Made by a program: the position numbers and the translations under genes
Shown: positions 1 to 64,000 of the stretch, one piece after another
Position numbering within the stretch: the first letter of the stretch is position 1
Layout: each line of letters opens with the position of its first letter
Assembly (NCBI GenBank): GCA_964371865.1
Contig: CAYJOR010000002.1
Coordinates: 56,465 to 120,464, forward strand
Source: an uncultured Desulfovibrionaceae bacterium
GTDB taxonomy: Bacteria > Desulfobacterota > Desulfovibrionia > Desulfovibrionales > Desulfovibrionaceae
Direction of reading: 5' to 3'
Length of the DNA stretch: 64,000 bases
Notes under the pieces: generated by a model
What the model was told of the DNA's origin: nothing
What the model saw: the letters and a program-made list of their open reading frames with translations, nothing else
Databases searched by the model: none

Positions 1-378
1 AAGTAAAAAAAATTAATTTAAATATACTATTGATAAAGAAAATAAAAACTATCATTCAACATATCAACAATAATTATTTTTTTATGAATTATGCTTGAAC
101 AAGTTGAAATTTATAATTTATAAATATAAATAAATATCTTATAATGGATTAAATAAATAAAATAGATTAAAAACTTGAATACATATTGTTCATATTGGCT
201 TATATTTCTTCAAGTAGTTTGATTTAGTAATATCATAAGATAGTTACAGTGTCAATTCAACTAATATAGTCTTAAAATTATTACTTTATTTTTTATCGAA
301 ATATATTTAAATTACACATCATTAATCAAATTCATTAAGTCAATTAAATAAAAAAAAACAATAATAAAGAGGTTTACA

Positions 379-1044
379 ATGAATAATGAAGATAAAATTC
401 TTAACGCACTCCAACTACAAATTACAAGTGGAAGATTTAAAAGTCTTAATGAACTTGCAGCGTTTTTAGGTTTAACTGAAACTACAAAATCAAAACTTTA
501 CAACGTTTTTAATCGAGATATGAATGCGGGATATAAAACAATTTGTGATTGGTTCGATAAGTTAGGCATTCCTTTACTTATTGCTGATTCAAGCTCTAAT
601 TCAGATGCTTTTCCAACAACTGCACAACAAGTCGAAAACACTACAAAAGATTATAATATCCAACAGATACCTGTGTATGATTTTACAGGGATTGGCGAAA
701 AAACTGAAAATTCAAATGATCCAATCGCATATATTTCTATACTTCCCGAATATAATTTTTCAGAGATGTATTCACTTAAAGTTTCGGGGGACAGTATGTA
801 TCCAAGTATCCCTAAAGATTCATTTGTTGGAATTTGTCCTTATAAGGGAATTCTGCAGGAAGGAGGTGTGTATTTAATAGAAAAAGAAAATATTGGACGC
901 ATACTTAAAAGAATTAAATTAAATTCTGATGGAAAACTAACTTTATTTTCTGACAATCTCGAATATGCTTCAATTCCCCTCGAGAAATTTATACATGAGG
1001 GGAAAATTATTGGTAGAGTAATGTGGGTTTTGCGATTACCATAA
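379..1044 (+). CDS. S24 (LexA / phage CI-type) peptidase-domain repressor
   Basis: 221-aa ORF with AAGAGG SD just upstream of the ATG. N-terminal HTH-like segment (SLNELAAFLGLTETTKSKLYNVF). C-terminal S24 motifs: VSGDSMYP (Ser) and ILKRIK (Lys). The N-terminus is unlike canonical LexA and no Ala-Gly cleavage site was seen. Confidence 0.7.
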   Translation: MNNEDKILNALQLQITSGRFKSLNELAAFLGLTETTKSKLYNVFNRDMNAGYKTICDWFDKLGIPLLIADSSSNSDAFPTTAQQVENTTKDYNIQQIPVYDFTGIGEKTENSNDPIAYISILPEYNFSEMYSLKVSGDSMYPSIPKDSFVGICPYKGILQEGGVYLIEKENIGRILKRIKLNSDGKLTLFSDNLEYASIPLEKFIHEGKIIGRVMWVLRLP

Positions 1045-1071
1045 TATAAAATCATTCCTTGTAAAAAAACA

Positions 1072-1116
1072 ATAAAAAAAGCTTAGATAGAAATCCTACC
1101 TAAGCTTTTTACTTTT
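1072..1116. terminator. Bidirectional intrinsic terminator between the S24 repressor gene and pal
   Basis: Stem AAGCTTAG (1079-1086) / CTAAGCTT (1100-1107). A-run before and T-run after, so it can serve the convergent genes on both strands. Confidence 0.6.
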
Positions 1117-1130
1117 CAAGCTAAATATAA

Positions 1131-1607
1131 TTACTGAGCAATTACACGGAAATTATCACGACGGTTTGCAGCATAAGCAGCTTCACTGTCGCCCATAACT
1201 ACAGGTCTTTCTTTACCGTAGCTGATAATTTCAAGCTGTGATGGATTTACTCCAAGTAATACAAGATATTCATAAGCAGCACGAGCACGGCGTTCACCTA
1301 AAGCAAGGTTGTACTCTTGTGTACCACGAGCATCACAGTTCCCTTCAATACGTACACGAATGTTAGGGTATTGACGCATAAGATCTGCTTTTTGTTGTAA
1401 CATTTGACGGTATTCTTCTTTGATATCATACTTGTTGAACTCAAAATAAATAACACCATCAGTAATTGTTTGCGCAGCTTCTGAAAGCATTGCTTCAGCA
1501 CCGCTCATTGAAGTATCAGTTGGTGCACTTTCGGTTTGTTTTTTTGCACAACCTACTGTAACTGCTAAAGAAAGCATCATAAGAGAAACTAAAAGTAAAC
1601 GTTTCAT
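1131..1607 (-). CDS. pal: Peptidoglycan-associated lipoprotein Pal (OmpA-like domain)
   Basis: Signal peptide plus lipobox MKRLLLVSLMMLSLAVTVGC. OmpA_C motifs: IEGNCDARGTQEYNLALGERRA, NRRDNF. Start trimmed to ATG 1607, which has a GGAG SD; the track ORF ran to 1646. Confidence 0.85.
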   Translation of the reverse strand: MKRLLLVSLMMLSLAVTVGCAKKQTESAPTDTSMSGAEAMLSEAAQTITDGVIYFEFNKYDIKEEYRQMLQQKADLMRQYPNIRVRIEGNCDARGTQEYNLALGERRARAAYEYLVLLGVNPSQLEIISYGKERPVVMGDSEAAYAANRRDNFRVIAQ

Positions 1608-1741
1608 AACTAAACTCCAGTTTAAGTAAAGTAGTTTTTTGCCCACTCCAACGAATGGAATGGGCTATTTTTTATCTTCTATGTAAAGAATTACACAATT
1701 TATTTTAGATGTAAAGTATTTTTATAATTCGAGTAAAAATA

Positions 1742-3991
1742 CTATGAACGACGTGGACGATCACCGTAAGGTTTATCACCACGAGAGCGGTCTCCGCGGT
1801 CTCCGCGTGGGCGATCACCATAAGGTCTATCACCGCGTGGACGTGAAGGTCTAGCTGTTTGTTCAGGAGTCCACTCAATACCGTCTTGCTCTAGAAGAAC
1901 AGCTTTGCGTGATGCACGAACTTTATCGCCATTTATTTCAATAACTTTTACTTCCATCTCTTGACCAACTACACAGAATTCATCAACTTTTTCAACTCTA
2001 CGAGTATCTAATTGAGAAACGTGCACTAAAGCTTCAAGATTAGGTAAGAGTTCAACAATTGCGCCTATTTCCATTATTTTACGTACTTTCGCAGTATAGT
2101 TTTTACCGAGTTCAGCTTTTTGATCGTATGATTGAATCATTTCTTTTGTAGCTTGAAGAGCTGCTGAGTTTGGTGCAAAAATGCTGATTTTTCCGCTATC
2201 GTCAATATCAATTGAAGAATCAGTAGCTTGAGTGATAGCTTTAATGTTTTTACCACCAGGTCCAATGATAAGACGGATAACATCTGGATTGATATCAATT
2301 ACTTCAAATTGTGGAGCATTTGATGATAATTCAGGGCGATACGCTGATAAAGCTTTTGACATTTCTCCAAGGATATGAAGTCTTGCTTCTTTTGCTTGAG
2401 CCATAGCACTTGCCATGATTTCAGTTGTTAAGCCATTGATTTTTATATCCATTTGCACAGCAGTTACGCCTTCAGCAGTACCTGCAATTTTGAAATCCAT
2501 ATCGCCGAGAGCATCTTCATCACCAAGAATATCTGTAAGAACGATGAAATCATCGCCTTCTTGAATAAGACCCATTGCAACACCAGCAACTGGAGCTTTA
2601 ATCGGCACACCAGCGTCCATAAGTGATAAACAACCACCACAAACTGCTGCCATTGATGAAGAACCATTTGATTCTAAGGTATCAGAAACAATACGAATTG
2701 TATAAGGGAATTGTTCTTTCGCAGGAAGAATTGGTTTCAACGCGCGTTCAGCCAAGTGACCATGACCAACTTCACGACGTCCAACTCTTACAGGTTTTAC
2801 TTCACCAACAGAGTATGCTGGGAAGTTGTAGTGAAGCATAAAGTCTTTATATACATCACCATTTAAACCATCATAACGCATTTCATCAGAAGAAGAACCG
2901 AGAGTTGCTGTTACTAATGATTTAGTTTCGCCACGAGCAAAAAGTACAGAACCATGCGCCATTGGAAGAACTGAAGTTTCAATTTCAATTGGACGAACAG
3001 TTTTTGTATCACGTTTGTCGATACGAGTTCCTTCTTTTTGGATACGTGTACGAACAAGTTTTTTCTCAAGGCTATCCAGTACTTCGCCGATAACTTTTTG
3101 AGCTTCTTCGTTTTCAGCCCAATCAGGATCTGCAAGAATTTTTTCTTTAACTGCAACTTTTACTGCTTTACGAGCATCTTTACGAGCTAGTTTTTCAGGT
3201 ATACGAAGAGCTTCTTCCATGCCAGCTTCAAGAGCTAGTTTTTCAACAAAAGCAAGTAATGCTTCATCTTTTTCTTTTGGAACGAAAACTGTTTTTTCTT
3301 TTCCTACTAAAGCAACAAGTTCTTCTTGAGCTTTGATAAGTGGTTGAATTTCTTTATGACCCCATTCAAGAGCTTCAATAATTAAATCTTCAGGTAAAAA
3401 TTCAGCTTCACCTTCAACCATTACTACTGCGTCTTTAGAAGCTGCAAATACGAAATCCATTTCGCTTTTTTCAAGTTCTTGAACAGTTGGGTTCAATACG
3501 AATTGACCATCAACTCTACCAAGTCTTGCACCTGCGATTGGGCCTTCAAAAGGAATGCTTGAAATCATAATTGCTGCTGATGCTGCTGTAATTCCTAAAG
3601 TGTCAGGTAAGTTTTTTTGATCTGCTGAAATTACGCTAGCAAGAACTTGGATTTCATTTCCGTAACCTTTTGGAAATAAAGGACGAATCGGTCTATCAAT
3701 AAGACGAGAAACTAAAGTTTCGTTATCAGAAGGTTTACCTACTTCACGTCTAAAGAAGTTACCAGGAATTCTACCTGCTGCATACATTTTTTCAGAGTAT
3801 TCTACTGTTAAAGGAAAGAAATCTTTAGGAGTATCAAGTACTTGTTCACATACTGTTACAAGAGCTACTGTTCCTTCACATTGAATCCAGATTGCACCTG
3901 CTGCTTGACGAGCAAGTCTACCTGTTTCTAAAATAACTTCTTTACCGCCAACTTGACACGTTACGCGTGTTCCGTTTAATAGTTGAGACAT
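1742..3991 (-). CDS. pnp: Polynucleotide phosphorylase (polyribonucleotide nucleotidyltransferase)
   Basis: 749 aa with two RNase PH domains, KH and S1. Classic rpsO-pnp synteny. Carries an extra Arg/Gly/Asp-rich C-terminal tail. Confidence 0.97.
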   Translation of the reverse strand: MSQLLNGTRVTCQVGGKEVILETGRLARQAAGAIWIQCEGTVALVTVCEQVLDTPKDFFPLTVEYSEKMYAAGRIPGNFFRREVGKPSDNETLVSRLIDRPIRPLFPKGYGNEIQVLASVISADQKNLPDTLGITAASAAIMISSIPFEGPIAGARLGRVDGQFVLNPTVQELEKSEMDFVFAASKDAVVMVEGEAEFLPEDLIIEALEWGHKEIQPLIKAQEELVALVGKEKTVFVPKEKDEALLAFVEKLALEAGMEEALRIPEKLARKDARKAVKVAVKEKILADPDWAENEEAQKVIGEVLDSLEKKLVRTRIQKEGTRIDKRDTKTVRPIEIETSVLPMAHGSVLFARGETKSLVTATLGSSSDEMRYDGLNGDVYKDFMLHYNFPAYSVGEVKPVRVGRREVGHGHLAERALKPILPAKEQFPYTIRIVSDTLESNGSSSMAAVCGGCLSLMDAGVPIKAPVAGVAMGLIQEGDDFIVLTDILGDEDALGDMDFKIAGTAEGVTAVQMDIKINGLTTEIMASAMAQAKEARLHILGEMSKALSAYRPELSSNAPQFEVIDINPDVIRLIIGPGGKNIKAITQATDSSIDIDDSGKISIFAPNSAALQATKEMIQSYDQKAELGKNYTAKVRKIMEIGAIVELLPNLEALVHVSQLDTRRVEKVDEFCVVGQEMEVKVIEINGDKVRASRKAVLLEQDGIEWTPEQTARPSRPRGDRPYGDRPRGDRGDRSRGDKPYGDRPRRS

Positions 3992-4140
3992 AAATCTCCT
4001 TGGCTATAAGCCAAATTTAAAATGTTTTCTCTCGAGGAGACTTCAATAAAAATAACAAGAATTCTTGCTACTTTTGTGAACTCTCCTCTCTTCCCGTGCA
4101 TTATATTATGAACCAGAGCTATAACACATCAGTTTAACAT

Positions 4141-4172
4141 ACAAAATTGGAAGTGAGCATACACCCACTTCC
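4141..4172 (-). terminator. rpsO terminator / pnp leader hairpin
   Basis: On the minus strand: GGAAGTG-loop-CACTTCC (4149-4172) followed by AATTTTGT. Lies immediately after the rpsO stop. Confidence 0.6.
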
Positions 4173-4185
4173 AATATACATTCAA

Positions 4186-4449
4186 TTACTTACGTAAGCC
4201 TAATTTAGCAATAAGATCACGATAGCGTTGAACATCTACTTTCTTCAAGTAGTTCAAAAGCTTACGGCGTTTACCAACAAGTTTTAAAAGACCTGTACGT
4301 GAGTGAAAGTCTTTTTTGTGGGTTTTGAAGTGCTCTGTTAAGTCTTCGATACGAGCTGTTAACAATGCTACTTGTACTTCTGCCGAACCGGTATCACCTT
4401 CGTGTTTAGCGTGAGCGTCAATAACCGATTTTTTTTGATTTACATCCAT
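4186..4449 (-). CDS. rpsO: 30S ribosomal protein S15
   Basis: [51 protein letters not shown]... is typical S15. Start trimmed to ATG 4449, which is preceded by AAGGAGGA. Confidence 0.95.
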
Positions 4450-4475
4450 GACCACAGCGATTCCTCCTTCATGGG

Positions 4476-5402
4476 CTATAGGTTTTGCCATAAACCTCTA
4501 AGTACAGTCCATACTGGTTTTGAGTAACCTTCTTGATACTTTGCTTCCATAAGTGCTAAGGGCTGTTTATCCTCTGTCTCAAAAAACGCACGATCACCAA
4601 ACTCTACTGAAATTGATGTTCCCTGTTTTTCAAGCATTTCATGAGGAATTACCTTACCATTACAGACATCGTCAGATATATCTTCATTGCAAGTTACTAC
4701 TTGCCAATCAAGGATTGACGACAAAGGTTTCAGGTTAGTCAAAAGTAATTCAGGATTTTCTATTAAATCGTCCAAATTACACGCATCTTCTATACCAAAA
4801 GGATGGCTATATGTTCGAGTGAGCTTGGTTAGGCAAGCGCCACAACCTAGACGTGACCCCAAGCTGTGGGCCAGGGAACGTATATAAGTGCCGCTTGAAC
4901 ACTCTACTCGAAATCGCAGAAACGGGATATCCAAACAAAGAATATCTGCCTGCGAAATTTTAATTTCTTTCACTTTGACGGGAACATCTTTCCCCTCACG
5001 CGCTAGTTTATAAAGAGCTTGCCCTTTATGTTTTGCCGCTGAATAGGATGGCACAATTTGACTTGTGCTCCCCTTCCAATATTCAACTTCTTTTTCTATG
5101 TCTTCTTTTGTGACCGAACTAAAATCGTTCTCTTCAAGAACACTACCTTCAATATCCCAAGTATCAGTCACTTTTCCAAGCTCAAGCTCGCCATCGTAGG
5201 CTTTCTTGCCGCCTTCAAGTAAATAGTTAGAAAGTTTTGTTCCTTGACCAAGAAGCACTAAAAGCACACCTGTAGCCATAGGATCCAAAGTTCCTGCATG
5301 ACCTATCTTTTTTTGTCCAAGCCTTTTAATTCTATTAAGAACCCCTGCAGAAGTCATTCCTGCTGGCTTGTTTACTATTAATACACCGTCTAACTGTTTC
5401 AT
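4476..5402 (-). CDS. truB: tRNA pseudouridine(55) synthase TruB
   Basis: [16 protein letters not shown]...[19 protein letters not shown] catalytic Asp motif. truB-rpsO-pnp synteny. Confidence 0.93.
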
Positions 5403-5535
5403 ATCCGCAAAATATTACACAAAATTTCAATTTCGTCTACTCTTTTTTTAACAATTGTTTTCAAGATGTTAGACATTTTTATTTATATTTTTTAAATATT
5501 TTTAAACTTATTAGAATTAGGATCACAGGCAAGCA

Positions 5536-5570
5536 CAAAAAAAACGCCTATTGAAATCTAATAAGCGTTT
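5536..5570 (-). terminator. Intrinsic terminator after the flagellin / 80-aa ORF unit
   Basis: Minus strand: AACGCTTATT...AATAGGCGTT stem followed by a run of T (A-run 5536-5544 on plus). Confidence 0.5.
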
Positions 5571-5591
5571 ATTATTATAGAATGTTATAAA

Positions 5592-5834
5592 TTATTTTTT
5601 GTAAAAGTAGTGTTCACCTGCCGATGTGATTTCAATATCCTGACTGATTGCCTCTTCTATTATACAGTAACCATAATTTAACCATTCATCAAGAGCATCA
5701 AGGAGTTGATCTCTTGTAAAACCTGCTTTTTCTCCTTGGATAAGCATGTGAGGAAACCTTCCTCGTGGCAAAGGATAAGGTGCTGTCATTATAGCTCTTT
5801 TAAGCCATTGTTCTGCTTGAGAGTTTGAGTACAT
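5592..5834 (-). CDS. Hypothetical 80-aa protein, apparently co-transcribed with flagellin
   Basis: Starts 20 nt after the flagellin stop, behind a purine-rich stretch. Followed by a terminator. I recognise no family. Confidence 0.45.
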   Translation of the reverse strand: MYSNSQAEQWLKRAIMTAPYPLPRGRFPHMLIQGEKAGFTRDQLLDALDEWLNYGYCIIEEAISQDIEITSAGEHYFYKK

Positions 5835-5854
5835 TTCTTCTCTGCGCTTTTTTT

Positions 5855-6751
5855 TTATTTTTGTAGAATATCGAGGGCCATTTTTACAGTTGTGTTCGCT
5901 TGTGTGATAATCGTACCTGCTGTATTTGTTAGAATTTGTTGTTTTGTAAAGTTAGTCATTTCCTCTGCAACATCTACATCTGTTATACTTGAAATTCCTG
6001 CTGTTGTGCTTTCCGCTTTGAATGTAAGCTGGTTCACAACTGATTCTAATCTGTTTTGCAAGCCGCCAAGGTTTGCTCTTATCATATTTTTTGAGCCAAT
6101 AGCAACGTCAAGTGCTAAAAGCGCATTTGCAGCTCCTTCTTGCGTGCTGATAGAAAAGCCCATTGAACCGGCTGTTGAACCATTTCCTAATCCATACGCT
6201 TCAGCAGTGCTATCGCCTATTTGCAGATATGTATAATCTTTAATTGGTTGGTTTGTATCACCGTATTGAATTTTAAGCATTCCCTCAGGATCATTGAAGA
6301 AACCACCGAGATATTCATCTGCTGAAATGTTACCGTTTAGTAGTTTTATATTATTGAACTCAGTTGCATTTGCTATACGTGTTATTTCAGCTGCCATTGC
6401 TTGATATTCACTATCAATGATTCCTCTTTGAATTGAATCATATGTTCCTGTAGCCGCTTGTTCAGCAAGTTCTTTCATACGGATTAATTTTTCATCAATA
6501 ATCTGGAGTGAGCCGTCAGCGACTTGCACAAGAGAAATTGCATCATTTGCGTTTCTCGCGCCTTGTTGTAGCGCACTTACTTCTGCTCGCATAAATTGAG
6601 CTTGCGCATACGCTGAAGGATCATCAGCTGAAGTGCTTATCTTCAATCCAGAAGCAAGTTTTTCTATTGAAGTACCTAGATTACTGTAAAATGTCGACAT
6701 TGAATGTGTTGAATATAGCATACTCATCGGATTATTTATACTAAATGACAT
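5855..6751 (-). CDS. Flagellin
   Basis: Conserved flagellin N-terminus (LASGLKISTSADDPSAYAQAQFMRAEVSALQQGARNANDAISLVQVADGSL) and C-terminus (RANLGGLQNRLESVVNQL...EMTNFTKQQILTNTAGTIITQAN). Start set at ATG 6751 with a GAGG SD 7 nt upstream; the track used GTG 6763. Confidence 0.9.
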   Translation of the reverse strand: MSFSINNPMSMLYSTHSMSTFYSNLGTSIEKLASGLKISTSADDPSAYAQAQFMRAEVSALQQGARNANDAISLVQVADGSLQIIDEKLIRMKELAEQAATGTYDSIQRGIIDSEYQAMAAEITRIANATEFNNIKLLNGNISADEYLGGFFNDPEGMLKIQYGDTNQPIKDYTYLQIGDSTAEAYGLGNGSTAGSMGFSISTQEGAANALLALDVAIGSKNMIRANLGGLQNRLESVVNQLTFKAESTTAGISSITDVDVAEEMTNFTKQQILTNTAGTIITQANTTVKMALDILQK

Positions 6752-6831
6752 CGCAAACCTCACATTGATATCAGGTTGATAGAATGATATCAGGAAAATT
6801 TTTCTTTAATTAAACTACTTTGTGAGATTAA

Positions 6832-6847
6832 TGCAAATTTGATACCA
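6832..6847 (-). promoter_or_regulatory. Candidate sigma54 (-24/-12) promoter of flagellin
   Basis: Minus strand reads TGGTAT-CAAAT-TTGCA (GG-N10-GC spacing), about 80 nt upstream of the flagellin ATG. Confidence 0.5.
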
Positions 6848-6891
6848 AAAAAATTATTATGTAACTCTAAAAATTTAATACTTTTTAGACC

Positions 6892-7701
6892 TTACAAAAA
6901 AAGTAATAAACTCAATGCCATAACAAACATACCTGAAATTAGCCCATACATAGATAGATGATGTTCACCATATTCACGAGCTGCCGGCAAAAGTTCATCT
7001 AGACTGATAAATACCATAATTCCTGCTACAGAAGCAAATACAAATCCAAAAACTGTGTCTGTGAGAAAATTGTAGAGAAGAAAATACCCTATCAAAGCAC
7101 CAAAGGGTTCTGCGAGTCCGGAAAAAAATGACAATTTAAAAGCTTTTTTCTTACTTCCTGTTGCATAATAAATTGGCACTGCAACAGCTATCCCTTCAGG
7201 AATATTATGTATTGCAATTGCGACTGCGATTGGTATTCCCATTTGAGGATCTGATAGAGTTGCTGTAAAAGTTGCAAACCCCTCAGGAAAGTTGTGAATT
7301 GCTATAGCTAAAGCAGTGAAGACTCCCATCCTCATTAATTTTGCTTTATGTTCTTCATCATTTCCGTCCATTTCCTCAACGGTGTGAATCTCGTGTGGGT
7401 TTCCCATACTTGGAACAAAGCTATCAATTACAGCAATAAAAAGTATTCCAAAAAAGAAACCGGCAGCAGTTATCCACACCCCAAGAGTTTCACCAAGTTC
7501 GGCGGTAAGCAAGATTTTTGCCTTAAAAAATATTTCAACGAATGAAACGTATATCATTACTCCGGCTGAAAAACCAAGCGCAAGAGAAAGAAACTTTGTG
7601 TTAGTCTTGTTAGTGAGAAGAGATAGTGCGCTGCCAATACCCGTTGAAAGACCTGCAAATAATGTCAACGAAAATGCAAACAAGATAGATGAATTTTCCA
7701 T
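6892..7701 (-). CDS. zupT: ZIP-family zinc transporter ZupT
   Basis: Polytopic protein with ZIP motifs: [10 protein letters not shown] and [13 protein letters not shown] 7701 preceded by GAGG; the track extension starts at a TTG. Confidence 0.85.
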
Positions 7702-7805
7702 AATTATAGTCCTCACTTTCAAATCTTATTCAAAGATAGAAACAAAGAAAACCTTTAATGTCAATAATTATAACTTGGGTAGCATTTGAAAGAAAAAAGC
7801 TAATT

Positions 7806-8789
7806 CTAATAAGTCGAAACTATTTCAATATCAACTAATTGTCCTTTATATAAATTTTCATCAAAGAAAGTATCAATTTTGAGATCAGTATTTTTAAGTT
7901 TCACTCTTGTAGATTTACCGTGAGCGGCTATTTCTTCAACTGTATACTTACCTGTTTCTGATGGAATTAATTGAATTTTGTTTGGTCGAATATAAATTTC
8001 TTCTAAGTCGTCATATATTTTAGATAGATGAATATCTCCATACTCTGTTTTAAAGGTATTGTTTATAAGTTTACCCTTAATAGAATTGTATTCACCCATA
8101 AAATGTGCTGTTTTTTCTTTTTTTGGTGCATAGTAAATATCACGAGGTGGTGCAGATTCTATAATTTTTCCTTGATGCAAGTAAAGAACTTCATTCGCAA
8201 GTGTGAGGCTTTCCTCTATATCATGAGTAACAAAAATAATTGTGAGAGATAACTCTTTTTGAAGCTTTAGAAGCAATTCACCAAGCTCAATACGTAAATT
8301 ATAGTCAAGACTAGAAAAAGGCTCATCAAGTAAGAGAAATTTAGGTGATAAAATCAATGAACGAGCAAGTGCAACTCTTTGTTTTTGCCCTCCCGATAAT
8401 TCAGAAGGCATTCTCGATTTCAATTCTTCAATATGAAGATATTTCATATACTTATCACACATCATTGTGATAAGTTCTTTATCCATTTTTTTTACTTTCA
8501 AACTATAACAAACATTATCCTCCACAGTCATATGTGGAAAAAGTAGCGGTTCTTGAAAAATATAACCTATGTTACGGTTTTTTATTGGATTATTTGTAAT
8601 ATCTTTATTATTAAGTTCTATTCTTCCAGAAGTTGGAGATTCAATTCCAGATATAATCTTTAAAAACGTGGACTTACCACTTCCAGAAGCTCCAAGAACA
8701 GCATAGAATTTATTTTCTTCAATTTCAAAATTAATAGTATCTAAAACAGTTTTTTTGTTATAGAGTTTACAAATATCAATAATTTTCAT
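7806..8789 (-). CDS. ABC importer ATP-binding protein (PotA/FbpC-like, with C-terminal regulatory/TOBE-like extension)
   Basis: Walker A GASGSGKST, signature LSGGQKQRV, Walker B LLLDEP, H-loop VTHD. Confidence 0.9.
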   Translation of the reverse strand: MKIIDICKLYNKKTVLDTINFEIEENKFYAVLGASGSGKSTFLKIISGIESPTSGRIELNNKDITNNPIKNRNIGYIFQEPLLFPHMTVEDNVCYSLKVKKMDKELITMMCDKYMKYLHIEELKSRMPSELSGGQKQRVALARSLILSPKFLLLDEPFSSLDYNLRIELGELLLKLQKELSLTIIFVTHDIEESLTLANEVLYLHQGKIIESAPPRDIYYAPKKEKTAHFMGEYNSIKGKLINNTFKTEYGDIHLSKIYDDLEEIYIRPNKIQLIPSETGKYTVEEIAAHGKSTRVKLKNTDLKIDTFFDENLYKGQLVDIEIVSTY

Positions 8790-8797
8790 ATCAAACC

Positions 8798-9559
8798 TTA
8801 GTGTAATTGGCTATGTTTATTGATAAAAAGACTAGAGAGAGTAAATACAATCAAGTTTATCAACAGGAAGGTTATACTTATCAAAGCTGAATTTTGCAAG
8901 TCAAATCCTGCGATAAAAGGATAATAAATTCCCGATAAAGTAACAACTACACCTCCACCTATTAAAAAGGTAGCAAAATATTCTGACAAAGATATTAAAA
9001 ATGTTATGCTCAATGAGAGTGCAATTCCAGAACTCAGCAAAGGTAAAAGAATTTTTCTAAAAGTATATAAAGGACTTGCACCTAATATTTCAGATATATT
9101 TTCATAATCTTTTGAAATACCGGACCAAAATGTAATCGCTATATTTATTGAATACGGCAATGTAAGAAAAAGTTGCGCAGTTAGAACACCAACAATTGTA
9201 TTTGCTAAGAATATTCGTAGCATAACCATATGTATACCTATAAATAACGATATAGCAGGAAAAAGCAAAGGAATAGTAAAAAAACCAATGAGAAATTGTT
9301 TTCCTCGAAAATTCAACCTAACCAAACCTCTACCGATTATGAATCCAAAAACTGTTGAAATTACAGCACACAACACACCTAAACTTATACTGGAAATAAG
9401 ACTTTCAAGGAAAATACTATTGTTAAATATAAGATTAAAAAGATAGTCAAATGAATATGATTTTGGAATAATCATCGGAAATGGATACGCGACAACTATT
9501 GAAAATAATAAAGATAATAAAAATGCACACAGCACAAATGAAAGACTAATCAACTTCAT
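8798..9559 (-). CDS. ABC importer permease
   Basis: Six-helix-like hydrophobic protein. EAA-like loop (ENISEILGASPLYTFRKILLPLL). 4-nt overlap with the upstream permease gene. Confidence 0.8.
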   Translation of the reverse strand: MKLISLSFVLCAFLLSLLFSIVVAYPFPMIIPKSYSFDYLFNLIFNNSIFLESLISSISLGVLCAVISTVFGFIIGRGLVRLNFRGKQFLIGFFTIPLLFPAISLFIGIHMVMLRIFLANTIVGVLTAQLFLTLPYSINIAITFWSGISKDYENISEILGASPLYTFRKILLPLLSSGIALSLSITFLISLSEYFATFLIGGGVVVTLSGIYYPFIAGFDLQNSALISITFLLINLIVFTLSSLFINKHSQLH

Positions 9560-10425
9560 ATCGAAAACCTGCGTATTACTTTCGCAACAAAAAGTGAAAA
9601 TAAAGTTCCTAAGCCAATGTTTAAAGCAAGTAAAGTGATATTTAACGCCATTGCTTTAGGAAAATCGTATAAATCAGGGCTTGTATAGAGTTTATAGATT
9701 AATTGTGACAAAGTTTGCTGTTTTATACCAGTAAGCAACATAGGAACTTCGTAAGAACCTAAATTATACGAAAAAAGTATCAATCCACTCCAAACAATTG
9801 CGTATTTACATAAAGGAATATAAATAGTTAGAAGAATTTGATTATGATTTGCGCCTAGTATAGTTGCTACATCATAAAAATCTCTTCTAATTTTTGTCAT
9901 AATACTCAACAAAAAGAGCATAACAAAAGGAATACCTTTCAAAGTATAGGCAAAAATTATTCCTAATCCAAGCTTATTATAGAGTATTCCATTAAATCCT
10001 TTTATTCCAATAAAATCAAGTAGACGAACAAACAAGCCAGTGTCGGAAAACATAAAAATTACAAGGAAAACAATATACAAATAAGGCAAAATTAGAAAAA
10101 TTCTTCCTAAATTCTCTAAAAGTAGTTTTGTTATCCTTTCATTTGAAAATATAAGGTACTGCGCAAAATACGTTCCCAAAATAAGACTCAAGACTGTTGA
10201 GGTAAAAGCAATATAAGTTGAGAAAAATAAGGAGGATATGAAGTGTTTTGATCTCCATACCTCCATATAATAGTCGAGTGTAAAGTCATTGAGGTCAAAG
10301 GCTGGAATATATCCAAGACTTTCAATAGCTACAAGATAGAATCCACCGCCTATAAAAAGACAGTAAAAACTCAATGGTAAAGCAAAATAGCAGAAAAAGC
10401 TTGCTAAATTATTTCTTCTTCCCAT
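9556..10425 (-). CDS. ABC importer permease
   Basis: Polytopic protein. EAA-like loop (DVATILGANHNQILLTIYIPL). Overlaps the binding-protein gene end. Confidence 0.8.
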   Translation of the reverse strand: MGRRNNLASFFCYFALPLSFYCLFIGGGFYLVAIESLGYIPAFDLNDFTLDYYMEVWRSKHFISSLFFSTYIAFTSTVLSLILGTYFAQYLIFSNERITKLLLENLGRIFLILPYLYIVFLVIFMFSDTGLFVRLLDFIGIKGFNGILYNKLGLGIIFAYTLKGIPFVMLFLLSIMTKIRRDFYDVATILGANHNQILLTIYIPLCKYAIVWSGLILFSYNLGSYEVPMLLTGIKQQTLSQLIYKLYTSPDLYDFPKAMALNITLLALNIGLGTLFSLFVAKVIRRFSI

Positions 10426-11624
10426 ATTCTTTCAATCCAGTCGATATATTGAGCGTTCATATCATTTATTCTATTCTCAAATAAAACTTGTGAAGGAATA
10501 ATTGCAGGGTTATTTTCGATAATTACGATATCTGCATTTTTGTCAGCCGGTAATAACTTTGTATCAATAGGTGAAAGATCGCCCCAAACTTCTGGTTTCA
10601 TTTTTTCAATTTGAGCTGTCGGACTTTGGAGAAAATCAATCACAAGCATAGCCGCAGCTTTGTTTGGTGCATTATAAGGTATTGCAAGATAATGAGAATT
10701 TCCAATAGTACCACCTTCAAAAATATAACTTCTTACTGTTTCAGGATATTCACCTTTGCGAATAAGACCTTGCGTACGATACACTTCAAAGCCTGAAATA
10801 AAGTCTATTTCATTACTTTTAAACATATTGTACTGTTGTGAAACATTTGCAGGAAAAGCATTTCCACTATTCCAAAGGTATGGATGTAGTTCTTTAAAGT
10901 ATGCAATAACAGGTGCTGAAATTTCTAAAAATTCATCATAAGTATAATCTTTAGTAGAATCAAATTCTGTTAATTCAAAATACGCATTACGTACAAACGC
11001 ACAGCCTACAAAGTCGTTGATAGGGTTTGCATATGTCAATCTACTAGGGTTTGCTTTTGCATATTCAAGAAATTCTTTATATGATTTAGGTGGATTAGAA
11101 ATATTTGCTGAATCGTAAGAATGAACAAGTTGAGCACTGCCAAAAATGGCTTCGTATCCATTAATTTCTATACCATTATCAAAATATAAATCTCCTAAAT
11201 CTTGATTATAGAATTTTTTTTGATTTTCTAAATGCTGAGTAAATGGTCCATATAAAGCTTTTGCATTTTTGAGAGCACGAAAATTTTCTGCATTTACCCA
11301 AATAATATCAATAGAACCTTTTTCTAGTCGATTTTTCTTTTCGTTCAAAAGCTTAGCTACAAAATCAGGAGCATTCATAGGAACACGTCTAAGTTCTATA
11401 TTATACATTTCTTTTAAATGCTTAGAAACAAAGGTATCGATATAAGTATTTATTGAATTATTTCCGCCCCACATAAAAATACTTACTTCTTTACCTTTTC
11501 CCATTTCTATGATTTCGCTGAAAGAAGTATTTTCAGAAATATCTTGACTTTGAGCCTTAAGAGGTGACGTAAGTGAAAAAATTGCTAGCAAAAGACCTAA
11601 AAAAACAGAATAAAACCTAGACAT
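10404..11624 (-). CDS. Periplasmic ABC substrate-binding protein (possibly YnjB-like)
   Basis: Signal peptide MSRFYSVFLGLLLAIFSLTSPLKAQS. About 400-aa soluble protein at the head of the permease/ATPase genes. Confidence 0.75.
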   Translation of the reverse strand: MSRFYSVFLGLLLAIFSLTSPLKAQSQDISENTSFSEIIEMGKGKEVSIFMWGGNNSINTYIDTFVSKHLKEMYNIELRRVPMNAPDFVAKLLNEKKNRLEKGSIDIIWVNAENFRALKNAKALYGPFTQHLENQKKFYNQDLGDLYFDNGIEINGYEAIFGSAQLVHSYDSANISNPPKSYKEFLEYAKANPSRLTYANPINDFVGCAFVRNAYFELTEFDSTKDYTYDEFLEISAPVIAYFKELHPYLWNSGNAFPANVSQQYNMFKSNEIDFISGFEVYRTQGLIRKGEYPETVRSYIFEGGTIGNSHYLAIPYNAPNKAAAMLVIDFLQSPTAQIEKMKPEVWGDLSPIDTKLLPADKNADIVIIENNPAIIPSQVLFENRINDMNAQYIDWIERIWEEEII

Positions 11625-11660
11625 TAATGAAACTCCTTTTCAAACTACTTGTGTTCAAAT

Positions 11661-12254
11661 TTACTTTTCAAGCGAAACGTATCTTGCAATTCTCGTTACA
11701 CGCAAGATACCAGTAAATAGGGTTAAAAGATTAAAAACTGTAAGTATATATGGTATATACAAAGGAAAAAGCATCATCAAACTAAAAACTATAAAAGATT
11801 CTGTTCTTTCAACTAGTCCAAAGTCATAGTGCATACTTTTCACACTTGAATTTTTAAATAGTGCTCCGGCAAGCATAAAGGTTGTGAAATTAAATTGTAC
11901 TATAATGTAGAATAGTATGTAGTATAGAGTATATTCCGGCATATAGAAATAAAATCCAAGTATAACTACAGACTCTACAATACGATCAAAAATCATATCT
12001 AAGTATCCGCCAAGTTTACTACTTTTTCCTGTTAGCCTAGCAACTGTTCCATCAAGAACGTCAAGCAAGCCGGACATCCACAAAAGAAAAAGAGCTATAA
12101 GCAACTTACCGAAATACAGAGAAGCAAACGTACCAAAGCCACAAATCAGTGCAAAAATTGTTATCTGAATCGGATGAAACAGAGTCAATTTACTAGCCAC
12201 AGCAAATGAGTTAAATCCACTTTGGAAATATTTTCTCAATGAAGTATCTATCAT
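11661..12254 (-). CDS. CDP-alcohol phosphatidyltransferase family membrane protein (YnjF-like)
   Basis: Family motif D-G-x2-A-R-x8-G-x3-D-x3-D, seen as DVLDGTVARLTGKSSKLGGYLDMIFDRIVE. Multiple TM helices. Confidence 0.8.
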   Translation of the reverse strand: MIDTSLRKYFQSGFNSFAVASKLTLFHPIQITIFALICGFGTFASLYFGKLLIALFLLWMSGLLDVLDGTVARLTGKSSKLGGYLDMIFDRIVESVVILGFYFYMPEYTLYYILFYIIVQFNFTTFMLAGALFKNSSVKSMHYDFGLVERTESFIVFSLMMLFPLYIPYILTVFNLLTLFTGILRVTRIARYVSLEK

Positions 12255-12276
12255 AAATCACAACCTTTAAACAAAG

Positions 12277-13695
12277 CTATCTTTTCACAATTTTTTTCAG
12301 CAAATTTCTTTGCCATGGTTTTACATTTTCATTAAAGTCTTTATACGCAAGTGTTTTAAGGATTTCCCCTTGAATAGGATATTGATAAATTATTGCCATT
12401 ACAGAAGATAATTTCATACGTCTTGTAACCATTAAAGAAAGAATTGGCAACATTTCTCCGCCTTTATCTCCTACAATTGTTGCGCCGATTATATGTTTTT
12501 TGGCATCTAAAATGATTTTTATAAATCCGTGCCTATCATCTTCTGCTTTTGCTCTATCAACTTCGTCAATCGGAAGTAATTGAGTAGAATATTTTATATT
12601 AAGTTTTTTACACTCATCTTCAAGGTATCCCACATGTGCAACTTCCGGTACTGTGTATGTTGTCCAAGCAATATTATAGTAACTTGCTTTAAATAAAGGA
12701 GATATTAACGCATTTCTCACCACTATTCCTGCCTCATAAGAAGCTGAATGAGTAAATTGATATCTACCACGTACATCACCACAAGCATAAATATTTTTGA
12801 TATTCGTCTGCAAGTAATCGTTAACTTTGATGTATCCACGACTATCGACTTCTATACCAACCTTATCTAATCCTAGATTTTTTGTACTTGGAACTCGCCC
12901 TACAGCAACAAGTAAAGCATCGGCAATGAGTTCAAATTCTTCACCATTTTTTTCAAGTTTGAAAATAATTTCGTCGTTATTTTTACTTACGCTGATAAGG
13001 TTAGTTTTAAAGTGAAGGTTCATTCCATCTTCGATAAATGCTTTTTCTAAAATCGGCGCAACTTCTGGTTCATCACGAACAAAAAGCCCTGTATCTCTTA
13101 TAAGCATATGCACATCACTTCCAAGATGCGCAAAACCTTGACCTAGTTCTAAACCGATAGGGCCAGCACCTAAAACTGCTAATCTTTTTGGAAGTTTATC
13201 TAAGTCAAAAATTGTTTCGTTGGTGTAAAAAGGCACAGAATCTAATCCATTAACTGGCGGAACTAAAGCATGTGAACCTGTTGAAATAACAATATTTTTT
13301 GTTGTATATCTACTCTCACCGACTTGAACTTCGTGTTCATTTACTATTTGACCGATTCCAAGTTTAACATCAACTCCCATACTTTCAAATCTTTCGACGG
13401 AGTCATGTGGTGCAATTTCGGCTATCACTGATTTTACTCTAGCCATAACCTCTTTAAGGTCAACTTCAAAACTAAGATTTTTTACACCATAATTATGAGA
13501 TTTACGTATTTGATGAACAAGATGAGCAGACTTTAAAAAAGTTTTACTCGGCACACAACCATAATTTAGGCAATCACCGCCCATTTTATTATTTTCTATC
13601 AATAAAACTCTAGCGCCCATTTTCACAGCAGCCGAAGCAACTACAAGCCCTCCACTTCCGCCGCCTATAACTGCTATATCATATTCGTATTTCAT
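12277..13695 (-). CDS. Class I pyridine nucleotide-disulfide oxidoreductase (Lpd / mercuric reductase-like)
   Basis: FAD fold DIAVIGGGSGG, redox-active GGDCLNYGCVPSK, NAD fold LAVLGAGPIGLE, C-terminal dimerisation domain. Confidence 0.88.
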   Translation of the reverse strand: MKYEYDIAVIGGGSGGLVVASAAVKMGARVLLIENNKMGGDCLNYGCVPSKTFLKSAHLVHQIRKSHNYGVKNLSFEVDLKEVMARVKSVIAEIAPHDSVERFESMGVDVKLGIGQIVNEHEVQVGESRYTTKNIVISTGSHALVPPVNGLDSVPFYTNETIFDLDKLPKRLAVLGAGPIGLELGQGFAHLGSDVHMLIRDTGLFVRDEPEVAPILEKAFIEDGMNLHFKTNLISVSKNNDEIIFKLEKNGEEFELIADALLVAVGRVPSTKNLGLDKVGIEVDSRGYIKVNDYLQTNIKNIYACGDVRGRYQFTHSASYEAGIVVRNALISPLFKASYYNIAWTTYTVPEVAHVGYLEDECKKLNIKYSTQLLPIDEVDRAKAEDDRHGFIKIILDAKKHIIGATIVGDKGGEMLPILSLMVTRRMKLSSVMAIIYQYPIQGEILKTLAYKDFNENVKPWQRNLLKKIVKR

Positions 13696-13909
13696 AAATA
13701 TACCTTTTTTTGAAATTTTTTATAAAACAAAATCTAAGGCTAGTGTTTCTAATATAATAAGGCAGAAAAAAATTTAAACTTTTAGCATTTCGAGCAAGTA
13801 TACGTTTTAAAAGTAAAAAAGTCAAGATTTCTATTTTTTTTTGGATATACTTCTAAATAATGAAGTAGGTATTGAAAGAACTTTTCTTAAAATATCTTTA
13901 TTAAATAAG

Positions 13910-13937
13910 AAAATCTTATCCTCCCGGATAAGATTTT
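13910..13937. terminator. Hairpin / terminator downstream of the nitroreductase gene
   Basis: AAAATCTTATCC-TCCC-GGATAAGATTTT, a perfect 12-bp stem. T-rich flank on the minus strand. Confidence 0.5.
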
Positions 13938-13987
13938 CAAAACTTTATTTGAAAGTATTAAAATCAATAACTTTCTTTTTATAGAAA

Positions 13988-14539
13988 TTAATCAATGAAA
14001 CGAAGAATTTCATCAACATTTTTTCTTGCTTTTTCATCAGGTTGTGATTCAGGGTAACCACAAACAATTAATGCTGCTACTGTTTCTTCAGCAGGTAAAT
14101 TTGCTAGTTTTGATAAAGATTCGCTATCAATAATACCCATTATACAAGTACCAATTCCTTTAGCATGTGCAGCTAAACAAAATGTTTGACATGCAATACC
14201 AGCATCAAATGATTCCCAGTAGTTTTCAAGGGTTGTTGCATATTCTGCTTTTGTAGGGTCGAGTTTTCCACTTTTACCTTTTACAAAGCTAAGCAGTACA
14301 ACATTTTTTGCATTTTTTAATGTATTAATATTATAAACAAACCCCTTTACACCATCTAGTTCAATTTGTTTGATTTTTTCTACATTATCAATGAATGTAT
14401 AGCGTGCAATTTGGTAATTTGCCCAAGAAGGCGCAAAACGTGCAATTTCAACTACTTCGCTCATCACTTCTCGGCTAATTACTTCATCTTTGTAATGTCT
14501 TACACTTCTACGAGTTTTTAATAATTCTATTGCATCCAT
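13988..14539 (-). CDS. Nitroreductase-family FMN oxidoreductase
   Basis: LLKTRRSVRHYKDE N-terminal signature, PSWANYQ, about 183 aa. Confidence 0.85.
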   Translation of the reverse strand: MDAIELLKTRRSVRHYKDEVISREVMSEVVEIARFAPSWANYQIARYTFIDNVEKIKQIELDGVKGFVYNINTLKNAKNVVLLSFVKGKSGKLDPTKAEYATTLENYWESFDAGIACQTFCLAAHAKGIGTCIMGIIDSESLSKLANLPAEETVAALIVCGYPESQPDEKARKNVDEILRFID

Positions 14540-14721
14540 TTTATTGCTCCTGATTAATAAATTGTGAATATTTTGTTGTAACCAATTGTGTTACACCTAA
14601 TGTGTATCTTAAGATTGTTGTAATGTCAATAGTTACAACGTTAGTTTCTTAGCTTTCAAATTAGACTAAAACATTGACAGAAGCGTATTATTTCATTATA
14701 GAATATCCTACGAGGTTCTAT

Positions 14722-15147
14722 ATGCAAATAACAAGTCGATTTACTTTTGCTATTCACACAATGCTATGTATAGCATATTTTTCTGAAAAACGCAAAGTTA
14801 CTTCAAATTTTATATCTTTAAGTACTAACGCAAATCCTGTTATCATCAGAAGAATTTTAGGGCAGTTAAAAAAAGCTGGACTTGTTACTGTCAGTGCCGG
14901 TGTTGGTGGAGCAAAGCTTGCAAAATCTATAGAAGACATTACTCTTTTTGATATTTTTTATGCTGTTGAAGCTGTTTCAAAAGACTTTTTCAACTTTCAT
15001 ACAAATCCAAATTGTCAATGCCCTGTTGGAAAAAATATACATACAATTTTAGATGGACACCTCAGTGAAATTCAACTCGCTATGAATGAACAAATGAAAA
15101 AAACAAATCTTAAAATGTTACTCAAAGAAACTGAAGAATTTTTATAA
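14722..15147 (+). CDS. Rrf2-family transcriptional regulator
   Basis: MQITSRFTFAIHTMLCIA... wHTH (IIRRILGQLKKAGLV). Cys pair NPNCQCP. Divergent from the nitroreductase gene. Start trimmed from 14674 to ATG 14722. Confidence 0.85.
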   Translation: MQITSRFTFAIHTMLCIAYFSEKRKVTSNFISLSTNANPVIIRRILGQLKKAGLVTVSAGVGGAKLAKSIEDITLFDIFYAVEAVSKDFFNFHTNPNCQCPVGKNIHTILDGHLSEIQLAMNEQMKKTNLKMLLKETEEFL

Positions 15148-15160
15148 AAATGGAAAAAAT

Positions 15161-15769
15161 ATGTACTTTGATACTCTTTCTGAATTACAAAAAAAATACT
15201 GGCATCAGCTTGAAAAATCAAAAAACATAGATTTAATCCTCTATGGCAGCACCGCTATTTCGTTGCAAGTTGGACATAGAAAAGCTGACGATTTCGATTT
15301 TTTTACAGATGAAGTTATCTCATCTGAGAAAATACATCAAAAACTTATTGAAGCAATCCCCTTTCTCAAATCTGCAAATCGAGTAGTTATTAAAGATGAT
15401 ATGCTCGTATATAAAACTAGTGATGGTCTCCAACTCTCTTTTTTTACAGGAATATCTACAGGACGAATTTCAAAGCCAGTACTAACCGACGACAAGATAA
15501 TAAATCTTGCCTCTCTCGATGACTTGCTAGCCTACAAACTACATAAATTCCCCCAACGTACCAGACTTACAGATTTTATTGATTTAGCCTCGATGTTAGA
15601 TTTTGGATTATCTTTAAAAAAAGGTTTAGATGATACCTCAAACTTATTTAAGGATAAATTTATTCAGCACGAGTGTATTCAAGTTTTACACAAACTTGAT
15701 ATCCAAGAACTAAGTCAACTATCTCAAAGTGAAAAAGATATAATAAGAAAAGCGTTACAAGAAATATAA
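15161..15769 (+). CDS. AbiEii/AbiGii-like nucleotidyltransferase-fold protein (putative toxin-type NTase)
   Basis: LYGSTAISLQVGHRKADDFDFF resembles the GGTAL..HR.S.D.D NTase motif. A later LAYKLHKFPQRTRLTDFIDL resembles the K..A...R...D..D motif. 13-nt gap after the Rrf2 gene. Confidence 0.5.
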   Translation: MYFDTLSELQKKYWHQLEKSKNIDLILYGSTAISLQVGHRKADDFDFFTDEVISSEKIHQKLIEAIPFLKSANRVVIKDDMLVYKTSDGLQLSFFTGISTGRISKPVLTDDKIINLASLDDLLAYKLHKFPQRTRLTDFIDLASMLDFGLSLKKGLDDTSNLFKDKFIQHECIQVLHKLDIQELSQLSQSEKDIIRKALQEI

Positions 15770-15810
15770 AAAAAGGGGTGAAATCAAACCAGAAATTTCA
15801 CCCTTTTTTG
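15768..15810. terminator. Bidirectional intrinsic terminator
   Basis: GGGTGAAAT (15776-15784) / ATTTCACCC (15795-15803), flanked by an A-run and a T-run. Lies between convergent genes. Confidence 0.75.
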
Positions 15811-15819
15811 TTTCGGCAT

Positions 15820-16386
15820 TTAAGCTAATTTATTTAGTAACCACTCAATATTTTTTCCTAAATTTTCCATTGTTAGCATACCTTCTTCATCATTGAGAAC
15901 TTCGCCTTTTTCACGACCAATTCCTACGTTCCAATATGATGACATAGGCACAATCATTTGAGAAATACCAAAAAATGCCATAAGAACATTGTAAACATTC
16001 ATTGCTCCACCACGACGTTCAACGCAGATTGGTGCACCAATTTTATGTTTAAGTTCTTTATAAGCAACGTAACCTGCTCTATCTATTAGAGCTTTCATCT
16101 CTGTGCTTACATTAGCGAAATAAGTTGGCGATGCAAGAAGTATAACATCTGCTTCACGCATTTTATCAATCCATTCATTCATAGGATCAGTTTTGATTAT
16201 ACATCTCCCCTTGGTTTTTTCTTGATGGCACGCACCGCAAGCTCTGCAACCATGAAGAAGTGTTCCGCCGATATGAATTGTTTCGCAATCGTGACCCGCA
16301 GCTATAAGCGGTTCAAAAACTTTATCAATACAATTTTGAGTGTTTCCGTTTTTACGGGCACTACCGTTAAACGCAATAACTTTCAT
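15820..16386 (-). CDS. Iron-sulfur flavoprotein (NADPH-dependent FMN reductase family)
   Basis: MKVIAFNGSARKNGNT flavodoxin-like N-terminus plus a compact Cys motif CRACGACHQEKTKGRC. Confidence 0.8.
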   Translation of the reverse strand: MKVIAFNGSARKNGNTQNCIDKVFEPLIAAGHDCETIHIGGTLLHGCRACGACHQEKTKGRCIIKTDPMNEWIDKMREADVILLASPTYFANVSTEMKALIDRAGYVAYKELKHKIGAPICVERRGGAMNVYNVLMAFFGISQMIVPMSSYWNVGIGREKGEVLNDEEGMLTMENLGKNIEWLLNKLA

Positions 16387-16406
16387 AGTCAGTCTCCTAA
16401 ATTTTA

Positions 16407-17198
16407 CTATTTTTTTACTCGATCAAGCCCAAAAGTACTTTCACTCTCTCCAATACGTATATACTTCATGTACACATAAAAAGCATGATGAGTAGCCATT
16501 ATAAAACCAGCTTTTCCATCGAGTATACCTTTTTTTACAAAGTATATGCGTATAAACCCCCAGAGAGCGTGAAAAATTGCTCGACTAAGTGAAAATTTTT
16601 GACCTTTTTGAGTCTTTTCCTTTGCTCCAAAGTCAGCATAGCTATTTAATTTATTAACATAATGCTGAAAAGAAGTATACGGATAATGTATTATATCACC
16701 TGATAATTTTGTAGTTTTACCATTGGTTAACAATTCTTCATGTGCACCTGATGATGTCAATATTAAATCGTTCTTCTTAAAAACACGCATAAGTAAATCA
16801 GGGTAAGAATCTGAGTGTTCCATAAACTTATTAAAGAAAAATGATCGTCTTGGAACAAAAGCTCCTGAAAATTCAGAATTTTTTGCTTCACCATCTGAAC
16901 TCGTGTTGAAAAATTCTTCTATAGAGCGAGTAAGTTCTTCTGATAGCATTTCATCTTGATCAAGAGTTATCACCCATTCAGTATTTATATGCTGTAAAGC
17001 TACTTCAAACTGATTTTTTACGCAGACAAAAGGATTTTGAAGGAATTTTACATTATATTTCTTACAGATTTCTTCTGTTCTATCAGTGCTAAAAGAGTCT
17101 ATAACAACAATTTCGTCACAAAATTGAAGAGAAGCAAGGCAACTATCAAGAGTAAGTTCGCCATTGTAAGTTGCTATAAGAGCCGTAATATTTTTCAT
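16407..17198 (-). CDS. Family 2 glycosyltransferase (WaaE/KdtX-like)
   Basis: ALIATYNGELTLDSCL...VIDSFSTDRT...LDQDE GT-A motifs. Start trimmed to ATG 17198, which has an AAGGA SD. Confidence 0.8.
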   Translation of the reverse strand: MKNITALIATYNGELTLDSCLASLQFCDEIVVIDSFSTDRTEEICKKYNVKFLQNPFVCVKNQFEVALQHINTEWVITLDQDEMLSEELTRSIEEFFNTSSDGEAKNSEFSGAFVPRRSFFFNKFMEHSDSYPDLLMRVFKKNDLILTSSGAHEELLTNGKTTKLSGDIIHYPYTSFQHYVNKLNSYADFGAKEKTQKGQKFSLSRAIFHALWGFIRIYFVKKGILDGKAGFIMATHHAFYVYMKYIRIGESESTFGLDRVKK

Positions 17199-17220
17199 GT
17201 AACATCCTTGATTGATAATA

Positions 17221-17252
17221 TAAAATAAAAAAGGGGAAATTTCTTTCCCCTT
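17221..17252 (-). terminator. tsf intrinsic terminator
   Basis: Minus strand: GGGGAAA-GAAA-TTTCCCC followed by TTTTTTT. Confidence 0.7.
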
Positions 17253-17299
17253 ATTATTAGCACTACTTGAGCTAAATATCAATAGTCTTACTAAAAATA

Positions 17300-18142
17300 T
17301 TATGCACCGAGTTGAATACGGATGAACTTAGCAATTCCAAGAGTTGCACCAAGTTCTTTACCTTGAGCTTGAAGAAGTTGTGCAATGCTCATTTTATCAT
17401 CACGAATGTACATTTGGTTAAGAAGGCAAGATTCTTTAAAGAATTTTTGTACTGCGCCTTCAGCGATTTTTTCGATGATGTTTTCTGGTTTACCATCTTC
17501 ACGAGCTTTTTGACGATAAACTTCACGTTCACGTTCAATCATATCAGCATCTACAGTTGAAGAGTCAACTGCAAGTGGGTTAGCAGCTGCAATTTGCATT
17601 GCGATATTTTTTGTAAGTTCTTGAGCTTTTTCTGCATCAATAGCTTTATCAGCTGTAAGTTCAACTAATACGCCAAGTTTTTTGTTAGCGTGCACGTATA
17701 AACCTACTACGCCACCTTCGGTTGATGCTTTGTAACGAGCTGATTTACCAATAGTGATGTTTTCACCAATTGATGCAACAGCTGATGCGATATCGTCTTG
17801 CATAGAAGCTGCATCTAAAGTTTCAGCACCTGATTTTACGAAAGTATCTGTTGTTTTTTCAACAAGATTTACGAACATATCACCACGAGCAACGAAGTCA
17901 GTTTCACAACAAACTTCAACTAAGCAGCCTTCTTTAAGGTCTGCTGATACCCAAGAACCGATGATACCTTCGCTAGTTGCGCGGTCAGCACGTTTTGCAG
18001 CTTTCGCAAGGCCTTTTTGACGGAGCCAGTCAATCGCTTTTTCAAGATCTGCTTCGCACTCTTCTAAAGCTTTTTTACAGTCCATCATACCAGCAGCTGT
18101 TTTTTCACGTAATTCTTTTACTAATGAAGCTGAAATAGCCAT
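17300..18142 (-). CDS. tsf: Translation elongation factor Ts
   Basis: MAISASLVKELREKTAAGMMDCKKAL UBA-like N-terminus. rpsB-tsf synteny. Confidence 0.96.
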   Translation of the reverse strand: MAISASLVKELREKTAAGMMDCKKALEECEADLEKAIDWLRQKGLAKAAKRADRATSEGIIGSWVSADLKEGCLVEVCCETDFVARGDMFVNLVEKTTDTFVKSGAETLDAASMQDDIASAVASIGENITIGKSARYKASTEGGVVGLYVHANKKLGVLVELTADKAIDAEKAQELTKNIAMQIAAANPLAVDSSTVDADMIEREREVYRQKAREDGKPENIIEKIAEGAVQKFFKESCLLNQMYIRDDKMSIAQLLQAQGKELGATLGIAKFIRIQLGA

Positions 18143-18244
18143 ATTAATTCTCCTTTTTTGAGATAACTCAAAAAATAAAATTCTTAGATTAATGGTAGAA
18201 CCCTGCCATAAAGACAGGGTGTATATTTAAGCAAGGAAAAGATA

Positions 18245-19018
18245 TTATTCTTTTTCTTCTACTAAAGCAGCTGTTTCAAGTTCGTTGATTTGTTTTTCAA
18301 GAGCTTTTTCTGCGTCAACTGAACCGTCTTCTTTAGTAATAGCATCACCTTCGATACATGCTTCTGCCATTGCGTTAACAAATAATTTGATAGCACGGAT
18401 AGCATCATCGTTACCTGGGATAACGTAGTCGATAAGATCTGGGTCACAGTTAGTATCAGTGATAGCAACAATTGGAATACCAAGTTTACGGCATTCTTTA
18501 ACTGCGATGTCTTCACGATGTGGATCGATGATGAAAGCAAGTTGTGGAAGACCATTCATGTTTTTGATACCGCCAAGAGCGAGTTCTAGTTTATCCATTT
18601 CTCTTTGGAGTTCAAGAATTTCTTTCTTTTGGTAGCGGTTTACAGAACCGTCAGCAAACATTGCTTCTAATTTTTTCAAACGGTCAATGCTTTTTTGCAT
18701 GGTTGTGAAGTTGGTAAGTGTACCACCCATCCAACGGTTAGTTACATAAAGTTGACCAGCGCGTGATGCTTCAGTTGCGATTGCTTCTTGAGCTTGGCGT
18801 TTTGTACCAACAAATAAAACTTTTCCGCCTTTTGCTACTGTATCAACGATTTTATCGTGAGCTGTACGGAATAATTTTACTGTTTGTTGTAAATCAATGA
18901 TATGTATACCGTTACGTGCGCCGAAGATATATGTGCGCATTTTAGGGTTCCAACGACTTGTTTGGTGACCAAAGTGTACACCAGTTTCCAACATTTGCTT
19001 CATGCTTACATAAGCCAT
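18245..19018 (-). CDS. rpsB: 30S ribosomal protein S2
   Basis: [27 protein letters not shown]. Start trimmed to ATG 19018. Confidence 0.96.
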
Positions 19019-19247
19019 GAGAAAATCTCCTTGGGTTTTACGTCCATTCCGGTTGAGTATAAACTTATAAAAAAGCAATTAAACCCTATGTTTAACCACC
19101 TTCTGCTATAAGGCACCCCACGGATTGAGCCGGAATGTGCAATTTAGAATCAAGCTCTTGTACAGTATTTCTCAGTAATTTGCAAGTTTTTTTTAACAGA
19201 ATTTAATTTTTTCTACTTGCTCAATCAACGCTATAAAGAGAATAAAT

Positions 19248-19733
19248 TTACTTTACAAGATGATACGCAATTCGTTGTGAACCGTCTGCCACATAAATTA
19301 TACCACACTTTGTAAAATTTGTTTTTTCAAAAAGTTTTTGCATAGTAATATTGTCATTATGTGTATCACATCTCACGTTATCGACTTTAGTTAGACAGTA
19401 ATCCAGGCAAATTTTAAAAATATTTTTTACTTTTCCGTTACTTGCAATTCTATGAATAGTTCCATAATCCTCATCATTCAACCAAGCTCCATCATATATA
19501 ATGTTATAAGTTGGATCTTCACCTAATATGAATGCAAAAACAGCTACTACTTCATCGCCTTCAACACATACATACGAAACTTTTTTTGCAATATCACTTT
19601 CTATTAATTCTTTTTTGGGATAGCCGTTAATCCACTGTCCCGGGTTACCATTTTTATCCATATACGCTTTAGCAATAGCGTAAATATTCATAATTTCATC
19701 TAAATCTTCTTTAGTAGCGTGACGTATAATCAT
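19248..19733 (-). CDS. GNAT-family N-acetyltransferase
   Basis: 161 aa, MIIRHATKEDLDEI..., GNAT-like core. Confidence 0.7.
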   Translation of the reverse strand: MIIRHATKEDLDEIMNIYAIAKAYMDKNGNPGQWINGYPKKELIESDIAKKVSYVCVEGDEVVAVFAFILGEDPTYNIIYDGAWLNDEDYGTIHRIASNGKVKNIFKICLDYCLTKVDNVRCDTHNDNITMQKLFEKTNFTKCGIIYVADGSQRIAYHLVK

Positions 19734-19897
19734 AATTCTTCCTTCATTAGTATTGTAAATTTAAAATACAGAAAAATATATGAAAATCAAGTTGAAAATT
19801 AAACACAACAAAACTTTCAAATATAAATATAAGGGTATATACATTTTTTATTTTTTATGTTAAGTGTATCAGCATAAACTCAGAAAAAAGGGATTAT

Positions 19898-21397
19898 ATG
19901 TTAGACTTTGAAATTATAGCCTTATCCGCTGAAATGGAAATGATGGATAAAAAAACGACAGAAGTTCTTGGAATAACATTTCGTGACCTCATCAACAGTG
20001 CAGCTCAAGCATTTTGTAATGCCTTAGTAAATGATGTTATAATTCAAGATGTTGAACACATACTTATCCTCTGCGGTAACGGAAATAACGGTGCGGACGG
20101 TTACGCACTTGCACTCCTTTTAAATGAACGTGGTTTTGATGTTTCTGTTTACACTGTCGACCCAAATAAAGCACGTAGTAAAAATGCTCAGTTCATTTTT
20201 GAAAAATGCTTTTCTAATAAAAAAATTAAATTTGAATACGATATAGATTTCGCTCTTACACGTACAGATATGATTATTGACTGTGTGTATGGAACAGGGT
20301 TTAGAGACTGTTTTATTCCTCAAGTAGAAGTAGTTTTTCAAAAAGTAGCTTTGTCTAATACAAAAAAAGTTGCGCTTGATACTCCATCAGGTATTATAAC
20401 TGATACAGGTGAAGCGTGTAATTATGCCTTTAAAGCTGATTTAACTATCACTTTTGAATTTCTAAAATATTGTTTAGTTGCTGCATCTAGCAGAATTTAT
20501 GCCGGCAGAGTAGAAATTGTATCCGTAGGTTTTCCTGAAGAAGTGCGCGATAAATTACTCGAAAAAGGAAGACGTTATATTGTAAACGATCCTCTTTCAA
20601 AAGTTGTGCGCAAACCAGATGGCAATAAAGGTGATTTCGGAAAACTCCTTATGGTTTGTAGTTCTCGCACAATGACAGGAGCCGGATATTTTGCTGCTAT
20701 GGGCGCATTACGTACCGGAATAGGTCTTGTGTATTTTTCGTGTCCTGAAAACATTATGCCTGTTATGCAGACAAAACTTAATGAACCTGTCTTTCTTCCT
20801 TACGAACAGTATAGTATCGATTCCTTTATAGAATCTGTTGGTGATTTAAGTAAGTATACTGCCATTGTTCATGGTTGCGGAGTTGGTCAGCACGAAATAA
20901 CTTCTAAAATCAATGAATATCTTTTATTAAATTCTGAACAGCCTTGTATCTTTGATGCTGATGCTATTAATGCGCTTGTTGGTAACTTAGATCTATTACT
21001 TGAAAAAAAGTGTAAACTCATTCTAACTCCTCACCCTGCTGAAATGGCTAGATTGATAGGTAAAGATGTTGAATTTGTACAAAATAATAGATTAGATGTT
21101 GCTCGCGATTTCGCAAATGCTTACGACTGCGCTGTGATACTAAAGGGCGCAAGAACAAAAATTGCTCTTCCACGCGGTAAAGTATACATCAATCCTACTG
21201 TGAATTCAGGAATGGCAAAAGGCGGAACTGGTGATATTCTTTCAGGTATGGTTGCATCTTTAGTTGCTCAAAAGCATCCAATTGCAAAAGCTCTTGCTTC
21301 TGCGGTATTCAGACACGGTGAAAGCGGTGACAGAACAAGAGAAGTCCTTGGCGAGTCAGCTATGTTACCAACAGATATGCTAAATTACATTAGATAA
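19898..21397 (+). CDS. nnr: Bifunctional NAD(P)H-hydrate repair enzyme Nnr (epimerase + ADP-dependent dehydratase)
   Basis: N-terminal YjeF_N (CGNGNNGADGY) and C-terminal carbohydrate-kinase-like domain (GGTGDILSG). Confidence 0.9.
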   Translation: MLDFEIIALSAEMEMMDKKTTEVLGITFRDLINSAAQAFCNALVNDVIIQDVEHILILCGNGNNGADGYALALLLNERGFDVSVYTVDPNKARSKNAQFIFEKCFSNKKIKFEYDIDFALTRTDMIIDCVYGTGFRDCFIPQVEVVFQKVALSNTKKVALDTPSGIITDTGEACNYAFKADLTITFEFLKYCLVAASSRIYAGRVEIVSVGFPEEVRDKLLEKGRRYIVNDPLSKVVRKPDGNKGDFGKLLMVCSSRTMTGAGYFAAMGALRTGIGLVYFSCPENIMPVMQTKLNEPVFLPYEQYSIDSFIESVGDLSKYTAIVHGCGVGQHEITSKINEYLLLNSEQPCIFDADAINALVGNLDLLLEKKCKLILTPHPAEMARLIGKDVEFVQNNRLDVARDFANAYDCAVILKGARTKIALPRGKVYINPTVNSGMAKGGTGDILSGMVASLVAQKHPIAKALASAVFRHGESGDRTREVLGESAMLPTDMLNYIR

Positions 21398-21553
21398 TAT
21401 TTTATAACTTCTAATAAAAAAGGCTCATTATTTTCCAACAACTACGATGACTTTTACCTACCCACAAAATTAAATACTGTGAAATTTTAAATTTTACAAG
21501 GAAGGGATGGAAATTTGGAGGATAAACCTCAATGTGGGAAGAGTTCCCTTTCC

Positions 21554-21576
21554 AAAAACTGTGTTTTTCCCTCCCT
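21554..21576 (+). repeat. Copy of the dispersed AAAAACGTGGTTTCCCCCTC-like repeat
   Basis: AAAAACTGTGTTTTTCCCTCCCT. Compare the copies at 23361-23413, 23465-23485 and 23611-23633. Confidence 0.6.
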
Positions 21577-21664
21577 AAAATACAAAGTAGAGTCACATAA
21601 TTTCAATAAATAAACATAAACTCTTTGATTGCAATTTTTATAAAGCTATGACATATTTCGAGCT

Positions 21665-22594
21665 ATGAAGACACTAAATACACAAATTTCTATACTCTGC
21701 ATTGTAAAGCACGAACACAATGAAGCCTTACAAACTGCTATATTAATTGAAAAAAAACTTAAACTTTTTCAAGCCAACACTATTTGTGTATCGTCTCATG
21801 AGGAAAAAGAAAAAATTGTTGAAGCTGCGAAAAACTGTAAAGTCGCCCTTGTTATCGGAGGCGATGGAACAATGCTTGCGGCGGCACGAGCTCTGCACGA
21901 TTTTAAAATTCCACTCTTTGGTATAAACTATGGAAAAGTAGGCTTCCTTACAGAAGCTGATCCCAATGACTGGGAATATTGGATTGATAGAATTCTAAAA
22001 AATATTGCTGAACCATCTACAGATTCAAATAATTCTTTAGAAGAGAGCGAAAAACTCTTCATCGAAGAGCACATGCTTTTTGAATGCGAAGTAATTAGAA
22101 ATAATCATCTAATTTTTAAAGGTTATGCTGTAAATGATGTTGTAATAGCTAGAGCAAGCATAGCACGCGCTATATCTCTTTCGCTCTATATAAACAATAA
22201 TAATCTTAGTAATCTACGCTGTGATGGATTAATTATTTCTACACCTCTTGGTGCAACTGCCTATGCTATAGCGGCACATGGTCCGCTTGCTTTACCTGGT
22301 TTAGATGCTCTAATAATTACGCCTATTTGTCCATTTGCTGGAGCTTTTCCTCCTTGTGTAGTTTCGGGTTCTTCAATAGTAAGCGTTATTGCCGATGATC
22401 CTTCAACCCCTGTAGTTCTTACGCTTGATGGACAAGAAAGTATTCCTCTTGAATATCTGGATAAAGTAAATATTTCTGCCTCACCTAATCGAATGTCATT
22501 ATTTGTCAGCGATAAGGCTTGGTATGTTAAAAGATTAAATCAACGTGGCTATATAAAACCGGGTCCCGGTAGTCATAATAATACAAACGCATAA
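21665..22594 (+). CDS. nadK: NAD kinase
   Basis: GGDGTML motif, NDVVI, STPLGATAY. Confidence 0.92.
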   Translation: MKTLNTQISILCIVKHEHNEALQTAILIEKKLKLFQANTICVSSHEEKEKIVEAAKNCKVALVIGGDGTMLAAARALHDFKIPLFGINYGKVGFLTEADPNDWEYWIDRILKNIAEPSTDSNNSLEESEKLFIEEHMLFECEVIRNNHLIFKGYAVNDVVIARASIARAISLSLYINNNNLSNLRCDGLIISTPLGATAYAIAAHGPLALPGLDALIITPICPFAGAFPPCVVSGSSIVSVIADDPSTPVVLTLDGQESIPLEYLDKVNISASPNRMSLFVSDKAWYVKRLNQRGYIKPGPGSHNNTNA

Positions 22595-22610
22595 AAATAT
22601 AAGAGGAACT

Positions 22611-22850
22611 ATGACTGAAGATAATAAAGAATTTATTCCACCAAAACCAATAAGAGTACATCTTCAACCTGAAGAAAAAATTATTGAAATTCCTAAAAAA
22701 AGCGCTCGTACTGTTAAAAGATTATTAGAATTTCTTAATATCAAAGAATGTACTGCTATCGTAGTTCGCAATAATACTTTGCTAACTCCTGATTTACCAC
22801 TGTTCAATGGCGATGAGTTACTTGTTCGTAAAATTCAATCTACAGGATAA
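22611..22850 (+). CDS. Small 79-aa protein, possibly a beta-grasp (ThiS/MoaD-like) fold
   Basis: AAGAGGAA SD. 4-nt gap before the Ahb-like gene. Ends in STG rather than GG, so the family call is weak. Confidence 0.4.
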
Positions 22851-22854
22851 TTAT

Positions 22855-23328
22855 ATGCAATTTACTGAAACTCAAGAAAAAATTCTTCATATTGTACAAT
22901 CAAATCTCCCCGACTCCCTCACCCCTTACGCCGACATAGCTAAAGAAGTTGGTTGCAGTGAAGATGAAGTGATAAACCTTCTTTCCTCTTTGAAAGAAGA
23001 AGGTGTTATTCGTAGGTTTGGTGCAAGTATAAAACACCAAAAAGTAGGCTACAACTTCAACGCTATGGTAGCTTGGAAAATTGATGACGCACTCATCACG
23101 GAAGCAGGGAAAATTGCTGCTACTTTTTCTAATATATCACATTGCTACCATAGACCCAGCCCTGATACATCCAAATGGAACTATACCCTCTTTACTATGA
23201 TTCACGGTATGGAAGAAAATGATATTCAAAATACTATTAATAAACTTATAGAAATAACAGAACTACAAGAGTACGCTATACTAGAAAGTATAAAAGAACT
23301 AAAAAAGACATCAATGAAGTATTTTTAG
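22855..23328 (+). CDS. Siroheme decarboxylase subunit (AhbA/AhbB, NirD/G/H/L AsnC-like family)
   Basis: [50 protein letters not shown], then HCYHR...[10 protein letters not shown]. This matches the alternative-heme-pathway decarboxylase pattern. Start trimmed to ATG 22855. Confidence 0.7.
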
Positions 23329-23360
23329 TTTTATAGTTAAAGAACTCTGCATAATTATTT

Positions 23361-23413
23361 TCGAGAGGGGGAAACCACGTTTTTGAGTCAAAAACGGTGT
23401 TTCCCCCTCTCGA
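23361..23413. repeat. Inverted pair of the dispersed repeat (24-nt arms, 5-nt loop)
   Basis: TCGAGAGGGGGAAACCACGTTTTT-GAGTC-AAAAACGGTGTTTCCCCCTCTCGA, with 2 mismatches between the arms. Confidence 0.85.
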
Positions 23414-23464
23414 GCGTAGAACGAGTTCTCTCCCCCTTCCTTAAAAACCATTTACTGGAATATC

Positions 23465-23485
23465 AAAATGTGGTTTCCCTTTTCT
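23465..23485 (+). repeat. Degenerate copy of the dispersed repeat
   Basis: AAAATGTGGTTTCCCTTTTCT. Confidence 0.5.
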
Positions 23486-23610
23486 AAAATTGTTGCTTAC
23501 TTAGAAGCTCTAATTATCACGCCATTCTAATTCATACATATAAAAATATTACAAAGATAACTAAAAGAAAAATCGATAGAAACTTGAATTAATACTAATT
23601 ATTTTTTAAG

Positions 23611-23633
23611 AAAAAACGTGGTTTTCCCCCTCA
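23611..23633 (+). repeat. Copy of the dispersed repeat
   Basis: AAAAAACGTGGTTTTCCCCCTCA, directly downstream of the radical SAM gene stop. Confidence 0.7.
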
Positions 23634-23638
23634 AGAAA

Positions 23639-24712
23639 TCATAAAATGTAATCACGTGCTTTAATTATAATTGAATCCTCATCATGCCAAAAAATTTTTC
23701 CTTTTACGATGCCTTTATCTGCCCAAAAATCTTTATTATTTTTGAAACTTAGATATCCCTTTGCTGCTAATGGAAACGTCCAAGTATAATTTATTTTCTT
23801 ATCAAGATTATATTCTTGGATAATATTTTCAATAGCAATTTGAGCTGCTCTTTCTTGAACTTTTTGCCCTAAAGATAAATCTTGTACACCAGCTAAAACT
23901 TTTTTATAAAAATCTTCTTCATAAGCAACTCCAATTCTTATTACGGGAATGCGTGCTTGCCATGTTTGATAGAGAGCTTGCGCCAAAAGCTCTATAATTA
24001 CAGACTGATTCCATACAGTATGAATATTTTCTTTCCACATTGCAGCGAGTTTTGTTCCCTCAACTACAAGGCATGGATAAAATCTCATAAAGTTAGGTTC
24101 TAAAGAAATAGATTTTTTGATATCATTCAGAAAATCATTTCTTTCCTGACTTGGTAAATTTGGTAGAAGTTGAATACCAAGCTCAAAACCATAGCTTTTT
24201 ACTTTTTTACATGCTTCCTCAGCGATATTTGATGTGTAATTTCTGTTTGAGGCAAATAAAGCTTTATCAAAAAAAGTTTGTATACCTAATTCTATAGTAT
24301 CAATACCTTTTCCTTTCATTTGGTTAAGTCTATCATCTTTGCAAGCATCTGGCCTTGTGGATATTCTTGCTTTTGCAATTAAGCTTTCATTCTTGCATTT
24401 TTCAACAAAATCTAGGCAAAGCTGAAACTCTTTTTCGGGAAGAGCAGAAAAAGTTCCTCCATAAAAGGCCAACTCTGATGATTGATTTCGATTTTTCTTT
24501 TCAAGTAGATGCTGATAAGTTTCTTCAAGCTGAGTTAGAATTTTTTCTGAACTCTTTGATGTGAAATCGTTATTAGTTCCTGTTTGCAGTGACTGATTAC
24601 AAAATACGCATATCTGAGGGCACCCAAAGAAGGGAATAAAAAAAGGAACAAGAGAATATTTTCTTTCTCTTCTTGTATTAATGTAAATAGGGGGAAAATT
24701 GCTTATAATCAT
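23639..24712 (-). CDS. Radical SAM protein (ELP3-like catalytic core, no GNAT domain)
   Basis: FIPFFGCPQICVFCNQ contains CxxxCxxC close to the N-terminus. 357 aa. Confidence 0.8.
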   Translation of the reverse strand: MIISNFPPIYINTRRERKYSLVPFFIPFFGCPQICVFCNQSLQTGTNNDFTSKSSEKILTQLEETYQHLLEKKNRNQSSELAFYGGTFSALPEKEFQLCLDFVEKCKNESLIAKARISTRPDACKDDRLNQMKGKGIDTIELGIQTFFDKALFASNRNYTSNIAEEACKKVKSYGFELGIQLLPNLPSQERNDFLNDIKKSISLEPNFMRFYPCLVVEGTKLAAMWKENIHTVWNQSVIIELLAQALYQTWQARIPVIRIGVAYEEDFYKKVLAGVQDLSLGQKVQERAAQIAIENIIQEYNLDKKINYTWTFPLAAKGYLSFKNNKDFWADKGIVKGKIFWHDEDSIIIKARDYIL

Positions 24713-24905
24713 AAAAAACGACGTTTTAAATAGTATTTTAGTTGTAAGTGAAAAAATAATTAACTGTAATGATTTTAAAATGTGCCTATAATCTTATTGA
24801 CTTAATACAAAAAACTAGATATATATATCTTAAAGTTATATGCAGATTTTTCTAGAAAGATAGCTTTAATGATTTTGTTTGTCTAGCTAAAAAAAGGCAG
24901 GAAAA

Positions 24906-25316
24906 ATGTCAGACTGTATTTTTTGCAAAATAATTCAAGGCGATATACCTTCCTCTAAAATTTATGAAACAGATAAGGTATTTGTATTCTTGGATATTGC
25001 TCCTATGAACTTTGGTCATGCACTTGTTATACCTAAATATCACAGTGAGACGATATTAGATTTACCCCTTGAATACGCACAAGATGCTTTAAAGGCACAG
25101 CAAAAAGTTGCAACAGCTCTTATGAAAGGACTTGGTGCAAGTGGTTTCAATTGTATTCAGAATAATTTTCCATCATCAGGTCAAGTAGTGCCTCACGTAC
25201 ATTGGCATATTATTCCAAGGTATGATGCGAAAGAGTTTCCAATGTGGAAACAAAGCGCATATACAGGCATTGAACACATGAAAGAAATTGCTGATAAAAT
25301 CACAGCTCATATCTAA
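24906..25316 (+). CDS. HIT-family (histidine triad) nucleotide hydrolase
   Basis: CIFCKII...HALVIPK...HVHWHIIPR. Confidence 0.9.
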   Translation: MSDCIFCKIIQGDIPSSKIYETDKVFVFLDIAPMNFGHALVIPKYHSETILDLPLEYAQDALKAQQKVATALMKGLGASGFNCIQNNFPSSGQVVPHVHWHIIPRYDAKEFPMWKQSAYTGIEHMKEIADKITAHI

Positions 25317-25380
25317 TAATCTCAATTTCTATTAATTAGTCGCAAGAAATTTACTATACAACCTTAGATTAGGAGGAATT

Positions 25381-25677
25381 ATGAACAAAGCACTCACAAA
25401 GGCTGATATTGTTGAAGCCGTTTATGAAAAAACTGAAAGAAATCGTGCAGAAGTAAAACAAATTATTGAAAACCTACTTGTACTAATGAAACAATCAATT
25501 AAAAAAGATCACTCATTACTCGTTAGTGGCTTTGGTAAATTTGAAGCTTATGAAAAAAATGCTCGTAAAGGGCGTAACCCACAAACAGATGAATCTATTA
25601 CACTCCCTCCTCGTAAAGTTGTGGTATTCAGACTTTCAAGAAAATTTAGAGTTGAACTCAACGGTGAAGAAGCATAA
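25381..25677 (+). CDS. ihfA: Integration host factor alpha / HU-family DNA-binding protein
   Basis: LTKADIVEAV...VSGFGKFEAYEKNARKGRNPQTDESITLPPRKVVVFR. AGGAGG SD. Confidence 0.85.
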   Translation: MNKALTKADIVEAVYEKTERNRAEVKQIIENLLVLMKQSIKKDHSLLVSGFGKFEAYEKNARKGRNPQTDESITLPPRKVVVFRLSRKFRVELNGEEA

Positions 25678-25712
25678 GCACGTAACCAGTTATATTCAAT
25701 GACAAATATTAT

Positions 25713-25750
25713 AAGGATACGTGAAACTTTTACATGTATCCTTTTTTCTT
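25713..25750 (+). terminator. ihfA intrinsic terminator
   Basis: AAGGATAC...GTATCCTT stem followed by TTTTTCTT. Confidence 0.7.
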
Positions 25751-25776
25751 CTTTATAAGCGTATTTTAAATAGGAC

Positions 25777-25805
25777 TTGACTTTATTGAGAATCAATACT
25801 ATTAT
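25777..25805 (+). promoter_or_regulatory. Candidate sigma70 promoter for the 115-aa ORF / prmC
   Basis: TTGACT-17 nt-TATTAT, 24 nt before ATG 25830. AT-rich background lowers specificity. Confidence 0.4.
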
Positions 25806-25829
25806 AAAGACAACAATAAAGGAGTCATT

Positions 25830-26177
25830 ATGCAATTAAAAGATTTTGCTGATTATACAATAGATTGGAATTTAGCCCCTGAAGATGCAGTTACACTTTA
25901 CCTTGAATGGGGAAATAATGATTGGCACGCAGAACATCCTCCTGTGCGCTCAAAAGACGATGTAGCGGTTTATTTTGTTATAGACCATTGGCTTGAAAAA
26001 CCTACTCTTCGCCTTGTTAAAAGAAATTCAGATGAGGCTATTGATTTGTTCTCATGCGATTTACCAGCCGAGCTTGAAGAAGAATTCCATGCTGATTTTG
26101 GTAAACTAAAAGGCGTTTCAATGCCACCTGATTACATAAAAAAATGGATTAAAATTCAAATGTATGGAAAAGAATAA
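25830..26177 (+). CDS. Hypothetical 115-aa protein, translationally coupled to prmC
   Basis: AAGGAG SD. Its stop overlaps the prmC start (TAATG). No family recognised. Confidence 0.55.
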   Translation: MQLKDFADYTIDWNLAPEDAVTLYLEWGNNDWHAEHPPVRSKDDVAVYFVIDHWLEKPTLRLVKRNSDEAIDLFSCDLPAELEEEFHADFGKLKGVSMPPDYIKKWIKIQMYGKE

Positions 26178-27031
26178 TGCAAACTCAAAGCTATAAACTA
26201 TGGCTAGAAAATGCAAGAAAATTATGTAGAAAGAATGGAGCAGAGCTATCTGCTCCTCTTATTTTATTGCAATTCTACACGCATAAATCAAAAGCATATA
26301 TCATTAGTCACGACGATAATGAATTACAAACTCATGAAATTGAAAAGCTAAACTTAATGCTTACTAGATTTTTCAATGATGAACCTCTCGCCTATATCAC
26401 AAACACAAAAGAATTTTATGGTAGAGATTTTTACGTAGATGAAAATGTTCTTATCCCACGCCCAGAAACAGAATTAATCGTTGATAATACACTAGCATAT
26501 TTCAATGATACACAATCACCTATCACTTTTTGTGACATAGGAACAGGTTCAGGCTGTATTGCAGTTTCAATTTTATCTGAAATGATCAATAGTTCTTGCA
26601 TAGCCTACGATATTAATCAAAAATCAATTAATATCGCTAAAAAAAATGCTGAATCTCTTCAAGTATCAAACAGAATTGAATTCATCCACTGCCCAATTGG
26701 AATAGCGCAAGAAGAAACAAAGTTTGACTGCATAGTTTCTAATCCACCATACATACCAGAAAATGAATATAAGAATCTCGATAAAAATGTAAAAAATTAC
26801 GAACCAGAGCACGCACTTACCTCTGGTATAAACGGTTATGAAATAATCTGGGAAGTGGTTAACTTTGCAGAAAAAAATTTAAAATCAGGTGGACTTTTGT
26901 TAATAGAGCATGGCTACAATCAATCCGAAGAAGTATTAGACTACCTTACTAAAACTACAAAATGGGTTGAAATTCAAGCCGTTATAGACTATGCAGGGAT
27001 AAAAAGAATTGCTAAAGCGGTTAAAAAGTAA
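26177..27031 (+). CDS. prmC: Release factor glutamine N5-methyltransferase PrmC (HemK)
   Basis: LIPRPETE, DIGTGSGCIA SAM motif, VSNPPYI catalytic motif. Confidence 0.9.
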   Translation: MQTQSYKLWLENARKLCRKNGAELSAPLILLQFYTHKSKAYIISHDDNELQTHEIEKLNLMLTRFFNDEPLAYITNTKEFYGRDFYVDENVLIPRPETELIVDNTLAYFNDTQSPITFCDIGTGSGCIAVSILSEMINSSCIAYDINQKSINIAKKNAESLQVSNRIEFIHCPIGIAQEETKFDCIVSNPPYIPENEYKNLDKNVKNYEPEHALTSGINGYEIIWEVVNFAEKNLKSGGLLLIEHGYNQSEEVLDYLTKTTKWVEIQAVIDYAGIKRIAKAVKK

Positions 27032-27166
27032 ACTTTAGTTGTTAAAAAACAACACTGAAATTAAGTCACTGTTGTTAAAAAGTCACAAAAAAAAATATAT
27101 AGATATAGTCTAGAAATGAAGTACGTATTCAAGCCATTATGAACGCCTTGAAAATTTAATTTATAT

Positions 27167-27182
27167 TGGCACACAACTTGCA
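27167..27182 (+). promoter_or_regulatory. Sigma54 (-24/-12) consensus element upstream of lpxC
   Basis: TGGCAC-ACAAC-TTGCA is an exact match to TGGCAC-N5-TTGCA. It ends 36 nt before the lpxC ATG. Confidence 0.55.
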
Positions 27183-27217
27183 ATATATCTCTTGATTTTA
27201 AGAAGATTGGGGGAATA

Positions 27218-28132
27218 ATGTTCCAAAGTACACTAGCAAAAACTGTTCAATTAAACGGAATAGGCTTACATTCAGGTGAAGAAGTTCGCATGAAGCTTTC
27301 GCCTGCACAAGCAAATTCTGGAATTATATTTACTCTACATTCTAAAAAAGGTGTATCAACTATAACTCCATCTCCGGAAGCAGTTACAACAACCGAGCTT
27401 GCAACCACATTAAGTATTGGTGACGCTTCATTATCAACAGTAGAACACCTTCTTGCTGCCATTCAAGGTTTGCAAATTGATAATATAAACATTCATGTTT
27501 ACGGAAATGAAGTTCCTATTCTTGATGGTTCTGCTCTACTTATTGTTGATGCAATACAAAAAGCTGGTCGTAAAACACTACCACAAGAAAGAGTATACGC
27601 TAAAATTACAAAACCTTTTTCTTTCATTGAAGGAAACAAAAGTATAGTTGCAAGACCTTATGATGGTCTATACATTGACTACACGATCGACTTTCCACAT
27701 CACTCTATAGGAAAACAAAGATATACAATAGATATCAATCAAAATTCATTCAAAGAAATTGCTAAATCTCGCACATTTGGATTTCTAAGAGAAGTTGAAT
27801 ACCTACACTCAAAAGGGCTAGCACTTGGTGGTTCTTTGGCTAATGCAATTGTCTTAGACGAAGAAGGCGTAATTAATCCTGATGGATTACGCCATTCTGA
27901 TGAGTTTGTACGTCATAAAATCTTAGATTTTGTTGGAGATATGGCAATGCTAGGTCTGCCACTACACGGTGCTTTTGAAGTTAAGTGTTCAGGCCATAAA
28001 CATAATAACCTATTCCTCCATGCACTTATCAAAAGCGATGCAATGGAACTTTCTAACGTAAATACTAAACAAATAAAGGATATGCACGAGTCTTATAACT
28101 GCATTCCACTCGTCGCTTATACAAGTATTTAG
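27218..28132 (+). CDS. lpxC: UDP-3-O-acyl-N-acetylglucosamine deacetylase
   Basis: QSTLAKTVQLNGIGLHSGEEV, TVEHLLAA, HKILDFVGD, GHKHN. Confidence 0.95.
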   Translation: MFQSTLAKTVQLNGIGLHSGEEVRMKLSPAQANSGIIFTLHSKKGVSTITPSPEAVTTTELATTLSIGDASLSTVEHLLAAIQGLQIDNINIHVYGNEVPILDGSALLIVDAIQKAGRKTLPQERVYAKITKPFSFIEGNKSIVARPYDGLYIDYTIDFPHHSIGKQRYTIDINQNSFKEIAKSRTFGFLREVEYLHSKGLALGGSLANAIVLDEEGVINPDGLRHSDEFVRHKILDFVGDMAMLGLPLHGAFEVKCSGHKHNNLFLHALIKSDAMELSNVNTKQIKDMHESYNCIPLVAYTSI

Positions 28133-28214
28133 GTTATTTTTTAAGAAATTTAGGAAAGTGTGATTTTTTTTCTTGACTATTTTTAAAAAAAGAACTATAC
28201 ATTCCAAATCATAC

Positions 28215-28291
28215 GCGCCCGTAGCTCAGTAGGATAGAGCAGTAGCCTTCTAAGCTATTGGTCAGGAGTTCGAATCTCTTCGGGCGCGCCA
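28215..28291 (+). tRNA. tRNA-Arg (anticodon TCT), CCA encoded
   Basis: Cloverleaf folded by hand: acceptor GCGCCCG/CGGGCGC, D arm GCTC/GAGC, anticodon stem GTAGC/GCTAT with loop CTTCTAA, T arm AGGAG-TTCGAAT-CTCTT, discriminator G, CCA. Confidence 0.93.
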
Positions 28292-28304
28292 CTTAAAAAA
28301 TAAT

Positions 28305-28330
28305 ACCTACTTTATGTAGGTTTTTTTTTG
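28305..28330 (+). terminator. Terminator after tRNA-Arg
   Basis: ACCTAC-TTTAT-GTAGGT followed by nine T. Confidence 0.5.
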
Positions 28331-28482
28331 CCTCATTTCTTCGTGAGAATTTCAAGGCATAGTTCAATAATTTGAACTTATAAAATAATTAGTAATATTT
28401 TTTGTACAGAATAATATGTATATTTGTATATAATTTTCAAACTTAAAAGTCATAATCAATTGAACATTGAAAGAGATTTTAG

Positions 28483-28511
28483 TTGACATAGACTTTAATA
28501 AATTATATAAT
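28483..28511 (+). promoter_or_regulatory. Candidate sigma70 promoter of the T1SS operon
   Basis: TTGACA-17 nt-TATAAT (both hexamers perfect), 57 nt upstream of the tolC-like ATG. Confidence 0.55.
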
Positions 28512-28568
28512 AATATATCTGGCAAAAACAAGTAACAACATGTAATAAATTTATTGTGAGGGATTGAC

Positions 28569-30101
28569 ATGAACTTCAAAAAACACATTCTACCGCTTAT
28601 TGCCTATACTGCTGTTGCACCTGTTGTAACTTTTTCTGCAGTAGAAGCTAATGCAGCAGAGGACGTACCTGCAGTTATCGCTCAAAATGAGCCAACAGTT
28701 GTAGTTGGATCTGATGAGATAACTCACCCATTAGTAATAACACCACTTTTAGAAACAGAAGCACCAAAAGTTTCACCACTTATTGATGCAGTAGAAATTT
28801 CAGTTTACGATTCAATGAAGGCTGTGTTGTATTACTCGCCAACTCTTCGTTCAATCAGAGAAAACAGAGTTGCTCAACAATACGAAGTTGAAAAAGCTAA
28901 ATCTGGCTACTATCCATCTTTAGACGTAACCGGTACTTACGGTGTAGCATATACTGACAACCAATCTACAAGAGACTTTGCTGAACGCCAACCTGGTAGA
29001 TACAGTAACTTCAACGGATCAGCTACAGCTTCCGCATCTGCAACATTAACTCAAATTCTTTGGAACGGCAAAATCGTTTCAAATACTGTCGACTACAACA
29101 TATTTGTTTTAGAATCATTAGATAACCGTGTATACGATAACGCAACAACACTTGCTCTTGAAGGCTTGATTGCTCATACTGATATCGTAAGAACTAAAAA
29201 AATTCTCGACCTCACAGTTAGCTATGTTGATAAACACAGAGAAATTCTTAATCAACAAATCGCTTTAAGTGCATCTGGTATCATGACAGAAGCTGATGTA
29301 ACTCAAGCTCAAGGTCGTTTGGTTCGTGCTACTGCTGATTTAAGAAATGCTGAAAACGCATACAAAAATTCAGTTAATAACTACGAACAACTTACAGGTC
29401 ATGAACTTCCAGTATACTTCTTAGATCCATCTCTTCCACAACAAGAAGTTCAATCACCTGAATCAATCATTAGCACAGCTCTAATGAGAAACCCTAAAAT
29501 CAATGCTTTACACTCAGATTATCAAGCAGCTTTCAAACAAATTGACATTGCTGAAGGTGGTTATCACCCAGAAGTAACTCTTACATTTGGTGCTGAATAC
29601 GATGATCCTTCACTCGAAGCGAACACAGGTAATAAAGAATACACAACTAGCGCATCTGCAACAGTTGGTGTATCTTGGAACTTATTTAACGGTTTTGCAA
29701 CACAAAATACAGTTCTCGCTGCTAAAGCAAGATCACGTATGGCGCGTGAAGACACCATCGCTCAAATTGATGCTGTAAAAACTGAAGCTATCCAAACTTA
29801 CAACGATCTTAAAAATGCTCAAGAACTTCGTACAGTTTATGAAGATGCTAAAATGTACAACTTAGCAACTAGAGATAACTACCTATCTCAGTTCTCATTC
29901 GGTACACGTTCACTTCTTGACGTTTTAGATGCTGAAACTGAACTTTACACAACTCAAGTGCAGCTAGCTACTTCTGAGTCAAACATTATCGTAAACTCAT
30001 GGAGAGTTCTAGCTCTTCAAGGAACTTTACTTGATGACTTGGATATAGAACCAACTGTATACGAAACTCCATTACCACCAGCATCATTTGATTTTGACTA
30101 A
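28569..30101 (+). CDS. TolC-family type I secretion outer membrane protein (LapE-like)
   Basis: Signal peptide. Two-repeat OEP architecture. First gene of the T1SS operon. Confidence 0.9.
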   Translation: MNFKKHILPLIAYTAVAPVVTFSAVEANAAEDVPAVIAQNEPTVVVGSDEITHPLVITPLLETEAPKVSPLIDAVEISVYDSMKAVLYYSPTLRSIRENRVAQQYEVEKAKSGYYPSLDVTGTYGVAYTDNQSTRDFAERQPGRYSNFNGSATASASATLTQILWNGKIVSNTVDYNIFVLESLDNRVYDNATTLALEGLIAHTDIVRTKKILDLTVSYVDKHREILNQQIALSASGIMTEADVTQAQGRLVRATADLRNAENAYKNSVNNYEQLTGHELPVYFLDPSLPQQEVQSPESIISTALMRNPKINALHSDYQAAFKQIDIAEGGYHPEVTLTFGAEYDDPSLEANTGNKEYTTSASATVGVSWNLFNGFATQNTVLAAKARSRMAREDTIAQIDAVKTEAIQTYNDLKNAQELRTVYEDAKMYNLATRDNYLSQFSFGTRSLLDVLDAETELYTTQVQLATSESNIIVNSWRVLALQGTLLDDLDIEPTVYETPLPPASFDFD

Positions 30102-30121
30102 AAAATAAAATTGGGAATACT

Positions 30122-32509
30122 ATGCAAACTAGCAATATGAAGACTGAGTCAGAGAATAAGCAACAAGAGAAAAATGGCAATTCACAACAAAGCCAACCAA
30201 CTAACAATTCTCCTAGTAATTCTGTAGATATTGGTCTTGCACCTCGCGAAGTTGATTTTTTCCCACCGTTAGTACAAAGTTTCTCGACACTTTTCTCCCT
30301 ATACGGGAGACAAGTGTCGAGCAATGCAATAAATTTTGCGCTTGGCAATAGCGCACCATCTCCTGCTTCATGCCAAAGAGCAGCGAAACAGCTTGGTCTT
30401 AACTCGCGTATTGTACATAAACCTGAAATACGTGAAATTTTAGATACCGTATTGCCATCAATCCTTATTCTTCAAAATCAACAATCTTGTATCCTTGTTG
30501 AGAAGAAAGGCGACACTGCACAGATTATTATGCCTGAACACGGCAATACTGTGACAATAATTGATATTGATAAATTACAAGAAATTTACTCTGGATATGC
30601 AATTTTTGCTGCATTAGATCCAATGGCCGACAAACGCCTTCATAGTATTGTAAAAATACAAACCAAACGTTGGTTCTGGGACGTTGTTTGGCATTATATT
30701 CCATTATACCGTCAAGTTATTATCGCTACAATTGCGATTAACTTACTTGTTCTTGTTGGTCCATTATTCTTTATGAACGTTTATGATAGGGTTGTTCCGA
30801 ACCTTGCTTACGATACCCTATGGGTTTTAGCTGTAGGTGTGCTAGTAGGTTATATCTTTGAATTTATTCTTAAGGTCTTGCGTTCAAACTTTACTGACAG
30901 AGCAAATAAAAACATTAATACTATTGTTACAACAAGATTGATGCAAAAAATCATGGAAATGCGTCTTGAAGATAGACCAGATTCATCAGGTGCACTCATC
31001 AACCACATGAAAGAATTTGAATCGTTGCAAGATTTCTTTAGTGCCGTAAGCTTACTTACAGTTATTGACTTGCCATTTATGATTCTTTTCCTATTTGTTG
31101 TATTCTTCATTGGTGGAAATGTTGTATACCTTCCAATCATAGCAATTATTATCCTGATATGTTCTATTCTAATACTTCAAATAACAATCAAAAAATTTAG
31201 TTTACTCAACCATCAATCAAACGTTGAAAAAAATGCTCACCTTGTTGAAATGATTACAGGTATGGAAGCTATTAAAATGGCAGTAGCTGAAAACCGTATG
31301 TTACAAATATGGGAAAAAGTTATAGCTTATTCAGCTGAAGTTGGTACAAATTCTAAAAGAACAACTACTCTTGCAGTTAACTTTGCAACTTTCGTAAGTC
31401 ATATTGTTTCAGTAACTCTTATTGTTTGGGGTGTTTATCTAATCGGTTCCCACAGTCTTACAATGGGTGGACTTATAGCATGTAACATTCTTATTGGTAG
31501 AGCAATGTCATTTGTTATGCAGTTAGCATCTCTCATGACTCGCTATCAACAAGCAAAAGTTTCATTGCAAGTTCTTAACCACTTGATGGAACTGCCTTCT
31601 GAACGTCACACAAGTTCACATCTTGTTGAATTTGGTGACTTACCTCACTCACTAGAACTCACAAAAGTATCCTTTGCATATAAAGGTGCGCACTTACCTA
31701 CAATTGATGACGTAAGTCTTACAATTAATCCGGGCGAGAAAGTTGGTATTATCGGAAACATGGGTTCTGGTAAATCAACAATGGCGAGACTTTTATGTGG
31801 TCTTTATACACCAACAGCAGGTGCTGTAAAATTTGGTGGTGTTGACTTACGTAGATTAGATATGTCAGAGCTTAGAACTCGTGTAAGCTTCCTTCCACAA
31901 GATCCATTACTCTTCCACGGAACCATTCGTGAAAACATTGCTCTTGGTTCGATTCATATTCCAGATCAGCTTGTAGTTAGAGCAGCTTGGATTGCTGGTG
32001 TGCATGAATTTGTTCAACACACTCCTGAAGGATATGCAATGCAAGTGGGTGAAAAAGGACAAAACCTCTCAGGCGGACAAAGACAAGCAGTTGCTCTAGC
32101 ACGTGCTCTTCTACATGACCCAGATGTAATTATCCTTGATGAACCAACAAGTAATATTGATGGAGCAACTGAAGCTAGAATCAAGTCAAGATTGAAGAAA
32201 ATCATTCAAAATAAAACTTTAATCATTAATATGCACAGAATGAGCTTGCTTGAACTCACAACAAGACTTATAGTATTACAAGACGGTAAGGTTGTTGCTG
32301 ATGGTCCTACTAAAGAAGTTTATGCGTGGCTAAATAGTAAACAACAAGCTCCAACAAGTAATCAACAGTCACCACAAGTAAAAAACACACTTGTAAATAA
32401 CTCACCGGGAAACACAGATCCTAGAAGAGTTATACCTAAAGAGGCTGAAGCAGAGAACGCTCAGGAAGAAGTAAAACCTGATGACTTTGTTAGAACTACA
32501 ACTGATTAA
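30122..32509 (+). CDS. Type I secretion ABC exporter (LapB/HlyB-like, N-terminal C39-like domain without catalytic Cys)
   Basis: Walker A GNMGSGKST, signature LSGGQRQAVALARA, Walker B IILDEPTS. Six-TM domain. Gln/Ser/Asn-rich N- and C-terminal tails. Confidence 0.92.
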   Translation: MQTSNMKTESENKQQEKNGNSQQSQPTNNSPSNSVDIGLAPREVDFFPPLVQSFSTLFSLYGRQVSSNAINFALGNSAPSPASCQRAAKQLGLNSRIVHKPEIREILDTVLPSILILQNQQSCILVEKKGDTAQIIMPEHGNTVTIIDIDKLQEIYSGYAIFAALDPMADKRLHSIVKIQTKRWFWDVVWHYIPLYRQVIIATIAINLLVLVGPLFFMNVYDRVVPNLAYDTLWVLAVGVLVGYIFEFILKVLRSNFTDRANKNINTIVTTRLMQKIMEMRLEDRPDSSGALINHMKEFESLQDFFSAVSLLTVIDLPFMILFLFVVFFIGGNVVYLPIIAIIILICSILILQITIKKFSLLNHQSNVEKNAHLVEMITGMEAIKMAVAENRMLQIWEKVIAYSAEVGTNSKRTTTLAVNFATFVSHIVSVTLIVWGVYLIGSHSLTMGGLIACNILIGRAMSFVMQLASLMTRYQQAKVSLQVLNHLMELPSERHTSSHLVEFGDLPHSLELTKVSFAYKGAHLPTIDDVSLTINPGEKVGIIGNMGSGKSTMARLLCGLYTPTAGAVKFGGVDLRRLDMSELRTRVSFLPQDPLLFHGTIRENIALGSIHIPDQLVVRAAWIAGVHEFVQHTPEGYAMQVGEKGQNLSGGQRQAVALARALLHDPDVIILDEPTSNIDGATEARIKSRLKKIIQNKTLIINMHRMSLLELTTRLIVLQDGKVVADGPTKEVYAWLNSKQQAPTSNQQSPQVKNTLVNNSPGNTDPRRVIPKEAEAENAQEEVKPDDFVRTTTD

Positions 32510-32596
32510 TAACTGAAGCTTTCCTTATTAGTACGATATATTAGGGACAAAAACCGTAATTCTAAATTACTACATTCTAGCTTATGAGAAATTACC

Positions 32597-34285
32597 ATGA
32601 ATAAAGAACAAAACACTAATATAGCAAAAAATCCTAAAGCAGGGAAAGACTACTCTCCTAAATCCGGTACTGATTACTCACCAAAAGCAGGAAAGGATTA
32701 TTCGCCTAAACCTGAAGTACAACCAGAACCTGCTAAAGAAGTTGTGCCTCAAACAGAAGCACCGAAAGTTCCTTTAGCTAAAATAGATCCAGTAAAAATG
32801 GCTGTGCCAGCTGATGCTGTTACTCAAAATGCTAATGGAGAAATTGAACTTTCTCCTGACTATATTGAAAAGAAAGACCAAAAACGCCCTGTTAATAGTG
32901 ATAAACTTCAACAGCAGAGCGGATCTGAAGCAGAAGAACTATTTACTGCTAAAAGAAAGAAGCCTACAAATGAAGAAAAAGAATATATGTCTGACATTGA
33001 CGCTGTTTGGAACGATACAGGTTCAACTCGTCAACGTGCAGTAACATTCCTTATTCTTGCACTACTCCTTAGTTTTATAGCTTGGGCTTCTTGGGCTACG
33101 ATTGATGAGCTTACAAGAGGACAAGGGCAAGTTATCGCATCTTCAGGAACTCAGGTTATCACTCACTTAGAGGGTGGTATTCTATCTGATATTCTTGTTA
33201 CAGAAGGTGTTATTGTTGAAGAAGGTCAAATACTTGCAAGAGTTGAAAACGTTGCGGCTGAAAGTGTGTACCGTGATACTCAAACAAAAATTTACGAACT
33301 CACTGCAACTATCATTCGTTTGGAAGCAGAGCTTAATGATACACAGCTACAGTACTCTCCTGAATTAATTTCTGCTGCTCCTAATATTGTTGAATTACAA
33401 ACTCAAGTATACAATACACGTAGACGTCAATTCTTATCAGAAATAGATGTTCTTGATACTCAAAGTCAGCAAGCTCACTACGAACTTGATGATATGGAAA
33501 AGAAACACCGCACTACAACTGAAGCTCTTTCTTTAGCATCGCGTCGTCTCGATCTCTCAAGACCAATGGTTGCTCAAGGTCTTTATGCTGAAGTTGACTT
33601 CTTAAACTTACAACAAGAAATTGTTAACCTGCGTGGCGAGCTAGATTCTCTTGAAAATAATATCTCAAAAGCAGAGATTGTTGTGCAAGAATCAGAACTT
33701 AAGAAAAATTTATTCAAATCTGAATATAACTCAAGAATTATTGAAGAAATCAATAAAATTACATCAGAACGTAACTCTTTAGAAAAGAACTTAACTACAG
33801 GTTCTGATAGAGTTGTGAGAACCGAAATCCGCTCTCCAATGCGTGGAGTTGTGAACCAAATTGTTCTCAACACAAAAGGTGGTGCCGTTAAGCCTGGTGA
33901 ACCAATCATGGAAGTTGTTCCTTTAGATGATACTTTGCTTATCGAAGCTAAAATTAGCCCTGCTGATATCGGTTTTATTTATCCAAATCAAAAAGCCGTT
34001 GTAAAGCTAACAGCTTATGATTTCTCTATCTTTGGTGGATTAGAGGCGAAAGTTGAGCAAATTAGTGCGGATACAATTCAAGGGCAAGGACAACAAGCTA
34101 ACGAATACTTTTATCTCGTAAAACTGCGTACAACTGAAAACAGCCTAGAGTATAGAGGTGAAACTCTACCTATTATCCCTGGTATGATTGCAAGTGTTGA
34201 TATTATTACTGGTAAAAAGACAATCATGCAGTATCTTCTCAAACCAATCTTAAAAGCTAAAGACAATGCTTTACGTGAAAGATAG
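32597..34285 (+). CDS. HlyD-family type I secretion periplasmic adaptor (LapC-like) with a long N-terminal extension
   Basis: TM helix at about aa 145-165 (AVTFLILALLLSFIAWASWA). Coiled-coil and lipoyl/beta-barrel segments. C-terminal GKKTIMQYLLKPI. Confidence 0.9.
   Translation: MNKEQNTNIAKNPKAGKDYSPKSGTDYSPKAGKDYSPKPEVQPEPAKEVVPQTEAPKVPLAKIDPVKMAVPADAVTQNANGEIELSPDYIEKKDQKRPVNSDKLQQQSGSEAEELFTAKRKKPTNEEKEYMSDIDAVWNDTGSTRQRAVTFLILALLLSFIAWASWATIDELTRGQGQVIASSGTQVITHLEGGILSDILVTEGVIVEEGQILARVENVAAESVYRDTQTKIYELTATIIRLEAELNDTQLQYSPELISAAPNIVELQTQVYNTRRRQFLSEIDVLDTQSQQAHYELDDMEKKHRTTTEALSLASRRLDLSRPMVAQGLYAEVDFLNLQQEIVNLRGELDSLENNISKAEIVVQESELKKNLFKSEYNSRIIEEINKITSERNSLEKNLTTGSDRVVRTEIRSPMRGVVNQIVLNTKGGAVKPGEPIMEVVPLDDTLLIEAKISPADIGFIYPNQKAVVKLTAYDFSIFGGLEAKVEQISADTIQGQGQQANEYFYLVKLRTTENSLEYRGETLPIIPGMIASVDIITGKKTIMQYLLKPILKAKDNALRER
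32636..32707 (+). repeat. 3 x 24-bp in-frame tandem repeat (K[AS]G[KT]DYSP) in the HlyD N-terminus
   Basis: The units 32636-32659, 32660-32683 and 32684-32707 encode KAGKDYSP / KSGTDYSP / KAGKDYSP with differing synonymous codons. Confidence 0.9.
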
Positions 34286-34979
34286 AATAGAGAATAAAAC
34301 TCCATATTTTATAGCTATTATCACTTCATTAAGAAGTTTAAAGATTTCTTATAAAGTAGTGACTAGTATACTAATATGTTTGTTTTTTTCAATATCAGAT
34401 GTAAGTCTGGCTTATTCCGCAGAGAAAATTCTTCTTTTTGGTAAGATGGAATTTAAAGGCAGAATAAAAACTCTACCTCAATGGGTAAAAGTTTTAGAAA
34501 AAAATTCTAAAAACCCAATCTTTTCTGATGATTATCAATTAAATTCAAAAACAACATGGGGTCAATTTAAGCAAGATCTTGTTCCCCTCTCTAAAAAAGA
34601 ACAACTAAATAAGGTTAATCTTTTTTGGAATAGATGGCCCTATAGACTAGATAGTCAGGTCTGGAAGACTCCAGATTATTGGGCAGCACCTTACGAATTC
34701 AAGAAAAATTCAGGCGATTGCGAAGATTATGCAATAGCAAAATACTTCACCCTTAAGGAACTTGGATTTTCTGTCGATGATATGCGTATAGTAATTGTTA
34801 TGGAAACAATCCGTAACATCGCACATGCTGTTCTCGCAGTATATTTAGATAATGATGTTTATATTTTAGATAACCTCTCAAATGCGGTGTTATCTCACAC
34901 GAAACTACGAAACTATGATGCTCAATATTCTGTTAATGAGAAATATCGTTGGGGTCATGTAAAAGCTAAAAAGAAATAA
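34266..34979 (+). CDS. Periplasmic transglutaminase-like cysteine protease (BTLCP, LapG-like)
   Basis: Signal peptide. Catalytic-type motifs GDCEDYA (Cys), AHAVLAV (His), ILDN (Asp). Overlaps the HlyD gene end by 20 nt. Confidence 0.85.
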   Translation: MLYVKDRIENKTPYFIAIITSLRSLKISYKVVTSILICLFFSISDVSLAYSAEKILLFGKMEFKGRIKTLPQWVKVLEKNSKNPIFSDDYQLNSKTTWGQFKQDLVPLSKKEQLNKVNLFWNRWPYRLDSQVWKTPDYWAAPYEFKKNSGDCEDYAIAKYFTLKELGFSVDDMRIVIVMETIRNIAHAVLAVYLDNDVYILDNLSNAVLSHTKLRNYDAQYSVNEKYRWGHVKAKKK

Positions 34980-34985
34980 TCTGAT

Positions 34986-37073
34986 ATGGAGTCAACAATG
35001 AAAAGTCCTGAACAGAACCAAAAATCTTCTGTTGCTAAAAAAAGGCAAGCTCTTGCTATTGTTGTTTGTTTGCTAATTGCAATATGTGGTGTTGCTTATT
35101 ATGTTTCAAATCTTAATTATGAAAAGAAAAAAGCTGATATTCTAAATGCTGAAAATATCAACCTTACAAGCTGGGTGCAAGGCACAATTCAAGCTATATC
35201 TATATGGGTAGAAAGTATTGATGAACAAGGTCAGCGTATCAGTAATTCTGATTCATACCGAGGCTTTATTGAAGATGTTAGGTTAGCTGGCGAAGATGTT
35301 GCCTCAGAAATCAACACTTCTGACATTGTTACTTCGCAACTTGATACAAATTATGATGAACTAATAGATCAAGTACCTTTCTGGCGTAGTGCTCTATATG
35401 ATTACATGAATAATATCGGCATGTTTGATGCACGTATAGTTAATGCTGATGCTGTAACTATACTCTCAGCACTTCAAATACCAACAGCTATTACACCGAA
35501 TCAAGTTCTTACTGTAAAAAAATCTATAGACAATAACAAAATTGCTATATCTCCAGTGCGCACATCAGCATCAACAATGGTTATCGACTATGCACTTCCA
35601 ATCCTTCCATTTGTTTATAATGAAAATGATCCACCAATAGCCGCGGTTCTTTTTACACTTCCTATAACAAATCAGATTGCGCAATTCTTATCACGTGATA
35701 TTCACGCTGAAACACAAACTATTCCGTATATTATTCAAAAAAATGGTGATTTGTATCAAAATATTCAAGTTCATACCCCAAAACCATCTGATATAACAAC
35801 TCAACTTGACTTTAACTCTTCCCAAATTTTACCATTTGGAATAAGAACATCAGTCGATGGAACAACTCAAGTTTATTCTTATGCAGAAAAAGTTCCTGGA
35901 CTTGATATGTGGGTTGTTCTTGAATTGCCTGCTGATGTCATTATCAATACCTTTACTTCTATGGCTTGGACTATTTATGGTCTTGGAGCTCTTGCAAGCA
36001 TTGGTGTTATCTTGTTGTTTGCTATGATTTGGTGGATGATGATTGGTAAAGAACAAAGAGAAGCTGCAGAAAAATTTAGAAAGCTTTATGATGTTATTGC
36101 ACAGCAAAAAGGATTACTAGATAGTATCAACCTTTCTCTAGAAGTTGGTCTTATAATGATCGATACTGATGGTAAAATCCAAATTTCTAACAAAACCTTT
36201 AATGAAATTGTAGGAAAAGATGAAGATGGTATGGTAGATGCTAGCTTACTTTCAGTATTTGAAGGTCAAGTTGCTGGTATCTTCATGGAGAAGGTTGATA
36301 AAGTTGTTGAAAATGATACTTATCTAACTTTTGAAGTTGAAATTCCGAAGCAAGACATTATTTCCCTTTACCGTGTAACACTCTATCCTTTCCATGATGA
36401 CTATGACGATGGTGTTGATATTCTAGGTGCAGTTGCTACCCTTCAAGATATTACAGAATTTAGACGTAATAGCGAAAAGAATAAGAAACAACAAGCTAAT
36501 ATTATTCAAGCATTTGTTCGCGCAATTGAGGGTGTGGATCCATATCTCACCGGTCACTCACAAATGATGAGTAACGTTGGTGTACTTATGGCAAAACATA
36601 TGAATATGACTGAAGAAGACATTTCTACTATTCATAATGCTTCTATCTTCTCGCAAATTGGTAAACTCTTCATCGATAGAGAAATACTTATCAAAACAGG
36701 CAAACTTACACCAGAAGAACTTACAAAAATCAAACACCTTCCTGAAAAAGCATATGAAGTTCTTTCCGGCATTGGTTTTAGTGCTCCTATTGCTACTGCG
36801 GTGCGTCAAATGTATGAACAACTTGATGGTAATGGATATCCAAATAAACTAAAAGATGAAGAAATAATTATTCCTGCACGAATTCTTGCTATAACAAACT
36901 CATTCTGTGCTCTTATTAGTGAGAGATCGTTTAGAGCTGGATTGCCAATCAATGAAGCAATTGGAAAACTTAAAGAATGTCCTAACCAGTTTGATCTTGA
37001 ACTTCTTAATGTTCTTACTGAAGTAATAAAAACTCCTGAAGGTGCTACTGCACTTACCGTTAATAAAGATTAA
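34986..37073 (+). CDS. Transmembrane sensor protein: periplasmic domain - TM - PAS-like - degenerate HD-GYP domain (putative LapD-analogous regulator)
   Basis: TM1 at about aa 22-42, a ~280-aa periplasmic region, TM2 (WTIYGLGALASIGVILLFAMIWWMMIG), a PAS-like block, and a C-terminal HD-GYP fold with DGNGYP. The HD is replaced by SQ (IFSQIGK), HHE by MYE, and D..DA by N..CA. Confidence 0.8.
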   Translation: MESTMKSPEQNQKSSVAKKRQALAIVVCLLIAICGVAYYVSNLNYEKKKADILNAENINLTSWVQGTIQAISIWVESIDEQGQRISNSDSYRGFIEDVRLAGEDVASEINTSDIVTSQLDTNYDELIDQVPFWRSALYDYMNNIGMFDARIVNADAVTILSALQIPTAITPNQVLTVKKSIDNNKIAISPVRTSASTMVIDYALPILPFVYNENDPPIAAVLFTLPITNQIAQFLSRDIHAETQTIPYIIQKNGDLYQNIQVHTPKPSDITTQLDFNSSQILPFGIRTSVDGTTQVYSYAEKVPGLDMWVVLELPADVIINTFTSMAWTIYGLGALASIGVILLFAMIWWMMIGKEQREAAEKFRKLYDVIAQQKGLLDSINLSLEVGLIMIDTDGKIQISNKTFNEIVGKDEDGMVDASLLSVFEGQVAGIFMEKVDKVVENDTYLTFEVEIPKQDIISLYRVTLYPFHDDYDDGVDILGAVATLQDITEFRRNSEKNKKQQANIIQAFVRAIEGVDPYLTGHSQMMSNVGVLMAKHMNMTEEDISTIHNASIFSQIGKLFIDREILIKTGKLTPEELTKIKHLPEKAYEVLSGIGFSAPIATAVRQMYEQLDGNGYPNKLKDEEIIIPARILAITNSFCALISERSFRAGLPINEAIGKLKECPNQFDLELLNVLTEVIKTPEGATALTVNKD

Positions 37074-37080
37074 TGAATAA

Positions 37081-37122
37081 AGCCATGCAGTTTTTTACAC
37101 TACTGCATGGCTTAGTTAAATT
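37081..37122 (+). terminator. Terminator after the T1SS/Lap-like operon
   Basis: GCCATGCAGT-10 nt loop-ACTGCATGGC, a perfect 10-bp stem, followed by a T-rich tail. Confidence 0.6.
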
Positions 37123-37143
37123 TCTAAACTAAACGGAAAAGAC

Positions 37144-38346
37144 ATGAAAATTCTTTTTATTTCAAAATATTGTCCTTCTCATTTTCAAAATATTCTTTTG
37201 TACTTTTCTGTTAACCCTCAAAATCATATACACTTTTTTTCTGAATACAGGCATCAAGAACTAGCATTGAAAAATGTTACTTATACAAATATTAGATTCC
37301 CGCGTGTTCAGTATAAAGGAAGTAAATCGGAACAGACATCTATTAGGCTACTACGACGTTCTTTAGCGTTTTCAAACGCCTTAGATCGACTAAAAAATAC
37401 TGGGTTCACACCTGATATTATAGTTGCTGATACAAACCACGCTTGCTCTTTAAACTTGCCTGAAATTTTCCCTAATGTTCCAACAATTGGATTTTGTGAA
37501 TGGTTTTTCCAAAGTGATCTTTCGCCTAATCTTGATAAATCTGAAGAAGATTATTCACCAGAGTTTTTACCATTTAAAATTAATAATATGTTTCAACTTG
37601 AAACTTTAAGAACTTGTACAAAACTCTTCACTTTTTCTCAATGCCAAAAAAAATCTTTTCCAGAATTTATACAAAAGAAAATATCTGTAATTCCTCAAGG
37701 CATTAATACAGACTTCTTTGCACCAAAACTAGAAAAGAATAAAATACCATCTTTTTTAAATGGGTATGAAGACAGCGAAATAGTCTTACTTTCTTATAGA
37801 AATACAAAAAGCGAACAGACTCTTTCTGTTGCTCTAAACGCTTTGAAAGAAATTTTTAGAAGTAGAAAACAAACGAAATTACTTCTTTTATCAAGAGCAA
37901 ATGTAAATCCAGAAGAATTGCAAAAAGTATTACACCAAGCACAGCAAGTACTTGGAGAATTTAGCAATCGCATAATTGTTCACACAGGAGCAACCATAGA
38001 AGAGTATAAATTCGCCCTTCTAAGAGCTAGAGTACTACTCTATCCATTCAATATGCTTTTTGTGAATACATCGCTTTTTGAGGCATTCAGCTGTGCAACA
38101 ACTGTGATAGCACAACAGTCTCCAGCTCTAGAAGAGTTTATTACACATGGAGAAAATGCCTATTTTCATGCTTATGATAGACCGGATACATTAGCGCAAT
38201 TAGTAGAAGAAGTTCTAAATGATCCGAATTTATCGAAAAATCTCAGAACACAAGCACGAAAACAAGCAGTTACATCATTGTCAATAAAAACCGAGCTAAG
38301 AAAAATCGTTAAAACTATTGAACCTTTTATCCAACAAGAGAATTAA
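37144..38346 (+). CDS. GT-B fold glycosyltransferase (group 1 / GT4-like)
   Basis: C-terminal E-x7-E-like region SLFEAFSCATTVIAQQSPALEEFITHGENAYF. 400 aa. Confidence 0.6.
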   Translation: MKILFISKYCPSHFQNILLYFSVNPQNHIHFFSEYRHQELALKNVTYTNIRFPRVQYKGSKSEQTSIRLLRRSLAFSNALDRLKNTGFTPDIIVADTNHACSLNLPEIFPNVPTIGFCEWFFQSDLSPNLDKSEEDYSPEFLPFKINNMFQLETLRTCTKLFTFSQCQKKSFPEFIQKKISVIPQGINTDFFAPKLEKNKIPSFLNGYEDSEIVLLSYRNTKSEQTLSVALNALKEIFRSRKQTKLLLLSRANVNPEELQKVLHQAQQVLGEFSNRIIVHTGATIEEYKFALLRARVLLYPFNMLFVNTSLFEAFSCATTVIAQQSPALEEFITHGENAYFHAYDRPDTLAQLVEEVLNDPNLSKNLRTQARKQAVTSLSIKTELRKIVKTIEPFIQQEN

Positions 38347-38702
38347 TCGTTTTTGCTAAATGCGAGAAGTACATTTTCAATAATAGCTAAAGCAAGTTTT
38401 TGATCTTTTTTAGATAACTTCTCAAGTTGATCACTTAAGTAATTTGATCTAGTTTCTGTGCTTTCATTTTCACTACGGAATAAGTCGAGCACTGAACACT
38501 CTAAAACACTAGCTAAAGATTCTAATCTTGAGAATTTAGGTGCTATAACACCCTTTTCCATACGAGAAAGAGATTCTTGTTCAATTCCAAGCATAGAAGC
38601 AACTTCAACTTGTGTATATCCTAGTCTTCTTCTTTTACTTGCTATTTTGTTTCCAACTCGTTGTGCCAATGTTAAATTGTTTTCATTTTTTCTAATAGCC
38701 AT
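38343..38702 (-). CDS. XRE-family HTH transcriptional regulator
   Basis: RVGNKIASKRRRLGYTQVEVASMLGIEQESLSRMEKG is a Cro/C1-type HTH. 4-nt tail-to-tail overlap with the glycosyltransferase gene. Confidence 0.85.
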   Translation of the reverse strand: MAIRKNENNLTLAQRVGNKIASKRRRLGYTQVEVASMLGIEQESLSRMEKGVIAPKFSRLESLASVLECSVLDLFRSENESTETRSNYLSDQLEKLSKKDQKLALAIIENVLLAFSKND

Positions 38703-38929
38703 ATCGACCTCTCTCTGTTATATAGCCTTTTCAATAAAAAGTTTTTTACTGAATTAAACTACTATTATCTGAATATATACTTTAAAGTATAGATTCTTTA
38801 TAACTATATAAACACTATTTCTAAATTATGCAATAGACATAACATACTAATTTTATATACTATTTTTTTACAGAGTTCTATCTATTTGTACTTCTTAGTT
38901 AAAACTTTATAACTTTTTACGATTAACTA

Positions 38930-38985
38930 AAAAAAATACATTCTTTATAGTTATTTCTAACCACAAAGAATGTATTATTTTTTTA
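38930..38985. terminator. Bidirectional terminator downstream of the ACT-domain gene
   Basis: ATACATTCTTT (38936-38946) / AAAGAATGTAT (38965-38975), flanked by an A-run and a T-run. Confidence 0.6.
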
Positions 38986-39030
38986 AACATCTTATTATAT
39001 CAAGATAATATAAATTTCAAAAATATTTTT

Positions 39031-39048
39031 TATACGTATATACGTATA
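39031..39048. repeat. Perfect 18-bp palindrome TATACGTATATACGTATA
   Basis: Self-complementary by inspection. Lies 44 nt downstream of the ACT gene stop. Confidence 0.9.
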
Positions 39049-39091
39049 AGGTGTAAAAACTGATATTTTGAACAGTGTAAGCAGATATAGC

Positions 39092-39481
39092 TTATGCCTC
39101 TAAACATTTCACAGCTGCGTCAAGGTCGGTAGGGCGCAAAACAAGTGTTGCTTTTTCTGTGCAAGGTTTAATAAACACATACATATATTCTACGTTCACA
39201 CCACAGTCGGTAAGCTTTTTCATTGCTTTATGCAAACCACCTGGAATGTTATCAACTTCTACTTCCATTACTTTTGAAAGTCGAACTGTAACGTTATTCT
39301 CTTTAAGTATATCTGAAGCTTTTTTTGCATCATCTACAATTAAACGTAGAATGCCAAAGTCAGAAGTATCAGCTAGCGATAAGGCTTGTATACTGATTTG
39401 AGCCTCAGCAAGCAATGCTGTTATCTCTGTAAGGCGCCCTGGTTTATTCTCAAGAAAAACAGAAATTTGATCTATAATCAT
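39092..39481 (-). CDS. ACT domain-containing (amino-acid-binding-type) protein
   Basis: QISVFLENKPGRLTEITALLAEAQISIQALSLADTSDFGILRLIV is a typical ACT unit, and a second unit follows. Confidence 0.75.
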   Translation of the reverse strand: MIIDQISVFLENKPGRLTEITALLAEAQISIQALSLADTSDFGILRLIVDDAKKASDILKENNVTVRLSKVMEVEVDNIPGGLHKAMKKLTDCGVNVEYMYVFIKPCTEKATLVLRPTDLDAAVKCLEA

Positions 39482-39518
39482 AGCATGTCCTTTATCTATA
39501 TGTGCTGAAATCTATAAT

Positions 39519-39719
39519 TTATACTTGAGAAGAATCGTCATCTTTCTTCTGTTCTTTTTTTGGTGTTACATCAATTTCATCAGGTTCAGTTGAAGCCTGT
39601 TTGAAGTTACGAATTGCTCTGCCAAGCCCACCACCGATTTCAGGTAGTTTTTTTGCCCCAAAAATAACAAGAACCAAAAGTAAAATTATTAGTAGTTCTT
39701 GTGTGCCAAGTCCGAACAT
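39519..39719 (-). CDS. tatA: Twin-arginine translocase subunit TatA/E
   Basis: [40 protein letters not shown]. Confidence 0.9.
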
Positions 39720-39815
39720 ACACCCTCCTTACGTTAGCTGTATATAATCATAAGTTTTGAAGACTATAGTCTATTTAACAAAATAAGGCAAGTCTTTATA
39801 GACTTGCCTTTCATT

Positions 39816-42074
39816 TTAGCCGCAGCGTGAATGTGAACAAGATGGGCAAATATGGCATCCTTCTTGGAAAACCATATCTTCGCCGCATTCAGGACATTGC
39901 ACTTTACCATCTAATGATGAATTACTACTTAATTTTTCGCTAGTAGCTTTAAGATATTTAGTTTCAAGCACCCATGCAATAGCATCAGGCACAGAAAGGA
40001 GCATACCTTTTTTCTGGAATACAGGGTGTTCACCACCGATTCCTTTAAGCTGACTTACAATAGATTTAACATCAATGCCAGATCTTAACGCAAGTGAAAC
40101 AAGTCTGCCAATAGCTTCTGCTTTTGCTGTTACTGAACGACCAGATTTTCCGATAGTTGCAAATACTTCAAAAGGTACACCATTTTCATCTTCATTTACT
40201 GTAAGATAAAGAACACCTAAGCCAGTTTGCATTTTTTGTGTGAAACCGGTTAAACGATCAGGGCGTTCTCTTACTACTATATGAGATTGAGATAAATCAA
40301 GATTTTGACTATGTTTTTTCTCTGTTTCGCCTGTATAAAGAACTTGAATAGATTTGCTTCCATCACGATATACTGTTACGCCTTTACAGCCTAATGAGTA
40401 CGCAAGACGATAAATTTTATCAATATCTTCAACAGTTGCAGAGTTTTCAAGGTTTACAGTTTTTGAAACTGCATTATCAGTATACTTTTGGAAAGCTGCT
40501 TGCATACGTAAGTGAGCTTCAGGAGAGATATCCATTGCTGTTACGTAAACATTACGCATTTTTTCTGGAAGAACATCAATTTTTTTAATGCTACCGTATT
40601 GAGCTAAAGCTTCCATAATTTCAGGTGATTGCAAATTATTACTTGCAAGTTCGCGCTCAAAGTAAGGGTTTACTTCTAAAAGTCTTTCACCTTCCATTAC
40701 ATTTTTAGCAAAACAAAGAGCAAACAAAGGTTCTACACCTGAAGAACAAGATGCAAGAATTGAAAGAGTTCCTGTAGGAGCAATTGTTGTAATAGTTGCG
40801 TTACGTAATGGTGTGCCACCTGCAAAGATTGACTCTTCAAATGCTGGGAATGCACCACGTTCTTTAGCTAATTGAGCAGATGCAACTCTACCTTCTGATT
40901 GAATGAAGCCCATAATTTTTTCAGCTAAAAGTACAGCTTCATCTGTATCGTAACCAAGTTCAAGCATGAATAGAAGGTCAGCAAAGCCCATAACACCAAG
41001 ACCGATTTTACGGTTAGTAAGAACTTTTTCTCTAATCAAGTCAAGAGGATACACAGAGGCATCAATTACGTTATCAAGAAAACGAACTGAAAGATGAATT
41101 GTGTTCTTTAGTCCTTCCCAGTCAATACATTTTTCAGGATTATCAACACAATTTGTCGGAAGATAGAACTTTGCAAGGTTGATAGAACCTAAGTTGCAAG
41201 CTTCAAACGGAAGAAGTGGTTGCTCGCCACAAGGGTTAGTTGATTCCATATCACCTTGAGCAGGAGTTGGATTGTCTTTATTGATTCTATCTAAGAAAAC
41301 AATTCCAGGGTCACCACTTTGCCAAGCTTTTTTTACTAGGATATCAAACACTTCTTTAGCGTTTAATGTACCTTTGATTTCATTAGAATGAGGGTCAACT
41401 AAGTTATAATCTTCGCCTTTTTCAACTTTTTCCATAAATTCTTCTGTAAGACCTACGGAAAGGTTAAAGTTATTGAATTCACCATCAACTTCTTTAGCTG
41501 CGATAAATTCCATAATATCAGGGTGGTTTACACGTAAGATACCCATGTTAGCTCCGCGACGAGTTCCACCTTGTTTGATTTGTTCAGTCGCAGTATTGAA
41601 AATACGCAAGAATGATAAAGGACCGGAAGCCACGCCACCGGTTGTTCCCACGCGTGAATCTTTTGGGCGTATACGAGAGAATGAGAAGCCTGTACCGCCA
41701 CCGGATTTATGAATCATAGCTGCATATTTTACAGCGTCAAAAATTTCTTCAATTGAATCGCCAACAGGAAGAACGAAACAAGCAGCTAGTTGACCTAAAC
41801 GAGTGCCGGCATTCATAAGAGTTGGTGAGTTTGGCAAAAATTTACCATGATTCATTAAATCATAAAAATTACGAGCCAATTCTTCAATTTTATATGTACT
41901 TTCAGGATATTTATTTTCTTCAAGCGCCATTGTAGAAGCTACACGCCAAAAAAGTGCTTTTGCATCTTCAGCAGGCGCTCCATTTTCATCTTTAATATAG
42001 TATCTTTTTTGTAATACTAGTTCCGCATTCGCCTGTAAATGCGTATTTTCTAAGTCAGTTGGCATAGAAAGCAT
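39816..42074 (-). CDS. nrdJ: Adenosylcobalamin-dependent (class II) ribonucleotide reductase
   Basis: FLPNSPTLMNAG, NPCGEQPL, TIAPTGT and a C-terminal Cys-rich zinc ribbon (CPECG...CPSCSHSRCG). 752 aa. Confidence 0.93.
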   Translation of the reverse strand: MLSMPTDLENTHLQANAELVLQKRYYIKDENGAPAEDAKALFWRVASTMALEENKYPESTYKIEELARNFYDLMNHGKFLPNSPTLMNAGTRLGQLAACFVLPVGDSIEEIFDAVKYAAMIHKSGGGTGFSFSRIRPKDSRVGTTGGVASGPLSFLRIFNTATEQIKQGGTRRGANMGILRVNHPDIMEFIAAKEVDGEFNNFNLSVGLTEEFMEKVEKGEDYNLVDPHSNEIKGTLNAKEVFDILVKKAWQSGDPGIVFLDRINKDNPTPAQGDMESTNPCGEQPLLPFEACNLGSINLAKFYLPTNCVDNPEKCIDWEGLKNTIHLSVRFLDNVIDASVYPLDLIREKVLTNRKIGLGVMGFADLLFMLELGYDTDEAVLLAEKIMGFIQSEGRVASAQLAKERGAFPAFEESIFAGGTPLRNATITTIAPTGTLSILASCSSGVEPLFALCFAKNVMEGERLLEVNPYFERELASNNLQSPEIMEALAQYGSIKKIDVLPEKMRNVYVTAMDISPEAHLRMQAAFQKYTDNAVSKTVNLENSATVEDIDKIYRLAYSLGCKGVTVYRDGSKSIQVLYTGETEKKHSQNLDLSQSHIVVRERPDRLTGFTQKMQTGLGVLYLTVNEDENGVPFEVFATIGKSGRSVTAKAEAIGRLVSLALRSGIDVKSIVSQLKGIGGEHPVFQKKGMLLSVPDAIAWVLETKYLKATSEKLSSNSSLDGKVQCPECGEDMVFQEGCHICPSCSHSRCG

Positions 42075-42405
42075 AAAATCTCTTCCTCATGTTTGTAATT
42101 TATCTATTAAATTTATAGATTTGGATACTCACTAAATAAAAAACAAAATTCCGATATCCGCGAAGATATCAGAAACTATTTAGCCGTATCGCTCAACTGT
42201 AGTATACAGACTTTTTTATTAAAATCTAGCTCTTAAAATTGAGTTTTCATGCAAAACATACTAATTTTATTTGTTAAAATTTTAATTCTTTAATAGGATT
42301 TTTAACTATCCAACTGTAATAATTGACAAAATAACATTTTTCTATTTTCTTGCTTTTCTTCTCATCTATGCTAGGTTCTGTTAATAGTTATTGAGGAGAA
42401 CAAAG

Positions 42406-43323
42406 ATGTCTTATACTGCAAGCACGCCAAATCAAGTGGATGAAGTTCCAACTTCACAAATTATTTTAGTTATTAAAATGATACTCTGCGCTCTTTTTTG
42501 GGGCGGAACTTTTATAGCAGGAAAAATTGCTGCTCCTTATATATCACCAGCATTTATTGGTTTTATGCGATTTCTCATCGCTTCGCTTGTTCTCTTTTTA
42601 GTCTTACAGACAAAAGGCGGACTCCCTCACCTCGATAAAAAGCAGTTTTGCGGAATAACTATCCTTGCTCTTACTGGGATTCTTGCTTATAACTTATTCT
42701 TTTTCCTAGGTTTACAAACTGTACCTGCTGCAAGAGCATCTCTTATAGTGGCAAATAATCCACTCCTTATTGCACTTGGTGCTGCCTTATTTCTAAAGGA
42801 AAAACTTTCTGCTCTCCAGCTTTTAGGTATTTCTATCAGTATTTGTGGAGCGATAACAATTATCAGCAATGGCAATGTATTAGAAGTACTTTCTAGTTTT
42901 AGTTATGGCGATTTTGCAATTTTAGGTTGTGTTATATCTTGGGCTATTTATTCTTTAGTCGGAAAAATAATTCTAAGAGGCATGACTCCGCTTGTAGCTG
43001 TTACGTGGGCGTGCATAATTGGAACTATATTCTTCGCTCCTTTTGCTTTCTTTATGACAGATTTAAGCAGTATCCCATCTTTATCATTTGATTTTTGGCT
43101 TTGTACTATTTATCTTGGAGTTTTTGGCTCAGCATTTGGATTTGTTTGGTTTTATGACGCTATAAAAGGTCTTGGAGCAACAAAAGCAAGCGTGTTCATC
43201 AACTTCGTACCTGTATTTGGTGTATTGCTCAGCGGAATATTCTTAAAAGAACCTATTACTCTAGCAATGCTTATTGGCGGTATGTTTACGATTGTAGGTG
43301 TATATCTCACAAATAAAAAATAG
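42406..43323 (+). CDS. EamA/DMT-family transporter
   Basis: Ten-TM-like duplicated EamA architecture. ATG 42406 sits behind GAGGAG; the track start was a TTG. Confidence 0.85.
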   Translation: MSYTASTPNQVDEVPTSQIILVIKMILCALFWGGTFIAGKIAAPYISPAFIGFMRFLIASLVLFLVLQTKGGLPHLDKKQFCGITILALTGILAYNLFFFLGLQTVPAARASLIVANNPLLIALGAALFLKEKLSALQLLGISISICGAITIISNGNVLEVLSSFSYGDFAILGCVISWAIYSLVGKIILRGMTPLVAVTWACIIGTIFFAPFAFFMTDLSSIPSLSFDFWLCTIYLGVFGSAFGFVWFYDAIKGLGATKASVFINFVPVFGVLLSGIFLKEPITLAMLIGGMFTIVGVYLTNKK

Positions 43324-43381
43324 ATTTTTATAAATATCATTCATAAATTAAGCGAATGATTTTTAGACAGATAAGCTAAAC

Positions 43382-43410
43382 AGGTGTATAGATTTTATAC
43401 ACCTTTTTTC
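43382..43410 (+). terminator. Terminator of the EamA gene
   Basis: AGGTGTATA-GATTT-TATACACCT followed by TTTTT. Confidence 0.75.
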
Positions 43411-43464
43411 ATATCTTTTCACATTTTAAAAAAATATATCATTGTATTCAGTATATTACAAACT

Positions 43465-43480
43465 TGGCACACTTCATGCT
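43465..43480 (+). promoter_or_regulatory. Sigma54-like -24/-12 element
   Basis: TGGCAC-ACTTC-ATGCT (GG-N10-GC; the -12 region is ATGC rather than TTGC). It ends 32 nt upstream of ATG 43512. Confidence 0.4.
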
Positions 43481-43511
43481 ATATCCTCTGTGTTGCGAAT
43501 ACGAGGTTTAT

Positions 43512-43715
43512 ATGAATAATTTATCAGTACAAAGAAAGTCATTTTCTAAAAGAATAGTTTTTATTACTTTTTCGATATTACTTCTTTTATTGTGTTTGTT
43601 TATACTTCTGTTTTCGTGCATGATTTTGTCCGATATTGATGCTTTGGTAAACAACGAAAATAGTATTTTGTTACTCCTCAATAATCTACTACAACCTATA
43701 GTATCATTATTTTAA
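43512..43715 (+). CDS. Hypothetical 67-aa single-TM peptide
   Basis: GAGG SD. MNNLSVQRKSFSKRIVFITFSILLLLLCLFILLFSCMIL... The track ORF started at a TTG inside the putative promoter. Confidence 0.35.
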   Translation: MNNLSVQRKSFSKRIVFITFSILLLLLCLFILLFSCMILSDIDALVNNENSILLLLNNLLQPIVSLF

Positions 43716-43904
43716 TATATATTTCATGACTTCTCCTTAAAGTTAAAAGTAAAAGAGCAGGAACTGCAACAACTGCTCTTTCCGATAAAAGGTAAAATTT
43801 TACACAAGCGGTTTTATCTTTTATCGGAACAGAACAAGTTTCAAAACACTAAAAACGAAAAACAATCTTTCATACATACTATTAAATACCTCCTTAATAG
43901 AATA

Positions 43905-43951
43905 CAAAAAATAAAGACTCTTCCCCCCCTAAAGAGTCTTTATTTTTATTT
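43905..43951. terminator. Bidirectional intrinsic terminator upstream of ileS
   Basis: AAAGACTCTT-CCCCCCCT-AAGAGTCTTT, a perfect 10-bp stem between an A-run and a T-run. Confidence 0.65.
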
Positions 43952-44045
43952 AAATGATAATTTACATTTTTCAATTTTCTTTTCCTTGACATTCTTGAGA
44001 GCTTGAACAATAATACAACTTATTTTAATTTTGAAGGCGGCACCC

Positions 44046-46859
44046 ATGGCTGATTATAAAGATACATTAAATTTACCGAAAACCTCATTTGCTATGAAAG
44101 CAAATTTGAATCAAAAAGAACCAGAAACACTCAAATATTGGGATAGCATACAAGCGTATGATGAGATGATTAAAGCATCTGGTCAAAAAGGTGAATTTGT
44201 ATTGCACGATGGCCCTCCATATGCAAACGGTAACATCCACTTAGGGACTGCATTAAATAAAATTTTAAAAGATATCATTATAAAATCAAAAAACATGCAA
44301 GGATATTCTTCACAGTATATCCCAGGTTGGGACTGTCATGGACTTCCAATTGAACATAAAGTTGAACTTCAACTTGGTGAAAAAAAGAAGACTGTCCCCG
44401 CTCATGTGGTTAGAAAACTTTGCCGTGAATATGCGCAAAAATATCTGAATATACAAAGAAAAGAATTTATCCGCTTAGGCGTTCTCGGTATCTGGGAAAA
44501 ACCATATATGAGTATGGACCCTGCTTATGAATCTGCAACTTCAAAAGAACTTGCAAATTTTGTTGAACGCGGTTCTATCGTACGTAGCAAAAAACCTATC
44601 TACTGGTGTGGCTCTTGTAAAACTGCGCTTGCTGAAGCTGAAGTTGAATACGCCGATCACACATCTCCATCAGTTTATGTTCGTTTCCCTTTCAACGATG
44701 AACGACTAAAAGACGCTTTTGAGCAAGCTGACCCAGAAAATGCTTATATTATTATCTGGACAACAACTCCTTGGACTCTTCCAAACAACTTAGCAGTAGC
44801 TCTTAACCCTGAATTTGAATATGCTCTTGTAGCTTATGAAGGCAAACAATACGTATTTGCTGCTGATTTAGTTGAACAAAGCACAAAACTTTTTGGTTGG
44901 GAAAACTATACTGTTCTTGGCAAAACTCTAGGTAAAAACTTAGAAAACCTTGAAGCAAAACACCCTTTCTACGATAGAAAATCTCCTATCGTTCTAGGCG
45001 ATCACGTTACTTTAGAAGCTGGTGTTGGTTGTGTCCACACAGCTCCTGGTCACGGTCGTGAAGATTATGAGGTTGGTCTAAAATACGGTTTAGAAATCTA
45101 TTCTCCTTTAAATGATGAAGCTAAATACTACGAAAGCGTTGAATTCTTCAAAGGTATGAACGTTTTTGAAGCTAATCCTCATGTAGTAGAAAAGCTTAGA
45201 GAAGTTGGAAATCTTATATTCGACCAAAAAATCTCTCACTCCTACCCTCATTGCTGGCGTTGTAAAAACCCTGTTATTTTCCGTGCTACAACTCAGTGGT
45301 TCGTAAGCATGGAGAAAAATAACCTTAGAGAAAAATCTCTTAATGCAATCCGTAACGATGTAAAATGGATACCTGCATGGGGTGAAGATCGTATCTTTAA
45401 TATGATTGAAACTCGCCCTGATTGGTGTATCTCACGTCAACGTATGTGGGGTGTTCCAATTCTTGCGCTCCTCTGCGACGATTGCGGGGAAGCATGGAAC
45501 GATCCAACTTGGATGCGTGAAATTTCTGAAAGATTTGCTAAACATACAACCGGTTGCGATTACTGGTATGAAACAGAAATTGAAGATGTTGTACCTGAAG
45601 GACTAAAATGTCCTCATTGTGGTGGCAACCATTGGAAAAAAGAAACTGATATTTTAGATGTTTGGTTCGATTCTGGAACAAGCTTTGCTGCTGTTGTTGA
45701 ACAAAGAGAAGAGCTTAGCTACCCTGCTACCCTTTATCTTGAAGGTTCCGATCAACACCGCGGCTGGTTCCACTCTTCACTTCTTGTATCAATGGGTACA
45801 CGTGATCAAGCTCCTTATAAAGAAGTTCTTACTCACGGATATGTTGTTGATAAAGACAGCCGTAAGATGTCTAAATCAATAGGAAACGTAATCGCACCTC
45901 AAGATATTATGGCAAAATTCGGTGCAGATATTCTTCGTCTTTGGGTTTCTTCTTCTGACTACAGAGAAGATATCAGAATTTCTGATGAAATTCTTGCTCG
46001 TTTGACAGAAGCTTACCGCCGTATCCGTAACACTTGCCGCTATTTACTAGGAAGCATTAACGACCTTACACCAGAAGCTCTTGTTAAAGTTGAAGATTTA
46101 CTTCCTGTTGATAGATATATGCTAGACGTTATAGTTCGTAACCACAACTTATTGCAACAAGCGTATACTGACTACGAATTCCATAAAGTTTACCATACAT
46201 TACACGGTCTTTGCGTAACTGAACTTTCATCATTCTACTTGGATGGACTAAAAGATAGACTTTATGCCTCACTCCCTAATTCACTCGAACGCCGTTCTGC
46301 TCAAACAGTTTTATTTGAAATATTAATGATACTTATCAGAGATATGGCACCTGTACTTTCATTCACAGCGGAAGAAGTATTGAAGTTCGTTCCTGAAGCT
46401 CTAAGACCTGATGTGAAAACTGTATTTGCAATCAGCGAATATCAAGCACCAAGCCTTCTTTCTGAAGCAGCTCTTAAAGACTGGGAAGCAATTCTAAACC
46501 TTCGTTCAGAACTAACAAAAGCTATTGAACCACAAAGAAAAGAAGGGCTTATCGGTCACTCACTTGACACAGCTGTAACGGTGTTTGCAGATGCGAATCT
46601 TGTTGATATGATTGAGAAAAAAGCTATTGATATGCGCGAAATCTGTATAGTATCACAGCTTTCAATCAAACCATACAGTGAAAAACCTGCTGCTGTAGCT
46701 GACTGTGCTGAGAATCTTGCAATCGTAGTAGAACGAGCAAAAGGCGAAAAATGCGAACGTTGCTGGATTTACACAGAAGAAGCTGGAAAAGATGCTGATT
46801 ATCCTACACTTTGTCCAAGATGTGCAAGCGTAATGCGTGCCTTGGAGGCAAATGCCTAG
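44046..46859 (+). CDS. ileS: Isoleucine--tRNA ligase
   Basis: [15 protein letters not shown] (HIGH), KMSKS, C-terminal Zn-finger CERCW...CPRC. Start set at ATG 44046. Confidence 0.97.
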
Positions 46860-47367
46860 TCAAGTTATACAAGAGAAAAAAGTAGATAATCGCTATAAAA
46901 TCATTGGTATTACAGCGTTAATCTGCTTTATTCTTGATCAACTAACTAAATTCATTATCATTTATACTCTCCCACTTTACGAGAGTATAAATGTTATACC
47001 GAATTTTTTCAATATTGTTCATGTGCAAAACAGAGGCGCAGCTTTCGGTTTTTTGAACAATCCTGATATCAATTGGCAATTTTGGCTTTTTGGTGTAGCA
47101 ACGATTTTTGCTCTTTGGTTAATTTACACACTTACAAAATCGTCACCTTACAACAAAATTCTATTTATATGCTTTGGGCTTATCGTTGGAGGAGCTTTAG
47201 GAAACTTCCTTGATAGAATCCTCTTTCAAGCAGTTACTGACTTCATAGATTTCTTTATTGGAACATGGCACTGGCCGGCTTTCAATATTGCGGACATAGG
47301 AATAACTGTGGGTGCTATAGGCGCAGCACTCTATCTATATAAGGTAGAGGAAAACTCTAAAAAATAA
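46852..47367 (+). CDS. lspA: Lipoprotein signal peptidase (signal peptidase II)
   Basis: [19 protein letters not shown] motifs. ileS-lspA synteny. The start is uncertain: ATG 46852 has GGAGG only 3 nt upstream, and GTG 46837 is the alternative. Confidence 0.88.
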
Positions 47368-47404
47368 ATCATACAAAAGCAACACTGCTGTATGAAGGGA
47401 AAAT

Positions 47405-47611
47405 ATGCATATTTTACAGCTTGAACTCTGGCAAATACTTGTACTTTTTTCGCCGATGCTTATAATTTTTTGGTCCTTATTCGATATAAGCAAACGTACA
47501 TTTCAAAACCCGAATGAAAAATTCTATTGGATAGTTTTTTGCTCTCTAGTTCCGGTTATCGGCACTCTTATCTATATATTTTTTGGAATTAAGCGCGCAA
47601 AAAAATTATAA
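47405..47611 (+). CDS. Small membrane protein with a PLD-nuclease N-terminal-like (PLDc_N) domain
   Basis: 68 aa, two TM helices, ...YWIVFCSLVPVIGTLIYIFFG pattern. Confidence 0.55.
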   Translation: MHILQLELWQILVLFSPMLIIFWSLFDISKRTFQNPNEKFYWIVFCSLVPVIGTLIYIFFGIKRAKKL

Positions 47612-47642
47612 ACTACTCCATATTTCCATAGGAGATAACTAC

Positions 47643-48503
47643 ATGAATTCATTATTAAAAAAATCTAGTCTTGTACTTCTAAGTGTTACATTCTTATCAG
47701 GTTGCGTTGCGGCTAACCAAGATGTTCAGAAATTACAACAACAAGTACAATCACAACAACAAACAATTCAAAGCTTAAACTCACAACTTTCAGGTGTTCA
47801 ACCAGCGCAAGCAGATACTTGGTTACAAATCCAAACATTGCGTCAAGAAATGGCTTCGATGCGCGGTTCGCTCGATAATATTGAACTAGCACTTCGTCCA
47901 CTTGGTGGTTCACAAGCTCTTGCTGAAAAATTAGCTCAACAAGATAGAGCACTTAGATTAGTTGAATCTCAACTTGGTCTAAAACTCCAGCTCGACGAAC
48001 CAGCTCTCGAACATATCCCAACAACTTTACCTGATAGCGTTCTTGTGCCAACTCAAGTAGGTTCAAGCCAAGTTACTCCTCCACCGGTAAACCCAAAACC
48101 GACTCCGGTTACAGTAACGCCAACCTCTACCGATACCGCTCAAGCTCTTTATGATAACGGGATGAAGGCTTTCAACGATAGACGCTATGATAACGCAGTA
48201 AATGCTTTTACTGATTTTATTAGCACATATCCTCAAAATTCTTTGATTTCAAATGCTTACTACTGGCAAGGTGAATCATACTATCAATTAAAGAACTATG
48301 GTTCATCAGCTTTAGCTTATGAAAACGTTATCTCACAATATCCAAATAGCAACAGAGCTCCATCAGCTTATCTTAAACAAGGTATGTGCTTTATTGAATT
48401 AAATAAAAAAGATGCAGCAAGAGAACGTTTAAATCAGTTAATAAAAACATATCCTAAAGCACCAGAAGCAACTCGTGCAAAACAGCTTATATCTAGCTTA
48501 TAG
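47643..48503 (+). CDS. Tol-Pal system protein YbgF/CpoB-like (coiled coil + TPR) lipoprotein
   Basis: Lipobox LSGC. Q-rich coiled coil. C-terminal TPR block (YDNGMKAFNDRRYDNAVNAFTDFISTYPQNSLISNAYYWQGESYYQ...). Start trimmed to ATG 47643 (GGAG SD). Confidence 0.75.
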   Translation: MNSLLKKSSLVLLSVTFLSGCVAANQDVQKLQQQVQSQQQTIQSLNSQLSGVQPAQADTWLQIQTLRQEMASMRGSLDNIELALRPLGGSQALAEKLAQQDRALRLVESQLGLKLQLDEPALEHIPTTLPDSVLVPTQVGSSQVTPPPVNPKPTPVTVTPTSTDTAQALYDNGMKAFNDRRYDNAVNAFTDFISTYPQNSLISNAYYWQGESYYQLKNYGSSALAYENVISQYPNSNRAPSAYLKQGMCFIELNKKDAARERLNQLIKTYPKAPEATRAKQLISSL

Positions 48504-48536
48504 TTTTCGTAAAAGCAAATTATTAAGGAACTAACA

Positions 48537-48971
48537 ATGAGTAATAATAAAAAAAGTATAAATGTATTACTATCTTTTGATCAAAATACCTCTCATGGAC
48601 CATGGGTGTGTAGACTTGCAAAGCAATTTGATATAGAATTTAACATAACCAAAGCAAATATTTCAACAAAACGCGAAGGTTCACTCGTATTAGAATTAAG
48701 CGGAACAAAAGAAAATTGTGATAAAGCAATAGACTATCTTCAAGAAAACAATATTATAGTTACTCCTGTAGCACAAAGAATTTGGCACAATGAAGATAAA
48801 TGTATTGATTGTGGACTTTGCACAGCTCTTTGTCCACCTAATGCTCTTCATATGGACGCTAACAATCATCTTAGTTTTGATAAAGAAAAGTGTGTTGTCT
48901 GCCTTAACTGCACAAAAATATGCCCTGTCCATGCGCTTCAAAGCGATGTTGGCGAGAGTTCATTTTTATAG
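48537..48971 (+). CDS. NIL-domain / 2x[4Fe-4S] ferredoxin fusion protein
   Basis: N-terminal NIL-like beta-alpha domain, then CIDCGLCTALCP and CVVCLNCTKICP. Confidence 0.75.
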   Translation: MSNNKKSINVLLSFDQNTSHGPWVCRLAKQFDIEFNITKANISTKREGSLVLELSGTKENCDKAIDYLQENNIIVTPVAQRIWHNEDKCIDCGLCTALCPPNALHMDANNHLSFDKEKCVVCLNCTKICPVHALQSDVGESSFL

Positions 48972-48980
48972 AGAGTTAAA

Positions 48981-49595
48981 TTGAAAGCACTTCAACCGAA
49001 TTTACCTTTAGTTTTGGCATCAAATTCACCTCGTAGGCAACAGTTTTTACAAGATTTAGGTCTTCCTTTTTCTGTACTGTTGCCTTCGGGCTTTAAAGAA
49101 GTTTTAGATTCTGAACTTAGTCCTGAAGAAAATGCTAAAGCTCTTGCTAGAGGCAAAGCATACGCAACGATTAAAGAGCATAACTGCTCAAATTCACTTG
49201 TTATTGCGTCTGATACAATTGTCGTTCTCAATAATAATCTACCTGATGCTGAAATTTTTGGTAAACCAGAGAATGTTCAAGAAGCATTTTCAACGCTAAA
49301 AAGAATGGTTGGCAGAAAACATACCGTAATATCCGCAGTTGCTATGATTTTACCTGATAAAACAGAAATAGTTTTTGCAGATTCAAGTGATGTCTACTTC
49401 CATAATTGGAGTGATTCCGTTCTTATGTCTTACGCTGAAACTGGCGAAGGCCTAGATAAAGCGGGAGCTTATGCAATTCAAGGAATAGGGACATTTTTAG
49501 TAGATAGAGTTGAGGGTGCTTACTCTACTATTGTTGGTTTTCCGGTGCATAAATTCATTCAGAAACTTTTAGATTACAAAATTGTAAATCCATAA
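48981..49595 (+). CDS. maf: Maf-family nucleoside triphosphate pyrophosphatase
   Basis: LVLASNSPRRQQFL, ASDTIV, GAYAIQG. TTG start. Confidence 0.88.
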   Translation: MKALQPNLPLVLASNSPRRQQFLQDLGLPFSVLLPSGFKEVLDSELSPEENAKALARGKAYATIKEHNCSNSLVIASDTIVVLNNNLPDAEIFGKPENVQEAFSTLKRMVGRKHTVISAVAMILPDKTEIVFADSSDVYFHNWSDSVLMSYAETGEGLDKAGAYAIQGIGTFLVDRVEGAYSTIVGFPVHKFIQKLLDYKIVNP

Positions 49596-49723
49596 ATAAC
49601 ATGAATATAAATAATACGTTAGACATTATTATGAATTTATTCACAATTTTTTTACAATAAAAAAAACTTGATTTTTTACAAGAATGAACATACATTGTTT
49701 TTTTATATTTAAGGAGAGCAATA

Positions 49724-52700
49724 ATGTCTAAAGGGCCTCATATTTCGATATCAGATAAATTTGTTGTTAATAGGATACTTAGAATTAACATTGAAGATTT
49801 TATTGAGTGGCCCGCTTCTGTAGCGGAGCTTGCAACTAAAATTGCCCTCGAACTTTTTCTCGTTGTATATAATCCTTTCGTAAATGTTCAAAGTGTAAAA
49901 AAAAGTGTTGATGCTCGCTGGAAAGACGCTATGCCTTCCTTGGCACATCATTATGCAACAAGCATTGGTGAGGGTATTACCCTTTTTTGGTCAGCTTACG
50001 ATGCTGAAAATAACTTCCGCAATGAACTGATTACAAAACTTCAATCAATTCTCCCAGTTGAATGTATACTGACGAGAAAATCTGCCCTCATTGAAGCAAG
50101 CACAGACGCCACTGACTTACGTATGGAACTACCAATTTTAGTGGTAGAACCGGCAACAACTGAGCAAGTAAGTGAACTTGTAAAAGTTGCAAATGAAATG
50201 AAGTTTGCGCTAATCCCGCGTGGTGGTGGATCTGGTATGACAGGTGGTGCTGTTCCGGCACGTAAACGTACTGTAATTGTTAATCTTACTCGCCTAACTA
50301 AGATAAAACTCGATCACGATAATAAGGTTTTAGACTGTGAAGCAGGGGTTATTACTCAGCATGCTATAGAGTATGCAAATGCAAGAAATTTCCTCTTCAC
50401 TGTCGATCCAGCCTCAAAAACAGCATCAACAATAGGTGGAAACGTAGCTGAAAACTCAGGCGGTCCTTTCGCTTTTGAATACGGCACAACACTTGATAAT
50501 CTTCTTTCTTGGAAAATGGTTACTCCAACCGGTGAAATTATTACTGTTAATCGAGTAAATCACCCAAGACATAAAATTTTAGAGCATGAAATTGCAAAAT
50601 TTGAAGTGCGCGATCAATCTGGTGGAATGCGTTCTGTCATTGAACTTAAAGGTGATGAAATCCGCCTCCCTGGACTTGGAAAAGATGTTACAAATAAAGC
50701 CCTTGGCGGGCTTCCCGGTATGCAAAAAGAAGGTGTTGACGGCATCATCACAGAAGCAAAATTCATCATTTATGATAAACCAAAATTTACTCGCGTATTA
50801 TGCCTTGAATTTTATGGCCGTTCAATGCTGCCCGCTTCTATCCTTATCGGAAAACTTGTAGACTTACGCAATGTTATTCGTGAAAATGGTGATTATGCTC
50901 ACCTTTCTGCTCTTGAAGAATTTAATAGTAAATATGTTCAAGCAATTAACTATCAAAAGAAATCTGATGCTCATGAAGGCATGCCATGCTCTGTAATTAT
51001 CGTTCAAGTTGACGGTGATGATGAATACCTTTTAGACAGTGCTGTTCAAGAAATCTTGGAACTTGCAAAAGATGACAAAGAAGTAGAAATTTTTGCAGCT
51101 AAAGATGAAAAAGAAGCTGAAATATTTTGGGAAGATAGACATAAACTTTCTGCAATTTCCAAAAGAACTTCAGGCTTTAAAATAAATGAAGACGTTGTAA
51201 TCCCATTAAATACTATGCCGGATTTTGCTCATTTTCTTGAATCCTTAAACGTAGAACTTGCTGCAAGCGCGTATAGATTCGCTTTACAAAAAGTTGGTAG
51301 ATTAGATGATTTTCCTTTTGAAGATAAGGACTTAAACAAAGAATTTTCTTTCTGTTCTAAAGTTGTTTTAGGTGAAGATGTTCCTGAAGACTTACTTGAT
51401 GAAGAACTCGCAATGCGTGCAATTCTTTTCTTGGATACACTCAAGTCAAAATATCCTAGATTAGAAAAGAAAATTGAAGAAATTTCTGCCTATATGCAGT
51501 CAAGCCGAGTTATTGTTGCATCACACATGCACGCTGGCGACGGTAACTGTCATGTGAACATTCCTGTAAACTCTAACGACCCGCATATGATGCACGAAGC
51601 TGAAGATGTTGCTGTTCGAGTTATGAAAAAAGCTCAAGAAATGGGCGGTGAAGTATCTGGCGAACACGGTATTGGTATTACTAAAATTAACTTTTTTGCT
51701 CAAGAAAAAATGAATGCTCTCAAAGAGTTCAAGGCACTTGTCGACCCACGTGAGATTATGAACCCTGCTAAACTTGTGCAAAGAGATCTTCCTGTAAAAC
51801 CTTTTACTTTCTCATTTAATAGGCTTATTGGAGATATTCGTGAAAGTGGCTTGGCAGACAAAGAAAGACTTATTCATCTTCTAGAAACAGTTCAAATTTG
51901 TACTCGTTGCGGCAAGTGTAAATATGTATGTCCAATGGTTTATGCTGAAAAGTCATATCATTACCACCCTAGAAATAAAAATATTGTTCTTGGTGCAATC
52001 ACAGAAGCAATTTACTATTCTCAAATAACACAAGGAAAACCTTCAAAAGATTTACTTGCAGAACTACGCCATTTGATTGAGCATTGTACCGGTTGTGGAC
52101 GTTGCACGTCAGTATGTCCTGTAAAAATCACATCAGGCGATGTTGCACTCGCATTACGTGCTTTCTTAGAAGATGAGAATGCCGGCGGTCACCCAATTAA
52201 GCATCAAGTACTTGATTATCTTTCAAAAGACCCTGCAAAGCGTGTTCCTCAAATTGCGAAAGTTGCTGCTGTGGGGCAGAAAGTACAAAACAAAGTTATT
52301 GGACTTGTTCCTAAAGTTTGGCGTGAAAGATTTGAGAGTCCTCTTTTCTCAAACAAAGGTCCTGAAATGGGAATTACCAACCTTTATGAGGCCTTACGCC
52401 TTGATAAAGGTGGAATTTTCACCCCTTCTAATCCTGCAAAAAATGAAAATGGACAATTGAAAGCTGTTTTCTATTTTCCTGGTTGTGGTGGCTCACTTTT
52501 TTCACGTAAAATCGCTCTTTCTTCGATTGCACTTATGCTAAAAACAGGCTATACTGTTGTTGTTCCAAAAAGACACCTCTGTTGTGGCTACCCTCTCATC
52601 TCATCTGGTGCGGATGGCAGTTACAAGGAAAATCTTGAAAGAAATAAAGTGGCTATACAAGAATATCTAGAAAATGCAACTAAATCAAACCTAGATATTA

Positions 52701-53278
52701 CTAAAATGATTACTGCTTGCGGCTCTTGCCGCGACAGTATAGAACGCCACGAATTATCTTTTAATGGTGAAGAGTTAGAGCTAGAAGATTGTGTTCAATT
52801 CCTAGCAGATAAACTTACTCTAAAACCTACATTAGAAGGTAAACACTATCTTTATCATACTTCATGCCACCCTGAATGGTCAGGTGTGAAAGCTGTAAAA
52901 GGTGGTGGTAAAGCAGCGAAAGCGTTGGAAAAACTTACAGGTGCAGCAATTAATATTAATACTGGTTGTTGTGGTGAATCTGGTACTGGTGCCTTTTCAT
53001 CTCCAAAGATTTACAATGCTATCCGTGAAAGAAAAATGAATAAACTTCAACCTTTACTTGGTGAATATGATAAAAATTTACCAATAGTGGTTGGATGTCC
53101 GTCATGTAAAATTGGTGTAGCGCGCACGCTTATCAATTTGAAAGACAAAAGAGAAGTTGTACATAGTGCTGAATGGCTTGCTGACTCACTTTTAGAAAAA
53201 AACTGGCAGCAAACTTTTCGTACTCAAGCATTAAAAATTAATAATGAAGGCATACGCATCATAGATATGAGTGTATAA
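49724..53278 (+). CDS. Fused FAD-linked oxidase (GlcD-like) / Fe-S + CCG-domain (GlcF-like) oxidoreductase, YdiJ-like
   Basis: FAD_binding_4 region ([14 protein letters not shown]), HGIGITK, two CxxCxxCxxxCP clusters ([24 protein letters not shown]), C-terminal Cys-rich CCG repeats. 1184 aa. Confidence 0.88.
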
Positions 53279-53301
53279 GCCAATCAGTAAAAGGATATAA
53301 T

Positions 53302-53763
53302 ATGAAAGTCATTGAAGGAAAACTCCAAGCAGAAGGGTTAAAATTTGCCATCGTAGTTACTCGATTCAACAGCTTCGTTGTTGAAAGATTAGTAGAAGGC
53401 GCACAAGATTATCTTATTCGTCACGGTGCTAACCCAGAAAATATTGATTTAATTCGTATTCCAGGTGCATTTGAACTTCCTGTTGTCTGCCAAAAAGTTG
53501 CTCAGAAAAATGAATATGATGGAATAATCGCTTTAGGTGCAGTTATTCGTGGATCTACTCCACACTTTGATTTTGTAGCAAATGAAGCAACAAAAGGTTT
53601 AGCACAGGTATCATTAAATGCCGGAATTCCAGTAGGTTTTGGTTTACTTACAACAGATACAGTTGAACAAGCTATTGATAGAGCTGGTCTTAAAGCCGGA
53701 AATAAAGGTGCTGAATCTGCAGCAGCTGTATTGGAAACCATTAGAGTATTAGAACAAATTTAA
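53302..53763 (+). CDS. ribH: 6,7-dimethyl-8-ribityllumazine synthase
   Basis: [31 protein letters not shown]. Confidence 0.95.
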
Positions 53764-53776
53764 GTAGGAACACATT

Positions 53777-54352
53777 TTGTCAAAACAAAAATATCAAAAA
53801 ACGTCTCGCTCTCAAGCAAGAGCATTAGCTTTCCAAATCCTCTATAGCTTAGAATTTACAAGTATCCACTCACTAGGGGATTTAAGACAAGCATTTGTTT
53901 CAGCCCCTCGTGTGAAAGTGACTTATTCAGAACCTGAATTGGAAGATCTCGACATTACTCCAGAGAACGAAGAAGATACCATGGTTTTTCTTCCAAAAGT
54001 AGATTCTTTACCTGCACATGAAAATGATACTGTAGAAGATACGAATGAAAACGTTATTCCTACAGGCTTTGCTTGGGAATTAGTTGATGGTGTATGGTCT
54101 AATGTAGACGAAATAGATTCAACCATTAAAGAATACGCAAAAAACTGGAAAATCAACAGATTAGGAAGAATTGAGCTAACTGTATTACGTATAGCTTTGT
54201 TTGAAATGCTTTATCGTGATGACATTCCAGCAAAAGTATCTATCACAGAAGCTCTTGAATTAACAAATCAATTTGCTGAATTCAAAGCTCGTTCATTTAT
54301 CAACGGACTCCTTGATGCCGTTCATAAAAACAAACTCAAAGAAAACTCATAG
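53777..54352 (+). CDS. nusB: Transcription antitermination factor NusB (with an acidic insertion)
   Basis: RSQARALAFQILY...LRIALFEMLYRDDIPAKVSITEALELT...FINGLLD. ribH-nusB synteny. TTG start. Confidence 0.85.
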   Translation: MSKQKYQKTSRSQARALAFQILYSLEFTSIHSLGDLRQAFVSAPRVKVTYSEPELEDLDITPENEEDTMVFLPKVDSLPAHENDTVEDTNENVIPTGFAWELVDGVWSNVDEIDSTIKEYAKNWKINRLGRIELTVLRIALFEMLYRDDIPAKVSITEALELTNQFAEFKARSFINGLLDAVHKNKLKENS

Positions 54353-54364
54353 ACAGAGGATATT

Positions 54365-56881
54365 ATGCCCCTTTCACAACAATACGATCATCAACATATA
54401 GAAGAAAAATGGCAAAGTATTTGGAAAGAAAAATCTACGTACAAAGCTGTTGATTTTAGCCCTAAACCTAAATATTATTTACTAGAAATGCTTCCATATC
54501 CATCTGGTAACATTCATATGGGTCATGTTCGCAACTACTCTATTGGTGATGTTGTGGCAAGGCATAAACGCATGCAAGGCTTCAATGTTCTTCACCCTAT
54601 GGGTTGGGATGCTTTTGGTCTTCCTGCTGAAAATGCTGCTATCAAAAATGCTACTCATCCAGCAAAATGGACATACGCAAATATTGATAATATGCGCGTG
54701 CAGCTTAAAAGATTAGGCTATTCATACGACTGGGAACGTGAAATTGCTACTTGTCACCCAGAATATTACAGATTTGAACAGCTTTTCTTCTTGCGTATGC
54801 TTGAAAAAGGTATTGCATATCGTAAAAATGCTATGCAAAACTGGTGTTCATCATGTAATACCGTACTCGCAAATGAACAAGTAGAGGAAGGCCTCTGCTG
54901 GAGATGTGATACCGTTGTTGAGCAAAAAGAAATGACTCAATGGTTCTTACGTATCACAGACTATGCAGAAGAACTTCTCAAAGATTTAGACCTATTAGAG
55001 AATGGATGGCCTGAACGTGTTATCTCAATGCAACGCAACTGGATAGGAAAAAGTACAGGTGCTGAAATTGATTTTACACTAGAAAATTCTGATATAAAAA
55101 TCCCTGTTTTCACAACTAGACCAGATACTCTTTTCGGTGTAACTTTCCTTACAATTGCTCCAGAACATAAATTAGTTCAGGAACTTATAAAGAATGCTCC
55201 AAATAAAGCAGAAATTGAAGCCTTTATCGAAAAAGTTGCTTCAATGGATAAAATCGACCGTCAATCCGATAGCTTGGAAAAAGATGGAATCTTTACTGGT
55301 TCTTACGTAACTCACCCACTAACAAATGAACAAGTGCCTGTATGGCTTGGAAATTTTGTTCTTGCTGAATACGGCACAGGTGCAGTTATGGGCGTTCCGG
55401 CGCATGACCAGCGTGACTTCCTCTTCGCTAAAAAATTCAACCTTGATATCAAAGTTGTAATCACTCCTGAAAATGAAGTTCTTGATGTAAACTCAATGAC
55501 TGAAGCTATGACAGGCGAAGGAATTCTAATAAATTCAACAAACTATCAGCAGCTTGATAAAGTGCAGAATAATGAAGCAAAAGAACTCATTGTTGCAGAA
55601 CTTGAAAAGCTAGCTCTAGGAAAGAAAACTGTAAACTTCCGTCTTCGTGATTGGAATATCTCACGTCAGCGTTATTGGGGCTCGCCAATTCCTGTACTCT
55701 ATTGTGATGATTGCGGAATTGTTCCTGTAGCTGAAAAAGATTTGCCTGTAATGCTTCCTCTTGATGTTCAAGTAAATCCGGATGGGCGTTCGCCACTTCC
55801 TGATAGCGAAAATTTCTTCCATACTCCATGCCCTAAATGTGGAAAAATGGCACGTAGAGAAACTGATACAATGGATACTTTTGTTGAATCATCATGGTAT
55901 TTTACCAGATATGTTGACCCGCGTAATACAGATGAAGCTGTGAATAAAGATATCGCTTCTTACTGGATGCCTGTTGATCAATATATTGGCGGTGTTGAGC
56001 ATGCTATATTGCACTTACTTTATGCCCGTTTCTTTACAAAAGTTCTTCGTGACACCGGATTCTATCCTGCTGATTTAGCAGAGCCTTTTGCAAAACTTCT
56101 TACTCAAGGTATGGTTTTGAAAGATGGCACAAAAATGTCTAAATCTAAAGGGAACGTTGTTGACCCTACCGAAATGATTAAACTTTTTGGTGCTGATACC
56201 GTTCGTCTCTTCTGCTTGTTCGCGGCTCCACCAGAGCGTGATTTTGACTGGAGTGAAACCGGTATTGAAGGTGCTTTCCGTTTCTTAAGTCGTGTTTGGA
56301 GACTCTGTGCTGAATTGCAAGATAGCCTCTCACCTGTTCTTCCTGCCTCGTTTGTAGAAGCTACAAATCCTCTTGCAAAAGAATTGCGCTTTAAAGAGCA
56401 TAGCACAATAAAAAAAGTAACTGAAGATTTAAGTAATAAATTCCAGTTCAATACAGCGATTGCTGCTATTATGGAATTTGTAAATACTCTTTATACATCT
56501 AAAGATGAACTTGTTAAATCTGAAGAAGGCAAACAGGCTTTATCATCAAGTGTTGCAACTCTTCTCACCTTACTTTCTCCTATTACTCCGCATATTTGTG
56601 AAGAAATTTGGGAATCTGTAGGGAATACATCAGTTTTATCAGGTATGCCTTACCCAACTTTTGACCCTAAAGCTCTTGAAAAAGATACTGTAACTTTAGT
56701 TGTTCAAATCAACGGTAAACTACGTGGTAAAATGGATGTACCAGCACAAATTAATTCTAAAGAAGCTGAGGAACTTGCTCTTGCCGATCCTAATGTATCT
56801 AAGCACTTGGATAATTTAGCGATTGTAAAAGTTATTGTTGTTCCTCAAAAACTTATTAATATTGTAGCAAAACCAAAATAA
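54365..56881 (+). CDS. leuS: Leucine--tRNA ligase
   Basis: PYPSGNIHMGH (HIGH), KMSKSKGN, CP1 editing domain. Confidence 0.97.
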   Translation: MPLSQQYDHQHIEEKWQSIWKEKSTYKAVDFSPKPKYYLLEMLPYPSGNIHMGHVRNYSIGDVVARHKRMQGFNVLHPMGWDAFGLPAENAAIKNATHPAKWTYANIDNMRVQLKRLGYSYDWEREIATCHPEYYRFEQLFFLRMLEKGIAYRKNAMQNWCSSCNTVLANEQVEEGLCWRCDTVVEQKEMTQWFLRITDYAEELLKDLDLLENGWPERVISMQRNWIGKSTGAEIDFTLENSDIKIPVFTTRPDTLFGVTFLTIAPEHKLVQELIKNAPNKAEIEAFIEKVASMDKIDRQSDSLEKDGIFTGSYVTHPLTNEQVPVWLGNFVLAEYGTGAVMGVPAHDQRDFLFAKKFNLDIKVVITPENEVLDVNSMTEAMTGEGILINSTNYQQLDKVQNNEAKELIVAELEKLALGKKTVNFRLRDWNISRQRYWGSPIPVLYCDDCGIVPVAEKDLPVMLPLDVQVNPDGRSPLPDSENFFHTPCPKCGKMARRETDTMDTFVESSWYFTRYVDPRNTDEAVNKDIASYWMPVDQYIGGVEHAILHLLYARFFTKVLRDTGFYPADLAEPFAKLLTQGMVLKDGTKMSKSKGNVVDPTEMIKLFGADTVRLFCLFAAPPERDFDWSETGIEGAFRFLSRVWRLCAELQDSLSPVLPASFVEATNPLAKELRFKEHSTIKKVTEDLSNKFQFNTAIAAIMEFVNTLYTSKDELVKSEEGKQALSSSVATLLTLLSPITPHICEEIWESVGNTSVLSGMPYPTFDPKALEKDTVTLVVQINGKLRGKMDVPAQINSKEAEELALADPNVSKHLDNLAIVKVIVVPQKLINIVAKPK

Positions 56882-56885
56882 TATT

Positions 56886-57389
56886 ATGAAAAAACTTCAC
56901 TTTTTCTTACTTTCCTTATTGTTGCTCTCTTTAACTGCATGCGGTTATCAAGTGCATAATCTTCAGGGTTCTCCACAGCAAAGCATACTCGGTAACGGTT
57001 CTGCAACTGTGAGTATTGGTACTATTGAACAATCTTCTTTATATCCTTGGGTACCCTACTTTATCACGACGACTTTACGAGATGAAATATCTCTAAGGCA
57101 GATTGCAAAATGGGAAAGTTTTGAAAGAAGTGACTACCTTATAAATGTAAACTTAAGTGCAATGAGAATTAGAGCTTTTGACGATAGCTACATAAACGAA
57201 TCTGAAATTTCATCAGCATCTGTAGTGATAAGCCTAAGTATTCATGAATCAAAAACCGGAAGATCGGTGTGGAGTACTCAAGTAAATTACACAGAAAACT
57301 ATGAAAATCCCCGCGAAGACGCCGCAATTCGTGAAGTTATTGAAGAAGCTTTAAAAATTGCAATGGATAATCTTCAGGCAACATTCTAA
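56886..57389 (+). CDS. lptE: LPS-assembly lipoprotein LptE-like
   Basis: Lipobox LLSLTACGYQV. About 165 aa. Conserved position right after leuS. Confidence 0.65.
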   Translation: MKKLHFFLLSLLLLSLTACGYQVHNLQGSPQQSILGNGSATVSIGTIEQSSLYPWVPYFITTTLRDEISLRQIAKWESFERSDYLINVNLSAMRIRAFDDSYINESEISSASVVISLSIHESKTGRSVWSTQVNYTENYENPREDAAIREVIEEALKIAMDNLQATF

Positions 57390-57428
57390 TAATTAACAAG
57401 CATTTAAGGCTAACAACTGGGAGTTATT

Positions 57429-58184
57429 ATGTTCATTTATCTTCCAATTATTTTTCTTCTATGTGCAATACTATTAAAGGCTAAATCATCACAAGCAATG
57501 GAAACAACACAAAGAATAACTCAAAATCTCACACCTACTGAAGCCCTTGAAGAACTCATCAATGGTAATGAAAGATATATCAATGATTTAAGTACACACT
57601 TTACTGAGAATGCTATACGTCGTCAGCATACTGCTCTTCACGGTCAATATCCTATAGCTACTGTGCTTGCATGCTCTGATGCAAGAATGCCAGTTGAAAC
57701 TATTATGGATCAAGGTAATGGGGATATATTTGTTATTCGTGTTGCAGGAAACATTGTAGGTGATCAAGTACTTGGAAGTATTGATTATTCTCTAACAGCT
57801 CTTGACGTGCCACTTATCTTAGTGCTTGGGCATACGCAATGTGGAGCTATTAGTTCTGCTGTAGATGCAATGTATGCAAATCAAGAGTTCACCCCACATA
57901 TTAAAAGTCTTTTAACACCCCTTCTTCCACTTGCCGAAGAACAATGCTCTTGCCACCCTAACCCAACATCTGATGAACTTTCATCATTAAAAGAACAACT
58001 TATTTTTCAAAATGTTTGGAAGGAAGTGAGTGAAATTATTCGCTCAAGCAAAGCTGTACGTGAACGAATTCGTGCTAATAAACTGATGGTAGTTGGTGCT
58101 GTTTACGATATACAAACTGGTGAAGTTGGTTGGCTTGGAACTCACCAAAGAGAAGCTATTATTCTTTCTGAATATGATGACTAG
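57429..58184 (+). CDS. Beta-class carbonic anhydrase with N-terminal signal peptide
   Basis: CSDARMP...VIRVAGN...GHTQCGA zinc-ligand pattern. N-terminus MFIYLPIIFLLCAILLKAKSSQA. Confidence 0.88.
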   Translation: MFIYLPIIFLLCAILLKAKSSQAMETTQRITQNLTPTEALEELINGNERYINDLSTHFTENAIRRQHTALHGQYPIATVLACSDARMPVETIMDQGNGDIFVIRVAGNIVGDQVLGSIDYSLTALDVPLILVLGHTQCGAISSAVDAMYANQEFTPHIKSLLTPLLPLAEEQCSCHPNPTSDELSSLKEQLIFQNVWKEVSEIIRSSKAVRERIRANKLMVVGAVYDIQTGEVGWLGTHQREAIILSEYDD

Positions 58185-58203
58185 GAATAACTTTAGTTAT
58201 GTG

Positions 58204-58246
58204 AAGTGCAACTTTTAGGAGTTGCACTTTTCTTTTATTCTTTTTT
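58204..58246 (+). terminator. Terminator after the carbonic anhydrase gene
   Basis: AAGTGCAAC-8 nt-GTTGCACTT followed by TTCTTTTATTCTTTTTT. Confidence 0.7.
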
Positions 58247-58257
58247 GACTCCTTAAT

Positions 58258-58273
58258 TGGTATATAATTTGCA
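58258..58273 (+). promoter_or_regulatory. Candidate sigma54 (-24/-12) promoter
   Basis: TGGTAT-ATAAT-TTGCA has the same hexamer/pentamer as the flagellin element. It ends 36 nt before ATG 58309. Confidence 0.45.
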
Positions 58274-58308
58274 GTATAATAAATAGCAAATACTTTCGAG
58301 GAGGCAAT

Positions 58309-59346
58309 ATGATTCCCTCAAAACCACTTTTTATTAGAGATAGTGTGTCTTTACCTGATTATGAGAGTCTTATAAGAAAACAAAGGCAAACTCTCGATAA
58401 TCAAAATTCTGACACTTTCGCTCAAATGTTAAGCTCTTCATCACAAGAAAATGAGAGCCACTCTCAAGCTACATCTTTAGTTGAAACAAAAAAAACAACA
58501 CCAGAAGTTGAAAACTCAGTAACTGAAAAACCTATAGGCATTCCCCTTCATAGTAGTGGAATTGAAATTCTAACAAAACGCCCAATAGGAATCACCCCAA
58601 CGGCTATGATGCTCGATAGTCAATCACTACAAATTCTTACTCGATTGACTGAAAGAAAATCTTCAGGATTAAGGCTTACCACTCAAGAAGATTTCATAGA
58701 ATCAGCAAAGCTTTCACAAAAAACTACTACGGCAGCGGACTACTATGTCTCTAACAATCCACTTGGTAAGTTGTCGGCTAAGTATGAATCTGGTACACAG
58801 GGCATTTCTGCTATTGGCTATGACAGAGTAGGTGGAACTTCTTACGGTAAATATCAAATTGCGTCAAAAGTAGGCACATTCAATGACTTTATTAATTTCT
58901 TAGAAACTGAAGCCCCTGATATAGCAGAACAGCTTACTAATGCTGGTACTGCCAATACTGGTTCTCGATCAGGTGCTGTTCCTGAAGCATGGAAAGAAGT
59001 TGCTGCAAGTGACCCTAAAAGATTTGGTGAACTTCAAGAAGAATTTATAAAGAAAACTCACTACAATCCTGCTTATAACAGTATAAAAGATACTGGAATT
59101 GATACTGATTCTGAAATTATTAAGCAAGTAGTGTGGTCAACTGCTGTTCAGCATGGTGCTACCGGCGCAAAAAGGATTTTTGACCAAGCTCTTAAAAATA
59201 TTGACACCTTAGATGAAAAATCTTTCATCACAGAAGTTTACGAGTTAAGAGCAAATCAATTCTCTTCTTCAAGCTCAAGTGTACGTAGTTCTGTTCAAAA
59301 CAGGCTTATTGCTGAAAAAAATGATGCTCTTAAAGAATTAGCTTAG
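58309..59346 (+). CDS. Hypothetical 345-aa protein with a C-terminal lysozyme-like-looking domain
   Basis: GAGGAGG SD. Ser/Thr/Gln-rich N-terminal half. The C-terminal block LSAKYESGTQGISAIGYDRVGGTSYGKYQIASKVGTFNDF resembles the Glu...Asp-x-x-GG-x-SYG core of lysozyme-superfamily domains. The coding call is solid; the function call is weak. Confidence 0.5.
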   Translation: MIPSKPLFIRDSVSLPDYESLIRKQRQTLDNQNSDTFAQMLSSSSQENESHSQATSLVETKKTTPEVENSVTEKPIGIPLHSSGIEILTKRPIGITPTAMMLDSQSLQILTRLTERKSSGLRLTTQEDFIESAKLSQKTTTAADYYVSNNPLGKLSAKYESGTQGISAIGYDRVGGTSYGKYQIASKVGTFNDFINFLETEAPDIAEQLTNAGTANTGSRSGAVPEAWKEVAASDPKRFGELQEEFIKKTHYNPAYNSIKDTGIDTDSEIIKQVVWSTAVQHGATGAKRIFDQALKNIDTLDEKSFITEVYELRANQFSSSSSSVRSSVQNRLIAEKNDALKELA

Positions 59347-59520
59347 TGTAAAGTGATTTTAAACATAATAAAATTTATTTAAAACTTTATTTATCTCTAA
59401 AGTTTTCTGTCTTTTATACGTTTTAAATTAAACGAGCGTAAATTTAATTTTCCCAACTTTATAGGGTAAGATAAATAGAAACATTTCTGCTATAGAAAAG
59501 ACTTTTTAAAAGAGGCAAAT

Positions 59521-62013
59521 ATGAAAAACTTGCGAGTTTCCATAAAACTAATGCTTGGATTTGGTGTTATCACATCTTTATTGGTTGCTTTAGGCTATGT
59601 CGGTCATAATGCTATGAAGATAGCTGCGAAAGATGCAGACACTTTAGAATCTGTGTACATAGAAGAACTTTCTATTTATAATAGACTTTCTACCAGTGTT
59701 TCTAATATTGGCTATAATATTGTGCTATATCTTGGAACATCTAGTGACAGTGTTTATCAGACTGCAAAAGATACCATGACCTTAGTGCATAATGCTGAAA
59801 AAGACCTTAAAGCTCTTTCTAATTTAGACAATGATGACCCAAGAATAAATGAAATTGCAATATTTCTAAGAAATTTTTCTCCAAATTTATCTGAATACGA
59901 AACTCTTATTGGCTCTACCTATCAAGCAAGACAATTATCACTAACAACATGGGACGAGGCTGCTAAAAAAGCTGAAAAAGCAGTTGAGGATTTAAATATT
60001 TACCTTGAAGCTGTTATGACTGGAATAGGAACTGCTACAGAATACGGTCAAACAGAGAGTGCAGATGCGCTTACGGCTCTTGATATTGATACAATGGATT
60101 TAGTGAGCTATATTGGTCAATTTAGAATGCTGTTTGCAGATGCTTACTATAAAAAAAGTGCAGCGGAAGGTAATAAGTATTTGACTGATTTTGAAAAACG
60201 TTTTTCCGTATCATTAGATTTACAGTCCACAATTCCTTACTCAAATATTACAGACCTTGCTAAAGTTATGAATGCAAGTATGAGTGATTATATTGCTTCT
60301 ATTAAACTTGTAACTTCAGCTTGGGAAAAAGAAAGCTCTGTAAGCTCTGCTCGTGCAAACTCGTATCAAGCATTACTAGCACAAGTTAAAGAGAATGCTA
60401 TCAAATTAACAAATGCTGCGGATTCAACTGCTGTCACCAATATAAATGACCTTGAAAATAGTATTGAATTTTTTCAATACATTTTATTAGCAATAGTCAT
60501 TCTTACATTTATCATAAGCATATTACTCACAAGACAAATCACAGTTCCGATTGAACTCTGCATGAATTTTGCGAAAGAAATAGCAAAAGGTAATTTATCT
60601 TTCAAAATGAACCTCAATCAACGTGATGAATTTGGTCAACTTGCTGACGCTCTACGAGTAATTCCTCAAAATCTAAATAATATTGTTCATGAATATAGCG
60701 AACTCAGTAAAAAAATTGCTACCGGTGATATCTCAGCTAAAGGCAATATAAGTAAGTTTAACGGTGACTTTAAAACACTCATGGAAGGTACAAATAAAAT
60801 TACTGATAGCTACCTAACAATTATTGAAAATGTTCCTTCTGCAGTAGTAATGCTTAACGCTCAAGAAAAAGTACAATATCTAAACGCTGCCGGAAGAAAG
60901 GCTTGTGGTAATGTTTTTGTTGATAAAACTTGTAAACAAATTATGAATCGTGAAGATAGCGGAACTCCTAGTGATGCCCTTGCAATTGCTGTAAGATCAC
61001 GTAGACCAGCGAATGGAGAAACAATTGCTCATCCACAAATAGGAACAATTCATATTAAATACTTCGCGGTTCCTATGCTTGACGAAAAAGGTAACTTATT
61101 ATCTATCATGCAGCTTATCCTTGATGTTACCGATGAAAAGAAACTTCAAGAAACTATTCTTACAGTAGCACAAGAAGCATCTGAAATTGCTCAAAGAGTT
61201 GCTTCAACCTCAACTGAATTAAGTGCACAAATAAGGCAAGCTGAACAAGCAGCTATGGCATCACTCGGTCAGGTAGAATCAACCTCTGTGGCTATGAATG
61301 AAATGACAAGCACTGTTCTTGAAGTTGCACGTAGCGCTGGTAATGCTTCTGGTGTAGCTAACGAAGCACGTACAAAAGCTGATAATGGTGCAAATATTGT
61401 TGAAGCTGTTGTATCAAGCATTGCAGGTGTTGACCAGCAAGCAAATCAACTAAAACAAGATATGCAACAACTCGGTCATGATGCGGAATCAATCAATACT
61501 ATTATGAACGTTATTTCAGATATTGCAGACCAAACTAACTTACTTGCTCTTAACGCTGCTATCGAAGCTGCTCGAGCTGGTGAAGCCGGAAGAGGTTTTG
61601 CTGTTGTTGCGGATGAAGTTCGTAAACTTGCTGAAAAAACAATGAATGCTACTGTTGAAGTTGGAAATGCAATTAAAAGAGTACAAAGTAGTGTTGTCAC
61701 CAATATGCAAAACGTTGATAACTCAGTAAATAATATTGCACGAGCTACAGAACAAGCTCGCCTTGCCGGAACAAGTCTTGAAGAAATTCTTCACTTAGTT
61801 GATAACTCAGCCGATCAAGTTCGTTCAATAGCAACTGCGGCAGAAGAACAGTCAGCTACATCAGAAGAAATTAGTCAAAACCTTGATACCGTAACATCAA
61901 GTGCAAACACGATGTCGATTACAATGAATGAGGCTGCTCAAGCAGTGAACGACCTCGCCGAGCAAGCTTCAAAACTCAACGATCTTATAGCTCAACTGCG
62001 TAAAACAAAGTAA
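59521..62013 (+). CDS. Methyl-accepting chemotaxis protein (large periplasmic domain, HAMP, PAS, MA domain)
   Basis: Two TM segments. HAMP ([21 protein letters not shown]). Conserved signalling hairpin [41 protein letters not shown]. Confidence 0.93.
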
Positions 62014-62033
62014 TCTCGTAAATATAAATCACT

Positions 62034-62077
62034 AAAAAGGGAAAATCTAACTTCTTGCTAGATTTTCCCTTTTTTTT
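62034..62077. terminator. Bidirectional terminator between the MCP and ppx genes
   Basis: GGGAAAATCTA-9 nt-TAGATTTTCCC, an A-run before and eight T after. Confidence 0.8.
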
Positions 62078-62104
62078 ATTAATTTAGAAAGATATCTAAA
62101 ATCA

Positions 62105-63673
62105 TTATGTAGAGAACAATATAGATAGTTTTCTATTAAAGACTTTTTCAACTGTCTTTTGCATTGCTCTAACAGCATTTTCTTCAATTAAACTTGGAGA
62201 GAATTGTTGAGCATAAAGAATAAGCTCCTTGCCCTCATCATGAAAAGCAGCTTCATAGATATGTTGCCTATGCAACTTTTCCATACTTTCAGCGATTGCA
62301 AGAAAACTTGAATAGAGCGTAATCTGCTCTTTTATTTCTTCACTCAAAACGTTGAAAATATCATACTTACGTGATGGTTTCTTATTTTGGAAAAATGTAA
62401 GTAAGGCTATATATTCCTTTTCTTCTTCCGTAAAACCAAGTAGCTCGCTGTGAGATATAATATAGTAAGAATGTGCGTAATGTTTTGTATAGGAAATTGA
62501 TATCCCAATGTCGTGCAAAATTGCAGCATAATTAAGATATTCTCTCCAGCGTTCATTATAAGAAATAAGCCCGCTATCCACAGCAGAATCGTGAAGCATT
62601 AGCGCAAGAGCTTTTACATGTTCAGAATGTTTTTTTTCATAATGAAAAGCTTGAGCAAGAAATTCTACACTCTGTTTTCTTGTATTCTTTCTGGATTTAT
62701 GGATAGGAAGTTGCTTATTTTTTATATAATCAGCTAATGCACCATGTTGTAAGTTTTGATGACTTATCGTGATTTTTTTTAGTCCAAGCTGCTCTAAAAG
62801 AGTAAGCAGTATAGCAGAACCTGCAACAAGCACCTCTGCTCTTCTATTGCTAAGCCCAGGAAGATTTTCTCTCTCTTCCGACGTTAGAGTGCATACATAT
62901 CTAGAAACTTCACGTAAACTTTCCAATGATAATACATTAGGATCACTCGACGGTTTTACTGGTAAATCAAGCTTTTGTGATAGTTCTAGTAAGGCAATCG
63001 CAGTACCTGAACTCGCCACAACCTCTACAAGATTATATTCAACAAGTGATTGGAAGGCATGAGCGGAAGTTTGACGAACATATTCTTTCATCTTTTCAAA
63101 TTCTTGCGGTCTTACTTTGCCTTTATTTTCGCTCATAAAGCGATTTGTAAGCATAACACAGCCAAGTGAAAGCGAATCTAAAAAGAGATATTCTAATGAA
63201 TGCCCCACAATAAGTTCTGTGCTTCCTCCACCTATATCAATAAAAATTCTAAGCCCAAAAGTGTGTGGCAAACCGCTGCTTACACCAAGATAAATCAGTC
63301 TTGCTTCTTCATGTCCGGATACAACATTCAGTTGAATACCTGTTTCTTTCAAAACTCTTTGTACAAAATCTTTACCATTATCTGCTCGGCGCACGGCTGC
63401 GGTTGCAATGGCTTGAATTGATGTAACATTATATTGTTTACAGGTTTCAGCAAAAGACTTTAAAACATCTATGGTTCTTAGAATTGCAGGTTCTTGTAAT
63501 TGTTTTGACTCGAAGGAATTTTCCCCTAAGCGTACCATAAATTTTACTTGCAAAACAACAGCAGGAGTTTTTCCGGGCTCTAAGTGCGCAATCATAAGGC
63601 GAGCAGAGTTAGAACCAAGATCAATTATCCCAACAAATTCTTCAATATCAGTGAGTTGACTTGAGAAGGTCAC
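62105..63673 (-). CDS. Ppx/GppA-family phosphatase with C-terminal HD domain (exopolyphosphatase / pppGpp phosphohydrolase type)
   Basis: GIIDLGSNSARLMI, DIGGGSTE actin-like ATPase motifs. HD region AAILHDIGISIS...HSYYII. Confidence 0.88.
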   Translation of the reverse strand: MTFSSQLTDIEEFVGIIDLGSNSARLMIAHLEPGKTPAVVLQVKFMVRLGENSFESKQLQEPAILRTIDVLKSFAETCKQYNVTSIQAIATAAVRRADNGKDFVQRVLKETGIQLNVVSGHEEARLIYLGVSSGLPHTFGLRIFIDIGGGSTELIVGHSLEYLFLDSLSLGCVMLTNRFMSENKGKVRPQEFEKMKEYVRQTSAHAFQSLVEYNLVEVVASSGTAIALLELSQKLDLPVKPSSDPNVLSLESLREVSRYVCTLTSEERENLPGLSNRRAEVLVAGSAILLTLLEQLGLKKITISHQNLQHGALADYIKNKQLPIHKSRKNTRKQSVEFLAQAFHYEKKHSEHVKALALMLHDSAVDSGLISYNERWREYLNYAAILHDIGISISYTKHYAHSYYIISHSELLGFTEEEKEYIALLTFFQNKKPSRKYDIFNVLSEEIKEQITLYSSFLAIAESMEKLHRQHIYEAAFHDEGKELILYAQQFSPSLIEENAVRAMQKTVEKVFNRKLSILFST

Positions 63674-63675
63674 TA

Positions 63676-64000
63676 TTATTTCCTTGTTGTATTATCTACT
63701 TTACATTCCAAAACTCTCTTAAAAGTGTCTTGAAATAATTGTTTTTTCACTCCAACTCTTTCTTTTTCTGCGGCGCATGAACTATCGCAATCTAAAGTAA
63801 GGAGGACTGTTTTTTCTTCAATTTTTACTTTCACACTTTTTACTAAAGCCATGTGTGAAAAATCAAGCGCATCAGCAATACGAATGATAGAAGCAAGCTT
63901 TGTAACTATCTTCTGTTCACTTTTTGATAACTTTTTATAAATTGTGTGTCTTGAAGAGGGTTCACTCTTTCTATGATAACGAGCCACACAAGCAATTAAT
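63676..64000 (-). CDS. C-terminal part of a second Ppx/GppA-type (HD region) protein; 5' end lies outside the window
   Basis: The frame stays open through base 64000 (..LIACVARYHRK..; the track's M is an internal GTG). ARYHRK...IIRIADALD is the typical end of the Ppx/GppA HD domain. 2-nt gap before the next gene. Confidence 0.65.
   Translation of the reverse strand, partial: LIACVARYHRKSEPSSRHTIYKKLSKSEQKIVTKLASIIRIADALDFSHMALVKSVKVKIEEKTVLLTLDCDSSCAAEKERVGVKKQLFQDTFKRVLECKVDNTTRK

Follow-up and report, generated by a model that had tools for sequence, protein, structure and literature searches.

A probable Dvh-type, c-di-GMP-gated type I secretion and adhesin-release locus in an uncultured low-GC Desulfovibrionaceae bacterium

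The Dvh system of Desulfovibrio (Nitratidesulfovibrio) vulgaris Hildenborough, encoded by DVU1012-DVU1020, consists of the adhesin DvhA, the type I secretion system (T1SS) DvhEBC, the protease DvhG and the receptor DvhD (Karbelkar et al. PNAS 2024, PMC10990149; Font et al. Nat Commun 2026, PMC13090378). Cleavage of giant adhesins by DvhG has been demonstrated, and the D. vulgaris receptor DvhD has been shown to bind c-di-GMP (Kd about 0.3 uM) without hydrolysing it (PMC10990149, PMC13090378). [quoted passage not shown]

In the 64 kb stretch of DNA analysed here (the window), five ORFs on the + strand (28569-37073, in agreement with the first-pass annotation) form a dvh-like cassette, with successive intergenic gaps of 20, 87, -20 and 6 nt. 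The cassette is preceded by lpxC and by tRNA-Arg(TCT) at 28215-28291, and is followed by a glycosyltransferase gene.

28483-28511, + strand: sigma-70-type promoter-like site, TTGACA-17-TATAAT, 58 nt upstream of the first start codon
28569-30101, + strand: TolC-like outer-membrane channel (dvhE/lapE-like), 510 aa, PF02321 OEP
30122-32509, + strand: T1SS ABC permease/ATPase of the LssB/LapB type (dvhB-like), 795 aa, TIGR03375
32597-34285, + strand: HlyD-family T1SS periplasmic adaptor (dvhC-like), 562 aa, TIGR01843
34266-34979, + strand: DvhG-type BTLCP (LapG-like) predicted calcium-dependent Cys protease, 237 aa, PF06035
34986-37073, + strand: DvhD-type putative c-di-GMP receptor, 695 aa, PDB matches 9RC2, 9RC0 and 9RBZ
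37144-38346, + strand: GT4-family retaining glycosyltransferase, 400 aa, PF12000 + PF00534

The locus is very probably the orthologue of the D. vulgaris Dvh locus, a c-di-GMP-gated two-step type I secretion/adhesin-release module in an uncultured low-GC member of the family. Because the host belongs to the Desulfovibrionaceae, in which Dvh was described, the resemblance points to an orthologous locus and not to a parallel invention. The first-pass annotation had proposed five co-directional genes behind a perfect TTGACA-17-TATAAT promoter, and both the ORFs and the 12/12 promoter match were verified; Pfam and NCBIfam profile searches reproduced the domain make-up it gave for the five proteins. 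Its analogy with D. vulgaris held as well, with a receptor that matches DvhD and a protease 52% identical to DvhG, and its suspicion that the class had already been described was correct, the Dvh system having been published (PMC10990149, PMC13090378). The promoter-like site was the sole 12/12 match in the 11.8 kb scanned (28100-39900), a region in which the total number of promoter-like sites was not above that of shuffled sequence. The nearest relative (L001) retains the -35 hexamer and the spacing, with TATGAT as the -10 element, and the consensus match suggests that the site functions as a promoter.

The TolC-like protein matched OEP (162 bits) and scored 203 bits with TIGR01844, under the cut-off of 225; its N-terminus carries a hydrophobic, signal-like segment (residues 7-25). 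The ABC exporter runs from a 48-aa low-complexity N-terminus through a Cys-less C39-like domain to the transmembrane and nucleotide-binding domains, which were found as ABC_membrane and ABC_tran. The Peptidase_C39 match was weak (21.1 bits, slightly under the 22-bit cut-off), the C39-like domain aligned to PDB 3B79 (E=2e-5), and the only cysteines in residues 1-190, C84 and C123, both lie off the catalytic position. By its profile scores the exporter is a member of the LssB/LapB adhesin-exporter subfamily (TIGR03375, 829.7 bits versus a cut-off of 693), and of neither HlyB (440 versus 726) nor bacteriocin_ABC (287 versus 524). The adaptor matched the type I HlyD family TIGR01843 (365 bits versus a cut-off of 209), and has a low-complexity cytoplasmic N-terminus of ~145 aa with KAGKDYSPK repeats and a single TM segment (146-170).

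The start codon of the protease gene overlaps the adaptor stop by 20 nt. Its product scored as a BTLCP/LapG-family protease, as had been proposed for 34266-34979 (Peptidase_C93/BTLCP, PF06035, 63.6 bits versus a cut-off of 27), was 52% identical to D. vulgaris DvhG over 189 aa (E=2e-70) and aligned to the LapG structures 4FGO and 4U65. The catalytic triad and Ca site are retained (D151-C152-E153, H187 and D202), and the N-terminus is signal-peptide-like. Unlike DvhG of D. vulgaris, the 237-aa protein has neither a TM anchor nor the ~180-aa disordered linker, and this short form prevails among DvhG orthologues (Dvh-system paper).

The first-pass annotation had also placed an HD-GYP protein in the slot of LapD, as in D. 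vulgaris, and the full-length homology to DvhD bears this out. The receptor comprises TM1 (~18-44), a periplasmic dCache domain (~65-320), TM2 (~325-355), a PAS domain (385-494) and a degenerate HD-GYP domain (510-672), the last two represented in Pfam by PAS_4 and HD_5. It matched the DvhD crystal constructs 9RC2 (dCache, E=4e-24), 9RC0 (PAS/HD-GYP, E=9e-47) and 9RBZ (HD-GYP, E=1e-38), with 28% identity to full-length D. vulgaris DvhD over 691 aa (E=1e-95). The HD motif is replaced by S556-Q557 and HHE by M609-Y610-E611, while GYP is retained; SQ, CQ or SH occupies the HD position in all 90 DvhD-like ORFs of 80 related loci. Since HD has become SQ as in DvhD and the HH metal ligands are gone, the fifth protein is predicted to be a c-di-GMP receptor and not an enzyme, its binding of c-di-GMP being suggested by homology. 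Among the eight contacts of the canonical c-di-GMP site, four are identical (Y520, L574, Y618 and R647), two are conservative (L643 and F649) and two are changed (K582 to L579, and E668 to C665 with E664 adjacent). All three residues of the 'bridging' site differ (K520 to V, P567 to D and R569 to E), and the stoichiometry and cooperativity of c-di-GMP binding may therefore differ from those of DvhD. The gene begins 6 nt after dvhG, and most related loci likewise have a dvhG next to the dvhD-like gene, apart from DvhG-less paralogue clusters. The annotated ORFs of the window included no GGDEF gene.

The glycosyltransferase gene, taken at first for a mere downstream flank, proved to be a conserved neighbour of DvhD-like genes. 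It is co-directional with the cassette, and the 70 nt that separate it from dvhD hold no terminator-like site. Three different gene orders place a PF12000 + PF00534-type gene directly 3' of a DvhD-like gene, an arrangement present in 28 of the 33 loci that could be evaluated and have a T1SS alongside, versus 4 of the 31 that have none. In the AF2 model (pLDDT 85.7) the protein adopts a GT-B fold, with MshA, BshA and PglA as the closest structures. The gene thus probably belongs to the cassette as its sixth member and is probably co-expressed with it. The main text of neither Dvh paper mentions a glycosyltransferase (PMC10990149, PMC13090378), and no such gene has so far been counted among the components of the Dvh system.

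On the model of D. vulgaris, the LssB/LapB-type ABC protein, the HlyD adaptor and the TolC-like channel would export a large adhesin, the N-terminal retention domain of which would remain in the periplasm and plug the channel. The secreted DvhG-type protease would then release the adhesin by cutting at [T/A/P]AAG behind the retention domain. The DvhD-type receptor in the inner membrane would bind c-di-GMP through an HD-GYP domain devoid of catalytic activity and signal inside-out via PAS, the TM helices and dCache, such that DvhG would be restrained at high c-di-GMP. The substrate gene would lie outside the window, elsewhere in the genome.

The absence of a giant adhesin beside the cassette, reported in the first-pass annotation, extends across the whole window: no ORF exceeds 1184 aa, the largest being housekeeping genes (RNR, IleRS, LeuRS, PNPase, FAD/Fe-S oxidoreductase and MCP), and none contains RTX-like repeats. 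This is less out of the ordinary than first suggested, as none of the 80 related loci has an adhesin-like gene within 10 kb of its DvhD-like gene and rtxA of L. pneumophila is likewise unlinked. A profile search with the N-termini of DvhA and DVU1545 returned four short fragments only and no candidate substrate. A module that has lost its adhesin, leaving the T1SS, protease and receptor genes as idle or decaying relics, would account for the lack of an adhesin in the window and near every locus of the low-GC clade, where the unusually low GC content (0.32-0.39) may accompany genome reduction. However, all six ORFs are intact, and their dN/dS values relative to L001, at dS of 0.7-0.9, are 0.072 for the TolC-like protein, 0.025 for the ABC exporter, 0.043 for the adaptor, 0.070 for the protease, 0.053 for the receptor and 0.091 for the GT4 protein, similar to the neighbouring lpxC (0.062) and prmC (0.095). 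The protease keeps its catalytic and Ca residues, and the receptor most of its canonical c-di-GMP contacts (6/8 identical or conservative). Furthermore, the cassette is complete in low-GC relatives (L001, L002, L004, L005, L007 and L008; four relatives), is broken off at contig ends in the remaining loci of L001-L010, and persists intact, in differing genomic contexts, in clade members whose DvhD identity is as low as about 52-55%. Purifying selection on the cassette is strong, so that it is not decaying. The adhesin is likely encoded elsewhere in the genome, unlinked. Of the two options first offered, a substrate elsewhere or an orphaned module, the former is thus retained and the latter is very improbable (dN/dS 0.03-0.09).

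The fifth gene could instead encode a catalytically active HD-GYP phosphodiesterase or a conventional sensor that lowers c-di-GMP on binding a periplasmic ligand and does not gate the protease; the strong HD_5 match (119 bits), a match to an NCBIfam c-di-GMP phosphodiesterase family (E=6e-26), the intact GYP and the dCache and PAS domains, which are typical of sensors, are all compatible with such a role. Yet the NCBIfam match, at 91, falls well short of the cut-off of 400, the metal ligands for catalysis have been replaced (HD by SQ, HH by MY), the same substitutions leave D. vulgaris DvhD inactive in vitro (PMC10990149, PMC13090378), and the gene adjoins dvhG here and in most related loci; we give this reading only a slight chance. 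Export of a product other than a giant LapA/DvhA-like adhesin, such as a smaller, glycosylated protein of the surface or matrix to whose production GT4 contributes and whose maturation or release DvhG and DvhD control, fits the tight and specific linkage of GT4 to T1SS-adjacent DvhD-like genes, the ABC-MFP-DvhD'-GT4 clusters without DvhG at L070, L072, L076, L077 and L080, and the lack of giant adhesins near the related loci. We nevertheless consider it unlikely: giant repeat genes are often absent or broken in short-read MAGs, the ABC protein is of the LssB/LapB adhesin-exporter type, the protease resembles a proven cutter of giant adhesins, and large adhesins are common neighbours in RefSeq Dvh neighbourhoods (cluster 5, Supplementary Data 1). 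An orthologue of Dvh that acts on an unlinked adhesin remains the preferred reading.

Compared with the Dvh system of D. vulgaris, the locus belongs to the same family of bacteria and has the same gene order (T1SS, then dvhG, then dvhD), a receptor with dCache, PAS and degenerate HD-GYP domains and SQ for HD, a BTLCP protease with the D-C-E Ca/catalytic motif, and an ABC exporter with a C39-like domain. It differs in that dvhA directly precedes the T1SS genes there whereas no adhesin is adjacent here, in the unconserved bridging residues and low DvhD identity, and in the GT4 gene after dvhD. With the P. fluorescens Lap system it shares the logic of a T1SS-anchored adhesin, a periplasmic BTLCP protease and a c-di-GMP receptor that signals inside-out from the inner membrane, and the proteases have their fold and catalytic residues in common; in contrast, the receptor is unrelated to LapD (no LapD_MoxY_N, HAMP, GGDEF or EAL domain) and the protease scored 95.9 bits against a LapG equivalog cut-off of 320. 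L. pneumophila has a canonical LapD but shares an ABC exporter of the LssB subfamily (TIGR03375) and an unlinked substrate gene, with rtxA, lssBD and tolC-lapDG forming three loci in strain Paris. An unlinked substrate therefore has a precedent, since Legionella rtxA is separate from the secretion and regulatory genes; the T1SS and lapDG are split there, whereas T1SS, protease and receptor form one operon here.

The six-gene cassette in this low-GC Desulfovibrionaceae bacterium most likely serves the c-di-GMP-gated release of an adhesin anchored in its type I secretion system (T1SS), as predicted by homology to the D. vulgaris Dvh system. The first-pass annotation had read the locus as Lap/Dvh-like, which was correct; the class was published in 2024 (PMC10990149, Karbelkar et al.) and 2026 (PMC13090378, Font et al.) for the DvhA adhesin, DvhEBC T1SS, DvhG protease and DvhD receptor of Desulfovibrio vulgaris Hildenborough. 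Its five cassette ORFs were recovered at the same positions, all on the forward strand and tightly packed, with successive intergenic gaps of 20, 87, -20 and 6 nt, and profile searches confirmed the five family assignments. Together with the glycosyltransferase gene that follows, the features are:

28569-30101, + strand: TolC-like channel (OEP/TolC profile)
30122-32509, + strand: ABC permease/ATPase (TIGR03375, C39-like N-terminus)
32597-34285, + strand: HlyD adaptor (TIGR01843)
34266-34979, + strand: DvhG-type BTLCP protease (PF06035)
34986-37073, + strand: DvhD-type receptor (PAS_4 and HD_5)
37144-38346, + strand: GT4 glycosyltransferase (PF12000 and PF00534)

The previously proposed TTGACA-17-TATAAT promoter is present at 28483-28511. 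No other site within the 11.8 kb scanned matches at 12/12 positions, and promoter-like sites as a whole are no more numerous there than in shuffled sequence; in the nearest relative, MAG CAYJEN01 (locus L001), the -35 element and the spacer length are unchanged, and the -10 hexamer reads TATGAT. The flanks were also as annotated, with tRNA-Arg(TCT) and lpxC upstream of the cassette and the GT4 gene downstream. Rfam matched the tRNA alone; the leader gave no hit to a riboswitch or to any further RNA element. Recent horizontal acquisition was considered and rejected, the cassette having the same GC content (0.34-0.37) as the remaining window. A small HTH_3 (Xre-type) regulator gene at 38343-38702 (- strand) is convergent with the GT4 gene, with a 4-nt overlap at the GT4 stop codon, and is followed by a gene for a pair of ACT domains at 39092-39481 (- strand).

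The secretion machine is of the adhesin-exporting type, as had been proposed. The ABC exporter scored 829.7 bits against the LssB subfamily model TIGR03375 (cut-off 693.1) and stayed below the cut-offs of the HlyB model (440 against 726) and of the peptide-cleaving bacteriocin exporter model (287 against 524). Its N-terminal C39-like domain matched a Vibrio parahaemolyticus structure (3B79, E=2e-5) and lacks the catalytic Cys, since residues 1-190 hold only C84 and C123, both off the catalytic position; the exporter thereby combines the subfamily match with the Cys-less C39-like domain that mark the LssB/LapB type. The adaptor is a type I HlyD protein (TIGR01843, 365 bits; cut-off 209). Both proteins begin with low-complexity cytoplasmic extensions, which had no match in a Pfam search: that of the exporter is 48 aa here (30122-30265) and ~350-690 aa in related MAGs (for example L017:523-2600, L029:652-2750 and L066:4740-6100), and that of the adaptor is ~145 aa (32597-33030), with KAGKDYSPK repeats. 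The long exporter extensions of the related loci were examined as possible fused glycosyltransferases and discarded, being low-complexity, rich in Ser/Thr/Ala/Lys and free of Pfam matches.

The 34266-34979 product scored as a BTLCP/Peptidase_C93 protein, in agreement with the earlier assignment (PF06035, 63.6 bits; cut-off 27). It is 52% identical to D. vulgaris DvhG over 189 residues (E=2e-70), aligns to structures 4FGO and 4U65, and keeps the D151-C152-E153 calcium-binding and catalytic motif with H187 and D202, that is, the Cys-His-Asp triad and the flanking calcium-binding Asp/Glu. Against the LapG equivalog model NF045674 it reached 95.9 bits, below the cut-off of 320; by sequence, the protease is a relative of DvhG rather than a gammaproteobacterial LapG. 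At 237 aa it is short, and its N-terminus resembles a signal peptide, whereas D. vulgaris DvhG has a TM anchor and a 180-residue linker; signal peptides are predicted for most DvhG orthologues by the authors of the Dvh studies (PMC10990149 / PMC13090378).

The absence of LapD was borne out, as no LapD_MoxY_N, HAMP, GGDEF or EAL domain was found in any locus protein (E<=0.01). In its place stands a predicted receptor with the DvhD architecture: a dCache domain between two TM helices, followed by PAS and an HD-GYP domain without metal ligands. Residues 65-320, flanked by hydrophobic segments at ~18-44 and 325-355, align to the periplasmic dCache domain of DvhD (9RC2, E=4.1e-24), and the cytoplasmic part (PAS_4, 34.9 bits, cut-off 23.1; HD_5, 119 bits) aligns to the PAS/HD-GYP construct (9RC0, E=8.6e-47) and to the HD-GYP domain with bound c-di-GMP (9RBZ, E=1.4e-38), all three structures having been deposited with Font et al. 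(PMC13090378). Identity to full-length DvhD, taken from the supplement of that paper, is 28% over 691 residues (E=1e-95). Because the 9RBZ alignment is gap-free, residues of the two proteins can be mapped onto each other directly. In place of the HD dyad stands S556-Q557 (DvhD likewise has SQ), HH is replaced by M609-Y610 (MN in DvhD), and GYP is retained. The canonical c-di-GMP contacts of DvhD are Y523, L577, K582, Y621, M646, R650, Y652 and E668 (PMC13090378); four of these eight are identical in the receptor (Y520, L574, Y618, R647), two show conservative replacements (L643 for Met, F649 for Tyr) and two are changed (L579 for K582, with K581 nearby; C665 for E668, with E664 adjacent). All three residues of the bridging site in the DvhD dimer stalk, K520, P567 and R569, are replaced (V517, D564, E566).

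A scan of species-representative genomes with the receptor profile yielded 80 related loci (L001-L080), nearly all from Desulfovibrionaceae (uncultured MAGs, Mailhella, Bilophila, Desulfovibrio and Lawsonia), and these loci contain 90 DvhD-like ORFs. The HD position reads SQ, CQ or SH in all 90, R650 is invariant and K520 is conserved in none. From this conservation pattern, therefore, catalytic inactivity and the canonical c-di-GMP site look like hallmarks of the family, and the bridging site looks like a peculiarity of D. vulgaris, a question that Font et al. left open (PMC13090378). In the D. desulfuricans / D. falkowii type (L037-L064), the GYP Tyr that makes the Y621 contact is replaced, giving GQP, GLP, GEP or GNP, and Y523 is Asn; the motif is GSP or GTP in a second MAG clade. 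Two of the published contacts, Y621 and Y523, are therefore not family-wide. The closest relative, L001, shares 92% DvhD identity and the same synteny (prmC, lpxC, cassette, GT4), and about ten low-GC MAGs (GC 0.32-0.39) share the TolC, ABC, MFP (HlyD adaptor), DvhG, DvhD and GT4 cassette, some in other genomic contexts. GC content is 0.30-0.39 in the window and the L001-L010 clade, against 0.53-0.66 in the Desulfovibrio, Bilophila and Mailhella loci; the L001-L010 MAGs all come from one project (ERP123703). The label Thermoguttaceae on L013 (GC 0.55) looks doubtful, as the locus groups with Desulfovibrionaceae.

No giant adhesin adjoins the cassette, as the first-pass annotation had noted: the largest ORF in the 64-kb window is 1184 aa, and the large ORFs are all housekeeping genes. 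No substrate of the LapA/DvhA type, a large protein defined by a retention domain at the N-terminus, a [T/A/P]AAG cleavage site and an RTX/T1SS signal at the C-terminus, turned up in the 64-kb window or, in the 80 related loci, within 10 kb of the DvhD-like gene in either direction; this 10-kb span would miss an adhesin lying farther upstream if T1SS genes separate it from dvhD, as in D. vulgaris. Regular-expression scans of window ORFs of at least 60 aa and of ORFs of at least 80 aa in the 80 loci gave no RTX nonapeptides, and [TAP]AAG matches only in EF-Ts and short spurious ORFs; a profile built from the N-termini of DvhA and DVU1545 (PMC13090378 supplement) returned just four short fragments. 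Large ORFs in the related loci were examined as adhesin candidates and set aside as CheA, CarB, PEP-utilising enzymes, a GGDEF/EAL sensor, a giant flagellin or antisense artefacts in high-GC DNA. At L013:1-2841, an ORF of more than 947 aa is rich in Thr/Ala/Asn/Gly and has the typical C-terminal domain of a flagellin; it lies ~2 kb upstream of ABC-MFP-DvhG-DvhD, with an alpha/beta hydrolase gene between. In a RefSeq survey, large adhesins are frequent Dvh neighbours (cluster 5, including 'DVU1012 family biofilm structural adhesin'; PMC13090378). Since the survey records such neighbours and none was found near the DvhD-like genes here, adhesin adjacency is common, not universal; further substrates may be encoded elsewhere, according to the Dvh authors (PMC10990149 / PMC13090378).

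The first-pass annotation had offered, as an alternative to a distant substrate, that the module is orphaned. This reading, a decaying cassette, is disfavoured by the substitution rates: against L001, all six genes have dN/dS values of 0.025-0.091 (dS ~0.7-0.9), comparable to lpxC (0.062) and prmC (0.095), so that the cassette is, to judge from these ratios, maintained by selection and not a relic. The same purifying selection suggests that a substrate for it exists. That this substrate is something other than a giant adhesin is disfavoured in turn by the LssB/LapB type of the exporter, with its 829.7-bit TIGR03375 match. Likewise disfavoured is the reading of the fifth gene as an active phosphodiesterase instead of a receptor; an HD-GYP domain is kept, but an active enzyme has intact HD and HH motifs, and here HD has become SQ and HH has become MY. 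Under the favoured reading, adhesin release controlled by c-di-GMP, c-di-GMP would be bound by the inactive HD-GYP domain of the DvhD-type receptor, whose dCache domain would hold the protease in check; a drop in c-di-GMP would then let the protease cleave the adhesin behind the retention domain.

The GT4 gene had been treated as a mere flank, a view that we revise. It is co-directional with dvhD and begins 70 nt after it, with no terminator-like site between, and it is a recurrent DvhD neighbour (L001-L010, L016-L036, L055/56/63 and L070/72/76/77/80). A PF12000 and PF00534 gene lies directly 3' of a DvhD-like gene in three gene orders: T1SS-DvhG-DvhD-GT4 (low-GC clade, Bilophila), T1SS-DvhD'-GT4-DvhG-DvhD (second MAG clade) and ABC-MFP-DvhD'-GT4 without the protease (termite-gut Desulfovibrio and Mailhella MAGs), where DvhD' is a second DvhD-like paralogue. 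Among evaluable loci, GT4 directly follows the DvhD-like gene at 28 of the 33 that have a T1SS next to it, compared with 4 of the 31 that lack one, counts that are phylogenetically non-independent; four exceptions to the association are cut by contig ends. The link between GT4 and T1SS-adjacent DvhD-like genes is real in these data. DvhD' lies between the MFP and GT4 genes (L016-L035, L058, L059, for example L018:5935-8013; L070, L072, L076, L077, L080), is ~25% identical to the window receptor and likewise has SQ for HD. Some genomes carry ABC-MFP-DvhD'-GT4 without DvhG there and a separate DvhG-DvhD locus, such as MAG DXAN01 (L077 and L012) and JAISOT01 (L072 and L046).

The GT4 sequence had no match in the PDB, and its AF2 model has a generic retaining GT-B/GT4 fold with MshA, BshA, PglA and glycogen / sucrose-phosphate synthases as neighbours; distant PF12000 homologues from other phyla (Methylobacillus, Thalassovita, a bioreactor contig) occur without T1SS context. 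A literature search for any connection between a glycosyltransferase and the Lap or Dvh systems returned nothing relevant, and no such enzyme is named in the main texts of PMC10990149 or PMC13090378, although the neighbourhood table that Font et al. supply does contain glycosyltransferase names. In that table (Supplementary Data 1, webFlaGs), several 'glycosyltransferase (family 4)' proteins from Pelagibius, Fodinicurvata and D. piger fall in the T1SS ABC permease/ATPase homology cluster, which may reflect GT-ABC fusions or loose clustering. We tentatively raise the rather doubtful possibility that GT4 is a functional part of a Dvh-type subset whose substrate is unlinked, glycosylating the adhesin in the cytoplasm ahead of its export by the T1SS, or supplying a glycan partner, possibly under control of a DvhD-type protein. 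If so, DvhD', T1SS and GT4 acting independently of DvhG would bring c-di-GMP input to type I secretion or glycosylation beyond protease gating. The conserved GT4 gene, and DvhD' in T1SS clusters that lack a protease, may each hint at c-di-GMP control over a step of glycosylation or secretion.

Taken together, recent publications account for the locus, which does not represent a new type of system; what is still novel is modest and lies in the presumed unlinked substrate, the non-conserved bridging site and the conserved GT4 partner. The Dvh adhesin-release system is thereby extended to an uncultured, unusually low-GC lineage of Desulfovibrionaceae, and the locus serves as a natural experiment on which features of DvhD are indispensable, with SQ conserved, the canonical c-di-GMP site largely so and the bridging site not. 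Among known systems, Legionella pneumophila has rtxA, lssBD and tolC-lapDG at three separate loci, and the Dvh system of D. vulgaris, which belongs to the same bacterial family as the locus here, has already been reconstituted and structurally characterised.

Follow-up and report, generated by a model that had tools for sequence, protein, structure and literature searches.

A probable DvhD-family c-di-GMP receptor encoded beside a LapG-like protease in a type I secretion operon of a low-GC uncultured Desulfovibrionaceae bacterium

The secretion operon and its protease gene

The window, a 64-kb stretch of DNA from a low-GC uncultured member of the Desulfovibrionaceae, carries a compact type I secretion operon in which genes for a TolC-like outer-membrane factor, an ABC transporter and a membrane fusion protein (MFP) are followed by those for a BTLCP protease, a receptor and a GT4-family glycosyltransferase, in the order TolC-ABC-MFP-BTLCP-receptor-GT4 (Table 1). 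A literature search returned no paper on the habitat of the source MAGs (ERP123703). The 436-bp gap before the first operon gene is the sole long intergenic gap of the cluster, and there is a hairpin at 28305-28321, after lpxC. The N-terminus of the ABC transporter contains a weak C39-like domain (Peptidase_C39, 2.9e-4, under the curated cut-off). The GT4 protein had no sequence relative in the PDB and its NCBIfam matches were far under their cut-offs.

The original prediction had taken the neighbour of the receptor gene to encode a LapG-like protease, and the analysis bears this out. The protein matches the PDB LapG structures 4fgo (E 5e-21) and 4u65_E (E 9e-20) with GDCEDYAIAKYF, AHxVL and LD aligned, and in these alignments the catalytic triad is intact (C152, H187 and D202) with the Ca-binding acidic residues D151 and E153 flanking the cysteine. 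Against the NCBIfam LapG model it scores 95.9 bits, which is under the equivalog cut-off of 320. There is a single N-terminal hydrophobic segment (~30-50) and no long linker, and the gene ends 6 bp before the start of the receptor gene. In the window, no LapA-like adhesin carrying a retention module and a [TAP]AAG site emerged: only housekeeping genes came out of an inspection of stop-to-stop segments (300 aa or longer), a scan for [TAP]AAG and Pfam searches of nearly all ORFs of 150 aa or more. The flanks (up to 10 kb) of 80 related loci did not yield a convincing candidate either. Lap systems are known in which the adhesin gene is remote from those of its regulators (PMC10990149; PMC13090378).

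Table 1. Coordinates of the operon features and of the receptor domains in the window
Feature	Position	Strand	Remarks
Promoter-like site	28483..28511	+	TTGACA-17-TATAAT, 12/12, a consensus match only; ~58 bp 5' of the first operon gene
TolC-like outer-membrane factor, type I secretion system	28569..30101	+	Pfam OEP E 1.3e-47; syntenic in related loci
Type I secretion ABC transporter	30122..32509	+	Pfam ABC_tran 4.9e-34, ABC_membrane 1.7e-18
HlyD-type membrane fusion protein	32597..34285	+	Pfam HlyD_3 1.3e-15; 20 bp overlap with BTLCP gene
DvhG/LapG-like BTLCP cysteine protease	34266..34979	+	237 aa, signal-peptide-like N-terminus; PF06035 E 2.4e-17
Probable DvhD-family inner-membrane receptor	34986..37073	+	695 aa, reading frame intact
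Periplasmic dCache-type domain of receptor	35118..35960	+	residues ~45-325, between TM1 and TM2
Cytoplasmic PAS domain of receptor	36138..36467	+	residues 385-494; Pfam PAS_4 E 2e-8; aligned within 9rc0
Degenerate HD-GYP domain of receptor	36513..37001	+	residues 510-672; Pfam HD_5 E 2e-34; GYP kept
GT4-family glycosyltransferase, last gene of cluster	37144..38346	+	PF12000 3e-23, PF00534 2.4e-11

Receptor architecture and the degenerate metal site

The receptor aligned over its full length with 21 close homologues and is laid out as a transmembrane (TM) segment, a periplasmic domain of ~280 aa, a second TM segment, a PAS domain and an HD-GYP domain. Its two hydrophobic segments (TM1, ~22-44; TM2, ~326-354) enclose the periplasmic domain; this domain, the PAS block between TM2 and HD-GYP, and the retention of GYP in a degenerate HD-GYP fold had all been read correctly in the original prediction. 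The same architecture (TM, dCache, TM, PAS, stalk, HD-GYP) is found in DvhD of Desulfovibrio (Nitratidesulfovibrio) vulgaris Hildenborough (DVU1020 / BfsD; structures 9rc0, 9rbz and 9rc2), a degenerate HD-GYP protein that binds c-di-GMP without hydrolysing it and regulates DvhG, a LapG-like protease (PNAS 2024; Nat Commun 2026; PMC10990149; PMC13090378). By sequence, the periplasmic domain (residues 65-320) matched the DvhD periplasmic domain, 9rc2, with a phmmer E of 4e-24, and the remainder matched 9rc0 (PAS/HD-GYP, E 9e-47) and 9rbz (HD-GYP, E 1.4e-38); identity to DvhD is modest, at 38% for HD-GYP and about 24-28% for the dCache and PAS/HD-GYP regions. This relationship came from the PDB search and from an exhaustive search of representatives, a word-indexed homologue search having recovered only the 21 close relatives, without D. 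vulgaris DvhD among them. For an AF2 model of the receptor (mean pLDDT 80.5), Foldseek ranked the three DvhD structures first, with target TM-scores of 0.84 for 9rc2, 0.69 for 9rc0 and 0.83-0.85 for 9rbz, and the dCache domains Mlp24 and Mlp37 ranked below 9rc2. In the model a helix spanning residues 8-86 breaks and a second helix, which carries the conserved segment YRGFIEDV, follows at 89-101.

When aligned by HMMER with two active enzymes, PmGH (4mcw) and V-cGAP3 (5z7c), the receptor has SQ in place of HD, MYE in place of HHE and N..CA in place of D..DA. The strings quoted in the original prediction are present in the translation (TGHSQMM, 522-528; IFSQIGK, 554-560; KTGKLTPEEL..KH, 570-584; RQMYEQLDGNGYP, 607-619; RILAITNSFCA, 632-642), and alignment to solved HD-GYP structures, part of the check proposed with them, confirmed the substitutions at the places given. 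The accompanying statement that all metal-ligand motifs are substituted was slightly too strong: taking the ligand list for PmGH from PMC4159591, seven of the eight ligands are replaced (E185 by Y520, H221 by S556, D222 by Q557, H250 by L585, H276 by M609, H277 by Y610 and D305 by N638), and only H189 has a surviving equivalent, H524. Conversely, the histidine of 'KH', H584, had been counted as retained, but the residue that aligns with the canonical His, H250, is its neighbour L585, and this ligand is therefore lost. That the metal ligands might be present in shifted positions was ruled out, as HMMER and MAFFT gave the same register against PmGH, V-cGAP3 and DvhD, and the sole His nearby, H584, is one off H250.

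The complete metal-ligand set of catalytic HD-GYP phosphodiesterases is thus absent from the receptor. Compared with PmGH, V-cGAP3 and PA4781 (4r8z), it has the same fold, the GYP loop and the substrate-site arginine and aromatics, but the metal centre is gone and binding without hydrolysis is predicted. One could argue that phosphodiesterase activity persists at a non-canonical or reduced metal site: besides the fold, the domain keeps GYP, H524, E611 and the counterparts of K225 (K560) and D183 (D518), and some HD-GYP enzymes tolerate the loss of one ligand, as with the residual activity of PmGH E185A and D305A (PMC4159591). We consider this very improbable. Six of the seven ligands common to all active HD-GYP enzymes are replaced in the receptor by S, Q, L, M, Y and N, residues that coordinate metal poorly or not at all, and single alanine substitutions at H221, D222, H250, H276 or H277 each abolish PmGH activity (PMC4159591). 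DvhD, which has the same degeneracy (SQ/MN), did not hydrolyse c-di-GMP in vitro with any added ion and its structures lacked metal density (PMC10990149; PMC13090378), and neither HD nor HH was kept in any of 147 aligned family representatives (50% clustering). Two other degenerate HD-GYP proteins, HnoD of Shewanella and ECA3548 of Pectobacterium, likewise have changed HD and HHE motifs, do not hydrolyse the nucleotide and act in regulation (Galperin & Chou, bioRxiv); these differ from the receptor in being a REC-HD-GYP protein and an HD-GYP protein with PilZ respectively, not membrane receptors, with no link to BTLCP proteases or type I secretion.

Predicted nucleotide binding and control of the protease

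At the canonical c-di-GMP site of DvhD, alignment showed five contacts to be identical in the receptor (Y523 to Y520, L577 to L574, Y621 to Y618, R650 to R647 and R653 to R650) and two to be conservatively exchanged (M646 to L643 and Y652 to F649); the clamp residues in common are Y, L, the Y of GYP, R and an aromatic-R pair. They also share SQ in place of HD, M in place of the first His of HH, and N and C at the positions of D305 and D308; they differ at the second His of HH, which is N in DvhD and Y in the receptor, and at the H250 equivalent, which DvhD keeps as His and which is L585 here. The clamp is functionally important in DvhD, where R650A and Y652A/R653A impair the response to c-di-GMP (PMC10990149; PMC13090378). 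The arginines are also the residues that the family has kept: R647 is present in all 147 representatives and R650 in 146 of them, with L574, the GYP motif and Y520 conserved across the same set, while the metal-motif degeneracy recurs in these representatives and in about 95 locus-encoded relatives. Family-wide loss of HD and HH with retention of R647 and R650 indicates that binding residues are under selection and catalytic ones are not, and both features hold across several hundred sequence clusters.

Two contacts of the canonical site have changed, DvhD K582 to L579 and the guanine-specifying E668 to C665. In DvhD, E668 forms a hydrogen bond to the guanine amino group and is the proposed basis of specificity (PMC10990149; PMC13090378). 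It is conceivable, then, that the physiological ligand is another nucleotide, such as 3'3'-cGAMP or linear pGpG, with the same working otherwise: DvhD does bind 3'3'-cGAMP, with a Kd of about 0.5 uM (c-di-GMP, about 0.1 uM), K582 is a phosphate contact, and the E668 position varies across the family (D/N/E/H/T and others). We nevertheless regard this as improbable, as the remainder of the clamp around the two bases and the two phosphodiesters is kept, E664 adjoins C665 and could take over the guanine contact, a cGAMP synthase was not evident in the window, and c-di-GMP, so far the sole system of this kind reported from D. vulgaris, is the ligand that DvhD prefers.

The receptor lacks the second site at which DvhD binds c-di-GMP, the bridging site at the dimer; K520/P567/R569 are replaced by V517/D564/E566. 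P567T weakens the c-di-GMP response of DvhD (PMC10990149; PMC13090378), and P567 is kept in 123 of the 147 representatives, being D in the clade of the receptor, whereas K520 and R569 are not conserved family-wide. From this alignment the bridging site may be lineage-specific rather than defining for the DvhD family.

We propose, with a probability of roughly 0.78, that the ORF at 34986..37073 encodes a DvhD-family inner-membrane c-di-GMP receptor that controls the co-encoded BTLCP protease. By analogy with DvhD and DvhG of D. vulgaris, the HD-GYP domain would be unable to bind catalytic metals and would leave the nucleotide unhydrolysed, and c-di-GMP would be clamped at the former active site by the retained residues. 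The resulting change would cross the membrane to the periplasmic dCache domain, in inside-out signalling, and at high c-di-GMP this domain would restrain the DvhG/LapG-type protease. At low c-di-GMP the protease would be free to act on a giant adhesin exported by type I secretion, cutting off its N-terminal retention module at a di-alanine site; the cut adhesin would then leave the TolC-like channel and the cell would detach. For DvhD, the cytoplasmic fragment binds c-di-GMP with a Kd of about 0.1-0.3 uM, DvhG was regulated by DvhD in a reconstituted P. fluorescens system, a published AlphaFold 3 model suggested that contact with DvhG is made through dCache helix alpha1', and both sequestration of DvhG and occlusion of its substrate path have been considered as the means of restraint (PMC10990149; PMC13090378).

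Both loci are from Desulfovibrionaceae, and in both the receptor gene directly follows the BTLCP gene, downstream of TolC/ABC/MFP. DvhG has a TM helix and a ~180-residue linker, in contrast to the shorter window protease with its signal-peptide-like N-terminus; according to the DvhD paper most DvhG orthologues have signal peptides (PMC10990149; PMC13090378). Compared with the DvhD locus, the window operon has no adhesin gene beside it and a GT4 gene follows the receptor gene.

The original prediction had likened the receptor to LapD, and the logic of that comparison stands. LapD of Pseudomonas fluorescens, which works with LapG and LapA, likewise has degenerate c-di-GMP-turnover domains in an inner-membrane receptor that senses the nucleotide in the cytoplasm and controls a periplasmic BTLCP protease, with release of a type-I-secreted adhesin, and the window protease is homologous to LapG. 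The two receptors are not homologous: the nucleotide is sensed by EAL in LapD and would be sensed by HD-GYP here, and DvhD-type receptors, unlike LapD, lack the Trp that docks into LapG. Membership of the LapD family was ruled out, as there was no match to the LapD/MoxY periplasmic domain, HAMP, GGDEF or EAL (Pfam, E <= 1) and the periplasmic fold is dCache; because this fold is unrelated to that of LapD, the likeness is one of analogy. Reading the sequence alone had nonetheless picked out a dead HD-GYP domain taking the place of LapD as c-di-GMP receptor, with LapD-like control of the neighbouring protease, and homology to DvhD supports this reading. The idea is correct but had already been published for D. 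vulgaris DvhD (2024; crystal structures 2026), and the locus adds a low-GC uncultured lineage of the Desulfovibrionaceae to the known range of the DvhDG system.

Related loci and variation within the family

Of 80 related loci, 79 are labelled Desulfovibrionaceae or unclassified bacteria and one Thermoguttaceae. The TolC-ABC-MFP-BTLCP-receptor-GT4 order recurs in related Desulfovibrionaceae loci, a GT4 gene following the receptor gene in most of those linked to type I secretion, and a paralogous receptor subgroup adjoins MFP and GT4 genes (in the order MFP, paralogue, GT4) with no BTLCP gene nearby. The family is thus not tied to the protease alone, and one explanation would be that HD-GYP serves only as a structural dimerisation module, with a ligand of the dCache or PAS domain setting protease, secretion or glycosyltransferase activity from outside in and independently of any nucleotide. 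Ligand sensing is a classical role of dCache and PAS domains, and the missing bridging site would fit such an arrangement. We think it improbable, however, as the nucleotide-clamping arginines are the most conserved residues of the whole family, which is hard to explain without ligand binding, and DvhD responds to c-di-GMP both in cells and in vitro.

Returning to the c-di-GMP receptor that we propose, it may still differ from DvhD in its working. In the low-GC clade the bridging-site proline is missing together with the K and R on either side of it, and so are the Glu that specifies guanine and the last vestigial His; receptors of this clade could therefore bind the nucleotide 1:1 rather than 3:2, with a different cooperativity or a relaxed nucleotide specificity. 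The GT4 gene after the receptor gene in many loci, together with the protease-less MFP, paralogue, GT4 order, leaves control beyond the protease possible. Perhaps, then, the low-GC clade represents a simpler form of DvhD in which the canonical nucleotide site by itself drives the switch, in a family whose receptors may control adhesin glycosylation or secretion as well as the protease; we offer this as a speculative and on the whole unlikely extension. Natural variation at the bridging site, at the E668 position and in protease length could help to find the features of DvhD that are essential for switching.

Scores against the DvhD periplasmic domain were 65-188 bits for BTLCP-adjacent receptors in most loci and 29-56 in a few, and 16-56 bits for paralogues without an adjoining BTLCP gene. 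A neighbour-joining tree of HD-GYP domains (212 columns, without support values and not relied on) grouped D. vulgaris DvhD with Bilophila receptors and the protease-less paralogues, apart from the window clade; unlike this tree, the periplasmic-domain scores put DvhD nearer the BTLCP-adjacent receptors.

Homology of the receptor to DvhD

The receptor gene is intact, and every peptide string quoted in the original prediction was found in its translation. The window protein is a full-length homologue of DvhD, the degenerate HD-GYP receptor of Desulfovibrio vulgaris, as three DvhD structures released in March 2026 were its best matches in both sequence and fold. These were 9rc0 (PAS/HD-GYP; E 9e-47), 9rbz (HD-GYP with c-di-GMP; E 1.4e-38) and 9rc2 (periplasmic domain; E 4e-24) in a PDB sequence search, and they also ranked first in Foldseek with an AlphaFold2 model (22 input sequences; mean pLDDT 80.5), with target TM-scores of 0.69 (9rc0), 0.83–0.85 (9rbz) and 0.84 (9rc2), ahead of catalytic HD-GYP enzymes and dCache sensor domains. 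Identity to DvhD was 38% in the HD-GYP domain and about 24–28% elsewhere. The predicted domain between two TM helices and the PAS-like block were both recovered (see table).

DvhD has sub-micromolar affinity for c-di-GMP and, when the system is reconstituted in P. fluorescens, controls DvhG, a LapG-like protease (PNAS 2024, PMC10990149; Karbelkar et al.). In the structures solved by Font et al. (Nat Commun 2026, PMC13090378), its HD motif is SQ and its double His is MN, no metal is bound, the stalk helices are splayed by c-di-GMP and the periplasmic domain has a dCache fold; there was no hydrolysis with any ion, and the system is stated to occur across Desulfovibrionales. Given this work of 2024 and 2026, the original interpretation, that a dead HD-GYP domain acts as a c-di-GMP receptor controlling a LapG-like protease, is correct and already published; the observation is confirmed here, and the receptor interpretation is supported by homology to DvhD. 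The window protein would thus be a dimeric receptor binding c-di-GMP at its dead active site, with stalk-helix movement relayed through the membrane to the dCache domain, which would restrain the neighbouring protease (BTLCP) when c-di-GMP is high.

Features of the receptor operon in the window
Feature	Position	Strand	Remarks
Sigma-70 consensus	28483–28511		perfect consensus match, in the only long upstream gap
TolC-like gene	28569–30101		followed by 20 bp gap
ABC transporter gene	30122–32509		followed by 87 bp gap
Membrane fusion protein (MFP) gene	32597–34285		20-bp overlap with BTLCP gene
BTLCP gene	34266–34979		6 bp before receptor gene
Receptor ORF	34986–37073	+	intact, 695 aa (translation)
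Hydrophobic segments	residues ~22–44 and ~326–354		~280-residue domain between them
PAS_4 (PAS domain)	residues 385–494		Pfam, E 2e-8
HD_5 (HD-GYP-type domain)	residues 510–672		Pfam, E 2e-34
GT4 glycosyltransferase gene	37144–38346		70 bp after receptor gene; PF12000 + PF00534

Metal and nucleotide sites

HMMER alignment with two active enzymes, PmGH (4mcw) and V-cGAP3 (5z7c), placed the substitutions where they had been predicted, with HDIGK replaced by SQIGK, HHE..DGxGYP by MYE..DGNGYP and D.FDA by N.FCA. Among the metal ligands determined by experiment in PmGH (PMC4159591), E185, H221, D222, H250, H276, H277 and D305 correspond to Y520, S556, Q557, L585, M609, Y610 and N638, and H189 is kept as H524. 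The claim that all metal-ligand motifs are substituted is thus slightly overstated, as one His ligand is left. The 'KH' that had been counted as kept lies one residue out of register with the canonical His, so the H250 ligand is also lost. The equivalents of PmGH D183 and K225 and the GYP loop are kept. Residual phosphodiesterase activity at a centre that retains H524 and has lost the other ligands is very improbable.

When the c-di-GMP contact residues of DvhD were aligned to the window protein, Y523, L577, Y621, R650 and R653 were identical (Y520, L574, Y618, R647 and R650), M646 and Y652 were conservatively replaced (L643 and F649), and K582 and E668 were not kept (L579 and C665, the latter with E664 adjacent). 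That the ligand is a different nucleotide is unlikely at a site with these identities, even with the two contacts changed. The second, 'bridging' c-di-GMP site of DvhD differs, K520, P567 and R569 being V517, D564 and E566 here; as P567T weakened the c-di-GMP response of DvhD, these replacements suggest that the window clade may switch differently.

Distribution of the receptor family

A scan with one genome per species gave 80 related loci, nearly all from Desulfovibrionaceae and many from uncultured MAGs; named taxa were Mailhella, Bilophila, Lawsonia, D. desulfuricans and D. falkowii. The closest relative was 92% identical, and GC was 32–39% in the clade of the window, as in the window itself. 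Across the ~95 receptor genes of these loci, the HD motif was always SQ or CQ, M replaced the first His of HH (I in one) and N stood at the D305 position with two exceptions. When 1.84 billion cluster representatives were searched exhaustively, 333 clusters matched at E <= 1e-30; in the top 147, aligned, HD or HH was kept in none, while R647 was present in 147/147, R650 in 146/147 and L574 in 140/147. Across the family, selection has thus retained the nucleotide clamp and let the catalytic centre go. Sensing independent of nucleotide, which would leave this clamp hard to explain, is as unlikely as a different ligand.

One locus (L013, JBOFSQ010000054.1; ABC-MFP-BTLCP-DvhD, 42% identity to the window protein) is from a MAG labelled Thermoguttaceae (Planctomycetota); every other locus, where a family or genus label is given, is Desulfovibrionaceae, and mis-binning or horizontal transfer may account for the exception. 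In D. desulfuricans-type DvhD (L037–L054 and other Desulfovibrio-labelled loci of the group, e.g. L042:9992-12118), another residue takes the place of the GYP tyrosine (G[Q/L/E/N/T]P) and N stands at the Y523 position, so two of the contacts that D. vulgaris DvhD makes with c-di-GMP are missing; such species are named as carriers of the system by Font et al. (2026, PMC13090378). Some BTLCP-adjacent members are much longer (954–1093 aa; L073:8513-11791, L075:8513-11791, L078:9989-12850), which suggests extra inserted domains.

Operon, protease and second paralogue

The cluster from TolC to GT4 is compact, and both the window's clade and Bilophila have these genes in the same order. The neighbouring protease is LapG-like, as predicted, matching 4fgo and 4u65_E (E ~1e-20) with D151-C152-E153, H187 and D202 present. 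D. vulgaris DvhG has a TM helix and long linker, whereas the window BTLCP (237 aa) has a signal-peptide-like N-terminus; most DvhG orthologues have signal peptides (PMC13090378). Searches of the 64-kb window and of the sequence flanking related loci found no adhesin gene; the remaining genes in the window are housekeeping.

A second DvhD-like paralogue lies between the MFP and GT4 genes in L016–L035, L058 (e.g. L018:5935-8013), L070, L072, L076, L077, L079 and L080. In some of these it shares an operon with BTLCP-DvhD (TolC-ABC-MFP-paralogue-GT4-BTLCP-DvhD); in the others, no BTLCP lies within 10 kb. Its motifs are also degenerate (SQ, M.E, N..CA), with M at the K225 equivalent, and its periplasmic domain scores 16–56 bits against the DvhD dCache domain, compared with 65–188 bits for most BTLCP-adjacent receptors; it may be a receptor whose partner in the periplasm is a different one. 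The word 'paralog' is absent from the main text of Font et al. (2026, PMC13090378), as are glycosyltransferases, which are in its neighbourhood supplement. GT4 is directly 3' of the receptor gene in most related loci linked to type I secretion, behind either paralogue; adhesin glycosylation is one possibility for its role. Leads that go past published work are limited to the paralogue and GT4 observations and the natural differences at the bridging site.

The MFP N-terminus (residues ~13–37) carries three tandem copies of the 8-residue motif (A/S)G(K/T)DYSPK in a long Pro/Glu/Lys-rich cytoplasmic extension. Elsewhere in the window, a gene for an Rrf2-family regulator precedes one for an AbiEii-like nucleotidyltransferase (type IV toxin family; 14674–15769), and a 345-aa protein (58309–59346) has a VgrG3-like C-terminal domain and weak GH46 similarity (PF21277, 2.3e-37), a module of the peptidoglycan-/chitosan-hydrolase type known from T6SS effectors.
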